From the IMG/VR virus record IMGVR_UViG_3300050821_015011: a DNA stretch of 52,671 bases. The stretch is one strand, 5' to 3'. Made by a program: the position numbers and the translations under genes. The stretch is from a virus. Of this stretch, positions 1-52,671 are shown in pieces; positions within the stretch are counted from its first letter, which is position 1, and each line of letters opens with the position of its first letter. The notes below the pieces were generated by a model. The model saw only the letters and a list, made by a program, of their open reading frames with translations. It was not told the origin of the DNA and made no database searches.

Positions 1-8154: not shown

Positions 8155-8555
8155 ACTACAAGCAGACAGCTCCCTGCGACCTTTGCCCTTTCCGTCGTGA
8201 CAGCAAGGGCCTGAGGCTGACGCCGGCCAGGGCTCGTGAATTCGGGCTAATGATGCTGAGCAACCCGGGGTCCGAGTTCGTCTGTCACAAGACGGCGAAG
8301 CTCGACGAGGACGAAGACGGCATCGGCGATTATGTGGATGCTGGAGAGGTCAGCGCTCATTGTGCTGGCGCGCTGATCTTTGCCGAAAAGAATGGCCGTG
8401 CTACCCAGATGATGCGCATCGCTGAGCGCCTTGGCATGTACGATCATAGAAAGCTAAAAGGTCACGAACAGGTCTTCGACAATCTCGACGAGATGGTGGA
8501 AGCTCAGGACAAGCCTCTGCCCAAGGCTCCGCGCCGCAAGAGATCAAAGAAATGA
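8151..8555 (+). CDS. hypothetical protein with CxxC plus basic tail (134 aa)
   Basis: GTGA overlap. CDLCPF..CHKT. Confidence 0.45.
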   Translation: MNYKQTAPCDLCPFRRDSKGLRLTPARAREFGLMMLSNPGSEFVCHKTAKLDEDEDGIGDYVDAGEVSAHCAGALIFAEKNGRATQMMRIAERLGMYDHRKLKGHEQVFDNLDEMVEAQDKPLPKAPRRKRSKK

Positions 8556-8791
8556 ACCGAGCCGAACTAAAAAAGCTTCGTCATGCCTTCAAGGCCGGCG
8601 ATATCATCACCTGGGGATTGGGCCGGATATCCCACAGGGTGCTTGAAGTCCGAATGGACGGAGTAGTGGTAGATGCCACGTCTGCTGGCTTCGGGAAGCT
8701 TTTTGTATCGTTCGACAAGAACAATCGCGATCCAAATGGGCGTGGCCCCATTCGTCACTCGACTGATGAACCAGACAAGAAAAGGCCGTAA
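8552..8791 (+). CDS. hypothetical protein (79 aa)
   Basis: ATGA overlap, operon context. Confidence 0.4.
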   Translation: MNRAELKKLRHAFKAGDIITWGLGRISHRVLEVRMDGVVVDATSAGFGKLFVSFDKNNRDPNGRGPIRHSTDEPDKKRP

Positions 8792-8826
8792 TGCGTCATT
8801 TGCCCATTCGTAGAACGGTCCAGGAG

Positions 8827-9510
8827 ATGACGATGAGCAAGCATATCGACACGGTCAAGCGCATCTTCAAGGAGCTGAGCGATAGGCACTTCAGCTCTGA
8901 GGAGTACCGCCAGCTCAGCTTTCATCCGGCCAAGGAGTGGCGCGGTCCGTATGGCGAAGGCGCAGACTGCACCGTCGTTATCGAGTGTGGCTTGTGGCAT
9001 GGCGCGATCAACGACGGCACCTTTGGCTGGCGCCCGCACACCGATCTCAATAAGACGCTGGCGCAGGCGGGCTTACAGTACGAACAGGGCACTGCCTGCA
9101 CGCTTCATATCTACGAAATGGATCTCAGCGAAAAGGCCGCGTATGAGCGCCGCAAGTCCGATCCGCTTCCTCTGCCGCCGAAGATGCCGGAGGGCTACAA
9201 GACGCTCCCAGAGTCCTTGAAGCAGCCGATGGAGCTGTGGCAGGCGGGTTTGCTCCCGCTGCCCACCGAGTACATTTCCTTCCACAACAACATCGCCGAG
9301 GAGAAGCTGGCGAAGCTGCCGCTTCAGGCGGTCATCAAGAAGTGGGTTGCCAGCGATGGCTGGTTGGACGGGATGCGCGTTCTCCACGCCAAGGTTGTCA
9401 CGAACAGCGACAAGGTGCTGACGCTCATCTATCACGACGGCAACCAGAACTTCATGGTGCAGTCGCCTTCCGGCGGCGCCGTTGCTCTCCACGACGAAGA
9501 CATCAAGTAA
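8827..9510 (+). CDS. hypothetical protein (about 227 aa)
   Basis: Motif-1 variant tcgtagaac at 8808-8816, then caggag Shine-Dalgarno, then ATG 8827. Confidence 0.5.
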   Translation: MTMSKHIDTVKRIFKELSDRHFSSEEYRQLSFHPAKEWRGPYGEGADCTVVIECGLWHGAINDGTFGWRPHTDLNKTLAQAGLQYEQGTACTLHIYEMDLSEKAAYERRKSDPLPLPPKMPEGYKTLPESLKQPMELWQAGLLPLPTEYISFHNNIAEEKLAKLPLQAVIKKWVASDGWLDGMRVLHAKVVTNSDKVLTLIYHDGNQNFMVQSPSGGAVALHDEDIK

Positions 9511-9540
9511 GTCAAGCTGCGTAATCAGTCGCCTCCTGCC

Positions 9541-9549
9541 TCGTACAAC
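9541..9549 (+). promoter_or_regulatory. motif-1 TCGTACAAC
   Basis: Followed by gggACAGGAGGcg and the ATG at 9563. Confidence 0.5.
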
Positions 9550-9562
9550 GGGACAGGAGGCG

Positions 9563-10846
9563 ATGTTCATGACCCCCAAAATGTTGCTTGGCTTTACCAC
9601 CGACGACGGTTCGCGCGTCGAGATGGGACTGGATGTCCTCAAGCGCCACATGCTGGCATTGGGCTCGTCCGGGTCGGGTAAGACCGCGCTGCTCAAGGTC
9701 TGCATCGAGGAGTGCGTTCGTCTTGGAATCCCCGCGATCCTTGTCGATCCGCAGGGTGATCTTGCGCCCTTGGGTTTGCGCGGATCGGATCCCGAGGCTG
9801 ATCCGACTATCGCCAACGATTACTTCTCGAAGGTGGATGTGAAGATCTGGACTCCCGCGTCCAAGGCGGGAATCCCGGTCTCGCTGGCACCGACCATCAA
9901 TGTCGTTGGCATGACCGATGACGAGGAGAAGATCAAGGTCTTCGGTGATGTGTCGAATGTTGTCGCTTCGCTGGCAGGCTATGATGTGCAGAAGGATGAT
10001 GGCCTGACCGCGGCGCTGGCGTTCTTTAACATCTTGGAGTACGCCGACAAGTTCGACTTGATCTGCGATACGCTGGCGGACTTTGTCCTGTTCCTATCGG
10101 ATCCCCCGCAGGAGCTGGCGGAGACCTTGGATCGGTTCTTCGACAAGAAGGCGCGTGCATCCGCAGCAAAGAAGTTACTGGTGCGCACGTCCGGTCCGTC
10201 GAAGCTGCTGTTCGAGCTGGGCAATGCGATCAATGTCGATGCGCTGCTTGGGCGTGACTCGTGCTCGGGCAAGGTTCGGGTATCGGTTATCTACCTGAAC
10301 ACGCTATCGACGGATGCGGAGAAGGAGGCGTTCATCGCTGTGCTGGCGAACGCGGTGTACGGCTGGATGCTTCAGCATCCGTCGCCGAACCTTCAGGCGA
10401 TGTTCTACATCGACGAGGTAGCGCCCTATTGCCCGCCTCAGAACAAGAAGCGTCCGGTCTGTAAGGAGCCGCTGATGAAGCTACTCCGTCAGGCGCGGAA
10501 GTACGGCGTCGGTTGTCTCCTTGGCACCCAGTCGTCGGGCGACTTGGACTACCAGGGCATGGGTCAGCTCGGAACGTGGGCAATTGGTTGTATCAAGCCG
10601 GAACAGGATCGGGCGAAAGTCGAGGCTGCGATCCGCGGCGACGATACGATCGAAGATCCTGACGCTCTCATCCGGGCGTTGCCCAACCTGGCCGAAGGAC
10701 AGTTCGTGTTGAGCAGCAAAGCGGTCTCGTCTGAGCCGATTCTGTTCAAGTCTCGTCGCCTGGTTTCGCAGCACCGGACGCTCCAGGCTTCGGAGGTGAA
10801 ATCCATCACTTCCAACGCTGACCGTCATCAGTACGGCGGCGTTTAA
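9563..10846 (+). CDS. HerA/FtsK-superfamily (DUF87-like) P-loop ATPase
   Basis: Walker A LALGSSGSGKTALL followed by ILVDPQGD (HerA-type DPxGE). Walker B FYIDEVAPY. GTQSSGDLD resembles the FtsK/HerA TQrp motif. TCGTACAAC at 9541-9549 plus ACAGGAGG Shine-Dalgarno. Confidence 0.65.
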   Translation: MFMTPKMLLGFTTDDGSRVEMGLDVLKRHMLALGSSGSGKTALLKVCIEECVRLGIPAILVDPQGDLAPLGLRGSDPEADPTIANDYFSKVDVKIWTPASKAGIPVSLAPTINVVGMTDDEEKIKVFGDVSNVVASLAGYDVQKDDGLTAALAFFNILEYADKFDLICDTLADFVLFLSDPPQELAETLDRFFDKKARASAAKKLLVRTSGPSKLLFELGNAINVDALLGRDSCSGKVRVSVIYLNTLSTDAEKEAFIAVLANAVYGWMLQHPSPNLQAMFYIDEVAPYCPPQNKKRPVCKEPLMKLLRQARKYGVGCLLGTQSSGDLDYQGMGQLGTWAIGCIKPEQDRAKVEAAIRGDDTIEDPDALIRALPNLAEGQFVLSSKAVSSEPILFKSRRLVSQHRTLQASEVKSITSNADRHQYGGV

Positions 10847-10935
10847 TCCCACTGTACCGCCCCTACAGTAGTCAACCAGACTTGTCAGTCTATCAAATCG
10901 TCATTATGTAAGCCTGATCCCAGGGGGATCTGACA

Positions 10936-11133
10936 ATGTCGACAAAAGCGACTATGCAGCACGCCATTGACCGAGTGTTCAGTGCGGTGATGGTTGAAGC
11001 GGCTCTCGTTCTGAGGGAGAATCTCCAGAACAATAAGACCTTATCAATCACGGATTTGCTTCGTGGTGTTCGTGACAAGATCAATGCGGAAGTAGGATCT
11101 GTTCCGATTCCCTGTAATACCGAACAAGGCTGA
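10936..11133 (+). CDS. hypothetical protein (65 aa)
   Basis: ORF track. Possible TTGTCA-N15-TCATTAT promoter upstream. Confidence 0.35.
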   Translation: MSTKATMQHAIDRVFSAVMVEAALVLRENLQNNKTLSITDLLRGVRDKINAEVGSVPIPCNTEQG

Positions 11134-11194
11134 TCGTACAACACAGCAAGAAGGATCGAACGGCTCGGGACGGAGGGTACCCGAGGGCAACAAG

Positions 11195-11590
11195 ATGGAG
11201 GAACCGATGGAAGCGAAGGAAGCGAAGTACAACTGGAACAGCAACGAGAAGCGTCTCCTGGAGACCCTGAAGCGCGCGCGCGGTCCGCTGCACCTGAGCG
11301 AGCTGGCCAAGCGGGCATTCGGTCCCCGCCGGCTGAAGAAGGAGAAGGCCAATAGCTGGGCGCGCAACAGCCTGCGTCGTCCCGTGAAGTTCCGCCTGGT
11401 CAAGCAGGTCGAGCGCGGCACCTACGAGTTCATCGGGACCAAGGGCAAGCCGACCAAGCGCAAGGCCAAGGCGGCGACGGCGATGAAGCGCCCGAAGAAG
11501 GCGACCAAGCCGGTGAAGTCGCAGCAGTCGAAGCAGGCGCCGGAGCAGGCGACGCCGGCCGCGGAGCAGAAGCCTTTGGTGACGGTGTGA
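11195..11590 (+). CDS. lysine-rich DNA-binding protein (winged-helix-like core plus histone-H1-like KPxK tail)
   Basis: ..LSELAKRAFGP..VKFRLVKQVERGTYEF, then KPTKRKAKAATAMKRPKKATKPVKSQQSKQAP. TCGTACAAC at 11134-11142 and a 5' UTR hairpin CTCGGG..CCCGAG. Confidence 0.45.
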   Translation: MEEPMEAKEAKYNWNSNEKRLLETLKRARGPLHLSELAKRAFGPRRLKKEKANSWARNSLRRPVKFRLVKQVERGTYEFIGTKGKPTKRKAKAATAMKRPKKATKPVKSQQSKQAPEQATPAAEQKPLVTV

Positions 11591-11613
11591 CCTGTGCCGT
11601 CCTCATCGGAAAT

Positions 11614-11649
11614 GGGTGAGCGTAGGATCAGATTCTCCTACGCTCACCC
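11614..11649 (+). terminator. 14-bp-stem hairpin (GGGTGAGCGTAGGA tcagattc TCCTACGCTCACCC), likely terminator
   Basis: Perfect inverted repeat 24 nt after the stop at 11590. No U-tract, so it would be an I-shaped or factor-dependent terminator. GGGTGAGCGTA recurs at 11806. Confidence 0.5.
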
Positions 11650-11901
11650 AGCTCTTGCGTACCTGCTAGCCTACGCTTATCCGGCTGAGATCCAAAGGGA
11701 GCTATCACCGCCTATGATGGCCCGACAGACGCGAGATGGGGGTAGGCGCTCCCGCGCGGATACTATGGTGTTCGGCAACATCGAGCATGCCTTTTGGGTC
11801 TCAGTCGGGTGAGCGTAATCAGAACCAACCAACCGCAAAGAATCAAGTAATCCGGCGGCGTGCTGGACGTACAACCAAGTATCAGGTAAGAGGAGAATGT
11901 C

Positions 11902-12186
11902 ATGGCCGCCAAGAAGTGTGTCCACGAGAATAGCTGTGCCCGTCGCGTCAACGAGCTGATGCACGCCATCAGCAACATCCTCATGGCGCGTAGCGAGGAG
12001 GCTGAGAAAGCAGGACAGGTCGAGAACGTTGCGGAGGTCCGTGCCCAGGCGACGGTCATGACTGCTCTGGCGGATCGCCTTCGAGAGACGATTCTTGATG
12101 CCGACATGGAGAACATTGACCGGATGGCCGATAGTGTCCTGGAGCAGATGAAGGCCAACGAGCAGCGCGCCCAGAACGCGAATTAG
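11902..12186 (+). CDS. hypothetical coiled-coil protein (94 aa)
   Basis: CTGGACGTACAAC (a fusion of both motifs) at 11863-11875, then taagaggag Shine-Dalgarno. Confidence 0.45.
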   Translation: MAAKKCVHENSCARRVNELMHAISNILMARSEEAEKAGQVENVAEVRAQATVMTALADRLRETILDADMENIDRMADSVLEQMKANEQRAQNAN

Positions 12187-12223
12187 GGTGTAATGCCGTC
12201 AGTCGGTAGCCGTATAACACCGT

Positions 12224-12496
12224 ATGGCCGACCATGGCATCATCTACGAACATACATCCCTCTATAAATCCTTTATCGGCAAACCGCTCAATGAAGTTCT
12301 ATCCGTCCTGCGACGGACTGGCTATCGGAAGATCTTGGACTTCAACAATGGCGCCCTTATCGCCAGTTGGTCATCGAATCAGAACGTCATGGTGGGGATC
12401 GAGAACGAGGTCTGCTTCTGCGTCCTAGTGACTGAAGGCCGGCGCTGTGCCATGTTCTCTGACGTGGGTAAGTCGACTTCGGATCACCTGCCGTGA
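12224..12496 (+). CDS. hypothetical protein (90 aa)
   Basis: ccgtataac at 12210-12218, 5 nt before the ATG. Confidence 0.45.
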   Translation: MADHGIIYEHTSLYKSFIGKPLNEVLSVLRRTGYRKILDFNNGALIASWSSNQNVMVGIENEVCFCVLVTEGRRCAMFSDVGKSTSDHLP

Positions 12497-12972
12497 AATG
12501 CAGGATCTTCTGCCACGATTTCTATCCCGTCATCCCCATTCCCCCATGGATGTCGATGTGGGGACATGCATTCCCTGTTTATGAGGAGATTGTCGATCCG
12601 TGTCGAGACTGCGGAACGCGCTCCCGCGCACGCTTGTATCGAGTTCGTAAAGGTTATGTGAATCACGAGTACCGCCAGGCCCATCGAGCGCCCTGCGGAG
12701 CGTGGTGCGCCTGGCATAGGGAGATTCAGAAACCGGAAGGCAAGCCGGCGCGATATCTCGAAATCAAAGATTTTCACTGCCACCGCGACGAGGACTTTTG
12801 TCCTAAATGCACCCCTCTTGTGGTTATTTTTGCCTGGCTTGCACGTGCGATCGAGCAACCAAGGCTCAAGAACAAGTGGCTTTCCGGCAAATACAGCCTA
12901 TTGGAACCTGATCCATCGGTAATCGTCGTCGAACCTACTCGTACAACTGGCCAGGAGAAAGAAAATGCCTGA
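12493..12972 (+). CDS. Cys/His-rich putative zinc-binding protein (159 aa)
   Basis: GTGA overlap. CRDCG..CGAWCAWH..CHRDEDFCPKC. Confidence 0.45.
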   Translation: MKCRIFCHDFYPVIPIPPWMSMWGHAFPVYEEIVDPCRDCGTRSRARLYRVRKGYVNHEYRQAHRAPCGAWCAWHREIQKPEGKPARYLEIKDFHCHRDEDFCPKCTPLVVIFAWLARAIEQPRLKNKWLSGKYSLLEPDPSVIVVEPTRTTGQEKENA

Positions 12973-13372
12973 CAAGAAGGTTCCCTACGGCGAGGCGATG
13001 TCCGCGGTTCTGAAGATGATCCGCGAGTCGAATATCCCGGGGTCGCGGACCCGCGATGATCAGATGGCCGCCGATGCCCTTGGCCTTGGGGCGGGGACTC
13101 GGTGCTACTGCGAGTGGCGCCTGGCGTTCGCCGTGCAGGTCACTCTCAGCATCCGTTTCGAGCTAGATTTAGACTCGATCCAGGGCGGCAACATGAAGAC
13201 CGCGAGGATCAACGGTTGCGTGGATGTGAGCGCCCCCAGCGTGAATACCGATATCACTAATGCTGCCGCATTCGGGGCGCTGTTCAAACGCGTCACGGAG
13301 CTGGGGCTGATGGTCAACGCGTATCTCGAAGGCATCGACATTCGTCATCCGATCCAGGAGGGGAAGAAGTAA
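12965..13372 (+). CDS. hypothetical protein (135 aa)
   Basis: Overlaps the upstream stop, operon context. Confidence 0.4.
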   Translation: MPDKKVPYGEAMSAVLKMIRESNIPGSRTRDDQMAADALGLGAGTRCYCEWRLAFAVQVTLSIRFELDLDSIQGGNMKTARINGCVDVSAPSVNTDITNAAAFGALFKRVTELGLMVNAYLEGIDIRHPIQEGKK

Positions 13373-13674
13373 TGTCCACGAAGAGAATCGTTGCGTATAT
13401 CCCGGAAGACGGCTTCATCAAAGGTTACGGCTACCGCGTATCCTTCGTCGAGGAGGGGACGGCAGGTCATATGCCGACGGGCGACTGGCCCTACACGGGT
13501 GCGCCAAGTCAGAAGATGCCTTGGTTCTGGGGGGAGAATCTCGAAGTTGCCCGGCAGTTGGCGAAGGAGTACAACGCCAAGCTCGGCGTGTCCGAAGAAG
13601 ACGCCTTCAAAATCGTCGCGCAGTCGATTGGTCTCCAGATGTCCAATGGCAAGTGGAGGCGGCATCAGGGCTGA
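13372..13674 (+). CDS. hypothetical protein (100 aa)
   Basis: TAATG overlap. gaggggaag Shine-Dalgarno. Confidence 0.45.
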   Translation: MSTKRIVAYIPEDGFIKGYGYRVSFVEEGTAGHMPTGDWPYTGAPSQKMPWFWGENLEVARQLAKEYNAKLGVSEEDAFKIVAQSIGLQMSNGKWRRHQG

Positions 13675-13689
13675 ATTACAGGGGGGAGT

Positions 13690-14043
13690 ATGATCAAGCT
13701 GTTGCTAGTGGAAGATGACCGAATAGTCATGATTCCAGTCAAGATGAGGCTGGAGAGGTCCGGCTTCGCTGTCCGGGTGGCTGGGAACGGTCAGGAGGCT
13801 CTGGAGTCAATCGCTGAACATGGCGAACCGGACGTGATCCTCCTTGATCTTCGGATGCCGATAATGGATGGGTACGAGTTCATGCGTACTTATCGGGGGG
13901 TGGCAAAGGTGATCATCCTGTCGGGGTGGGCCGACGAAGATCCCTCCAACATTCCCGGGAGTCCATTCGCCTTCATAGCGAAACCCTTTTCGTTTGATGA
14001 ATTGAAAGAGGTCATCCAGCAGGCGGTTTCCACGAACGGGTAA
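13690..14043 (+). CDS. single-domain response regulator (CheY-like receiver)
   Basis: LLVEDD acidic pocket, phospho-acceptor in ILLDLRMPIMDG, conserved AKPF lysine. gggggag Shine-Dalgarno. Confidence 0.8.
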   Translation: MIKLLLVEDDRIVMIPVKMRLERSGFAVRVAGNGQEALESIAEHGEPDVILLDLRMPIMDGYEFMRTYRGVAKVIILSGWADEDPSNIPGSPFAFIAKPFSFDELKEVIQQAVSTNG

Positions 14044-14054
14044 GGATCATAAGA

Positions 14055-14288
14055 ATGTCCAGACAATTGACCCGTAAGCTGAAGAAAGCAGTGCAGCATC
14101 GGCGCGGAGTCGAGCGGGAGCTGGACCACGCCATCACGGAGCAGATCAAAGCGGATCGTAATGTTCGCGAAATTCGCAAGAGGCTGATTCTCGCCAAGCG
14201 CGAAGAGGAAGCTGCCCATACAGCTCTGACAGAGGCCGGTCTTGACGAGCTGCATATCTCTCCTCTTATTCCCGAGAGACTCCCGTAA
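14055..14288 (+). CDS. hypothetical basic coiled-coil protein (77 aa)
   Basis: ORF track, operon context. Confidence 0.4.
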   Translation: MSRQLTRKLKKAVQHRRGVERELDHAITEQIKADRNVREIRKRLILAKREEEAAHTALTEAGLDELHISPLIPERLP

Positions 14289-14304
14289 TTTCTAACTCAT
14301 TTGG

Positions 14305-14313
14305 TCGTACAAC
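14305..14313 (+). promoter_or_regulatory. motif-1 TCGTACAAC
   Basis: Followed by aacccaggagagccag and the ATG at 14330. Confidence 0.5.
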
Positions 14314-14329
14314 AACCCAGGAGAGCCAG

Positions 14330-15034
14330 ATGCCGCGCAAGGATCCGGTCACGGGTTGTAACGTCATGACCACCGCAGAGTTCTTTGCCGACGAGGCAAA
14401 GCGCGAGGGCAAGGGCCGTTCTGGCGGGAAGCTGATGGACGAATTCATGGATGACATGGAGAAGGACCGCAAGGCAACGGAAGACCGTTTCCGCGAGCCC
14501 ATCGTCGCTCTCGACGTTCTCAAGAGCGCTATCGAGCGCGGGAACGACGGATCCGATGTGTTTTTTCCGCAGGTGGCCGAGGTTTTGGAAGTGCTAGAGG
14601 CGCAGTACAGCCAGTCAACACGCGATTCATCTCTCTGGTTGCGTGCTCGCTGCCGGCGCGTCGACGGAGTAGAGGACGTAGCATGTTTCGGGGAGTCTCA
14701 TAGCGCTGGTGGCCAGCTGGAGCCTCCCGACTACGACGAGAACTTCTACTGGGAAGGAATCGACGACGAGGGAGAAGCTGTCATCTGGCGTCATGTTTAT
14801 ACGATTGGCAAAGGCCTGGATGCGGACGCTCGCCGGAAAAAGTGCGAGTGGATGCTGAAGGCCATTCTCCAGGGTGGTATTCGCGTCCGTATCGTCAAGG
14901 GTCCATTCGAGAGCGCTGGTGACGATCTCCAGGTTTCTAAAAAGCATTACTCGGACGCAATGGCGGCGATAGGTCGGAAAATCATCAACCTCGATAGTCG
15001 TCACTCCCTCTTTGATTTTTTCCCGGAGCGCTAA
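14330..15034 (+). CDS. hypothetical protein (234 aa)
   Basis: TCGTACAAC at 14305-14313, then caggagag Shine-Dalgarno. Confidence 0.5.
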   Translation: MPRKDPVTGCNVMTTAEFFADEAKREGKGRSGGKLMDEFMDDMEKDRKATEDRFREPIVALDVLKSAIERGNDGSDVFFPQVAEVLEVLEAQYSQSTRDSSLWLRARCRRVDGVEDVACFGESHSAGGQLEPPDYDENFYWEGIDDEGEAVIWRHVYTIGKGLDADARRKKCEWMLKAILQGGIRVRIVKGPFESAGDDLQVSKKHYSDAMAAIGRKIINLDSRHSLFDFFPER

Positions 15035-15265
15035 ATGAACGAGCAGCTGAAGAAGATCATCAAGAAGATCAAGCACGGCGACGGTCTCAGCGATCAGGAG
15101 TTGGATCAGGCGCTCGAATTCTTCAAGGACATGGAGACCGGACTCGATCTGCTCGGGCCGACGTTCCACCATGCCTGGAAGGAGTGCTACAACATCGAAA
15201 TCATGCTCAAGGGCTTCAAGGAAGCTCGTGACCGTGAGCGCCAGGAGAAACCGCGCCCGGTGTAG
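15035..15265 (+). CDS. hypothetical protein (76 aa)
   Basis: TAAATG junction with the upstream gene. Confidence 0.4.
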   Translation: MNEQLKKIIKKIKHGDGLSDQELDQALEFFKDMETGLDLLGPTFHHAWKECYNIEIMLKGFKEARDRERQEKPRPV

Positions 15266-15315
15266 TTCCATGATCAAGCGACGGGAATGACGAGACTCAT
15301 CCGAGGGTGTGAACG

Positions 15316-15660
15316 ATGAAGGTCAATGAACTGATCGAGAAGTTGCAGGCGATGCCGCCCGACTCGGATGTCTTGTTCGACACTGAGGCGGCACAGTTTC
15401 ACATGCACATGGTGTCGGTGGACTCGGCATTCCACGAGGAGGAGCCGCGCCCGCACTGCGGCCTGCATACGAGCGATCCGCGCGAATACACCGGCGCGAG
15501 GGATCGCAAGCTCGCTGCGCTTATCACGGCGGCGGGGCCGATTCGAGACTACTTCGCCAAGCTCGCGGCGTGGAGCGGTGGGTGCGCGTTGCCGTCAGAT
15601 CCCACCGAAGGGCAAAAGCTCGACTTCGTGAATGCAGTAGACGCCGTGTGGCGCGGATGA
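15316..15660 (+). CDS. hypothetical protein (114 aa)
   Basis: ORF track. Confidence 0.4.
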   Translation: MKVNELIEKLQAMPPDSDVLFDTEAAQFHMHMVSVDSAFHEEEPRPHCGLHTSDPREYTGARDRKLAALITAAGPIRDYFAKLAAWSGGCALPSDPTEGQKLDFVNAVDAVWRG

Positions 15661-15734
15661 GAACTACCATTCCCGTCACGAATTGGGAGTCAACCGGATT
15701 AAGCATGGTTGCCAGTAATAATCACGCGGGTTAA

Positions 15735-15743
15735 TCGTACAAC
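15735..15743 (+). promoter_or_regulatory. motif-1 TCGTACAAC
   Basis: 5 nt before the ATG at 15749. Confidence 0.5.
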
Positions 15744-15748
15744 TTGAC

Positions 15749-16126
15749 ATGGCCCGGAAGACGGTATTCGCAGTCGGAGAGCGTTGGTTCTACACCAACA
15801 ATGCTTCGCCGGTGCCGTTCGAGTTCGTGATCGTCGGCTCGGGCAGTACGAAGGATCGTAAGCGGTGCCGGCTCGAAGTCATCAAGCATCCCGAGAAGTG
15901 TGACGGGAAGTTCCCCTGTCTCGGGGAGAGATGTTTCCACAATCACCAGGGTGACTATACGCGCAAGCACTTGCGCCGAGTGGCGAAGCATATCCTGCCT
16001 CCGACGGTCTATGAGGAACCATCAGGTGCTTTTGGTGACTCGTTGGAGGAAGAGTGGGCTCGTGATTTTTACGAGCTGGAACAGGCGATGGAAGCAGAGC
16101 TGGAACAGAGCGAAACCGAGGAGTGA
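15749..16126 (+). CDS. hypothetical Cys-containing protein (125 aa)
   Basis: TCGTACAAC at 15735-15743, 5 nt before the ATG. Confidence 0.5.
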   Translation: MARKTVFAVGERWFYTNNASPVPFEFVIVGSGSTKDRKRCRLEVIKHPEKCDGKFPCLGERCFHNHQGDYTRKHLRRVAKHILPPTVYEEPSGAFGDSLEEEWARDFYELEQAMEAELEQSETEE

Positions 16127-16800
16127 TCATGCGTGGATTGGTCGTGGGGATTCTGTGCTGCTTTGCTGTGTCCGGTTATGCCCGTACTTCCGGGGATAGT
16201 GCCAAAGCTCATTACGAGGCTGGGGAGGCCTACTACAGCTCGACTGACTATGCCAGCGCGCTGAAGGAATTCACAGCGTCCTACGGTCTGGAGCCGCGTT
16301 CAGCGCTCCTCTACGATATCGCTCGGTGTCACGAGGGTCTCGGTAACCTCGAAATGGCAGTGAACTATTTCGAGAGCTATCTGAACGCCAATTCGGCCGT
16401 CCCCGATCGGATGAATATCGAGCAGCATATCGCGAATCTCAAGGATCGGATCCAGCCGGAGCAGAAAGTGGAGCCCAAGCCGGTACCGCCTCCCGTGGTG
16501 GTCGTGCAGCCTGCCCCGCCGGCTCCTGTGCGTCGCCACAAATCCTATAAGCTCGCATGGGCGCTCGGTGGTACTGGTCTTGTTTTGACATTGGCTGGCG
16601 TGGGAACCGGAGCGTACAGCCTGGCGACGTACAACAGCCTCGCTGGGAGCTGCAAGAATTTCATTTGCAGCCCAAGCTACAGCGACAAGAGGGACTCCGG
16701 TGCTGCTGCCGGTCTTGCGACCGACATCTTGCTTCCTGTCGGAATCGGTGTGATGGGAGCAGGCCTGATCACTTTCATCGTCGAGAAAACGAAGCGTTAG
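16123..16800 (+). CDS. secreted/membrane TPR-like protein with Pro-rich linker and C-terminal TM segments
   Basis: Signal-like N-terminus, TPR-like helices (AHYEAGEAYY..ALKEF, LLYDIARCHEGLGNLEMAVNYFESYL), PKPVPPPVVVVQPAPPAP linker, hydrophobic C-terminus. Confidence 0.5.
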   Translation: MIMRGLVVGILCCFAVSGYARTSGDSAKAHYEAGEAYYSSTDYASALKEFTASYGLEPRSALLYDIARCHEGLGNLEMAVNYFESYLNANSAVPDRMNIEQHIANLKDRIQPEQKVEPKPVPPPVVVVQPAPPAPVRRHKSYKLAWALGGTGLVLTLAGVGTGAYSLATYNSLAGSCKNFICSPSYSDKRDSGAAAGLATDILLPVGIGVMGAGLITFIVEKTKR

Positions 16801-16804
16801 CGTC

Positions 16805-16984
16805 ATGCGTGGTTTTGGAGGCACTCAAACGCAGGAGAAGCAAGTGAGACGCGAGAGAATCCCGATCGGAGATATCTACGCCGACGACGAGCCGAGGGCG
16901 CAGCGGCGCCTGGCGATCCTGCTGGCAATCGCGTGCGTCACCGCGGCTGGCGCGATCGGCTACGTCGTCTGGTGGGGGAGCTGA
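16805..16984 (+). CDS. small membrane protein (59 aa)
   Basis: Own translation MRGFGG..RRLAILLAIACVTAAGAIGYVVWWGS. Lies in the GC-rich island. Confidence 0.3.
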   Translation: MRGFGGTQTQEKQVRRERIPIGDIYADDEPRAQRRLAILLAIACVTAAGAIGYVVWWGS

Positions 16985-16987
16985 GCC

Positions 16988-17206
16988 GTGCCCCCGATGA
17001 GGCAGTACACCATCCGCGTGCGCGCGGGTGGCGAGGAGTACCCGTGGCGCGAGTACCCCCACCGAACGAACCTCGACGTGCGGGCGTTCGCGCGGCGCCT
17101 CGTTGACCAGAACTTCGAGGGCGCCATTGTCGAGGTCTACGATGGTGAGGGTGCGACCGGGACGCCGATCGCGACGTACCGCAAATTGAAGCAGAAGGAG
17201 GGATAG
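16988..17206 (+). CDS. hypothetical protein (72 aa)
   Basis: ORF in the GC-rich island, Shine-Dalgarno-led. Confidence 0.4.
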   Translation: MPPMRQYTIRVRAGGEEYPWREYPHRTNLDVRAFARRLVDQNFEGAIVEVYDGEGATGTPIATYRKLKQKEG

Positions 17207-17207
17207 C

Positions 17208-17675
17208 ATGAGGGAGACAGTGACGAGGGAGAAGATGAAGGACGGCAGCGTGCTCCTGCGCGCGGGGAACTCGATGTGCCAGATGATCGATCTCGGCAAG
17301 GGAGTCAGCCTGCACACGTGCCGGGGCATCGTGCTGGCGGCATTCGCCAGCCACGTCGTGGCCGACGGCACGCGCCAGCTTGAGGCGCACGAGCGCTGGG
17401 TGGTCATGGTGGACATGCTCGATTCAAAGAGCTTTGAAACCGGGTTCCGCGAGACGCTGAACAACTGGTTGAAAGAGCACCCCGGGGCGACGGCACACCT
17501 CCTCATCAAGTCGAAGCTCCTCGAGATGGCCGTCAGCCTCGCCAACTTCTTCACGGGTCGCGGCGCCGCTAAGGCGTACACCAGGGTGGAGGAGTGGATC
17601 GGGGCGGGCAAGCGGGAGGTAATCAACTTCCGCCGCCGGCCGATCTCGGACGCGCTATCGGGGCCGCCGGTGTGA
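17208..17675 (+). CDS. hypothetical protein (155 aa)
   Basis: ggaggg Shine-Dalgarno. GC-rich island. Confidence 0.45.
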   Translation: MRETVTREKMKDGSVLLRAGNSMCQMIDLGKGVSLHTCRGIVLAAFASHVVADGTRQLEAHERWVVMVDMLDSKSFETGFRETLNNWLKEHPGATAHLLIKSKLLEMAVSLANFFTGRGAAKAYTRVEEWIGAGKREVINFRRRPISDALSGPPV

Positions 17676-17690
17676 GATGGAGGCAACTGC

Positions 17691-17888
17691 ATGATGCCCA
17701 ATGTGCTCAAAATCGATCTACGGGAGCAACCTACCCTGAGGGAGGTGGAGCAGCAGATGATTGCTGCGGTTTTGCGGCGCTGCTCCTACAACATCAGCGA
17801 TACTGCAAGAGCGCTTGGTGTCAGTCGCCGCACTGTCCAGCGTCATCTCAATCCTCCCGTCCGCCGCCGTCGTAAGCGTCGCCGTTAA
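17691..17888 (+). CDS. Fis-family HTH DNA-binding protein (65 aa)
   Basis: LREVEQQMIAAVLRRCSYNISDTARALGVSRRTVQRHL matches the Fis/NtrC C-terminal HTH. Arg-rich tail. Confidence 0.6.
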   Translation: MMPNVLKIDLREQPTLREVEQQMIAAVLRRCSYNISDTARALGVSRRTVQRHLNPPVRRRRKRRR

Positions 17889-17894
17889 ATCTAG

Positions 17895-17903
17895 CTGGAC
17901 AAT
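17895..17903 (+). promoter_or_regulatory. motif-2 variant CTGGACAAT
   Basis: About 28 nt before the ATG at 17931. Confidence 0.4.
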
Positions 17904-17930
17904 TAGAGCATTCCCCGGCGAAGTGTCGAT

Positions 17931-18143
17931 ATGCTCTACGGCTGGGAGTACAAGGTCATTGAACGTCAGCCAGGCGTTCAGTTGGTTGCGGACCGGGAAA
18001 ATGTGTTGAATCACTTCGGCAGAGAGGGCTGGGAGAACTATGCCGTCGAAGTCACGCCACAAGGTGGGCGCGTTTACTATTTCAAGCGAGTGATGCCTCC
18101 ACCTCATGCCACTGGATTGATCGATAAGTCCAACAAGCCGTGA
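17931..18143 (+). CDS. DUF4177-like small protein
   Basis: MLYGWEYKVIE..LNHFGREGWE..YYFKR pattern. Motif-2 ctggacaat at 17895-17903. Confidence 0.45.
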   Translation: MLYGWEYKVIERQPGVQLVADRENVLNHFGREGWENYAVEVTPQGGRVYYFKRVMPPPHATGLIDKSNKP

Positions 18144-18568
18144 AGATCGAGCTTGCCTGCTCGGATTGCAGCTACGAGCAATGCTTCCAACGGCCGACTC
18201 CCCTCGGGGCTCGCAAGAAGGCAAAGCAAGATGGCTGGAAGTTCTGGAGAGGCAGCGGCTGGTGCTGCTGGCCGTGCAGCCTTGATCGCGAGCGTAAGGC
18301 CATCGACGATGGGAAGAAGGCAAGGCTCAAGGAACGGTTCCACGTAGTCAACAAAGAACGGATAGCGTTGATCAATAAGAAATTCCTGACTAGTCTCTCC
18401 GTCAAGGAATCGCGTCGGCTATCGAAACTACAACAGGAGCTGAGCAGGCTCGATCATATCCTGTTCCCTCTCAATACCGACTATCTGCGATGGATACAGA
18501 AAGAGACGACCGAGAACAAGAAGATCGCCGATAAAATCTCGAAACTTTTGAACGAGGTAACCCGATGA
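18140..18568 (+). CDS. Cys-rich basic coiled-coil protein (142 aa)
   Basis: GTGA overlap. CSDCSYEQC..WCCWPC. Confidence 0.45.
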   Translation: MKIELACSDCSYEQCFQRPTPLGARKKAKQDGWKFWRGSGWCCWPCSLDRERKAIDDGKKARLKERFHVVNKERIALINKKFLTSLSVKESRRLSKLQQELSRLDHILFPLNTDYLRWIQKETTENKKIADKISKLLNEVTR

Positions 18569-18999
18569 AGGAACCGATCGAAAAATGGGGGAAGGATCAC
18601 TTCAGCTTGCTTGCTTACGTCGAGGATGTCTGTGTCCACCAACAGTCCATCGATCGAGAGCGTATGCGGTGCAATCCACTGATTCATCCTCTCCTGCTTG
18701 GTTACCGTACGGGGAATTTGCCGGGTATCATCAAGGACGGGAAGTATGCTTATCCAACCCGTCTCAAAGGCGGAGCAGTCATTGAGGGTCACGACGACTG
18801 GAATGTGCTCGACGACTTGGAAGAGGCTGGCTATCTGGAGATCTACAGCCTCGTCAATGGGCTCGTGCGCATGACGCAAAAAGGTCTTGTTGTCGCAAGT
18901 GCACTACGGGCGCACAAGGCGAATGGCGGTCAGTTCGCTGAGTTTCATCTTGATCCGCGGCCTCCCCTCCAAAAGATGCTGGAACAGCTCAACGGATAG
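18565..18999 (+). CDS. hypothetical protein (144 aa)
   Basis: ATGA overlap. Confidence 0.45.
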   Translation: MKEPIEKWGKDHFSLLAYVEDVCVHQQSIDRERMRCNPLIHPLLLGYRTGNLPGIIKDGKYAYPTRLKGGAVIEGHDDWNVLDDLEEAGYLEIYSLVNGLVRMTQKGLVVASALRAHKANGGQFAEFHLDPRPPLQKMLEQLNG

Positions 19000-19022
19000 C
19001 CTGTAAGGCGCTCGTTCCACGC

Positions 19023-19031
19023 TCGTACAAC
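19023..19031 (+). promoter_or_regulatory. motif-1 TCGTACAAC
   Basis: 10 nt before the ATG at 19042. Confidence 0.5.
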
Positions 19032-19041
19032 AGGTACCAAT

Positions 19042-19578
19042 ATGCCGTCGAAGTCGTTCTTGTTCACTTCCAAGACGCAGTGGGCGTGGTTGCCGGAGGA
19101 CAATTCATGGCAGCTCCGCAATGCCCTGGAGGCGAGGATCGGCGGGTTTCACCTAGTCATCGGCGAGGTCAAGACAGGCAACTGGGGCGGCTTCCTCATG
19201 ATCGAAGGGGCCAAGGAGTACAACATGAGCTTCCTCGGTCTCTACACCATGTATGAAGCTGAACAGCGGGTCATCTCGGAGATGGCGAAGCTGATGGCTA
19301 AGGTCATCCACGATGCGGCCTTTCAGTTGCTATCTGGGGAGACAGCCAAGGCTTCCAGCAGCATCAATGGTCACGAAATTCTGAACGATGCCTTTACGGT
19401 GGTGAAATCGAGGGTGAAATCGATGTCGTCGACCGAGAAGCCGGTCTCAATGCCAGAAGCCGTGGTTCACGGTCGTGCGTTCGAGAAGTGTACATACTGC
19501 GAGATGTTTTTCAAGGATCACCCGGAGGTTTCTCCTGGGATGGTTGCCGTCTGCAACAAGGGGCATGTTAAGCTATGA
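19042..19578 (+). CDS. hypothetical protein (178 aa)
   Basis: TCGTACAAC at 19023-19031. Confidence 0.5.
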   Translation: MPSKSFLFTSKTQWAWLPEDNSWQLRNALEARIGGFHLVIGEVKTGNWGGFLMIEGAKEYNMSFLGLYTMYEAEQRVISEMAKLMAKVIHDAAFQLLSGETAKASSSINGHEILNDAFTVVKSRVKSMSSTEKPVSMPEAVVHGRAFEKCTYCEMFFKDHPEVSPGMVAVCNKGHVKL

Positions 19579-19925
19579 GATTACTTCGGAGCCTGATCCA
19601 GGATCTGGAACTAGGGCACGAGAGCGGGTTTCGTGTCTGCTGCATCGCCTGGTTCGTCTTGGTCTTTCATCCGCTTTGCGAGGTACGTCCGAGACTCAAG
19701 GAGAGATACACACGCTGGCTGTGGTGGCATCTACCAGGTGACTGGGCGCCGTACAACGTCCAGTACATTCCTTGTCCTATGTGCATCATGCGCGGCAGCT
19801 TCGATAAGACCTCGAATCCGTTCGCCGTCCGCGTGCCGGACGTGACCTTGCAGGATTACGAGGAGTTGATCAGCGCCGAGGATTTTTTCGACGATCCACT
19901 GTTTCCCGACGAAGAATTCCACTAG
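19575..19925 (+). CDS. hypothetical Cys-containing protein (116 aa)
   Basis: ATGA overlap. Confidence 0.4.
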   Translation: MRLLRSLIQDLELGHESGFRVCCIAWFVLVFHPLCEVRPRLKERYTRWLWWHLPGDWAPYNVQYIPCPMCIMRGSFDKTSNPFAVRVPDVTLQDYEELISAEDFFDDPLFPDEEFH

Positions 19926-19929
19926 ATCG

Positions 19930-20154
19930 ATGCCACACGTCGAGTGGGAGGATATGGGGTCGTGGAAGTACAGCCACTGGACTGAATCCTTCAACGAAGC
20001 TCTGGGCTTTCTTCCGGTCGCGATTAAGGCTCTTGGAAATCAACAAGACGCGGTTATCATCGCCAGGGTCGCCTGTGCACTGCATGCCACGTATCACCGT
20101 GGTCGCGGTGCAGCCAATAGCGATGCTCACTGGGCGACACTTGGGCCGCTCTGA
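19930..20154 (+). CDS. hypothetical protein (74 aa)
   Basis: ORF track. Confidence 0.35.
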   Translation: MPHVEWEDMGSWKYSHWTESFNEALGFLPVAIKALGNQQDAVIIARVACALHATYHRGRGAANSDAHWATLGPL

Positions 20155-20166
20155 GGGACAAGATAC

Positions 20167-20397
20167 ATGAGCAAACATCCAAACCATCGACGAGGGGAGA
20201 AGCGCGAGCAGGATAACGGGCCGACGTTCGAGAGCCATACGCCATCAGCCGGCTGTAACTCCACGCATGTGGCCCGCAGCCGAAAGAAGTGGAAGAGACG
20301 GGCAGCGCGCTCCGAGCGCAGGACTGGAACGATGACGCCGAAGGTTCATCGTCCGCTGATTGGTGGTGGCCGACCTCGGCATGACGACGAGCCATAA
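20167..20397 (+). CDS. hypothetical very basic protein (76 aa)
   Basis: ORF track. Confidence 0.3.
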   Translation: MSKHPNHRRGEKREQDNGPTFESHTPSAGCNSTHVARSRKKWKRRAARSERRTGTMTPKVHRPLIGGGRPRHDDEP

Positions 20398-20410
20398 TGG
20401 AGGCGCGATA

Positions 20411-20722
20411 ATGAGTGATGGGAAGGGTGGGGATATCGAAACGAGTGGGTTCGTACCGACAGAACCTCCCAAGCCTGGCGTCTATCGAATTTCTACGGGC
20501 GCCGGTGGTATGAATCATGACGGATCTCAGAAGCCTGGCGGGACGCTGTATTTTACTCTGGGACCTCATTGTGAGGGGAATCCTGAGGTACTGCGTTTCG
20601 AGCCGTCTGGTGAGGTGTTCGTGCGCGGCGAGAAGGTGGATGACAATAAAATCATATACGAAGTTTTCACCGATTGGCTCTGGAAGGCCGATGTGATGCG
20701 AGGCTTTAGGAAGGCACGATAA
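20411..20722 (+). CDS. hypothetical protein (about 103 aa)
   Basis: Internal ATG with aatggagg Shine-Dalgarno (MSDGKGG..). Confidence 0.4.
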   Translation: MSDGKGGDIETSGFVPTEPPKPGVYRISTGAGGMNHDGSQKPGGTLYFTLGPHCEGNPEVLRFEPSGEVFVRGEKVDDNKIIYEVFTDWLWKADVMRGFRKAR

Positions 20723-20934
20723 TGCTAAAGAGACGGGATACTCTTCTGTATATGATCGCCGATAGCTACAAGCGGATGGCGACCAACGACAGCCCGATTT
20801 ACCGCCGTGAACAGCTCGCGAAGTGTAACGAGTGGCTTGCGGAGCTAACCGAGATGTTCAAGTCTTCGCCCGAGCTGCTGATCACGCAATTCCCCCAGCC
20901 TGTCCCGCCGTCGAACGGTAATCCCATCTTCTGA
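20722..20934 (+). CDS. hypothetical protein (70 aa)
   Basis: TAATG overlap. Confidence 0.4.
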   Translation: MLKRRDTLLYMIADSYKRMATNDSPIYRREQLAKCNEWLAELTEMFKSSPELLITQFPQPVPPSNGNPIF

Positions 20935-20951
20935 CTTTCGTATAACCGGGC

Positions 20952-21215
20952 ATGCCGAAAATCAGCCCGAAGTTAGTTCCCTTCAGCGAAATTTCACAGG
21001 CCACAAAGAACGCCAAAAACGACCACGCCGATACGGCTACCTGGGTCCATAACCAGTGCTGGGCCTGGGAGGATGGAGACGCGCTCGTTGTGGTTACCGG
21101 CCGCTGTCCCAACACAAGCTGCTGGTGTATCGTTCGGTTCGGCGGTCTGGTGTCCGTCGTCGAGGCACCGAGTATCAAGGCTGCCCTCCTTCAGCTCGGT
21201 TTCGAGATGGCGTAA
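20952..21215 (+). CDS. hypothetical protein (87 aa)
   Basis: tcgtataac at 20938-20946, 5 nt before the ATG. Confidence 0.45.
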   Translation: MPKISPKLVPFSEISQATKNAKNDHADTATWVHNQCWAWEDGDALVVVTGRCPNTSCWCIVRFGGLVSVVEAPSIKAALLQLGFEMA

Positions 21216-21231
21216 TAATTCATTCTCGTCA

Positions 21232-21240
21232 TCGTACAAC
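21232..21240 (+). promoter_or_regulatory. motif-1 TCGTACAAC
   Basis: 4 nt before the ATG at 21245. Confidence 0.5.
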
Positions 21241-21244
21241 GAGC

Positions 21245-21697
21245 ATGATGTTGAACAATGGCAACGGCACCTTCACCGGGGGTCCGCTAGATAAGATCAT
21301 CATCCTGCGCGACATCAACACCGGGCGCTTCCACGTGTGCTTCATGGAAGAGATGCCCTTTCCCGGTCCGATCAAAGAAGTGGAGCTAACCGAGATCGTT
21401 CGGCTCAAAAGCAAGATGCACCACACCGAGGGGACAGCCACGATCGACGAGGCCAAAGTCGAGATGGCGAAGATGAAAGCCAAGCTCGTCTTGCCCCCGG
21501 AGAACTACGACATCGATCCGGTGGACTGGGATGGGATTATCCCGATTGTCGCCGTGGTTCCGAATTGGCGGCTGGGGACTCCCAAGGTGGCGCAGCTGGA
21601 CCCGGTAGTGGAGTCTCCGTCTGAGCCCAAGAAGCCGGAGGCCAAGAAGGATCCGGCGGATGCAGACAGTCGGTTCAGCTGGTTGGAAGTCGATTAG
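21245..21697 (+). CDS. hypothetical protein (about 150 aa)
   Basis: TCGTACAAC at 21232-21240, 4 nt before ATGATG. Confidence 0.5.
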   Translation: MMLNNGNGTFTGGPLDKIIILRDINTGRFHVCFMEEMPFPGPIKEVELTEIVRLKSKMHHTEGTATIDEAKVEMAKMKAKLVLPPENYDIDPVDWDGIIPIVAVVPNWRLGTPKVAQLDPVVESPSEPKKPEAKKDPADADSRFSWLEVD

Positions 21698-21974
21698 CCA
21701 CGCGGTGGCGGCGAAGCGGCAGCTGAAGTGTCCAAAGTGCGGTGGCCGCGAGCTTCGGATCCGCGAGCGCAGCATCGCCTACAGCGTTTTTGAGCAGGAC
21801 AAGAATGGCGCAATCCCATTCGAGGGTCATCACGGGCATGATCGCGTATTGGGTCTCGACGCCAGATGCCGTGGCTGCGATCATAGCTGGAAGCCGCGGG
21901 GTGTTATGCAAATCACGGACCTGGAAGGTTATGCCGGCGAGCCGCAATCGCCATACAAAGGCCCTAGCCGTTGA
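21660..21974 (+). CDS. zinc-ribbon protein (104 aa)
   Basis: CPKCGG..CRGCDH. Overlaps the upstream gene by 38 nt, so the start is uncertain. Confidence 0.4.
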   Translation: MQTVGSAGWKSISHAVAAKRQLKCPKCGGRELRIRERSIAYSVFEQDKNGAIPFEGHHGHDRVLGLDARCRGCDHSWKPRGVMQITDLEGYAGEPQSPYKGPSR

Positions 21975-22272
21975 AGTAACGGAACCCCTGGAAGCCACGC
22001 ATAGGGATCGGCTTAGGAAGCTCGTGGATCGCGGTGCTCATGTACACTCGTCCTTCATCCCTGCGCATGCCGATGACGACGTGGAAGGCGCGCACAGATC
22101 CATTCCAGACGAAGTAGATCCGGTCTGGCTCATCCTTGGGCAGTCGACCAAGCTGCCAGTAGTACAAGATCTCCGTCTCACCGGCGGCAAGTCGGCGTTC
22201 AACCTCAGCTTCCTCGGCTTCGACTTCCGCTAGTTTATCAGCTGGAATGGTAACGACGATGTTCTTGCCCAT
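21964..22272 (-). CDS. hypothetical protein (102 aa)
   Basis: ATGA overlap with the biotinyl-domain gene. Confidence 0.45.
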   Translation of the reverse strand: MGKNIVVTIPADKLAEVEAEEAEVERRLAAGETEILYYWQLGRLPKDEPDRIYFVWNGSVRAFHVVIGMRRDEGRVYMSTAIHELPKPIPMRGFQGFRYFNG

Positions 22273-22493
22273 CAGGTGCCGTCTTCTATGATGGCGACCA
22301 AATCCTCGACGTTGACCTGATCACCTTGAGGTCGGAGCCAGGTCACTTCGCCATTACATGGAGCAGCGACGGGGACCTCCATCTTCATGGATTCCATGGT
22401 CATTAGATCGTTGCCTTCATAGACTTGCTGGCCGACGCCGGCAGATAGCATCCAGATGGTGCCGGTGACTGGCGCCTTCACATCGACTTTCAT
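22272..22493 (-). CDS. biotin/lipoyl-attachment domain protein (BCCP-like, 73 aa)
   Basis: Hammerhead pattern with the ESMKMEV biotinyl-lysine motif. Motif-2 gctagacaat at 22523-22532 (minus) about 30 nt upstream. Confidence 0.7.
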   Translation of the reverse strand: MKVDVKAPVTGTIWMLSAGVGQQVYEGNDLMTMESMKMEVPVAAPCNGEVTWLRPQGDQVNVEDLVAIIEDGT

Positions 22494-22522
22494 GGACTAG
22501 GACACTAGGGAGTGCGAGGAGG

Positions 22523-22532
22523 ATTGTCTAGC
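22523..22532 (-). promoter_or_regulatory. motif-2 (GCTAGACAAT) -35-like element
   Basis: TAGACA, 17-nt spacer, TAGTGT, 8 nt, then the ATG at 22493. Confidence 0.45.
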
Positions 22533-22682
22533 TTGACAGGTGCCTCAGTCTTGGGGCTGCGCTGAGGCGCCGCAGTTACAGATCCGTGCAGGACCGCGGT
22601 ATGCGTTCCCCTGCGCCAGACAGTGTGCCGTGTCTTGCACCCACGGTAGTAACCCTCTGGTCTCGGACTCCCCAAAGCAATG

Positions 22683-23444
22683 TTACGCTGCTTTGGTCTC
22701 CGGTTTCCAGTTTCTTCCGCCATGTCTAAAGCGGCTGGACATGACGCTGGTGACGACCTTGCCGATTGCGTCGCTGACATCCGAGGCAGCGAAGGTACTG
22801 CTATAGATTGCATCCTGGTCGCAGTCCCAGCTGTTCTCTCCCTTGCCAGGCACTGGAATTGGTTCTTTCATATCGACGTGCGCCCGCATCATATTGTGTG
22901 TGGTTCTGAAGCGGCTGCGCGTCCAGCTGTCTTCCTTGATTTCGATCACGGCTCGATAAGCTTTCTCGGGCATGGGAATCAAAACCTCTTCACGCTCAAT
23001 AAGCCTTGATTCGTACTTCATTTTCCCCAAGAAGAAGTCGGGAATGTTGAAGCTTCCTTGCCGCCAGCGCGGAGTCTTCGAGTTCCAGCCATGGGGATCG
23101 GACCACACATGCCACCAGAGCGCCCAGTCATGGACGTGGATTGCCACTTCGCGACCCTCATATCCAGGAATCTTCAGGTCTCGTGCCCACTGGTAGACTT
23201 TTGGCGTCTCGAACATGAGCCAGAGAGATACCGGCGGCAGAGCGGCGTGGATCTTGATCTCTGGCTCGCCCTGGTCGAGCGTAGCTGAAAGCCCGCAGAA
23301 ATGAGACCAAAGGTGCCAGGAGAACTGGATCGTGAAACGGTCGTGGATGTGCCACCAGGCACGTCCGTGATACGGAAGTCCTGTTGGAGTGTGGCCGTTT
23401 GAGTCGGTCCGTTTTTCGTTGAGATTCTGCCAGTGGAAGTACAT
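22683..23444 (-). CDS. hypothetical Trp/His-rich protein (253 aa)
   Basis: Long ORF. A hairpin CCTCAG..CTGAGG lies just after its stop. Confidence 0.5.
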   Translation of the reverse strand: MYFHWQNLNEKRTDSNGHTPTGLPYHGRAWWHIHDRFTIQFSWHLWSHFCGLSATLDQGEPEIKIHAALPPVSLWLMFETPKVYQWARDLKIPGYEGREVAIHVHDWALWWHVWSDPHGWNSKTPRWRQGSFNIPDFFLGKMKYESRLIEREEVLIPMPEKAYRAVIEIKEDSWTRSRFRTTHNMMRAHVDMKEPIPVPGKGENSWDCDQDAIYSSTFAASDVSDAIGKVVTSVMSSRFRHGGRNWKPETKAA

Positions 23445-23476
23445 GTCGGCAGCCTATGGCAGAGGATCTAGAAAGT

Positions 23477-23938
23477 CTAGAACACTGATCCTCTTACATA
23501 CATCCGCATGATTTGCGCGGCTTTATCACCGACGTTCTTGATCTCAACCCGTAGCCATCTTCCGTAGATGGTGACCACGAACTTGCCCGTAGCCGATTGT
23601 TTCGTGGGGTCGTAGGACACCTTCAGAGCTTCACCGTCGTAGTTCAGGGCTGGCATTCCTTCATCGGTGACCCAGTGTCCGTCTTTTGCGACCTCATCAT
23701 TGGAGAAGCTGAACGTCATCTCCAATTTCTGATCGCAAGCGATGGTACCCAGGAAGCGGGTGAAGTTCTGAGCTGAGTGGTAGCCGCAGACTGACCCGCC
23801 TGGCGGAAGTGGCTCGGACATTCGATTGATCATCGTGAAGCGGGGATGCGTCAGGAAGTTCGGCTTGTCTGGTGGCTGAGGGAATACCCACGCGAAGATA
23901 ACGTTCTGTTCCAGCTTCGGATAATGCGTGTAGGGCAC
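23477..23938 (-). CDS. hypothetical protein (153 aa)
   Basis: ORF track. Confidence 0.45.
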   Translation of the reverse strand: MPYTHYPKLEQNVIFAWVFPQPPDKPNFLTHPRFTMINRMSEPLPPGGSVCGYHSAQNFTRFLGTIACDQKLEMTFSFSNDEVAKDGHWVTDEGMPALNYDGEALKVSYDPTKQSATGKFVVTIYGRWLRVEIKNVGDKAAQIMRMYVRGSVF

Positions 23939-23941
23939 AGC

Positions 23942-24253
23942 TTACCCCTGTTTGAGCTGGGGCATCGACCCGATCCTGGTCGAATGCGTCAGGGCCAGTG
24001 CCTCGACAACGAAAGACGTGGTGCCGGTCTGAGTGAGGACCCAGAATCCGTCGACGTTGGCACGATCATCGAAGGATGTGCCGCAGGCTATGTCGAACCA
24101 CTCCTCCTTATCGAAGGAGATCCAGAGGGTATTTACGCCTGTGTTTCTCAGGCTGATTTGGCGGGTAGGGCACTCGAATTCGATGAACTGTGGATTGCCT
24201 GGCGTGGCAATGGAGGCTCTCGACATCGGAGCCCCAGCGTCTGCGTGTCCCAT
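23942..24253 (-). CDS. hypothetical protein (103 aa)
   Basis: First gene of the leftward block. TGCTATAAC extended -10 plus caggagg Shine-Dalgarno upstream on the minus strand. Confidence 0.45.
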   Translation of the reverse strand: MGHADAGAPMSRASIATPGNPQFIEFECPTRQISLRNTGVNTLWISFDKEEWFDIACGTSFDDRANVDGFWVLTQTGTTSFVVEALALTHSTRIGSMPQLKQG

Positions 24254-24372
24254 TTCGTGCGGTACCTCCTGATTGCTGATCGAGTTATAGCAGCAATAGG
24301 ATCAGGAAGTACAACGAGATCAATCTAACTCGATCAGATCAAACTGTCACGTAGAACGGCATAGGAGCGGAC

Positions 24373-24382
24373 GCTAGACAAT
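24373..24382 (+). promoter_or_regulatory. motif-2 (GCTAGACAAT) -35-like element
   Basis: Conserved 10-mer. Motif-1-like aagtacaac at 24307-24315 and acgtagaac at 24349-24357 lie in the same divergent intergenic region. Confidence 0.4.
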
Positions 24383-24402
24383 TGGCAAGTCACCTGATTA
24401 CC

Positions 24403-24684
24403 ATGAAGAACATGAGCAAGAAGCCAAAACGGCGAACCCGCACCCAGGCCTATGAGGATGCTCTGGTGAACATTATGAAGCTGCGCGGGCTTTGCTGGGG
24501 GGGCAGCAGAAAGCGTTATGATCCTCAGCAGGTTGCTGCCGAAGTCATTAGACGATTCAATCCGAAACTGTTCGAGGAGCTAGATGGTTTATCGTTCCAG
24601 ATGGTTCACGTTCGTCAGGACTTCAGCGTGGTAATTCGGAAGCCTCTCAAGCGTACAATTCCCCATGCACGCAATCGGGCATAG
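24403..24684 (+). CDS. hypothetical basic protein (about 93 aa)
   Basis: Motif-2 gctagacaat at 24373-24382. The first in-frame ATG of the frame listed as 24382-24684, which begins with TTG. Confidence 0.4.
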   Translation: MKNMSKKPKRRTRTQAYEDALVNIMKLRGLCWGGSRKRYDPQQVAAEVIRRFNPKLFEELDGLSFQMVHVRQDFSVVIRKPLKRTIPHARNRA

Positions 24685-24949
24685 GCTTTGGCTCCGCGAC
24701 CAAATTCTTGCCGGCCTCTCTGCGAAGCAGAAAGAGCGACGGAAGGCTGTGGATATCGAATGGGTCGAGAATGAACGGAACTTCATGTTCGAGCAGGTGA
24801 ATCACTACCGGCAGCTTGCTGGTAAACCGCCCTTGACGATGGACAAAATCGTACGGGTCGAGACGATGGCAATGGGCCACTGTGACTATTCCAGCAAGTT
24901 CGCACTCTACTGTGCCGAGCTTGTGCTCGACGGAGATCCTGAGCCGTGA
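24665..24949 (+). CDS. hypothetical protein (94 aa)
   Basis: gcgtacaat at 24651-24659, 5 nt before the ATG. Confidence 0.45.
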   Translation: MHAIGHRLWLRDQILAGLSAKQKERRKAVDIEWVENERNFMFEQVNHYRQLAGKPPLTMDKIVRVETMAMGHCDYSSKFALYCAELVLDGDPEP

Positions 24950-25437
24950 ACGATATCGTTTTGCCGCCTGGTACGAAGCTTCCCCGAAAATTGAAAACAG
25001 AGGTGCTGATCAAAGCCATTGAAACTTTCATGGCGATCAATCCTGCCTACGCCTTTCAGGATGGGGCAGACGATTGCTGCTTCGAGGCTTCGGCGGAATT
25101 TGTTGGTCACCTTGACGAGATAGCCGGGATGCCGATGAATGTTGAAGTGCGGATGATGTTTTTCTGTAACCAGCGTCCAGATGGTCATGGGTGCTCTGAG
25201 GGAGATGAGAACCGCCGAAGCTTGCATATCTTCGATGATTTTCCGCTGGTCAAGAAGATCGATTTTGCCGACTACCTCAATCACACAGTGGTGTTGATTG
25301 GCAATTTGCACATCGATTTCACTGCGAGGCAATTTGATCCTGATGCATCCTGGCCGCTTATGTGGATAAAACAGCCGGCAACTGCTCGGTCTGACGCAAG
25401 CGCTTGCGTGGAGCTAGACAATTCGGCGCCGCTCTAA
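24946..25437 (+). CDS. hypothetical protein (163 aa)
   Basis: GTGA overlap. Confidence 0.45.
   Translation: MNDIVLPPGTKLPRKLKTEVLIKAIETFMAINPAYAFQDGADDCCFEASAEFVGHLDEIAGMPMNVEVRMMFFCNQRPDGHGCSEGDENRRSLHIFDDFPLVKKIDFADYLNHTVVLIGNLHIDFTARQFDPDASWPLMWIKQPATARSDASACVELDNSAPL
25413..25422 (+). promoter_or_regulatory. motif-2 (GCTAGACAAT) -35-like element
   Basis: TAGACA, 17 nt, CATTCT, 6 nt, then the ATG at 25450. Confidence 0.45.
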
Positions 25438-25449
25438 CATTCTGCCTCA

Positions 25450-25671
25450 ATGCAGGCATGGGATCGCACCAAACTTGGGTCAATGTTCGACGAATGGCAC
25501 ATCAGCGGTAAGCTGCATGGCAGCTTCTCGAAGGAGACGCTTAAAGAGGTCTGGCTGCATTACCACATGCTAGTCGACCAAGTTCGCCGCTTCGGATTGG
25601 TGTTGCGGCCTCTTGTCGAGGCTGAGGGGATTACCATGGAGAAGCTTCTGGAGGACGACGGGACCACGTAA
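25450..25671 (+). CDS. hypothetical protein (73 aa)
   Basis: ATG about 30 nt after motif-2. Confidence 0.45.
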   Translation: MQAWDRTKLGSMFDEWHISGKLHGSFSKETLKEVWLHYHMLVDQVRRFGLVLRPLVEAEGITMEKLLEDDGTT

Positions 25672-25701
25672 GCTCTACCGCATTTGTGCGTACAACAGCC
25701 T

Positions 25702-26031
25702 ATGCAATTCTTCAGGGCTGGAGATAGTATCTTTGCTGTCGCTGCTGTCCGACAGATGGATCTCTCCGAATTCGAGCGCAAGGGGTGGCTTTGGATCCGC
25801 CTCGACGATGGGTCTACTCATAAGCTTGATGGAGTTCCTGCCCTAGAAGCGTTGATGCGGATTTTCCCCGCGGCAGTTGAAGGCGCACGCTTCAGGTTCC
25901 GTCGGCATGCTTGGGCCTTCCATAATCTTGTAGCCCATCCTCTTCTCCAGCTGCTCGTGTGGATCGGCAAGCCGCAGCTGGGAATGAAGATCCACGACGG
26001 AACAGTACCGACACCGACCATATTGAGGTAA
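25702..26031 (+). CDS. hypothetical protein (about 109 aa)
   Basis: gcgtacaac at 25688-25696, 5 nt before the ATG. Confidence 0.45.
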   Translation: MQFFRAGDSIFAVAAVRQMDLSEFERKGWLWIRLDDGSTHKLDGVPALEALMRIFPAAVEGARFRFRRHAWAFHNLVAHPLLQLLVWIGKPQLGMKIHDGTVPTPTILR

Positions 26032-26035
26032 CCAG

Positions 26036-26365
26036 ATGGGCAAGAAAGCGCGTCCTAGAAGCTTAGGCATACGAAAAGTCACGGTTACGCTGAACGGGCT
26101 CCAGGGGCCGGTGCAGGTAGAGAAGAACGTCGACTTCACCAAGCTCAAAGACATCCCGACGCGTAAGATCGAAGCATGGCTCCGTCACGCCAGAGGCGGC
26201 GGAACGATGGCAGTTCAGCCGCAGGGCCATTACCGCTACTACACGATCGATAACCTCGTCGCCGAACTGGCGAAGCGAACTGATCGAGTCAAGGGCAACC
26301 GGAAAGAGCATCGGCGCAAGATGGTCAAGCAGAAGCGTGCAGCAGCAAAAGAGGGGCGTCCGTAA
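26036..26365 (+). CDS. hypothetical basic protein with K/R-rich tail (109 aa)
   Basis: ORF track, operon context. Confidence 0.45.
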   Translation: MGKKARPRSLGIRKVTVTLNGLQGPVQVEKNVDFTKLKDIPTRKIEAWLRHARGGGTMAVQPQGHYRYYTIDNLVAELAKRTDRVKGNRKEHRRKMVKQKRAAAKEGRP

Positions 26366-26381
26366 TCTAGCGTCTCAACAA

Positions 26382-26390
26382 TCGTACAAC
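26382..26390 (+). promoter_or_regulatory. motif-1 TCGTACAAC followed by mini-ORF ATGGCGTGA
   Basis: Motif directly abuts ATG GCG TGA, then gaggagg and the ATG at 26410. Confidence 0.5.
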
Positions 26391-26409
26391 ATGGCGTGAG
26401 GAGGCCGTC

Positions 26410-26736
26410 ATGTTTATGGTGGGTCGTGGAACGTGGCGCATATCCGTGGAGATATATGACTCGGATGATCTCTGCGCCGAGATGATCACCAAGGACAATG
26501 CGGTCAGCATCCACATCAAGACCATCAACTACAGCATGCACTACGACGTGTTTCTGAACACGTGTCCCCAGGAAGGTTGGCTCATCGGCCGGTGGCGCAG
26601 GAAGAAGGATCTGGGCGAGGGACACTGTCAGGCGCGTCTCTTCAGGTGCGAGGACGGTAGCCTCACTCTCTTCGGCACCTGGACAGAAGCCTGTACGACC
26701 CAAGAGTGGTTCGTTTTTTTGAGCCCAAGGGCTTAG
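26410..26736 (+). CDS. hypothetical Cys-containing protein (108 aa)
   Basis: TCGTACAAC at 26382-26390, then the mini-ORF ATGGCGTGA, then gaggagg Shine-Dalgarno and the ATG at 26410. Confidence 0.5.
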   Translation: MFMVGRGTWRISVEIYDSDDLCAEMITKDNAVSIHIKTINYSMHYDVFLNTCPQEGWLIGRWRRKKDLGEGHCQARLFRCEDGSLTLFGTWTEACTTQEWFVFLSPRA

Positions 26737-26755
26737 GAAGAAAGGGAGAGCGTCG

Positions 26756-27133
26756 ATGCGTGATCGTCAGGTGATTCTCGATGTTGCTGGATTCTTTCAC
26801 AAAGAGATGCATGACGCGAAGTATTACCCGATCAAAGACGAAAACCATAACGACCAAGTGGAGAGGATGTTGGTCGAGGCAGTGGAGAAGGCGAAAGCAG
26901 AGCTGGCATCCCATCGCAGAGGCAGAGCGATGCGGATCGCTCTGGATCAGATCATGCCGGGCTGGGTCTATATCGACGCCAGCAACGATCTGCCAAAGGA
27001 GAAGTGGGGAACGTTCGTGTCCGACAGTCCTGTCGAATGGTTCGAGTGGCTGACAAAGAACGGCGTACGGATGAGCGAAGCAAGCAAGCTTGTGGACAAT
27101 GCTTTCCCAGCCGGCTTGCCCAATCGAAGCTAG
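26756..27133 (+). CDS. hypothetical protein (125 aa)
   Basis: ORF track. Confidence 0.45.
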   Translation: MRDRQVILDVAGFFHKEMHDAKYYPIKDENHNDQVERMLVEAVEKAKAELASHRRGRAMRIALDQIMPGWVYIDASNDLPKEKWGTFVSDSPVEWFEWLTKNGVRMSEASKLVDNAFPAGLPNRS

Positions 27134-27138
27134 ACAAT
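27129..27138 (+). promoter_or_regulatory. motif-2 (GCTAGACAAT) element heading a 280-nt non-coding leader
   Basis: TAGACA, 17 nt, CAGTGT. No start codon follows; the next gene is at 27417. Confidence 0.4.
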
Positions 27139-27416
27139 CCATCCTAACTATTGCAGTGTGGCTTTGGACGGCTGCCGGCCAGGCGGGAAATCCTGGAACT
27201 TGATAACCGATGGAAGACCGAAGCGGTGACGGAGAGACTAAGCAGAGGGCTGTGCGCTCAACAAGGCGAAGTTGATGGCGTGTACCTACCGGGTGCCCCT
27301 GGTGAGGGAGGTCACGGCTGCCCATAGAAGCGTTGATAGTCATTCCGTAAAATTAGGTCAGCGGGGACTCTGGGCATAGAAATCCCGCCAGCCGTCGCTT
27401 TTACCTAGGAAGTCGC

Positions 27417-27896
27417 ATGATCTTCAATCACATGTATCAGCCGCACATCGATCAGCTAAAACAGGAAGCCGGGGAAGATCTTATCGGTCTCACCTCGGGT
27501 ACTTTTGACTTGTTCCATGCGATGCATCTCAGGTATCTCAATCGCTGCTGGGGAATGTGTAGACGGCTGATTGTGGGTGTCGATTCTGATGAACTTGTAC
27601 GCCACAGGAAGGGGATCGAGCGACCCATCATCCCGCAATACGAGCGACTTGGGATCGTGGCAGGTCTGAAGTGCGTCAGCGCAGCCTTCTTGATGGATTC
27701 TTACGATGACTTCTGGGGCTTAGTGGAGAAGGTCACCCCGAAGTACATCTTCAAGAATGTACCGTTCCATCAGGAGCATGATCTGCACGGCGCCAAGGTC
27801 GTTCTCGTGTCAGACGATATGGAATCGGCCACCAGCACTACTTCAATCATCCGACGAATTCGACAGGGAACGTCGATAAGGTCAGCCGGAGGCTAA
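27417..27896 (+). CDS. cytidylyltransferase-family nucleotidyltransferase (TagD/RfaE-domain-II-like)
   Basis: HIGH-type motif GTFDLFHAMHLRYLNRC. LIVGVDSDELVRHRKGIERPIIPQYERLGIVAGLKCV aligns with glycerol-3-phosphate cytidylyltransferase. Confidence 0.65.
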   Translation: MIFNHMYQPHIDQLKQEAGEDLIGLTSGTFDLFHAMHLRYLNRCWGMCRRLIVGVDSDELVRHRKGIERPIIPQYERLGIVAGLKCVSAAFLMDSYDDFWGLVEKVTPKYIFKNVPFHQEHDLHGAKVVLVSDDMESATSTTSIIRRIRQGTSIRSAGG

Positions 27897-27897
27897 A

Positions 27898-28113
27898 GTG
27901 GCGAAAGAAAACAACTGCCGGTTTTGCGATCAGCCACGTGAAGAGAGGCACAAGAAAGACTGCGCATCGGGTAAGGGCGGCCAGTTGATTGCCGTCGAAG
28001 AGACGAACGGCTTCCAATGGGTCAAGGGACGACCTGAGGGATACGAAACATTATCGGCCAGGGAGCAGTGGGCAATCGATAAACGTCTAGGAATCCTCGA
28101 CTGGGAGCCGTAA
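27898..28113 (+). CDS. small Cys-containing protein (71 aa, GTG start)
   Basis: Immediately follows the upstream stop. CRFCDQ. Confidence 0.35.
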   Translation: MAKENNCRFCDQPREERHKKDCASGKGGQLIAVEETNGFQWVKGRPEGYETLSAREQWAIDKRLGILDWEP

Positions 28114-28143
28114 TCTACGGCAACGCTGCACGTACAACTAGCC

Positions 28144-28458
28144 ATGGGACGCCGCATCATAAAGCAGCCGAATGGCATGCTCGCCTATTTCTCAGATATC
28201 GTCGACAGCTTCACGGTCATGAATATGACCAAGGAGCAGGCTTTTGATCTGCTGAAAGTCGAAATGGGTGAGCAGCTTGCCAGGGAGAAAGTTCAGGCCG
28301 GCGAAGAAGATCACAAACCATGGACTGTTGGCGTGAAGGGCACTGGCCTGGAGCGGTGGAACCACGCGCTGAAGCAGATCGAAAGGCGTCATGGTGCAGC
28401 CGAAGTCGCCGAGGTCGTCTCGTACGACAAGACGGGCGAAGTGGGCGATGAGTTCTAG
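28144..28458 (+). CDS. hypothetical protein (104 aa)
   Basis: acgtacaac at 28130-28138, 5 nt before the ATG. Confidence 0.5.
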   Translation: MGRRIIKQPNGMLAYFSDIVDSFTVMNMTKEQAFDLLKVEMGEQLAREKVQAGEEDHKPWTVGVKGTGLERWNHALKQIERRHGAAEVAEVVSYDKTGEVGDEF

Positions 28459-28460
28459 CC

Positions 28461-28937
28461 ATGGCTGATGACGATGCTTGGATCTGCGCAGATTGCGCGA
28501 CTCGGCGGATCGACGGTAATCCCTGCGAGCGATGCGGCGGACGTAAGGTTGTTCTGATCAGCGTTGTAGCTGAGATCTTCGGCAACACCAGTACGAACTT
28601 CGAGTTCGACATCTCCTGTGCGTCGTGGGTGATGCTACGCGCATTTGCTGTTGATCCAAATGGCCAACGCCAAGCTATCGAGGAATATATCTGGTTCTTG
28701 GAACGGGCTGCGATCTCTTCCAAGGCATCTCACGAAGCGCAGTTCACGCTCGCCTGGCACAAAGATATGTGCAGCAAATGTCGCGATGGGCTGTGCCTGG
28801 AGGGTCGGAGGCTTAGAGTGCAGGCAGAGGAGGTGCAACGGATCATGGGCGTGACTTGGAGAACCCTCGACGCCTTGCGTGCTCCGCTGGAGATCGAGAA
28901 CGCCAAAGAACCCCGCGAACCCGTGGATGAAGAATGA
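28461..28937 (+). CDS. zinc-ribbon protein (158 aa)
   Basis: CADCATRRIDGNPCERCGG ... CSKCRDGLC. Confidence 0.45.
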   Translation: MADDDAWICADCATRRIDGNPCERCGGRKVVLISVVAEIFGNTSTNFEFDISCASWVMLRAFAVDPNGQRQAIEEYIWFLERAAISSKASHEAQFTLAWHKDMCSKCRDGLCLEGRRLRVQAEEVQRIMGVTWRTLDALRAPLEIENAKEPREPVDEE

Positions 28938-29200
28938 GCCTCATCGAGACCATCATCGTCGTAGCCGTCGTGATCATCATGTTCGTGCTGACAGTCTTTC
29001 TCAGTGCGGCCAGCGAAGACATCAAAAAGGCTATGCGACGGACTTATGTCATGACCGATGAAGAGGCCGCAGAAGCCGACGCAGAAGCTATTGCAAGCGA
29101 CTGGAAGGCAGTTGGCGACGATATGAAGCGCGCAGCGAAGAAGGTTGCGAAGCAGCAAAGTACGCGACGTTGGCGGAAGCGGGTAGACAATCGTCGATGA
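28934..29200 (+). CDS. N-terminally membrane-anchored small protein (88 aa)
   Basis: IIVVAVVIIMFVLTVFLSAA TM helix. ATGA overlap. Confidence 0.45.
   Translation: MSLIETIIVVAVVIIMFVLTVFLSAASEDIKKAMRRTYVMTDEEAAEADAEAIASDWKAVGDDMKRAAKKVAKQQSTRRWRKRVDNRR
29182..29191 (+). promoter_or_regulatory. motif-2 (GGTAGACAAT) -35-like element
   Basis: TAGACA, 17 nt, TAGGGT, 6 nt, then the ATG at 29219. Confidence 0.45.
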
Positions 29201-29218
29201 CCCTCTTAGGGTCCAGCT

Positions 29219-29488
29219 ATGGACCTTCCAACGCCAGAGTGGAAGATCGAAAATGGTGTACATAGACTGATCGTCGGGCAACTCCGCATCGAGCTTGATA
29301 CAGTCGGTGGTGACTGGTTAGTCTGCCTGCGGCAGGACGCTTCTAGTGAGTTGTTAGGCCAGGCGTTCGTTGGATCCAGTGTTGGGCATCCAGTCCAGCG
29401 AGGCCGAGACGCAGGCCTTTGGATGGCCTTCGAGTATCTCCACAAAGAGATGAATCGAGTCTTCAAGCTCATTGACAAGGGCTGGTAA
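29219..29488 (+). CDS. hypothetical protein (89 aa)
   Basis: ATG 30 nt after motif-2. Confidence 0.45.
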   Translation: MDLPTPEWKIENGVHRLIVGQLRIELDTVGGDWLVCLRQDASSELLGQAFVGSSVGHPVQRGRDAGLWMAFEYLHKEMNRVFKLIDKGW

Positions 29489-29489
29489 A

Positions 29490-29765
29490 ATGATCACGCG
29501 AGAACAAGAAGAGGCGTTCCGAAAGCGGCTGGTACCGAAGTACGCTGAGATCGTCGAGGCAGCCTGTCGTTACGTCCACGGCAAGCTTGACTACGAATCG
29601 TTGCTCGATGTCTCCAATACTCCGCCATCAGACTACCTTGTAAAGATGCAATCATCTGAAAAGATGAGAGAAGCTGGCTCTGCTGATCTCATCGTTCTTG
29701 TCCAGGAGTTGGACCAGCTCGAAGAGGAATACCAGGCAGTCAAGTCAGTGGCATCCGCTCGGTAA
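29490..29765 (+). CDS. hypothetical protein (about 91 aa)
   Basis: TAAAATG junction (MITREQEEAF..). Confidence 0.4.
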   Translation: MITREQEEAFRKRLVPKYAEIVEAACRYVHGKLDYESLLDVSNTPPSDYLVKMQSSEKMREAGSADLIVLVQELDQLEEEYQAVKSVASAR

Positions 29766-29795
29766 GCAAGACCTTGTGGCTTCGTACAATGGCAC

Positions 29796-30047
29796 ATGGA
29801 CATGACCAACGTTACCAAGGAATTCCTGGACGCTCTGGAAGCGGTGTGGGACAAGGTTTGCGCCGATCCGTCGCTGACCACTGCTGACATGGCCGACGAG
29901 ATGGCGGACGCTTACGACATGCTCCCGATCTTCAAGGGCACCAGCTTCTCCCAACGCATCCGAGAAGCGAAACACGACGAACAGCTTCTGATGCAAGTGA
30001 CGGATGATGCATCGGAGTATGTCAGGGCGATAACTAACCGATCGTGA
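29796..30047 (+). CDS. hypothetical acidic protein (83 aa)
   Basis: tcgtacaat at 29782-29790, 5 nt before the ATG. Confidence 0.45.
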   Translation: MDMTNVTKEFLDALEAVWDKVCADPSLTTADMADEMADAYDMLPIFKGTSFSQRIREAKHDEQLLMQVTDDASEYVRAITNRS

Positions 30048-30174
30048 ACCTGCCAGCGCCATATCGCACACCGTGCCCGCCAGCTGCTCCAGTCGTGGCT
30101 AGGAAGCTTATGCTCTGGAAGCGTTTGTTTCAGGCGTTTGTAAGATGGCGTAGACAGCGGCGTAGAACCAAGAT

Positions 30175-30498
30175 ATGGCGAAGTTGGTTCTAGATGAAGC
30201 TATGACCATCGTTCAGCTCAACTGGGATCACTTCTATATGCTCGGGTTTTTCTCGGCCGATGGCCGCGCGAACCTATCGACATGGGAAGGTAGACTGGAG
30301 CTGATCGATGTCGTGGTTGTGGGCGCAAGCGATTATGACCTTGCACTGTCGATGTGGAATGCACCGCTTCGTCATCGCTGGGATCTGATCGCCATTCCGA
30401 AGGGGACCGACCCGCAGACATTTGCTCAGGAACACGGTGGCTTACACGCGATTGGCTGGCTGCTTCCCAGGCCGATTGTCCGTGATGGAGTAAAGTGA
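30175..30498 (+). CDS. hypothetical protein (107 aa)
   Basis: gcgtagaac at 30160-30168, 6 nt before the ATG. Confidence 0.45.
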   Translation: MAKLVLDEAMTIVQLNWDHFYMLGFFSADGRANLSTWEGRLELIDVVVVGASDYDLALSMWNAPLRHRWDLIAIPKGTDPQTFAQEHGGLHAIGWLLPRPIVRDGVK

Positions 30499-30860
30499 GC
30501 AGCAGCTGGAGGAACCGCGTGGAAGAACTGCGCTGTGGAAGCTGCGACTCGACTGATATTCAGACGACGCAAGAAAAGGACCTGATCTACTACGGGGAAC
30601 CAGGTCCCAACCAGGCTGTGATCCCGTGTATGGTTACAGTGCTGACCTGCAAGCGCTGCAACTGGGCTTGGATGGACGCAACTGGGGAAGACGAGCGCGC
30701 AGCGGCGATAGCGAAATGGTTAGCCTCGAATCCATACCAGTGTGGAGCATGTTGCTGGAAGGGGTCGAGGCCGAAGAGACCTCGGTTTGGAGTCGTCGAG
30801 TGTCCCGCATGTGATGGTCCAGTTTCCATCAATCCGCCAGTAATACTAGCCCAGCCGTAA
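30495..30860 (+). CDS. Cys-rich zinc-ribbon protein (121 aa)
   Basis: GTGA overlap. CGSC..CKRC..CGACC..CPAC. Confidence 0.45.
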   Translation: MSSSWRNRVEELRCGSCDSTDIQTTQEKDLIYYGEPGPNQAVIPCMVTVLTCKRCNWAWMDATGEDERAAAIAKWLASNPYQCGACCWKGSRPKRPRFGVVECPACDGPVSINPPVILAQP

Positions 30861-30869
30861 TCGTACAAC
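30861..30869 (+). promoter_or_regulatory. motif-1 TCGTACAAC
   Basis: 5 nt before the ATG at 30875. Confidence 0.5.
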
Positions 30870-30874
30870 ACCGC

Positions 30875-31153
30875 ATGTCTAGTGGCGTGCACGAAATCGG
30901 CAAGGTCTACATGCGTGAGGGCTCGGAGAAATATCCCAGCCCCTACTATATCCAGGGACACGCGCAGCAGGATGGCGTGGATGGCCTGGTGGTGCGGAGA
31001 CCTTGGTGGCCGCGGAGTAAGACATTCTGGTGCCCCGTTGACGAGGTGACATTCATCGAGATGGAGAATGCGCCTGAGTGGCGCGCGGAGTCAGAAGAGC
31101 GGACTGCACGTGAAGAGGCTGCCTGCCGTGTCGGGATTATTGTTATCGAGTAG
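30875..31153 (+). CDS. hypothetical protein (92 aa)
   Basis: TCGTACAAC at 30861-30869, 5 nt before the ATG. Confidence 0.45.
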   Translation: MSSGVHEIGKVYMREGSEKYPSPYYIQGHAQQDGVDGLVVRRPWWPRSKTFWCPVDEVTFIEMENAPEWRAESEERTAREEAACRVGIIVIE

Positions 31154-31159
31154 TAGCCA

Positions 31160-31834
31160 ATGACGAAGAAAAAGACAGATCCTGTTGTCCACAAGATCGC
31201 CTGTATTCATCACGTGACACTGAGTGGCACGCTCGCGGAACGGATTCATCCCGCGAAGACCCACAAAGAAGTCACGTTCCACTTCAAGCCGGGCGTCAAC
31301 GTCCTCTGCGGTCCGAACGGCAGTGGCAAGTCGACCATCATGGCTACGCTCTATCCGAGCAACATGAGCCCTGGAGAGCGGGAGTTCAAGATCAAGGTCG
31401 ATCCTGGACCATGTCGCCATATGGACTTCGAGAAGAACAATCCTCGCGTTCAGAGTTCGTTCAATGACTATCAACCGATGGGCTTCCAGGTCGTGGTGCG
31501 CCGGACATCTCACGGTGAAATGGTCAAGGCCTTGACTAGCGGATTCCCGAAGGCGAGCGGACTCAAGGGCGCTTGTATGCTGATGGACGAGCCTGAAGTA
31601 GCACTCGACATAGACGGCATCTTCGACATGGTGCGTGGCTTGGAACATCGGATGACCCATCCCGACGTGCACCCGATCAACCAGTATGTCATCGCGACCC
31701 ACGCGCCGGCAATATTGCTGAATCCGCTGTTCAACGTCATCGAGCTGGTGCCAGGCTACCGAGACCGTGTGAGTCGCAGCCTGGGAGCTATTCTGCACAA
31801 GGAACGGTCGGATGGACCTGGAGGAGAGCCGTGA
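31160..31834 (+). CDS. minimal ABC/RecF-type (AAA_21-like) P-loop ATPase
   Basis: Walker A GVNVLCGPNGSGKST, Walker B CMLMDEPEVALD, H-loop VIATHAP. Degenerate signature LTSGFPKASG. Confidence 0.65.
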   Translation: MTKKKTDPVVHKIACIHHVTLSGTLAERIHPAKTHKEVTFHFKPGVNVLCGPNGSGKSTIMATLYPSNMSPGEREFKIKVDPGPCRHMDFEKNNPRVQSSFNDYQPMGFQVVVRRTSHGEMVKALTSGFPKASGLKGACMLMDEPEVALDIDGIFDMVRGLEHRMTHPDVHPINQYVIATHAPAILLNPLFNVIELVPGYRDRVSRSLGAILHKERSDGPGGEP

Positions 31835-32235
31835 GCAAATACGAGAACGTCTATAGCAAGGAAGAACTAACCAAGATGGTTGCTGGCATGGAGGCAATCA
31901 GCGCTTGGTTTTACCCGCAGGCCGTCAAGGTAGGGCATCACGCATTCATCGAGTTCTGTGGCCTGATGAACGAGTACATCAACATGTGCCAGGCCTCTCT
32001 TGACCAGGGAGCCGACTTCACGAAGTCGAACGTCCACGTGGGTGGATCTCTGCCGATTGCGCCTCATCATGCGCGTTACCTGGCGGAGAAGTTCGAGTGT
32101 ATCTTCGGTCCGACGTTCGCTGCCAATCCTCGCATGGCGCTGATCTTCGCCGAGGCGGTATTCCCGGGATTCACTCTCAAAGCCAAAGAGCAGTCGACGA
32201 CTGAGCAGCCAGTCGCGGAATGTGAAGACTACTGA
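31831..32235 (+). CDS. hypothetical protein (134 aa)
   Basis: GTGA overlap with the ATPase gene. Possible partner. Confidence 0.45.
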   Translation: MSKYENVYSKEELTKMVAGMEAISAWFYPQAVKVGHHAFIEFCGLMNEYINMCQASLDQGADFTKSNVHVGGSLPIAPHHARYLAEKFECIFGPTFAANPRMALIFAEAVFPGFTLKAKEQSTTEQPVAECEDY

Positions 32236-33005
32236 TGATCCTCGACGCTCATACCCACCTTGGGAAGAAGCGGATCATCGCCAAACCACCCGACCTCATT
32301 GCATCCATGGACTCGGCGAAGATCGACAAGGCTCTCGTTTTCGCCGGTAAGTTCACAGAGACTGCGACTGAAGATCTTCTCACCCAGATCGCGCCCTATA
32401 ACGGGCGTCTCTTCGGTATCGGGTCCTGGTCGCCCAAGAACGATGAGCCGACGCCGGAACGGATCGAACAGCTTCTTCGGGAGGGCAAGATTCACGGGAT
32501 GAAATTCTATCCTGGCTACGAATACTTCTACCCTCATGATCATGTCCTACACCCGTACATGGAGCTGCTGGTCAAGTACGATCGACCTGCGATCTTCCAT
32601 TCGGGTGACACTTTCAATGGCGCGAATGGTGCGCGCCTGCGGTTTGCTCACCCGCTGGAGATCGACGACCTATCAGTAGAATTCCCGAAGCTGAAGATCA
32701 TCATCGCTCACCTGGGCAATCCGTGGGTGATTGACGCCGCAGAGGTCTGCTTCAAGAACGAAAACGTCTATGCGGATTGTTCAGGCTTTGTCTATGGCGA
32801 CTTCAAGGACAATGACTTCATGTTCTTCAGAATGGCCGTCAACGAGTTCAAGAGGGTTGCCGGCGGCCAAGACAAGGTCATCTTCGGAACCGACTGGCCG
32901 ATTTCCCATCAACAGGACTACATCCAAGCTGCGATAACCTGCTTCGACGACTGCGGCAAGGTGATGGGCACTCGGGCAGCGGAGCTGTTTGGTATCAGCA
33001 AATGA
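32235..33005 (+). CDS. amidohydrolase-2 (TIM-barrel metal-dependent hydrolase) family protein
   Basis: N-terminal MILDAHTHLG (HxH), IIIAHLG, and C-terminal VIFGTDWP aspartate motif. Confidence 0.65.
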   Translation: MILDAHTHLGKKRIIAKPPDLIASMDSAKIDKALVFAGKFTETATEDLLTQIAPYNGRLFGIGSWSPKNDEPTPERIEQLLREGKIHGMKFYPGYEYFYPHDHVLHPYMELLVKYDRPAIFHSGDTFNGANGARLRFAHPLEIDDLSVEFPKLKIIIAHLGNPWVIDAAEVCFKNENVYADCSGFVYGDFKDNDFMFFRMAVNEFKRVAGGQDKVIFGTDWPISHQQDYIQAAITCFDDCGKVMGTRAAELFGISK

Positions 33006-33023
33006 ATCAGAGGGGAGACTGAC

Positions 33024-33548
33024 ATGGGAATGACTGCCTACGCACACGTCATCGTTGGCATCCGTGTTTTCCGTCGAGACTTCATGGTGCCGGAAGGATC
33101 GGTCTGGCGTTGTGCTAATTCGCATACCCGCGAAGAAGGGAAGACGGACGCTTTTTGCTCGAAATGTGGCGCTCGCTTCAGCTCACATTCCGTCGAAAGG
33201 CCAACCGAAGGACTGATTCGGTATGCTCGAAGCATCGGAGGAGTTCCTGAAAACGTCTTCATTGATATGTGTGACGAAGACGACGACCAGGACGGCTTTG
33301 GCATCTGGCCCGTGCATCAGGTACAGACCTCTGAAGACGATGACGAGGATTCTCCCCTTGCGATCGGCTTCAAGATCTCTCCGACAAGGGACATCATGTC
33401 TGGTTCCGGCGGAACTACCCCCGCTGGTACTGAGTTCGAGAAGATCACGCAGATGACGATCGAGATCATTGGGGCGGCGAGAATGCTTTGCATTCCGGCT
33501 AAACGCCAGAATGTCGAAGTCTTTTGCTGCGTCTACGCCAGCTACTAG
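33024..33548 (+). CDS. Cys-containing acidic protein (174 aa)
   Basis: CANSH..CSKCG zinc-ribbon-like segment, acidic DEDDDQD stretch. Confidence 0.45.
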   Translation: MGMTAYAHVIVGIRVFRRDFMVPEGSVWRCANSHTREEGKTDAFCSKCGARFSSHSVERPTEGLIRYARSIGGVPENVFIDMCDEDDDQDGFGIWPVHQVQTSEDDDEDSPLAIGFKISPTRDIMSGSGGTTPAGTEFEKITQMTIEIIGAARMLCIPAKRQNVEVFCCVYASY

Positions 33549-33549
33549 C

Positions 33550-33858
33550 ATGCTTGCCGGCGCCTACACTCTCGACTTGTACTGCGACAACCCGGACTGT
33601 CCCGATGATCGTGGTAACCCGTGGCAATACTTTGCAGAGCTGGGGACAACGGCAAGACGTGAAGCTCGTGATGCCGGCTGGATCATCACTCCTGACAAGC
33701 AGATCTGTCCGAAGTGCTCAGGTAAAAAGAAGAAGCGCCACAAGCTCTCGAAAGGTTCTATGGCATCTGACAAGATGATCGCCGAGTTAATCGCAGATGG
33801 GGCCGAGGCTGTGTCGGTGACCGAGATCTGGCGCAGATCGAAGATGAAGCTTCCCTAA
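33550..33858 (+). CDS. zinc-ribbon protein (about 102 aa)
   Basis: CDNPDCPDD..CPKCSGKKKK. ATG 2 nt after the upstream TAG. Confidence 0.4.
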   Translation: MLAGAYTLDLYCDNPDCPDDRGNPWQYFAELGTTARREARDAGWIITPDKQICPKCSGKKKKRHKLSKGSMASDKMIAELIADGAEAVSVTEIWRRSKMKLP

Positions 33859-34076
33859 ATCGGCGTGTAACATGGTGGTGGCTGGGTCCAGTCAGCCCTC
33901 ATCCCGCACTGGCACTTCCCGCACACCGGACAGTATCTGTGCTTCCCCCTTAGCACTTCGATGTGGAACGTGTATAGATCTGGCCGGAACCAGACAAATA
34001 CATAGGTCTCATAGCAAAATCGGCAGAATTCATCGACTACCCATCGCTTAACTGGGGAGGGTGGAACGCCAGCCAT
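33855..34076 (-). CDS. Cys-rich small protein (73 aa)
   Basis: CRFC..CPVCGKCQC. Lone minus-strand ORF, so lower confidence. Confidence 0.3.
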   Translation of the reverse strand: MAGVPPSPVKRWVVDEFCRFCYETYVFVWFRPDLYTFHIEVLRGKHRYCPVCGKCQCGMRADWTQPPPCYTPI

Positions 34077-34098
34077 AGATGGATCATACCACGCAAGA

Positions 34099-34108
34099 GC
34101 TGGACAAT
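34099..34108 (+). promoter_or_regulatory. motif-2 (GCTGGACAAT) -35-like element
   Basis: Conserved 10-mer 29 nt before the ATG at 34137. Confidence 0.4.
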
Positions 34109-34136
34109 TGGCACATCGCCGATAGCATCAGAGATC

Positions 34137-34334
34137 ATGGATTCCACTCCCGAGCACAAGCACGATTTCGGAGCCTCTGGCGAATGTCGCTGTGGAATGC
34201 ACCGCGGCGGCGCACCAGCCATCGGAAACATCCCCGAGGATGCTGAGAGGGGAGCGGGTAGACGTGTCTGCGATGAGCTGACGCAGCTGGCACAGGAGAT
34301 GGGTTTGTATGACGAGCCAGCTCCAGCGAAGTAA
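34137..34334 (+). CDS. small Cys-containing protein (65 aa)
   Basis: ATG about 30 nt after motif-2. GECRCGMH. Confidence 0.4.
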   Translation: MDSTPEHKHDFGASGECRCGMHRGGAPAIGNIPEDAERGAGRRVCDELTQLAQEMGLYDEPAPAK

Positions 34335-34365
34335 TCAGGCCTGCGGTTCGTCGTATAATGAAGGC

Positions 34366-34686
34366 ATGAAATTCGACCGCAGCAAGGAGTGGTGGATGAA
34401 ACGCATCGACCTCGAAGGTGACTTGCCCGTCGGGGCGGGGATCCTCCGTGACAACGACCTTAAACGCCGCATCACGGTCAACGGTCAGAAGGTGTGGCTC
34501 GACGAGGATGCCTACGCGAGGGGCCAGTTCCGGGTCGCCCGCGACACGATGGGCGAGCAGTGCTCGGACTGCGGCAAGGACATCGAGCAGACAGGCAAGC
34601 TGGAGAAGGCCGAAGACCTCGTCAGGTGTTCCAAGGACAACGATGGTTGCGGGACCTTCTACCGCATCAAACAGCTCAAGGATTAG
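34366..34686 (+). CDS. hypothetical protein with C-terminal Cys cluster (about 106 aa)
   Basis: tcgtataat at 34351-34359, 6 nt before the ATG. Confidence 0.45.
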   Translation: MKFDRSKEWWMKRIDLEGDLPVGAGILRDNDLKRRITVNGQKVWLDEDAYARGQFRVARDTMGEQCSDCGKDIEQTGKLEKAEDLVRCSKDNDGCGTFYRIKQLKD

Positions 34687-34690
34687 CCAG

Positions 34691-34903
34691 ATGAAGACCA
34701 ATACTTCAGCCCCTGTGGTGACCGATGAAGCGCGGCTGCTCTATGAACAGAGCTGCAAGTCATTTATCGCATCGGGCGGAGACCGAATCTGCTTCGGTCG
34801 CCTTGAAGGGATGCAAGATGCCGCAAAAAGTCTTGGCCTTGGAGACTGCTTCAAGGATATCCGTGATCGATATATGGCGGAGTTCGAGAAGCTGACGGGC
34901 TAG
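34691..34903 (+). CDS. hypothetical protein (70 aa)
   Basis: ATG 5 nt after the upstream TAG. Confidence 0.35.
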   Translation: MKTNTSAPVVTDEARLLYEQSCKSFIASGGDRICFGRLEGMQDAAKSLGLGDCFKDIRDRYMAEFEKLTG

Positions 34904-34910
34904 CCTCAAA

Positions 34911-35333
34911 ATGGCTTCGTCTCCGCTATGCACCTGCGACCACGCGAAGCGGACCCATCGACGCGGCCGGTTCTACTGTCGCGCCAAAGACTGCAAGTGC
35001 TCCCGGTTCGTCAAGATGCCGGATCCAGCTACGCTGCGCTGTCCCAGGTGCCGCAAGCTCCACGTCGACCAGGTTGACTCCGCCACCGGCATAGACTGGG
35101 CGCGGCGTCCCCATAGCACGCATGGCTGCGTTGATGATGCAGCTGGCAAGGGTTGCGGCAAAGAGTGGGAGGTAGAGCTGCCTCGCGTGCGTGGTGTCCT
35201 GCCGGCACCCGATGCTCCCTACGAGTTCGGAGTGTACTACGACGAGCTTGATGCCCCCGATGGGTCGAAGATCTTCATCGAAGAATTGAATGCCGACTAC
35301 GAGCGGCATGGTAACCGCTGGAGAATGTGCTAG
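34911..35333 (+). CDS. Cys-rich zinc-ribbon protein (140 aa)
   Basis: CTCDH..CRAKDCKC..CPRC..GCGKEW. Confidence 0.45.
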   Translation: MASSPLCTCDHAKRTHRRGRFYCRAKDCKCSRFVKMPDPATLRCPRCRKLHVDQVDSATGIDWARRPHSTHGCVDDAAGKGCGKEWEVELPRVRGVLPAPDAPYEFGVYYDELDAPDGSKIFIEELNADYERHGNRWRMC

Positions 35334-35373
35334 CCCCTGGTAATTGTCGCTGGCCAGGTTCGTATAACTAGCC

Positions 35374-35742
35374 ATGGAATTCACGATGTTCAGCTACAAG
35401 GTGGTCATCCATTTCAGCCTCACGAGGGCGGAGCTGGAGACGATCACGATCATGTCCAAGCACCATTACGACTACAAGTGCCGAGCGGCATCCGAGGTTG
35501 GTGGTTTCATCTATGGCTGGCACAACAGCTTCGATTTCATGGATGTCGACGGCAAGCCCGCTGATAAAATAGAAGTGCGGTTGGGGTCAGATAATCTGGA
35601 TTTGCTTTGCAAGATCTGCGAGAACGTCATCTCCCTCGGAGACAAGCGCAAGGATGGCGACAGGATCTACCGCGTCATCAGCAAGATGCTGCGCGATGCC
35701 ATTGCGGAATGGGTCGCGAGGAATCCGACTCTCGCACTCTAG
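35374..35742 (+). CDS. hypothetical protein (122 aa)
   Basis: tcgtataac at 35360-35368, 5 nt before the ATG. Confidence 0.5.
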   Translation: MEFTMFSYKVVIHFSLTRAELETITIMSKHHYDYKCRAASEVGGFIYGWHNSFDFMDVDGKPADKIEVRLGSDNLDLLCKICENVISLGDKRKDGDRIYRVISKMLRDAIAEWVARNPTLAL

Positions 35743-35921
35743 TCATTAAACAGTCCATCTACCAGATCAGGTGGCCACAGGTCCGGGATGCTCGCTCGAT
35801 CTGTTTCGCCATGGACAGGACATTCTCCGTCCGCTATACGGATCATCCTTGTCTCATAGATTCCGTCTGGCCCAGGCTGCGTAGCCGGGTCATAGCGCTT
35901 CACGCAAACGCATGCGCTCAT
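35739..35921 (-). CDS. hypothetical small protein (60 aa)
   Basis: ORF track, end of the leftward block. Confidence 0.25.
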   Translation of the reverse strand: MSACVCVKRYDPATQPGPDGIYETRMIRIADGECPVHGETDRASIPDLWPPDLVDGLFND

Positions 35922-36208
35922 ATCTTGGTTTTTAGGAATGTGACAGCCTCGTCGATGTCTGTGAATGGTCCCCCGAAGTGAGCATCACAGTGGTACACCT
36001 TTTCGTCGCGGGTAAGGTTGTGCTCGATCACCGCAAGATGGCGAACATACCAGGCCTGGCCATCGAAGACGATCACAACTCGCCGAGCCTCGACACTGGG
36101 CTCCTCAAACGACTCGTTCCACTTCGTTCGCCAGTCGTCGGCTTGACGTGCTGTCAAAGCGTGCAGAGAGTTGAATCCAAGCCGCAGATGTGCCCGCGGA
36201 TCGCTCAT
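35918..36208 (-). CDS. hypothetical protein (96 aa)
   Basis: ATGA overlap. Confidence 0.4.
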   Translation of the reverse strand: MSDPRAHLRLGFNSLHALTARQADDWRTKWNESFEEPSVEARRVVIVFDGQAWYVRHLAVIEHNLTRDEKVYHCDAHFGGPFTDIDEAVTFLKTKI

Positions 36209-36229
36209 TGAAATCTCCCACGCTAATTG

Positions 36230-36436
36230 TCATTCATTTTTCGATGCTTGCAGCCTATTGCACTCGTCCTGGATCAGCTGCCGTATTCTGGGCAGGGGAC
36301 AAGCGACTCCGGTGATCCACCGTTTTACCGTTGATTCTGCGACCTCGAACGTCTTGCGTAGATGGATCATGTGTCCAGCTGCAACAGCTGCTTGAACTGC
36401 CTGGCGGAAGGCTTCTTTGTCGTCCAGATTGTTCAT
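36230..36436 (-). CDS. small HTH DNA-binding protein (68 aa)
   Basis: TFEVAESTVKRWITG helix-turn-helix-like segment. Confidence 0.4.
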   Translation of the reverse strand: MNNLDDKEAFRQAVQAAVAAGHMIHLRKTFEVAESTVKRWITGVACPLPRIRQLIQDECNRLQASKNE

Positions 36437-36663
36437 AGGTAGTCTATTCGCGGCTCTTTGCAGCGTCGGCAGATATACGTGTGAGGAGCTTTATCATACC
36501 CGCCAAATTGTTCGGCCCAGCAACCGCTGCACTCGCGGTCATGCTCGAACTCGTGGAAGCACGGGTCTTTGAGCTTCCGGTTGTTGAGAGTTGGGCCGTT
36601 GAGATCACGAACTCCTTGGCGCGTGACCTTGCCACCTGTGGTTGCAGGTGGCGTCTTAGTCAT
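36433..36663 (-). CDS. Cys-rich small protein (about 76 aa)
   Basis: Internal Met start 2 nt after the upstream TAA. CSGC..CRRC. Confidence 0.4.
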   Translation of the reverse strand: MTKTPPATTGGKVTRQGVRDLNGPTLNNRKLKDPCFHEFEHDRECSGCWAEQFGGYDKAPHTYICRRCKEPRIDYL

Positions 36664-36916
36664 CGACGCGCTCCCATTTGGCTTGCCACCTGAGATCAAG
36701 ATCAAATGACTGCTGGCCCTCAACGACCTTAGCACGCACAGCGTCGATCATCGTTGCTACGCTGATCCGCCACTTTGAGCCATCGGGCATATTGACCATC
36801 AACCAGGCGGGCTTCGACGAAGTGACCTCGAAATCAAGGTTCATCGAAGTGTCGACGGTTGCTTCAGTCTTTCCGGCTTGCCGAGGCAAAACGGGATTCT
36901 TGGTGTGTTTGCTCAT
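36656..36916 (-). CDS. hypothetical protein (86 aa)
   Basis: First gene after the long inverted-repeat leader. Confidence 0.45.
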   Translation of the reverse strand: MSKHTKNPVLPRQAGKTEATVDTSMNLDFEVTSSKPAWLMVNMPDGSKWRISVATMIDAVRAKVVEGQQSFDLDLRWQAKWERVDD

Positions 36917-36932
36917 TGTTCTCTTATAGTAC

Positions 36933-37089
36933 AGGTTGGGGGTCGTAGAAGCCCCACGTGGGCAAGGCAGTCAACGCTGGGGAATTTAGCTTGCGGACTT
37001 CCGAGGCATTTAACTCTCCCCGGCACCTTGGGCTCGACGTTTTCTGCTCTTGATTCCCCCCACTGTGGGGCTTCTACGACCTCCGACCT
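36933..37089. repeat. long inverted repeat (perfect 17-bp core GGTCGTAGAAGCCCCAC / GTGGGGCTTCTACGACC, extendable to about 25 bp with G-U) enclosing about 107 nt
   Basis: Arms at 36941-36957 and 37065-37081. Each inner end carries a CCCCAC(G)TGGGG palindrome. Sits between the minus-strand motif-1 (37098-37106) and the gene at 36916. Confidence 0.7.
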
Positions 37090-37097
37090 CCTGCCAT

Positions 37098-37106
37098 GTT
37101 GTACGA
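37098..37106 (-). promoter_or_regulatory. motif-1 (TCGTACAAC) on minus strand
   Basis: rc of gttgtacga. ATG at 37097-37095 opens only a 7-codon mini-ORF (MAGGRRS) before the inverted-repeat leader. Confidence 0.5.
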
Positions 37107-37122
37107 ACGATCTGGCTGTGTA

Positions 37123-37503
37123 TTACGGCAGTTTGGCAAGCCCACCAGGAATGCCAGCCTGCGGGCTGCTGCTGCTTCCCGCGCCACCCATGCCGGCCCT
37201 GATCTTGACCCACTCATGGTTGCCAGGTGGAGCAGGATGCCGCTCGGGCGTGCCACCACAGATCGAACAGGATTTTGCTTCGGCTTCCTCGTAGTCTTTG
37301 ACCACCTCGTCGAACAAGTCGGCGAAAAGATCAAGACTGGCGCGAAACCCGAGCTTACGACGGTAAGCATCCAGTGGATCCTCGCCTCCGCCAAGATGAA
37401 CAACAGGACCATAAGGTCGAGCTAATTCTTCATTGGCCTTGGCTGCTTCCGCCCGCAGCTTCTGCGAGACATGCTGAACAAATTGCTTCAACTCTGGTGT
37501 CAT
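37123..37503 (-). CDS. hypothetical protein with C-terminal CxxC (126 aa)
   Basis: ORF track. Confidence 0.45.
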   Translation of the reverse strand: MTPELKQFVQHVSQKLRAEAAKANEELARPYGPVVHLGGGEDPLDAYRRKLGFRASLDLFADLFDEVVKDYEEAEAKSCSICGGTPERHPAPPGNHEWVKIRAGMGGAGSSSSPQAGIPGGLAKLP

Positions 37504-37506
37504 TGA

Positions 37507-37974
37507 TTAGTCCTCCTTCTTTTTCCAGCACCCGACGCTGAGCACCAGCCGCTCGTCGCGGCATTGAGTCACTTCATGTTCTTCAACATCAGGGCGAAAT
37601 ACAATAGCGTCTCCAGGCTCGATCATGATGGTGGCGCCTTCCATGATGAGCAGGCCACCGAGTGTCGCCGGCTTAACCAGGGCATTGATGCGGTAGTGCT
37701 CCATGCCGAACATCCCGGCTTCGTCACGATGCTTGGGGATGAATGCCATGTCGGGATACCGGAGAAGATAGGCATCCCAGAACCCGTAGTCGGCCGTAAC
37801 GCCCAAGATCCACATCGCAGACCTGACGATAGGCTCGACAGGTTTGCAGGTTTTCAAGTCCAGCTTCTCGTAGCCAGTGCCTTGACGACCAGGTGCCCAG
37901 TGGTTGGCTTTGGAGGCGATGGCTATGCAGACTTGCCTGAACGACAGGGAAATAAAATCGCGAATTATCTCCAT
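37507..37974 (-). CDS. 2OG-Fe(II) oxygenase superfamily protein
   Basis: HxD in IPKHRDEAG, distal His in EEHEVT, then R..S (RLVLSVG). DSBH-like hydrophobic pattern. Confidence 0.55.
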   Translation of the reverse strand: MEIIRDFISLSFRQVCIAIASKANHWAPGRQGTGYEKLDLKTCKPVEPIVRSAMWILGVTADYGFWDAYLLRYPDMAFIPKHRDEAGMFGMEHYRINALVKPATLGGLLIMEGATIMIEPGDAIVFRPDVEEHEVTQCRDERLVLSVGCWKKKED

Positions 37975-38026
37975 GCGAGCTAGTTATACGCTGGCAAGGC
38001 GATGAACTTACGTAACGCTAACTAGC

Positions 38027-38278
38027 TCAATTCTTCGCAGGATGGTCTTCATGGTTGAAGACCATTTCCATACCGACGCGTGCCACCACCACCTTGATCT
38101 CGCCGAGGGCGTTCTTGAGGACGATGATCTGCCGGGAATGGGTGCACGATTGCTTCCAGTAGATGCGAGGCTCTGCCTGCGCCTCTGCGATCAGACGATC
38201 TACGTCTTCTTGTTCATCTTGGTCCAGCTCGATAGTCCCAGACCTGAGACCGAATCTCCATACCCTTGATGGTGTCAT
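38027..38278 (-). CDS. hypothetical protein (83 aa)
   Basis: ORF track. Confidence 0.4.
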   Translation of the reverse strand: MTPSRVWRFGLRSGTIELDQDEQEDVDRLIAEAQAEPRIYWKQSCTHSRQIIVLKNALGEIKVVVARVGMEMVFNHEDHPAKN

Positions 38279-38289
38279 GGGGGCAAAGC

Positions 38290-38892
38290 CTACCCTGGGA
38301 GGCCGCTTTGGGGCCGAGGATCCGCGATGCCGAGACGCGTAAGTAGCTCACCCAGCTCTACACCGATGGCTCCTACGGACTTTGCGGCCTCCTTATATTT
38401 GTCAATCGCAGATGCAAGCGAATCGTCGATATTCGGTATGATGCCGTCGCAGCCCACCTTTTTCTCTAGATCATTGTCTGCGCCCATCATTCCGCCGGAG
38501 GGACCAGCACCGAAAAGAGCGCCGCTCGTAAATTGGATGATGTCGTAGACCGTGGCGATCATGGTATCCAGCTCATTTGCGGCGTGATGAAGCCGACGTG
38601 TCTTTTCTTGTATAGTCTCTAGAGAAGGCAGCTGCTTGGGCTTCAGGTGGCCAACATCCTCTTTTTTCATCGCTTCGCCATAATCGACATCCTTCTGAGC
38701 CGGGGAATTGAAGGTCTTCGCGGTCATCTCGCCGATCACCTTTCTGATGGCGGGCTCTTGCGACATCTTTTCCTTGAGCATCGTCTTGCCTTTCAGCATC
38801 GTCGTCCCCTTTGGTTTTATTGATTCACAGCTGCTCAGTCCCGCACGCGAAGCAAAGTCCCCCATCATCGGAAGTGAAGGCTGAGCTGCCAT
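38290..38892 (-). CDS. hypothetical protein (200 aa)
   Basis: ORF track. The start is uncertain because of overlap with the 38825-39031 frame. Confidence 0.4.
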   Translation of the reverse strand: MAAQPSLPMMGDFASRAGLSSCESIKPKGTTMLKGKTMLKEKMSQEPAIRKVIGEMTAKTFNSPAQKDVDYGEAMKKEDVGHLKPKQLPSLETIQEKTRRLHHAANELDTMIATVYDIIQFTSGALFGAGPSGGMMGADNDLEKKVGCDGIIPNIDDSLASAIDKYKEAAKSVGAIGVELGELLTRLGIADPRPQSGLPG

Positions 38893-39031
38893 CTTCTCGA
38901 CGGTGCGTGCACCATTGTCGCAGCTCTCGGAGCTTCTCGTTGATCCGCTGGGCGTCCTGCTCGAACATTTTCCGCAGGTGGTAAATCGTTTCGGCCTCTA
39001 GTCGGATCTCGTTTCCGCCGGTGTCGCCCAT
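38825..39031 (-). CDS. hypothetical protein (about 68 aa)
   Basis: Internal Met. The overlapping alternative frame leaves this call uncertain. Confidence 0.25.
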   Translation of the reverse strand: MGDTGGNEIRLEAETIYHLRKMFEQDAQRINEKLRELRQWCTHRREDGSSAFTSDDGGLCFACGTEQL

Positions 39032-39267
39032 TAGCCGGGTCCTGGTTTCTTGTTGGGTTCGATCTTCGGCTTGAGAGAGGACTGGTTGGCCACCTGCCAA
39101 AAGATCTCGGCAGCCTCAAACGACTGCACGGCTAATGATTCGAGATCAGTGTGTTTCAGCACGAGCAGGTTGTCTCGTCGGTGGGCGACCATGGAGATAA
39201 ATACATCTTTCGCCAGGGCGTCACGGGCTTGCCGTTGAAGTTCTTCTTCTCTTGTCATTTCGCACAC
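39031..39267 (-). CDS. hypothetical protein (78 aa)
   Basis: ORF track. Confidence 0.35.
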   Translation of the reverse strand: MCEMTREEELQRQARDALAKDVFISMVAHRRDNLLVLKHTDLESLAVQSFEAAEIFWQVANQSSLKPKIEPNKKPGPG

Positions 39268-39509
39268 TCCCTAGGAAGACCTTCGGTCCACATCATCCGC
39301 ATCCATTCGTTCCATGTCTCGACATCGGGGATGATTTCATGGCCGGGGGAAGACCTACACAAATCAGCGATCACTTGGCGGTCGATTACCTGCCAAAAGC
39401 TTCTTGAGTCGTAGAGGTAATCAGGTGTTTCGCCAGTGCCTTCGCAATAGCCGCATGGGCGAAGATGAGGAAGTCTTCCTCTCCCGGCGCAGGCGATACA
39501 CCTCTTCAC
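39255..39509 (-). CDS. Cys-rich zinc-ribbon protein (84 aa)
   Basis: CIACAG..CGYCEG. Confidence 0.4.
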   Translation of the reverse strand: MKRCIACAGRGRLPHLRPCGYCEGTGETPDYLYDSRSFWQVIDRQVIADLCRSSPGHEIIPDVETWNEWMRMMWTEGLPRECAK

Positions 39510-39736
39510 CTACGAGCCTCATATTGATCGCAGACGAAGCGGTTCTCCTGATGCTCGGGCACCCAATTCTGGTGCGGAATGCTGATCGAGTGGTTTCTGA
39601 TGCGGATGTATGTGTATGTTGTGTAGGTATGCCCAGGGATGGTTACCATTTCGTCGTGTCCCTTGGTGCATTTCGGTCCACAGCCAGCGGCGATCAAAAG
39701 GATCAAGGCAACGAGTGGCTTCATCTGGTTCTCCAT
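39506..39736 (-). CDS. small lipoprotein (signal peptide plus IAAGC lipobox)
   Basis: MENQMKPLVALILLIAAGCG. First gene of the leftward block. Confidence 0.45.
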   Translation of the reverse strand: MENQMKPLVALILLIAAGCGPKCTKGHDEMVTIPGHTYTTYTYIRIRNHSISIPHQNWVPEHQENRFVCDQYEARR

Positions 39737-39875
39737 CCCGTAGTCGGGGTTTCATCAAGAACAAGCCAGCGAGACGTATCCATCCGCGCAGGCGTTTGCG
39801 TTCACGATCTTCTTGGTACTTCTATGGAAGCCGATTTGCTAGTGCTCGGATCGAAACTTCGGTAATCTCATCGCC

Positions 39876-40094
39876 ATGACGATGATACCGACGTTCACGT
39901 TCAACTATGAGATCCACTACAAAGGATCCGTCAGCATCCATACCACCGATCAGGCGACGGCCACCGCCCAGTTTCAGGCGCTACAGCTGGCAAATCTGAT
40001 CACCAATGCTGGAGAGCCACAGCTGAACATCACCAGCGTTACGAGCGACGATGTTGCCACGCAGGGCGGTGGACCGACCTGGGAGCCGTACTAG
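39876..40094 (+). CDS. hypothetical protein (72 aa)
   Basis: ORF track, first gene of the rightward block. Confidence 0.4.
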   Translation: MTMIPTFTFNYEIHYKGSVSIHTTDQATATAQFQALQLANLITNAGEPQLNITSVTSDDVATQGGGPTWEPY

Positions 40095-40127
40095 GAATTC
40101 GACACCTGAGTTTGGTATGAAGCGCTC

Positions 40128-40580
40128 ATGAAGCTTCTTTACTGCCAGCGTTGTGGGGATATCGTTTCCCCGTCAAGTCGAGCTTCGCAGCCAAGAACGT
40201 GCGAATGCGGGGTCCATGCAGTTTGGTGGCGGGACCCATATCTCGGAACACTCAGTGTCTTTGACAAGACACGCCGACGAGTAACGTACCTCGATAAGGA
40301 GGGGGATCGTCGGACAACCACAACGAAAGAATGGGGATCGACCTGCTTCATCCTCGGGCTGGCGAACACCTGGCTCAATCACCCTGGGGATAGGCTCAGC
40401 CTGGAAGACTACAAGAAAATCGTAGACGAGATCCCGGACTCTTATATCTTCAAGACCGTGAGAAGTCCGGCGATTCGCATTCGCCCAGGACATAGCTCTG
40501 ATACCAAGTATGAGGATGCCTTGCCGGGACAAGAACCAAGCCCGCCCGATGATTTGGGTACCGTCGTAGATTTCTCGTAA
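40128..40580 (+). CDS. hypothetical protein with N-terminal CxxC..C.C (150 aa)
   Basis: CQRCGD..CECG. Confidence 0.45.
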   Translation: MKLLYCQRCGDIVSPSSRASQPRTCECGVHAVWWRDPYLGTLSVFDKTRRRVTYLDKEGDRRTTTTKEWGSTCFILGLANTWLNHPGDRLSLEDYKKIVDEIPDSYIFKTVRSPAIRIRPGHSSDTKYEDALPGQEPSPPDDLGTVVDFS

Positions 40581-40633
40581 TCCACCTTTTCTCGCTTCGT
40601 ACAACGTCGCAAACGGTATGTACGGAGGAGAAC

Positions 40634-41362
40634 GTGAAGAAGCCCAAGAACACTGTCACCAACACGACGAAAGAGGCGCTGACCGATCACGGCATGCGGG
40701 AGTTCATTATCTTCGAGCGTGATGGCGGAGGACGCGGAGCTGCGATCGAGCACCAGGAGAAGCGCGGGCAGCAGGAGGCGGTCAAGAGCGACACGCTGCC
40801 GACGCGCGGCCTCAATCACTCGGCTTTCGTGGCCATGGGCATCAAGATTGGTAAGCCCGTTCCCGGCGACAGTCTGTTCACCTTCGTCGAGCTGCCGAAA
40901 GGCTGGAAGAAGCAGCCCACGGATCACACCATGTACAGCGACGTGGTGGATGAAAAGGGTCGCAAGCGCGCCAGCTTCTTCTACAAGGCAGCCTACTACG
41001 ACCGCGACGCGAACATCTACCCGACGCTCCGCTACGAGGCCACATATGAGCCGGTGGGCGGCTGGAAGGCGGACGGGGATGCTCCGTGCTTCGCGGTCGT
41101 GAAGGACAGCGGCAACGAGATCTGGCGCAGCCAGAAGCCGCTCGGTAAGGAGACGACGGAACAAGCGGCGTCCCGTGTCGCGAAGTACCGCGCCGAGCTG
41201 GAGAAGCTTACTGGCGAGGAGCACATGGCTTTCAAGAGAAAGTACGATCACATGCTCGACTCGTGGCCCCGTAGCCGTAGCGATATGGCACGCAGCGCCG
41301 CCTGCGACTACCTCGATCAGCATTTCCCGAAATGGGGGGACTATCTCGCTTACTGGGATTGA
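40634..41362 (+). CDS. hypothetical protein (242 aa, GTG start)
   Basis: TCGTACAAC at 40597-40605, then ggaggag Shine-Dalgarno 5 nt before the GTG. Confidence 0.5.
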   Translation: MKKPKNTVTNTTKEALTDHGMREFIIFERDGGGRGAAIEHQEKRGQQEAVKSDTLPTRGLNHSAFVAMGIKIGKPVPGDSLFTFVELPKGWKKQPTDHTMYSDVVDEKGRKRASFFYKAAYYDRDANIYPTLRYEATYEPVGGWKADGDAPCFAVVKDSGNEIWRSQKPLGKETTEQAASRVAKYRAELEKLTGEEHMAFKRKYDHMLDSWPRSRSDMARSAACDYLDQHFPKWGDYLAYWD

Positions 41363-41401
41363 GAACCATCGTCTAGACCACTACAGGAAAAGGAGAAGCT
41401 C

Positions 41402-42631
41402 ATGAAACGATCGATGCTGTTGATGTTGGCCCTGACCCTATTCGGGTGCAATAACGTCCCATTCGCCGCTAACGAAAGCGCTCTGCTCGATAATGGATAC
41501 GTCATTGCCAGCTATCCGAATGGATTCGAGATGGATGGCATTGCAGGCGATAAGCGTCTCCTGTTCACGAACGTCGTTCCAAGCCCCGGCGTCGGCACAC
41601 ACGTCACCGTTACCGCGGCCAGCCGATTGACTGGTGTGCCCGTCGGCGAATTGCCACCGCCACCGTCTGGCTGGTTCGCGCCAACCGGCGTCGAGGTTCT
41701 GAGCTACGCCACCCACGGACTCGGCACCTCCGGCGAGCTATTGGTCACCGACAACGGCGCCCTTCCGCCAAATGCGCATATCGTAGTCTACAAGTATGGT
41801 TACGCCTATGATCCGATCAATGGATTCTCAGCGCACCTCTTGGCGACCTATCCGCTGCCAATGCAGCCACCACCGCCTATCTCGACGATCAGCGGGTTTG
41901 GATTTGTCAGCGACTTATTTACACTGTCGAGCGGCACCTCTGTTCTTACTGACGCGCTGGTGGGGGCGATCTGGTCGTGTGACGTGGCGTTTTCGTGTCA
42001 GCTCTTGATGGTAGATCCTGATTTCGGACCAGCGCCTGCTTCGCCGATCAACGGTGTTGGCCGTGCCCAGGGAGGCGGCACGCAGCCCTATACGTTGGTG
42101 CTCACCGTGGGTCTGTCACCGGGCATTGTAGGCGTGACCCATGTTGCGGCAACCGACGAGGTTTGTACCGCGCGAACCGCCTTGGCGGGCGGTGTCTTTT
42201 GCATGGACCGAGCGCAGCTCTTGGATACGAGCGTGTCACCATATTCCAAGACCAAGCGTGTTGTCGTACCGCCGCAGCTCGGTCTTTCGGACGGTGGTCA
42301 CGGCGTTGCCGCAGACAGGTGGCATCCCTCCTCGCCCTGGCTTTATTGGGTTCGGTCGTATTCTGACGCCGCTGGCGGTGGATTCAATGCCATCCATCGC
42401 GTCAATCTGCTCACCTTGGAAGTGCAGAACATTCTTCAGTCGAATACGCTCCTCGACTTCAGCACAGGCGTAACCGTGCTGCCGCCTTTGATCGACGGGC
42501 CTCCGTTTACGAATTTGGCCGTGCCGATGGGCCAAGAAGAATACAACGGCGCGCTCAATCAAGTGTTGAACGGAGTGAATCGGTACGTTTCTCCGACGCT
42601 GATTACGGGTGTGACCACTTACTCGAACTGA
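41402..42631 (+). CDS. secreted lipoprotein (409 aa), Gly/Pro/Thr-rich
   Basis: MKRSMLLMLALTLFGC signal plus lipobox. Classical aaaggaga Shine-Dalgarno. No conserved motif upstream. Confidence 0.6.
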   Translation: MKRSMLLMLALTLFGCNNVPFAANESALLDNGYVIASYPNGFEMDGIAGDKRLLFTNVVPSPGVGTHVTVTAASRLTGVPVGELPPPPSGWFAPTGVEVLSYATHGLGTSGELLVTDNGALPPNAHIVVYKYGYAYDPINGFSAHLLATYPLPMQPPPPISTISGFGFVSDLFTLSSGTSVLTDALVGAIWSCDVAFSCQLLMVDPDFGPAPASPINGVGRAQGGGTQPYTLVLTVGLSPGIVGVTHVAATDEVCTARTALAGGVFCMDRAQLLDTSVSPYSKTKRVVVPPQLGLSDGGHGVAADRWHPSSPWLYWVRSYSDAAGGGFNAIHRVNLLTLEVQNILQSNTLLDFSTGVTVLPPLIDGPPFTNLAVPMGQEEYNGALNQVLNGVNRYVSPTLITGVTTYSN

Positions 42632-42645
42632 TCGGGTCTGGTATC

Positions 42646-42993
42646 GTGCCGAGGATGAAACGTCTTGTGCTCGATGCGACGCGATCTCCGCTCAACGCGA
42701 AGCAGTGGCTGCTGAAGTTGATCTGCAAGCACGAGACATGGGCCACATCAAAGATCAAGCCACGTTCAGCCGAATGCCCAACTTGTATTGCTGAAGAACT
42801 TCAGGACAGGATCAACCGGGGACTTGCGGGGCAGTGTCACATGTGCAAGAAGTTCGTGGGGATCCGGGTTCCTCGTGCGAAGTTCCACCCTGGCGATGGA
42901 ACGTATCGGGTGACCTTCAAGCACAATGGAGCTGATGGGAAGCAGTGCGAGGGCTCAGGCGAGGCAGCTGTTGGGTGGGGCTTTGATGACTAA
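42646..42993 (+). CDS. Cys-rich zinc-ribbon protein (115 aa)
   Basis: CPTC..CHMC. Confidence 0.45.
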   Translation: MPRMKRLVLDATRSPLNAKQWLLKLICKHETWATSKIKPRSAECPTCIAEELQDRINRGLAGQCHMCKKFVGIRVPRAKFHPGDGTYRVTFKHNGADGKQCEGSGEAAVGWGFDD

Positions 42994-43292
42994 CCTGCGC
43001 CTCTTTTTCTGACTATCAGGCTCTCGCCCGCATCTGGAGTCTCTCGCCATCTGAAGACTTCCATTCCCGACTCGGTTGAGCATACGGAACAGATAAGCAC
43101 ACCATCAGGCTGCTCATGCATGAGCATTGTTGTGCCGCATTCTTTGCACCGAAGCTTGATCGTGCCGATGGTCGCGTTTCCACCGCAGCCTCCAATGATC
43201 TTTACTGCGCCACCAGTGCCAGCGGTTTCTTCCGTCCCGGCAGCATTGGTTCCACCGACTACAGTCACCTTGGGTTCGTCATCGTCAGTCAT
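42990..43292 (-). CDS. Gly/Thr-rich zinc-ribbon protein (100 aa)
   Basis: CKECG..CSVC. Confidence 0.4.
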   Translation of the reverse strand: MTDDDEPKVTVVGGTNAAGTEETAGTGGAVKIIGGCGGNATIGTIKLRCKECGTTMLMHEQPDGVLICSVCSTESGMEVFRWRETPDAGESLIVRKRGAG

Positions 43293-43494
43293 CCTGGTCG
43301 ACCTCTAGGTAGCTCCAACGAGATGCAAGAGGCTCCTGAGAGAGCAGGGCCTCTAACTTGTCGATGGCAGCACGTAATGCGGGGGTTATGAGCGAATCGA
43401 TCGGGCGCCTACAGGCACAGTAACGCGGGGAGATTGCCTGCTCTGCGATCAGAAACAAGACAAGCGAGAGGGCGTCACGTGTTTCCCGGCGCAC
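43285..43494 (-). CDS. hypothetical small protein (69 aa)
   Basis: ORF track. Confidence 0.3.
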   Translation of the reverse strand: MRRETRDALSLVLFLIAEQAISPRYCACRRPIDSLITPALRAAIDKLEALLSQEPLASRWSYLEVDQDD

Positions 43495-43511
43495 TACTTG
43501 ATCCTACGCCT

Positions 43512-43865
43512 TTATGACGTGGCAGGCGAACTTGGATCAGACAGCACGGGCGGATTGGATCGAACAGTGGCGGCCTTCTTCTTTCCGTTGCCCTTCGCCT
43601 TGTGGACCCTTTTCGTGAGCTTGACGCGCACGCCCGTTTCCACGGTCATGGGAACGACGCGCCCCTGAAGCAGCTGGAAGGACTTGGTGTCGATCTTCTC
43701 GTCGGCGGGGTTGGCCACTTCGGATTTCGCTTGCTCGGTCATGATGTCGGAGATCTTTTCGTGGACGCCATCTTCATCGGCATCAGACAGGACAAGCCGG
43801 TTATTGCAGAGAAGGAAGTATTTCGGGGCTTCCGTGGTCATCGTGGACTCCTTGGTCAGATCCAC
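43512..43865 (-). CDS. hypothetical protein with basic tail (117 aa)
   Basis: ORF track. Confidence 0.4.
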   Translation of the reverse strand: MDLTKESTMTTEAPKYFLLCNNRLVLSDADEDGVHEKISDIMTEQAKSEVANPADEKIDTKSFQLLQGRVVPMTVETGVRVKLTKRVHKAKGNGKKKAATVRSNPPVLSDPSSPATS

Positions 43866-43891
43866 GTGGTAGCCCGTTTGATCTTGATTTG

Positions 43892-44152
43892 CTAGGCATT
43901 GATCCGATCGCGATTGTATGCCTGAGGATCAAGCCTTAACATCAGATCTTCCACTCGCTGAGCAGTCTCACAGCCGTCGTAGCCCTGAATGCACCATTCG
44001 CATGTCTGGTTGTGTGTCTCGATCCAGTTGATCATGGCATGCGCGAGTGTGTAGTTGTTCGTGTTCATGGCTGTTTTGTAGCTGCTTGATGCTTGATTTA
44101 ACAGTCTGAAATCAGCGGGTTTATACCGGCTCGTTGTCCTCACAGCAGGCAT
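43892..44152 (-). CDS. Cys-containing protein (86 aa)
   Basis: CEWC..C. Confidence 0.4.
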   Translation of the reverse strand: MPAVRTTSRYKPADFRLLNQASSSYKTAMNTNNYTLAHAMINWIETHNQTCEWCIQGYDGCETAQRVEDLMLRLDPQAYNRDRINA

Positions 44153-44723
44153 TGCTCTCTACAGGGTGACCTTTCAGTCTGCAAAAGCTGCCTCGGCCCT
44201 CGCTGTCAGACATCTTCATTGTCGTGGAGTACTCGCAGCGCTGACACGAGAAGCCCAGAGCAGATTTGGTCGAGCCAAATCCAATCCGGCTATCGTCTAG
44301 CTTTCCCTTCGGACAGTAACGACCCTCGGGATCGCCAGCGTTTCGCATCTCCCACATGCCGCAAGATTGATAGTGCATGTTGTTGATCGGATTCTTGCGG
44401 ATAAGACACTCCGTTCCGACCAGCTTATTACAGGCAGAACTGCGTCCATCTTTGCGTCCGCCACACAAGTAGCCACCATCTTTGTCGAATGTGGCTGGTA
44501 GTCCGCATTTTGAGTCTGCGTATTGAGCAATACGCACCGAGTCCTGGCGACGCTTGGCGTAACGAACTTCGGATTCCGCAGTGATGGATTTGGGGACAAC
44601 GAATAAGCCGTCCTTGTCGACAGGGTCTACAAGTATTGGCCTCAGCGCGGAATCATTTGGTGTTGCCGATTCATGCGTCAGTGCCTCACGCAGATTTTCA
44701 ATAAGTGGACGTAGGAAGGTCAT
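44121..44723 (-). CDS. Cys-rich protein (200 aa)
   Basis: Multiple CxxC and CC motifs. First gene of the leftward block. Confidence 0.45.
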   Translation of the reverse strand: MTFLRPLIENLREALTHESATPNDSALRPILVDPVDKDGLFVVPKSITAESEVRYAKRRQDSVRIAQYADSKCGLPATFDKDGGYLCGGRKDGRSSACNKLVGTECLIRKNPINNMHYQSCGMWEMRNAGDPEGRYCPKGKLDDSRIGFGSTKSALGFSCQRCEYSTTMKMSDSEGRGSFCRLKGHPVESNACCEDNEPV

Positions 44724-44805
44724 TTGTTGATCAGCATATCAGAAGAATTTCATAAGTCTATTTGGCTGACAGTAATCACTAAGCTCATGAATCGTATAAC
44801 CCGGC

Positions 44806-45270
44806 ATGAGCACAGACGTGGTTCTTGAGACTGCCATTGGCCGGTTGCGCCTTCGCATGTCCACCGAAAACAGGATACGTATCACCGGCGTCGACGGCCC
44901 ATTTGCCAATGTCCAGATCGACGGGCGCAAGTTCAGCCTTTCGGCGGTACTGGAACCGCTTGACACAGTGTGGACGACGGCGCGTACGCCCAGTGGCAAC
45001 GAGGCCTCTCACGGGTTCAAGGTGTGGGACTATGGCGTAAGCCCGATACGGGAGGCTACGAAGAAACAGAAAGATGAGCTGCGCCCTACCGTCGTCGCGG
45101 CGGTGAACCGCTTCATCAAGGAGAGTCCTAATCTCCTTCGCGACATGAAGCTCCACCGTCTTCGTGGGCAGATCGAGGCTGGACAGCGGCAGATCGAAGG
45201 ATACGAAGCAGCCATCAGCGAGCTGAAGAACCGTATCCAGCAATGGGAAGTCGAGGAGAAGGCAACCTAA
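44806..45270 (+). CDS. hypothetical protein with C-terminal coiled coil (154 aa)
   Basis: tcgtataac at 44792-44800, 5 nt before the ATG. Confidence 0.5.
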   Translation: MSTDVVLETAIGRLRLRMSTENRIRITGVDGPFANVQIDGRKFSLSAVLEPLDTVWTTARTPSGNEASHGFKVWDYGVSPIREATKKQKDELRPTVVAAVNRFIKESPNLLRDMKLHRLRGQIEAGQRQIEGYEAAISELKNRIQQWEVEEKAT

Positions 45271-45307
45271 GTCGTGCCAGTTCACCGGTAATCGAGCCAG
45301 AGAAGGT

Positions 45308-45316
45308 TCGTACAAC
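45308..45316 (+). promoter_or_regulatory. motif-1 TCGTACAAC
   Basis: Followed by acgACAGGAGGatagg and the ATG at 45333. Confidence 0.5.
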
Positions 45317-45332
45317 ACGACAGGAGGATAGG

Positions 45333-45695
45333 ATGTCCAAGTTGATCGTTGCCCCGAAACATGACTCCAGACCGATGCCCAATGGCTATGATGGATGCTA
45401 TGCTCGTCTCGATGGCACTCACAGCGCCTATGGTATCGGGGGGACGTGTCCTGGCGTAAGGACCGCAGAATGGTTGAACGGCCTCGGCGAAGACGAGGCT
45501 CCCTACCGGAGTTCCACGACGTACAAGAATATCGACGTACGGCTCAATTGGCTGAAGGATAGCAACCACATCGTGGCGCTGGATACGGAGGTTGCGCGGC
45601 TCAGGGAAATCGAGCGCCGCGCACAGAAAGAGCTGGCGAACGCTCGCGAGCGGCTGGTGGCCCTAGGGGAGACTATCGCGCCGGTGTCACTCTAA
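45333..45695 (+). CDS. hypothetical protein (about 120 aa)
   Basis: TCGTACAAC at 45308-45316, then acaggagg Shine-Dalgarno. Confidence 0.5.
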   Translation: MSKLIVAPKHDSRPMPNGYDGCYARLDGTHSAYGIGGTCPGVRTAEWLNGLGEDEAPYRSSTTYKNIDVRLNWLKDSNHIVALDTEVARLREIERRAQKELANARERLVALGETIAPVSL

Positions 45696-45943
45696 TGAGC
45701 CGGTCAGGCTTCGGCTTCCATAAAGCTCTCGGCGGCATGCAGCGTGCGGAGAAGAACACGCATGAACGCTGCCTGGAAGCGGTTACCAAGCTGGAAGCTG
45801 TCAAGACTCACGCCGATTTCCAGGCCGTAGTCGATTGGATCGGGAAGCACGACTGGTTTCTTCGCTCGCGCGAGGATAACGAGTTGATGAAGAACGCTTT
45901 CAATGCAGCCTGGAAGAGAACGAAGAACGAAAAGCTCGTGTAA
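45695..45943 (+). CDS. hypothetical protein (82 aa)
   Basis: TAATG overlap. Confidence 0.4.
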   Translation: MSRSGFGFHKALGGMQRAEKNTHERCLEAVTKLEAVKTHADFQAVVDWIGKHDWFLRSREDNELMKNAFNAAWKRTKNEKLV

Positions 45944-45974
45944 GACGGGTCTTGGGCTGTCGTACCACTGGGTC

Positions 45975-46307
45975 ATGGAAAATCAATCCCAGCAGCCGAA
46001 GGAGCGTGCCGGAGCTTTGTTGCAGGCGGTGTTCCACAAGATGCCGGAATTATTCGACGAAATTACGAGCGCGGGCGGCCTTCGTGGCCTGTTCGACCAG
46101 TTCTCCGCCGAGTGGAATAACACGGAGATCGAGGACAAGCTGGACATCCTGGATAAGCTCCAGCTGGCCGGCTTCTCGCTCGATGACATTGGTCAGGCGG
46201 CAGTGGAGTGCATCATTCCCCACGGGTATTCGGCGCAGCAGGCGGCATCCATCGTCTTCTCCGGCGTGTGCAAGCTTCTCACTGCCGCTTTGGACGACAG
46301 GGCTTAG
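45975..46307 (+). CDS. hypothetical protein (about 110 aa)
   Basis: tcgtaccac at 45960-45968, 6 nt before the ATG. Confidence 0.45.
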   Translation: MENQSQQPKERAGALLQAVFHKMPELFDEITSAGGLRGLFDQFSAEWNNTEIEDKLDILDKLQLAGFSLDDIGQAAVECIIPHGYSAQQAASIVFSGVCKLLTAALDDRA

Positions 46308-46339
46308 TCGTGGCAGAGGGTGATCCCGAGAAGCAGCAG

Positions 46340-46645
46340 ATGCAAGTCACGCTCGAAGTGACTGCCGATCAGCTCGATTTTCTTCACCGCTTGAGCGATT
46401 TTGACGGCGGGAGCCTAGAGCAGACGCTGGTCAAGGTCATCGACAAAGCGCGCAATAGCATCCAACGAAACGACATTCCGGTCTACCTCTGTCGTTTGAT
46501 CTACAGTCTGCTTGCCAATCACTTCCCTTTCAACAAAATGGAAGAGATCATCGACGATGCGATCGACATGCAGAATGACTTGGGAAAACACGACTTCCTA
46601 AGGGAGCACGCCAAAGACATCGCATCTCGCCTTATGAGGAGATAA
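46340..46645 (+). CDS. hypothetical protein (about 101 aa)
   Basis: Internal ATG (MQVTLEV..). A GTG at 46310 is an alternative start. Confidence 0.4.
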   Translation: MQVTLEVTADQLDFLHRLSDFDGGSLEQTLVKVIDKARNSIQRNDIPVYLCRLIYSLLANHFPFNKMEEIIDDAIDMQNDLGKHDFLREHAKDIASRLMRR

Positions 46646-46649
46646 TCCC

Positions 46650-46805
46650 ATGAAAAAACAGAAGAAGGCCAAGAAACCGCGCAAGGCGAAGCCAAAGGTC
46701 AAGGTCACAGTCACGCCACTTCCTGGTGGTATGCAGGCTGTGACCATGGAGTCCCTCGACGACGAGACGGATCTCCGTGACTTCGTTGGCTGCGAGGACG
46801 ACTAA
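46650..46805 (+). CDS. small Lys-rich protein (51 aa)
   Basis: Own translation MKKQKKAKKPRKAKPKVKVTV.. with acidic C-terminus. TAATG overlap with the next gene. Confidence 0.3.
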   Translation: MKKQKKAKKPRKAKPKVKVTVTPLPGGMQAVTMESLDDETDLRDFVGCEDD

Positions 46806-47092
46806 TGAAGCGCTGGTGGGTCTCGTGGTGGGAGCCGGTAAACGAGGACGGGGATTACCGCCCGATGAAATGGCCGCTTCCGCCGGAGATTCCAAAATAC
46901 TGGAACAGCGCTACGGCATCTTTCGGCGCAGGCCTCTGCGCGGTCGTGGATGCCCCAAGCGAAGAAGAGGTCAAGAAGTTGATCGAACAGTACTGGAAGC
47001 CTGCTGAGTGGCGGTTCTGCAACGAAGTAGAACCTGGATGGCGTCCAGAGCCGACTCGTTTCCCGTGGGACAAAGCCGCTGGGCCTGGATAA
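46805..47092 (+). CDS. hypothetical Trp-rich protein (95 aa)
   Basis: ORF track. Confidence 0.4.
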   Translation: MKRWWVSWWEPVNEDGDYRPMKWPLPPEIPKYWNSATASFGAGLCAVVDAPSEEEVKKLIEQYWKPAEWRFCNEVEPGWRPEPTRFPWDKAAGPG

Positions 47093-47280
47093 TGTACGTC
47101 TGCGAACACTGTGGTTTTCGGGACGAGAACCGGGCCAACTTCAGAAATGTTCGGATCGGATTCTACGAGCATTCCAGCCGTTACATTTGCAAAGACTATA
47201 GCGAGTGCCAAGGGCGTATCAAAGCCAAAGAAGCAGAAGACGCCGCGTGGTGTCGAGCGGAGCGTGGCGCAAAGCCATGA
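47092..47280 (+). CDS. small Cys-rich protein (about 62 aa)
   Basis: CEHCGF..C..C. TAATG overlap. Confidence 0.35.
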   Translation: MYVCEHCGFRDENRANFRNVRIGFYEHSSRYICKDYSECQGRIKAKEAEDAAWCRAERGAKP

Positions 47281-47291
47281 AGGAGACGGGA

Positions 47292-47564
47292 ATGAGCACA
47301 CCGAAGGAAGAGGCGCGGAAGAAGATCTTGTCGATCATGGCCCATCTTCGCCACGCTGGAGAGCGGGCGAAGGAAGAGGGCGAGCTTCATTTGGGTATCC
47401 TGGCGATCAAGCCGGGCGGCGGCGGCCGGGTGGTGGTCCAGGTCGCCGCGTCGGAATTCATGGACGACCTGGCATTAGCCCTGGACGCACCCCCTGACAC
47501 CGAGGAAGAGAAGCTCGACGCGCAAGCGGTGGCATTTCTCGACCAACATGGGCTGCGACGGTAA
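47292..47564 (+). CDS. hypothetical protein (about 90 aa)
   Basis: aaggaga Shine-Dalgarno 6 nt before the ATG. Confidence 0.4.
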   Translation: MSTPKEEARKKILSIMAHLRHAGERAKEEGELHLGILAIKPGGGGRVVVQVAASEFMDDLALALDAPPDTEEEKLDAQAVAFLDQHGLRR

Positions 47565-47764
47565 TGAGCGTCCGGGGTAGCCTATGGGAAGCAATCAACC
47601 GCTACGTCGTCGCTTGCGGTGGCGATCCGTCATCGAGAATGATGAATGTCACCGAGCGAGTAGTTGCTGAGGTAGAGCGAGCTATCGACGACGAGTGTGC
47701 TAGAGCGGTCTCTCGAACTATCGGCGAAGCGCTTAATAGCGGCGACGGAACGTACAAGCCATAG
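47564..47764 (+). CDS. hypothetical protein (66 aa)
   Basis: TAATG overlap. Confidence 0.35.
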   Translation: MSVRGSLWEAINRYVVACGGDPSSRMMNVTERVVAEVERAIDDECARAVSRTIGEALNSGDGTYKP

Positions 47765-47779
47765 ATAAACGGGGTCGAT

Positions 47780-48292
47780 ATGAGCGATAAAACGTCGGCA
47801 GGACTGGAGATCTCTCACGCACCATTTGCGAAGCCACCGCTCCACATACCGAATGCGGCAGGGCTACCGTACAAGACCGAGCTGGTCGAAATGCGTGACC
47901 CTGAGGGTCAGACGATCAAGTGGAACTTCTGGCATGCACCCGATGACGATCGGGCCCCTCATAATCATCCGTGGGACTTTGTATCGCAGATCATTCACGG
48001 TGGGTATACCGAGCGCCGCTTTGTGGTTATCCATAAGGAAGGCAGCGATGAGGTGGAGCTGCGCGTTTCCGAACACACCTATAAGGCAGGGGATGTCAAC
48101 AGGCTGACTCGCGATGTCTTTCACCTGGTTACTGCGGTCGTTCCGGGGACGGTCACTCGGATGGTTTGCGAGAAGGCGGCGCCGGGCAACGAGTGGGGGT
48201 ACCTGGATCCCAAGACGGGCAGTTATTCAAAGGCCGCACCTGACCCGTCGTTTATTGATCGGCTGAAGGCGAACAACCGCTTCATGAAATAG
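47780..48292 (+). CDS. hypothetical protein, possible cupin-like (170 aa)
   Basis: acgtacaag at 47750-47758. HNHPWDF..H pattern is only weakly cupin-like. Confidence 0.4.
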   Translation: MSDKTSAGLEISHAPFAKPPLHIPNAAGLPYKTELVEMRDPEGQTIKWNFWHAPDDDRAPHNHPWDFVSQIIHGGYTERRFVVIHKEGSDEVELRVSEHTYKAGDVNRLTRDVFHLVTAVVPGTVTRMVCEKAAPGNEWGYLDPKTGSYSKAAPDPSFIDRLKANNRFMK

Positions 48293-48301
48293 GCTCTCGC
48301 T

Positions 48302-48646
48302 GTGAATCCCTATCGGACAAACGCCAAGCCTCTGATCTCTGATCCTGCCACGTGTAGCTTGTGTGGTGCAGAGAGATGGCGTCGCGATCTCGATCCGTGC
48401 AAATACTGCGGGGATGTCCGACCTCCATTCGCACCGAAGTACTTTGTCTGTCCTGGATTCGTGCCACATCCCAAATGTCCTCTTCTATGCGTGCGTTGTG
48501 GAGCTGGCCGGAAGGCCCGCGATGAACACCTCGAACGTTGTAGGAATTGGATAATCTGCCAGCAATACGCTGATGAACCAAGTTGGATCTATTGCCCCTG
48601 GTGTAGACCCAGCACCGTCACGCCGCTTTCTCAGAACGAGGCTTAG
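48302..48646 (+). CDS. Cys-rich zinc-ribbon protein (114 aa, GTG start)
   Basis: CSLCG..CKYCG..CVRCG..CPWC. Confidence 0.4.
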   Translation: MNPYRTNAKPLISDPATCSLCGAERWRRDLDPCKYCGDVRPPFAPKYFVCPGFVPHPKCPLLCVRCGAGRKARDEHLERCRNWIICQQYADEPSWIYCPWCRPSTVTPLSQNEA

Positions 48647-48932
48647 GTCGTTCCGTAAGCCACTTCGCTTTCAGCTTGATCGAGACATAGGTGCCAGCTC
48701 CATAGCCCAGCGCATAAGCGGCGCTGAAGAAGATGCGGCGTGCGAGCTGCTCAGCTGACACAACAGATTCAATTCCAGTCAGCGTAACGATTGCAGCCAT
48801 GACAGAGAAGATAACCGCCAGCCACGCCTTATTCTTCTCAGAGAAGTGTACCCAAAACACGCAGCAGCACTCGTACATCGCTCCGCAGATGAACGTGACG
48901 CAGAAGATCGCAATGTCCTTGGCCATGGTCAT
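48618..48932 (-). CDS. small multi-pass membrane protein (104 aa)
   Basis: Three hydrophobic helices, CCC cluster. Confidence 0.45.
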   Translation of the reverse strand: MTMAKDIAIFCVTFICGAMYECCCVFWVHFSEKNKAWLAVIFSVMAAIVTLTGIESVVSAEQLARRIFFSAAYALGYGAGTYVSIKLKAKWLTERPKPRSEKAA

Positions 48933-49154
48933 CGACGCTTGAATTCACTGGGCATCAGTAGGTTCCGGCGAGAACTTCGACGAACCACTTCACATTTGGT
49001 GGGACTGTTCCCATGGCCTGGGCCTCGAGCTTGGCGATCACATGGCGTGCAGATCCTTTCCCCATCGGCTTGTCTCCTACAACGTCTTTACCGATCGTGG
49101 CTTCGATTGACTAGTAGCTTTCCGGGTTGGCCAGGCAGAAACGATTATGGGGGT

Positions 49155-49424
49155 ATGAGCAACGCAGTCGATTGTGCGATGGCGAGATTTCATGCAAGAC
49201 TGGAACAGGTCCGTCGTAACACGAACATGGCACTACGATTGACGGTCCAGTATCGATGGAAGTTCGTCGCCAACCGGTACCAGGTGAGGGTATTCGCTGG
49301 TTGGCCTGGGAAGATCGAGAAGGTAGGGGAGCTGAATATCCCCGCCGATATCTGGTTCCCCTTTCGTACGACCCTCCAGAGCAGTCAGTGCTGTGCTGAC
49401 ATCGAAATCGTTGAAGACACGTAA
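49155..49424 (+). CDS. hypothetical protein (about 89 aa)
   Basis: Internal ATG of the 48846-49424 frame (MSNAVDC..). Confidence 0.35.
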   Translation: MSNAVDCAMARFHARLEQVRRNTNMALRLTVQYRWKFVANRYQVRVFAGWPGKIEKVGELNIPADIWFPFRTTLQSSQCCADIEIVEDT

Positions 49425-49440
49425 TCTCCTGATGTAGCCT

Positions 49441-49449
49441 TCGTACAAC
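49441..49449 (+). promoter_or_regulatory. motif-1 TCGTACAAC
   Basis: 4 nt before the ATG at 49454. Confidence 0.5.
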
Positions 49450-49453
49450 TAGC

Positions 49454-49738
49454 ATGTACATCAAGGTCGTCCGATACGGCGATGATATGCTGAGCGAGCG
49501 CGAATGGACCTTCATGATACTCGCGGAGCACAGCACGTTTATCGTCCGGCTCTGCCAGTATGAAGAACGAAGCCGTCCGAGCAAACGTCACAAGGTCAAG
49601 CTCACGGCGAAATACGATCGCCTGAATATGCGTGATTGTTCGATCAAGAAGCCACCTCCGGTGCCTCCCGATGTGGTGGCTGATGCCCACAGACAGATCC
49701 TTGCTTCCATTGTTTTCGACATCAACAAGGATCTCTGA
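49454..49738 (+). CDS. hypothetical protein (94 aa)
   Basis: TCGTACAAC at 49441-49449, 4 nt before the ATG. Confidence 0.5.
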   Translation: MYIKVVRYGDDMLSEREWTFMILAEHSTFIVRLCQYEERSRPSKRHKVKLTAKYDRLNMRDCSIKKPPPVPPDVVADAHRQILASIVFDINKDL

Positions 49739-49741
49739 ACC

Positions 49742-50506
49742 CTAACTGCGCGGCCGTTTCGGGCAACGATACGAGTGAGAGACCATCATTCCCCTTATGC
49801 TTGACTTGCCCCCGCAGTTATTACAACGAATGAATTTCTGGTCGCAGTAAGGGCAGGCTGCGAGCGCGTATGTTGGTGTTGTTCTAGTCCCGATCGGGGC
49901 CCCGCAACGATCGCACTTTACTGCGGTCATGTTTCTGAGCGTCGTCTTTGGGATCTTCCAGGCCATCGACATCTTTGGGGGTAAATCTGATGTGGTCGTC
50001 TTTGGTGCCGTGCGTTTGTCTTCCAGGTTCCCACGGCTAAGTACCTCTCTCCGAACCCCAGGCGTGATCGCAGCGGCCTCCAGGATCCGCTTACGTGCTT
50101 CACCAAGCAGACGTCGGCAAGAAGCCTCTTTCATTCCGAGTTCGTTGGCGATGTCTTTGTTTTCGAGACCCATTGTCCGCAGCCGACCAGCAACTGTCTG
50201 TTGTGTTGAGAGCACGTGGTAAAGATCAGGACGCAGTACAAGCGGGTCAGCTTCGTATTCGACCACAGCATTTGGGGATGGATCAGTCTCTCCCGCCATG
50301 GTCCGTTCTGCGCGGTTCAGATGAGCCTGGACGCGTGGCACCGGAATGTTGAAGTGCGCGCTAGTATCTCCCAGACTGTTGTTGAGATAATGATCCACGA
50401 TCTTCCACTGGGTGTCCGTGAGCATGCGGATTGACCCTGGATTGTTCGCAAGTAAGCGTTGCAGGCGTTTCTTCCGCGATGCATCGCTCGATAGATCAGA
50501 TTTCAT
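49742..50506 (-). CDS. putative transcription regulator with two sigma-70 region-4/LuxR-type HTH units and a C-terminal zinc ribbon
   Basis: LTDTQWKIVDHYLNNSLGDTSAHFNIPVPRVQAHLNRAER and LSTQQTVAGRLRTMGLENKDIANELGMKEASCRRLLGEARKRI. C-terminal CDRCG..CPYC..CNNCGG..C. Confidence 0.55.
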   Translation of the reverse strand: MKSDLSSDASRKKRLQRLLANNPGSIRMLTDTQWKIVDHYLNNSLGDTSAHFNIPVPRVQAHLNRAERTMAGETDPSPNAVVEYEADPLVLRPDLYHVLSTQQTVAGRLRTMGLENKDIANELGMKEASCRRLLGEARKRILEAAAITPGVRREVLSRGNLEDKRTAPKTTTSDLPPKMSMAWKIPKTTLRNMTAVKCDRCGAPIGTRTTPTYALAACPYCDQKFIRCNNCGGKSSIRGMMVSHSYRCPKRPRS

Positions 50507-51015
50507 TTTGGCAAAGCGTCGGAAGCCAGCTTCTGAAGGCGTGTGATGTACTGAGGCAAGGGCTCGGCTCCATCCCAGGCTGACTGCGAGATCTTGAGTA
50601 GAATCTCTTCCAGCTCGTAGATCCGCACCTTGAACGGGTGCAGATCCTCCTCATTGATGTCGGTGAGCGGAATCGAGATACTTAGGTGCAACTTCCCGTC
50701 GTCGTCGACCACGTCCGCCCGCCCATATTTCTCAGCATGAGCAATCGCGTCGGTCATACCAGCCTTATAGTCGTTGATATTGAATTTCTTCACTGGCGGT
50801 GGTGGACATTTGCAATGCCCGCACGGCTCGCATTTGCCGCATGTCGAACAGTACCTATGCGGTTCTCCCATGGTCTTCCATCCCAGGCAAGCAGGCGAGC
50901 AAAACTGAATCCACTCGCCGGTCGTATTGGTGGTATGGCCTATATGTGTAAAGGCTTTTTTGCAGATCGAGCAGATTTGGATCACTCGATTATGAAGGTG
51001 ATCCATTCCCCACAT
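50503..51015 (-). CDS. Cys-rich zinc-binding protein (170 aa)
   Basis: CSICKK..CSPAC..CSTCGKCEPCGHCKC. ATGA overlap. Confidence 0.45.
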   Translation of the reverse strand: MWGMDHLHNRVIQICSICKKAFTHIGHTTNTTGEWIQFCSPACLGWKTMGEPHRYCSTCGKCEPCGHCKCPPPPVKKFNINDYKAGMTDAIAHAEKYGRADVVDDDGKLHLSISIPLTDINEEDLHPFKVRIYELEEILLKISQSAWDGAEPLPQYITRLQKLASDALPK

Positions 51016-51106
51016 ATATCCTTGAATTCAACAACCTTATGACGACCAACAACATATACTTCGACGACGTAGCTGAAGTGCAGCTCGTACTCGGCAAGGA
51101 TCCTCT

Positions 51107-51331
51107 TCATGGCTTTGTCCTTACCAGCCGCGGAGTCTTGGCGAGCTTGCGTCGCTCTAGCCAAGGTCGAACGAAGAGGTAGAACACCCAGACTCCAGTC
51201 CCGCTATAGACCTGCAATGCGCGTAGAGTCCAGTGGTCGTGCTCGACAGGAAAGTAGAGCGCCCAAATGAACAATGCCATTGCGACCAAGTGCAGCCCAG
51301 TGGTGACCCAGTTCTTTGTTCGTATGTTCAT
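51107..51331 (-). CDS. small membrane protein, two TM helices (74 aa)
   Basis: ORF track, hydrophobic segments. Confidence 0.4.
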   Translation of the reverse strand: MNIRTKNWVTTGLHLVAMALFIWALYFPVEHDHWTLRALQVYSGTGVWVFYLFVRPWLERRKLAKTPRLVRTKP

Positions 51332-51406
51332 GCCCTATCGCTAGCCTGGAACGAGCTAATTGCCTAGTCTATGTAATACAGCCATGCAGCAGCCGTATAA
51401 CTGGCC

Positions 51407-51817
51407 ATGGGTAAGCAGTGGACGAAAACGGGTATCGGTGAAGCGGGCGAGGCAGCGGCCGATGCATTGGCTCCGGCGATCCAGAAGTGGCTTACCCGCT
51501 TCATGAACCCCAGTATCGATATCGAGGACATGGCGTACATCGCAGCGGAGGTGGTGCGCGCCCAGGCCAAGAAGCAGCCTCGTCTGCCCGATTGGCTCAC
51601 GATCAACGATCCTGGCATCACCGCGACCCACATCGGTCTGGGCAAATGGCGGTTGACGTACCTGGGTCTCGACTTCGGTGTTGCCTACCGCTCGCACAAG
51701 CGCAAGGATGATGACGAAGTGCTGGTGACGCTGTACTCGACGCGCGGCGGGAAGTGTTTCGATCGTATCCCGATTATCCAGGTGGCCAAAACCATCAAGG
51801 CTCTCAAGAGCTACTAA
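51407..51817 (+). CDS. hypothetical protein (136 aa)
   Basis: ccgtataac at 51393-51401, 5 nt before the ATG. Confidence 0.5.
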   Translation: MGKQWTKTGIGEAGEAAADALAPAIQKWLTRFMNPSIDIEDMAYIAAEVVRAQAKKQPRLPDWLTINDPGITATHIGLGKWRLTYLGLDFGVAYRSHKRKDDDEVLVTLYSTRGGKCFDRIPIIQVAKTIKALKSY

Positions 51818-51833
51818 AAAGCGGAGGACAAGA

Positions 51834-52079
51834 GTGAAGATCAAGGTGAAACAGGAGCATATCGACCGCGGCGCTGTCAGCTCGTGCTCGCATTGTCCGA
51901 TCGCGCTGGCCATGATGGAGGCAGGCTTCCGCCGGCCATCAGTCGGCTATGACACGGTCAGATGGGGAGAGGAAGATCTTCGGAGCACTACCAAGACTCC
52001 CACGGCCGTCAGCGAGTCGATGTACTTGTTTGATATTGGCCACGGGATGAAGCCGTTCGAGTTCGAGATCAGCGTCTAG
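51834..52079 (+). CDS. hypothetical protein (81 aa)
   Basis: gcggagga Shine-Dalgarno. CSHCP. Confidence 0.4.
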   Translation: MKIKVKQEHIDRGAVSSCSHCPIALAMMEAGFRRPSVGYDTVRWGEEDLRSTTKTPTAVSESMYLFDIGHGMKPFEFEISV

Positions 52080-52195
52080 CTGCTGACCGCATGCCGCTTT
52101 GGATTGCCAGCATCTCGGTGCTTGTCGCGTTCCTGGGAGGGATTTGGGCGGGTAGGAAGATTGCTCAGCGCAGGAGTCTCAGCTCGAAAGCTGGG

Positions 52196-52618
52196 TCATC
52201 CCCGCGGGAGCCCTAGCCACGCCCGGAAGGCCTGGTAGATCGCATGGCGCTCATAAGCCTGTGCAATTGGCTTTCCGTCGATAAGAACGCTGCCATCCCA
52301 CCGGAATCGGAGCATCTCACGTCCGTCCTCCACGCCCGGGATGTTGCGATTGAAGATCATGTCGCCGCCTGGCATCTGCGTGCCATCAAGCTGCCTTGGT
52401 CCGACTGCACCAGCTGTGAACCTCAGCTCTGGCAGCTTCGCGCCTTTCAGGTCAGAAGACGTGAACCTATACCAGTGCCGGAATCGCTCGCGGACCTCGT
52501 TATCGGCGGTGACCCGTTCACCCTTGATGACAAGGCCACCTTCCTGCGGCATCAAGATCATGGTGCCGCCATGTACGCCCAGGACGATGTCTCCAGCCGT
52601 CCCTCCCGGATGTGGCAT
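52196..52618 (-). CDS. hypothetical protein (140 aa)
   Basis: ORF track. The region upstream of its start runs off the window. Confidence 0.4.
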   Translation of the reverse strand: MPHPGGTAGDIVLGVHGGTMILMPQEGGLVIKGERVTADNEVRERFRHWYRFTSSDLKGAKLPELRFTAGAVGPRQLDGTQMPGGDMIFNRNIPGVEDGREMLRFRWDGSVLIDGKPIAQAYERHAIYQAFRAWLGLPRG

Positions 52619-52671
52619 GACTGGCTTGCCTTCAGGTAGCCCAAGAGAGATGTCCGACTGCTTGAAGTGGG

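Follow-up and report, generated by a model that had tools for sequence, protein, structure and literature searches.

RNase III is known to cleave long helices, and phage polycistronic mRNAs carry hairpins that it processes, such as R1–R5 of T7 and the N leader and sib sites of lambda. Bacterial mRNAs can also be stabilized at the 5′ end, and both pairing of this end and the presence of an orphan Shine-Dalgarno sequence have been reviewed as features with this effect (PMC3997798, citing Emory et al., 1992 for 5′-terminal stem-loops). Intergenic inverted repeats of similar size have been described in two further contexts. [quoted passage not shown]

Here, we analysed a 157-bp inverted-repeat element found in a 52,671-base stretch of DNA (hereafter, the window), part of a virus or mobile element that is unclassified and comes from soil metagenomes. 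The 157-bp element has something in common with each of the systems above. With the T7 and lambda hairpins it shares a long, non-coding intercistronic helix with internal mismatches, set in an operon of small genes of a virus-like element; however, the T7 sites are about 60 nt in length and lie between many genes, whereas the present element is a single site which encloses 107 nt and shows no sequence similarity, and its cleavage is putative. As in the 5′ stabilizers (ompA and papA of Escherichia coli; ermC, aprE and the cryIIIA STAB-SD of Bacillus), the extreme 5′ end is predicted to be base-paired, with at most a few nucleotides left unpaired, the leader is untranslated and a Shine-Dalgarno sequence close to the 5′ end is an orphan with no start codon after it (PMC3997798), but those structures are short, roughly 10–30 nt, compared with a rod of about 160 nt and a closing helix of 22–30 bp. 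The C. difficile switch and other invertons are similar in size (about 150 bp), in their roughly 20-bp imperfect inverted repeats, in their placement in the 5′ UTR and in the absence of an adjacent recombinase (PMC5386303); by contrast, the element described here is G+C-rich, has one orientation in five assemblies and contains nothing recognizable as orientation-specific, and no recombinase was found in the window or the next 7 kb. Finally, bacterial MITEs (Correia/CREE, ERIC, RUP) are comparable in size, terminal inverted repeats, lack of an ORF, intergenic location and the potential to form a strong co-transcribed RNA hairpin (PMC2649163, PMC10969869), but the present element is a single copy with neither a target-site duplication nor a related IS or transposase, and shows no similarity in the collections searched. 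The most probable function of the element is of a known kind, and our preferred, albeit tentative, reading is that it represents a cis-acting, 5′-terminal structured leader which affects mRNA stability or processing, likely as a substrate of RNase III.

Genomic context and coding potential

The genes of the window are almost all small ORFans. Domain matches include the major vault protein (MVP) shoulder, HerA/FtsK-type and SMC-like ATPases, an amidohydrolase, a NUDIX domain, a receiver domain and a weakly matching sigma-70 region 4, and further Pfam matches were obtained to a cyclic-phosphate-processing receiver (cREC_REC/Response_reg), a cytidylyltransferase-like domain (27417–27896), TPR repeats and DUF6283. 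The receiver, NUDIX, cytidylyltransferase-like, TPR and DUF6283 domains make up an odd set for a virus-like element. The vault-related domains, namely, the shoulder (E 5.5e-25) and the vault repeat (E 2.8e-9), reside in an 846-aa protein (18–2558, minus strand) which has no match in PHROGs or plasmids. Nothing similar to the window was found among GenBank phages, PLSDB plasmids and IMG/VR, and no relatives emerged when three genes from the neighbourhood were used for protein-guided scanning of IMG/VR. The window sequence is nevertheless represented in other assemblies, being also present, at 99.3%–100% identity, on an ENA contig of 94 kb as well as on four or five further contigs (samples ERZ27253726, ERZ27253675, SRR7102015 and JGI 3300021479). 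The other copies of the 157-bp element are 100% identical and, across five assemblies, occur in a single orientation, with two short contigs running unbroken through the element. In a strain that is 0.7% divergent over 3.8 kb, no change lies within 1.3 kb of the element, an observation which is not statistically meaningful. A comparison of the window with the 94-kb ENA contig over 20 kb showed that 19 of 20 differences cluster in 536 bp (40323–40858), apparently, a local hypervariable or recombined patch extending from the end of one gene to the start of a gene for a 242-aa protein.

The gap that contains the element measures 206 nt and separates minus-strand genes for proteins of 126 aa (37503..37123) and 86 aa (36916..36656); no other sizeable gap occurs in this minus-strand operon of 13 tightly packed genes. 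The upstream, 126-aa gene is an ORFan with a strong GGAGG ribosome-binding site and a codon score of 0.12, which is within the gene range; no homologue was found among 5.8 billion proteins. The protein encoded by the downstream gene is small, real and conserved, with two relatives that are 63% identical across the alignment and share a conserved core and a common MSK start. Its AlphaFold model has a pLDDT of 68 and yielded no fold match at E ≤ 0.001, and the protein matched nothing in Pfam or PHROGs. Four small genes follow the 86-aa gene downstream of the element, and the downstream genes include those for small helix-turn-helix (HTH)-like and zinc-finger-like proteins (weak matches). Both relatives of the 86-aa gene are located on non-syntenic contigs; in each, the gene begins in overlap with the one before it and lacks a leader. 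Because neither relative has such a leader, the element is lineage-specific, which fits a recent acquisition or a specialized regulatory addition; it could be a recent insertion.

The element might alternatively encode a small protein, given that the frame of the 126-aa gene remains open for 69 codons beyond the TAA before it is closed by a TGA that shares bases with the start codon of the 86-aa gene (ATGA), an uninterrupted run for which the probability by chance is roughly 0.06 (a rough estimate); a 36-aa peptide starting at an internal GTG is another conceivable product. However, the codon-usage score of the open frame through the element (−0.08) is below those of all 155 called-gene windows (mean 0.20, sd 0.09) and sits inside the non-coding distribution, and on this ground both a small ORF and stop-codon read-through were rejected. 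Furthermore, no ATG, GTG or TTG is within reach of the AGGAGG sequence that precedes the element, and the internal GTG has no ribosome-binding site and lies within the folded interior. Production of a protein from the element is, accordingly, very improbable.

A promoter-like motif and the predicted 5′ end

A bipartite motif, GTAA[T/G]-N15-TCGTACAAC (motif-1), is present in 23 copies in the window, with a spacer of 15 nt (16 nt in one copy). All but one of the copies are on the plus strand (22 copies, 7755–49449), and the single minus-strand copy is found at 37126..37098; the motif also occurs at positions 16121 and 19500 of L073. The −35/−10 boxes of ECF type (GTAAC/CGTA) resemble motif-1, and the motif looks like a dedicated promoter of the virus-like mobile element. 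A search of IMG/VR with motif-1 gave 25 matches with one copy each, which corresponds to the chance level, and identified no relatives. A candidate factor for motif-1 is a 254-aa protein (49742–50506, minus strand) with a weak match to sigma-70 region 4 of ECF type (Pfam E 3.5e-6; below the cut-off in NCBIfam) and a C-terminal, Cys-rich, zinc-finger-like tail; there is no similar sequence with a solved structure. In 14 of the 23 copies, the TAA of GTAAT terminates, in frame, an upstream ORF that is 50 codons or longer, so that a stop codon appears to be fused with a −35-like box in what is an unusually compact gene junction.

Start codons generally follow the motif closely. An ATG is located 4–6 nt after motif-1 in 12 copies, whereas in five others AGGAG lies exactly 5 nt after the motif, with an ATG 5–8 nt further on, and all copies but two have a start codon within about 25 nt. 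The spacing in the former 12 copies implies that the respective mRNAs would be leaderless and start about 6 nt after the motif.

The minus-strand copy is a perfect match to the consensus, consisting of GTAAT (37126..37122), a 15-nt spacer and TCGTACAAC (37106..37098), and the TAA within its GTAAT is the stop codon of the 126-aa gene. It is followed by atggcAGGAGG (AGGAGG, 37092..37087) and then by the stem, without a start codon. By analogy with the 12 putatively leaderless genes, the transcript should start at about 37092 (the A of AGGAGG; 37090..37092), which, on the basis of the motif-to-ATG spacing, would place its 5′ end about 3 nt before the first arm of the inverted repeat. The motif is followed by a predicted 176-nt leader, nearly all of which is taken up by the hairpin; the only other copy with a leader longer than about 25 nt is that at 11114, with 52 nt. 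The initial annotation had located the element between a minus-strand motif-1 promoter and the gene at 36916 and proposed that it is transcribed as a 5′ stem; the location is confirmed, and the proposal is supported by the position of the motif, in that a transcript from the consensus motif directly upstream would have the element at its 5′ end and would read into the 86-aa gene.

The inverted repeat and its RNA structure

The arms of the inverted repeat (36933–36957 and 37065–37089) are 25 nt each, 92% complementary and separated by 107 nt, for a total of 157 bp with a G+C content of 59%. The core, GGTCGTAGAAGCCCCAC, is exact at 36941–36957 (plus strand) and 37065–37081 (minus strand), forming a perfect 17-bp repeat from which the stem grows to 25 bp outward, in agreement with the extent originally proposed, and to about 30 bp inward. 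No other inverted repeat of 16 nt or more with arms up to 400 nt apart occurs anywhere in the window, and when the window was simulated 60 times with a first-order Markov model, a single run gave any 17-bp inverted repeat within 400 nt. The palindromes that had been reported at both inner ends were also recovered, as CCCACGTGGG (36953–36962) and CCCCACTGTGGGG (37058–37070), each unique in the window; through them, the repeat gains another five pairs on its inner side, beyond a single bulged base, and their dyads have unequal spacing (0 vs 1 central base). The feature is real, statistically exceptional, unique and without homologues.

In the mRNA sense, the 5′ arm (37089..37065) comprises the perfect core (37081..37065) and, among its outer eight positions, C·A and A·C mismatches. 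The inner 5-bp extension, together with the bulged base 37064 (37059..37064, within CCCCACTGTGGGG), pairs with 36958–36962, and the 3′ side (36962..36933) is formed by this extension (36962..36958) and the arm (36957..36933), with CCCACGTGGG contained therein. The enclosed interior (36963..37058) folds into short helices, CAAG/CUUG, GCAG/CUGC and AACG/CGUU, a GGGGA/UCCCC helix and a tip composed of CGG, a tetraloop and CCG; the further inward extension of the stem through CAAG, GCAG and AACG is weak and not significant. Two details of the initial annotation hold only in part. The GGGGAAT (36979–36985) and ATTCCCC (37053–37059) sequences, suggested to pair within the loop, are both present but are not paired with each other in the minimum-energy fold of either strand. 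The G-U pairs described in the outer arms, which correspond to the two non-Watson-Crick positions 36937/37085 and 36940/37082, exist in the plus-strand RNA, but are A·C and C·A mismatches in the mRNA-sense (minus) strand.

The inverted repeat could also act as DNA. One such reading, which we consider improbable, holds that CCCACGTGGG and CCCCACTGTGGGG are two dyad operators bound by a regulator, or that the element is a single-strand origin or packaging signal which folds in single-stranded DNA. The palindromes are unique in the window, lie just downstream of the promoter and are spaced by about 106 bp, that is, ten helical turns, and the weakly matching HTH-like and zinc-finger-like proteins are encoded among the downstream genes. 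Operator dyads, however, leave an additional 19 nt of outward complementarity unexplained, there are no iterons and no AT-rich unwinding region in a sequence with the above G+C content, and no Rep, relaxase or terminase is adjacent. The window contains no recombinase either; a replication origin or recombination site, as suggested initially, gains no support from these observations but is still conceivable. In duplex DNA, a 107-bp spacer makes cruciform extrusion unlikely.

At the RNA level, the predicted folds are exceptionally stable. The minus-strand fold has an energy of −85.9 kcal/mol (z −5.6) and that of the plus strand −94.9 kcal/mol (z −7.8), with no shuffle of 200 being as good in either case; when 4,202 windows of 170 nt were scanned, it ranked as the top outlier on the plus strand (−5.9 sd) and third on the minus strand. 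In the transcript from the predicted start, pair probabilities in the core are 0.99–1.0, so the stem proposed by the initial annotation forms with near-certainty in silico. Its suggested action, occlusion of the weak ribosome-binding site, is not borne out: the region from this AAGAG site through the AUG (36930–36914) has a mean unpaired probability of 0.90 in the same transcript and of 0.67 in a read-through transcript from upstream, and the base-pair probabilities, with the Shine-Dalgarno-to-AUG region about 90% unpaired, contradict occlusion. If anything, the modelled hairpin insulates the open, A-rich translation initiation region GUACUAUAAGAGAACAAUG (36932..36914), which is predicted to be unstructured. 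What the predicted fold does bury is the orphan AGGAGG, leaving at most one 5′ nucleotide unpaired.

Comparison with known RNA classes identified no counterpart. Rfam gave no match at the gathering score in the window and none at E ≤ 10 on either strand of 36850–37180, which leaves the suggested family search without a hit, and no tRNA or tmRNA was found. An intrinsic terminator was rejected given that neither strand has a U-tract (the tails after the stem being CCUGUACUAUAA on the minus and CCUGCCAUGUUG on the plus strand), the terminator scan is blank at the element and the loop is 107 nt. Integron attC sites have the core sites 5′-RYYYAAC and GTTRRRY-3′ at the ends of an imperfect hairpin; here, GTT is confined to the left arm, where its polarity is wrong, GTC takes its place in the right arm and there is no IntI, and attC was rejected as well. 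Retron and 6S-like readings were dropped in the absence of a reverse transcriptase and of a central bubble, respectively.

The preferred reading as a structured leader builds on the position of the stem relative to the motif, on its near-certain pairing in silico, on the accessibility of the initiation region and on the non-coding character of the element. A very stable 5′-terminal hairpin would head the transcript that runs from motif-1 through the 86-aa gene into the next four small genes. The base-paired 5′ end would shield this mRNA from 5′-end-dependent decay (RppH/RNase E or RNase J), and, together with the orphan Shine-Dalgarno sequence, would stabilize it, without hiding of the ribosome-binding site being part of the action. 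On the mRNA strand, the predicted helix consists of 17 perfect pairs, a single bulge, five more pairs and then imperfect outer pairs, which bring it to about 30; it thus contains a double-stranded stretch of about two turns (20 bp or more). With 22 contiguous pairs apart from the one bulge, and about 30 with the outer ones, this helix would be a likely substrate for RNase III, and host RNase III, cutting within the 22–30 bp, would separate the upstream and downstream mRNAs of the operon and set their relative stability. In read-through transcripts of the 126-aa gene, the hairpin may also protect the 3′ end. A hairpin of about 55 bp in total is, however, far larger than a 5′ stabilizer needs.

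The folding energies bear on a further alternative, namely, that the functional strand is the plus strand, where the fold is 9 kcal/mol better (with the higher z-score in absolute terms) and both imperfect pairs are G-U; this mildly favours the opposite strand or an origin at the DNA level. In that case, the hairpin would end or stabilize an antisense RNA from the plus-strand motif-1 promoter at 35340. The genes at 35374–35742 (plus) and 35739–35921 (minus) converge and overlap by 4 nt at their 3′ ends (35739–35742), and since this junction has no room for a terminator, transcription from 35340 should proceed through the convergent pair, antisense into the minus-strand operon. Moreover, a perfect 15-bp hairpin that likewise lacks a U-tract follows another gene, and hairpins of this kind may mark RNA 3′ ends. 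Yet, no U-tract follows the stem of the 157-bp element on either strand, the terminator scan gives no signal, the hairpin is located 1.2 kb past the end of the plus-strand gene and only two positions are informative, and two transition differences would be expected to place both G-U pairs on one strand in half of all cases. We consider a plus-strand function distinctly unlikely.

Several other structured sites were noted. The 15-bp hairpin just mentioned (11613–11650, plus strand; 8-nt loop) lies in a 270-nt non-coding gap (11591–11860) after a gene for a basic 131-aa protein (11195–11590), a gap that includes the fourth most structured 170-nt window; it may resemble a terminator in function or represent a further structured RNA. 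Strong structure, corrected for G+C content, was also seen in the 170-nt windows at 39851–40020 (minus strand, z −4.3), which overlaps a gene for a 72-aa protein beside the divergent promoter region of the minus-strand operon, and at 4151–4400 (minus strand, z about −3.5 to −3.8). In addition, soil and rhizosphere contigs (L021, L030, L031, L034, L038, L043 and L040–L042) carry G/C-rich nested-palindrome elements of 115–140 bp which begin with GAAGCCCCACCCC, end with GGGGTGGGGCTTC and have the inner arms CCCCTCCCC/GGGGAGGGG; their interior is unrelated to that of the 157-bp element, and they may form a repeat family of their own.

Origin of the element and its place in gene expression

The relatives of the 86-aa gene, which lack the element, raise the question of an insertion. 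The element could be the relic of a MITE or foldback insertion that settled between a promoter and a start codon, at the one place in a compact genome where it was tolerated, any effect on RNA being a by-product. Its terminal inverted repeats, its length of less than about 500 bp, the lack of a coding-like ORF and its intergenic location would suit such an origin, and the AGGAGG at the canonical post-promoter position, but without a start codon, fits a disrupted original leader; co-transcription and binding or cleavage by RNase III have been described for Correia elements (PMC2649163). The search for further copies and target-site duplications proposed in the initial annotation, however, lent the MITE interpretation no support. 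No direct repeat is present at plausible boundaries in the flanks (TATAGTAC/element/CCTGCCAT), the element is a single copy in about 60 kb (the 52.7-kb window and 7 kb of further contig) and no transposase domain was detected among 137 ORFs of at least 105 aa. No other copy was found in 185,579 species genomes, JGI metagenomes, IMG/VR, GenBank phages or PLSDB plasmids: the two-arm pattern had one match among the genomes, a low-complexity ORF of Prevotellaceae, and 27 loci in the JGI metagenomes, none of them similar by BLASTN; the 17-mer arm matched only coding sequence of unrelated phages in IMG/VR; and BLASTN against GenBank phages and PLSDB plasmids returned no copy. Every match to the patterns was coding sequence, low-complexity sequence or an unrelated palindromic element. 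Because the large scans demanded exact arm cores of 10–11 nt and the searches covered these collections rather than the genome of the host, this result represents an absence of support rather than an exclusion. Overall, we regard an insertion relic as unlikely, although a MITE-like origin and a present function are not mutually exclusive.

Inversion of the interior offers another route to regulation, whereby a recombinase encoded elsewhere would flip the 107 bp between the repeats and thereby alter the leader RNA and the expression of the downstream genes. The geometry, with repeats of 17–25 bp around 107 bp in a leader upstream of a gene, is nearly that of the C. difficile flagellar switch (PMC5386303), and each arm has its own dyad-symmetric site, as in recombinase-binding sites. 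Against this stand the single orientation in the window and four other assembled contigs, including the two short ones unbroken across the element, the absence of an integrase, resolvase or invertase domain from the 137 ORFs of the window and from the gene tables of a further 7 kb, the difference in spacing between the dyads and the lack of a recognizable promoter or terminator in either orientation of the interior. An inverton is, in our view, a distinctly unlikely explanation.

Equally unlikely is the possibility that the element is a novel type of regulatory device, part of an uncharacterized virus-like soil element with its own promoter system and leaderless mRNAs. It would then be either an invertible leader switch or a new class of structured RNA, in which a long closing helix is combined with a conserved interior that binds a product of the element or a host factor, and would time the expression of the five small downstream genes.

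What the element means depends on which of these readings applies. Should it be only the relic of an insertion, it would matter little. The promoter system and its carrier are arguably more remarkable than the hairpin. If the preferred reading as a working 5′ leader is correct, the element would be the one exception in an extremely compact virus-like mobile element in which promoters serve almost every gene individually and untranslated RNA is nearly absent, and would point to a block of genes that needs a protected or processed mRNA end. The 157-bp element also marks the boundary between the part of the operon without a motif-1 promoter and the part putatively driven by motif-1, and, for this reason, provides a natural handle on the timing of gene expression in a lineage without cultured or annotated relatives.
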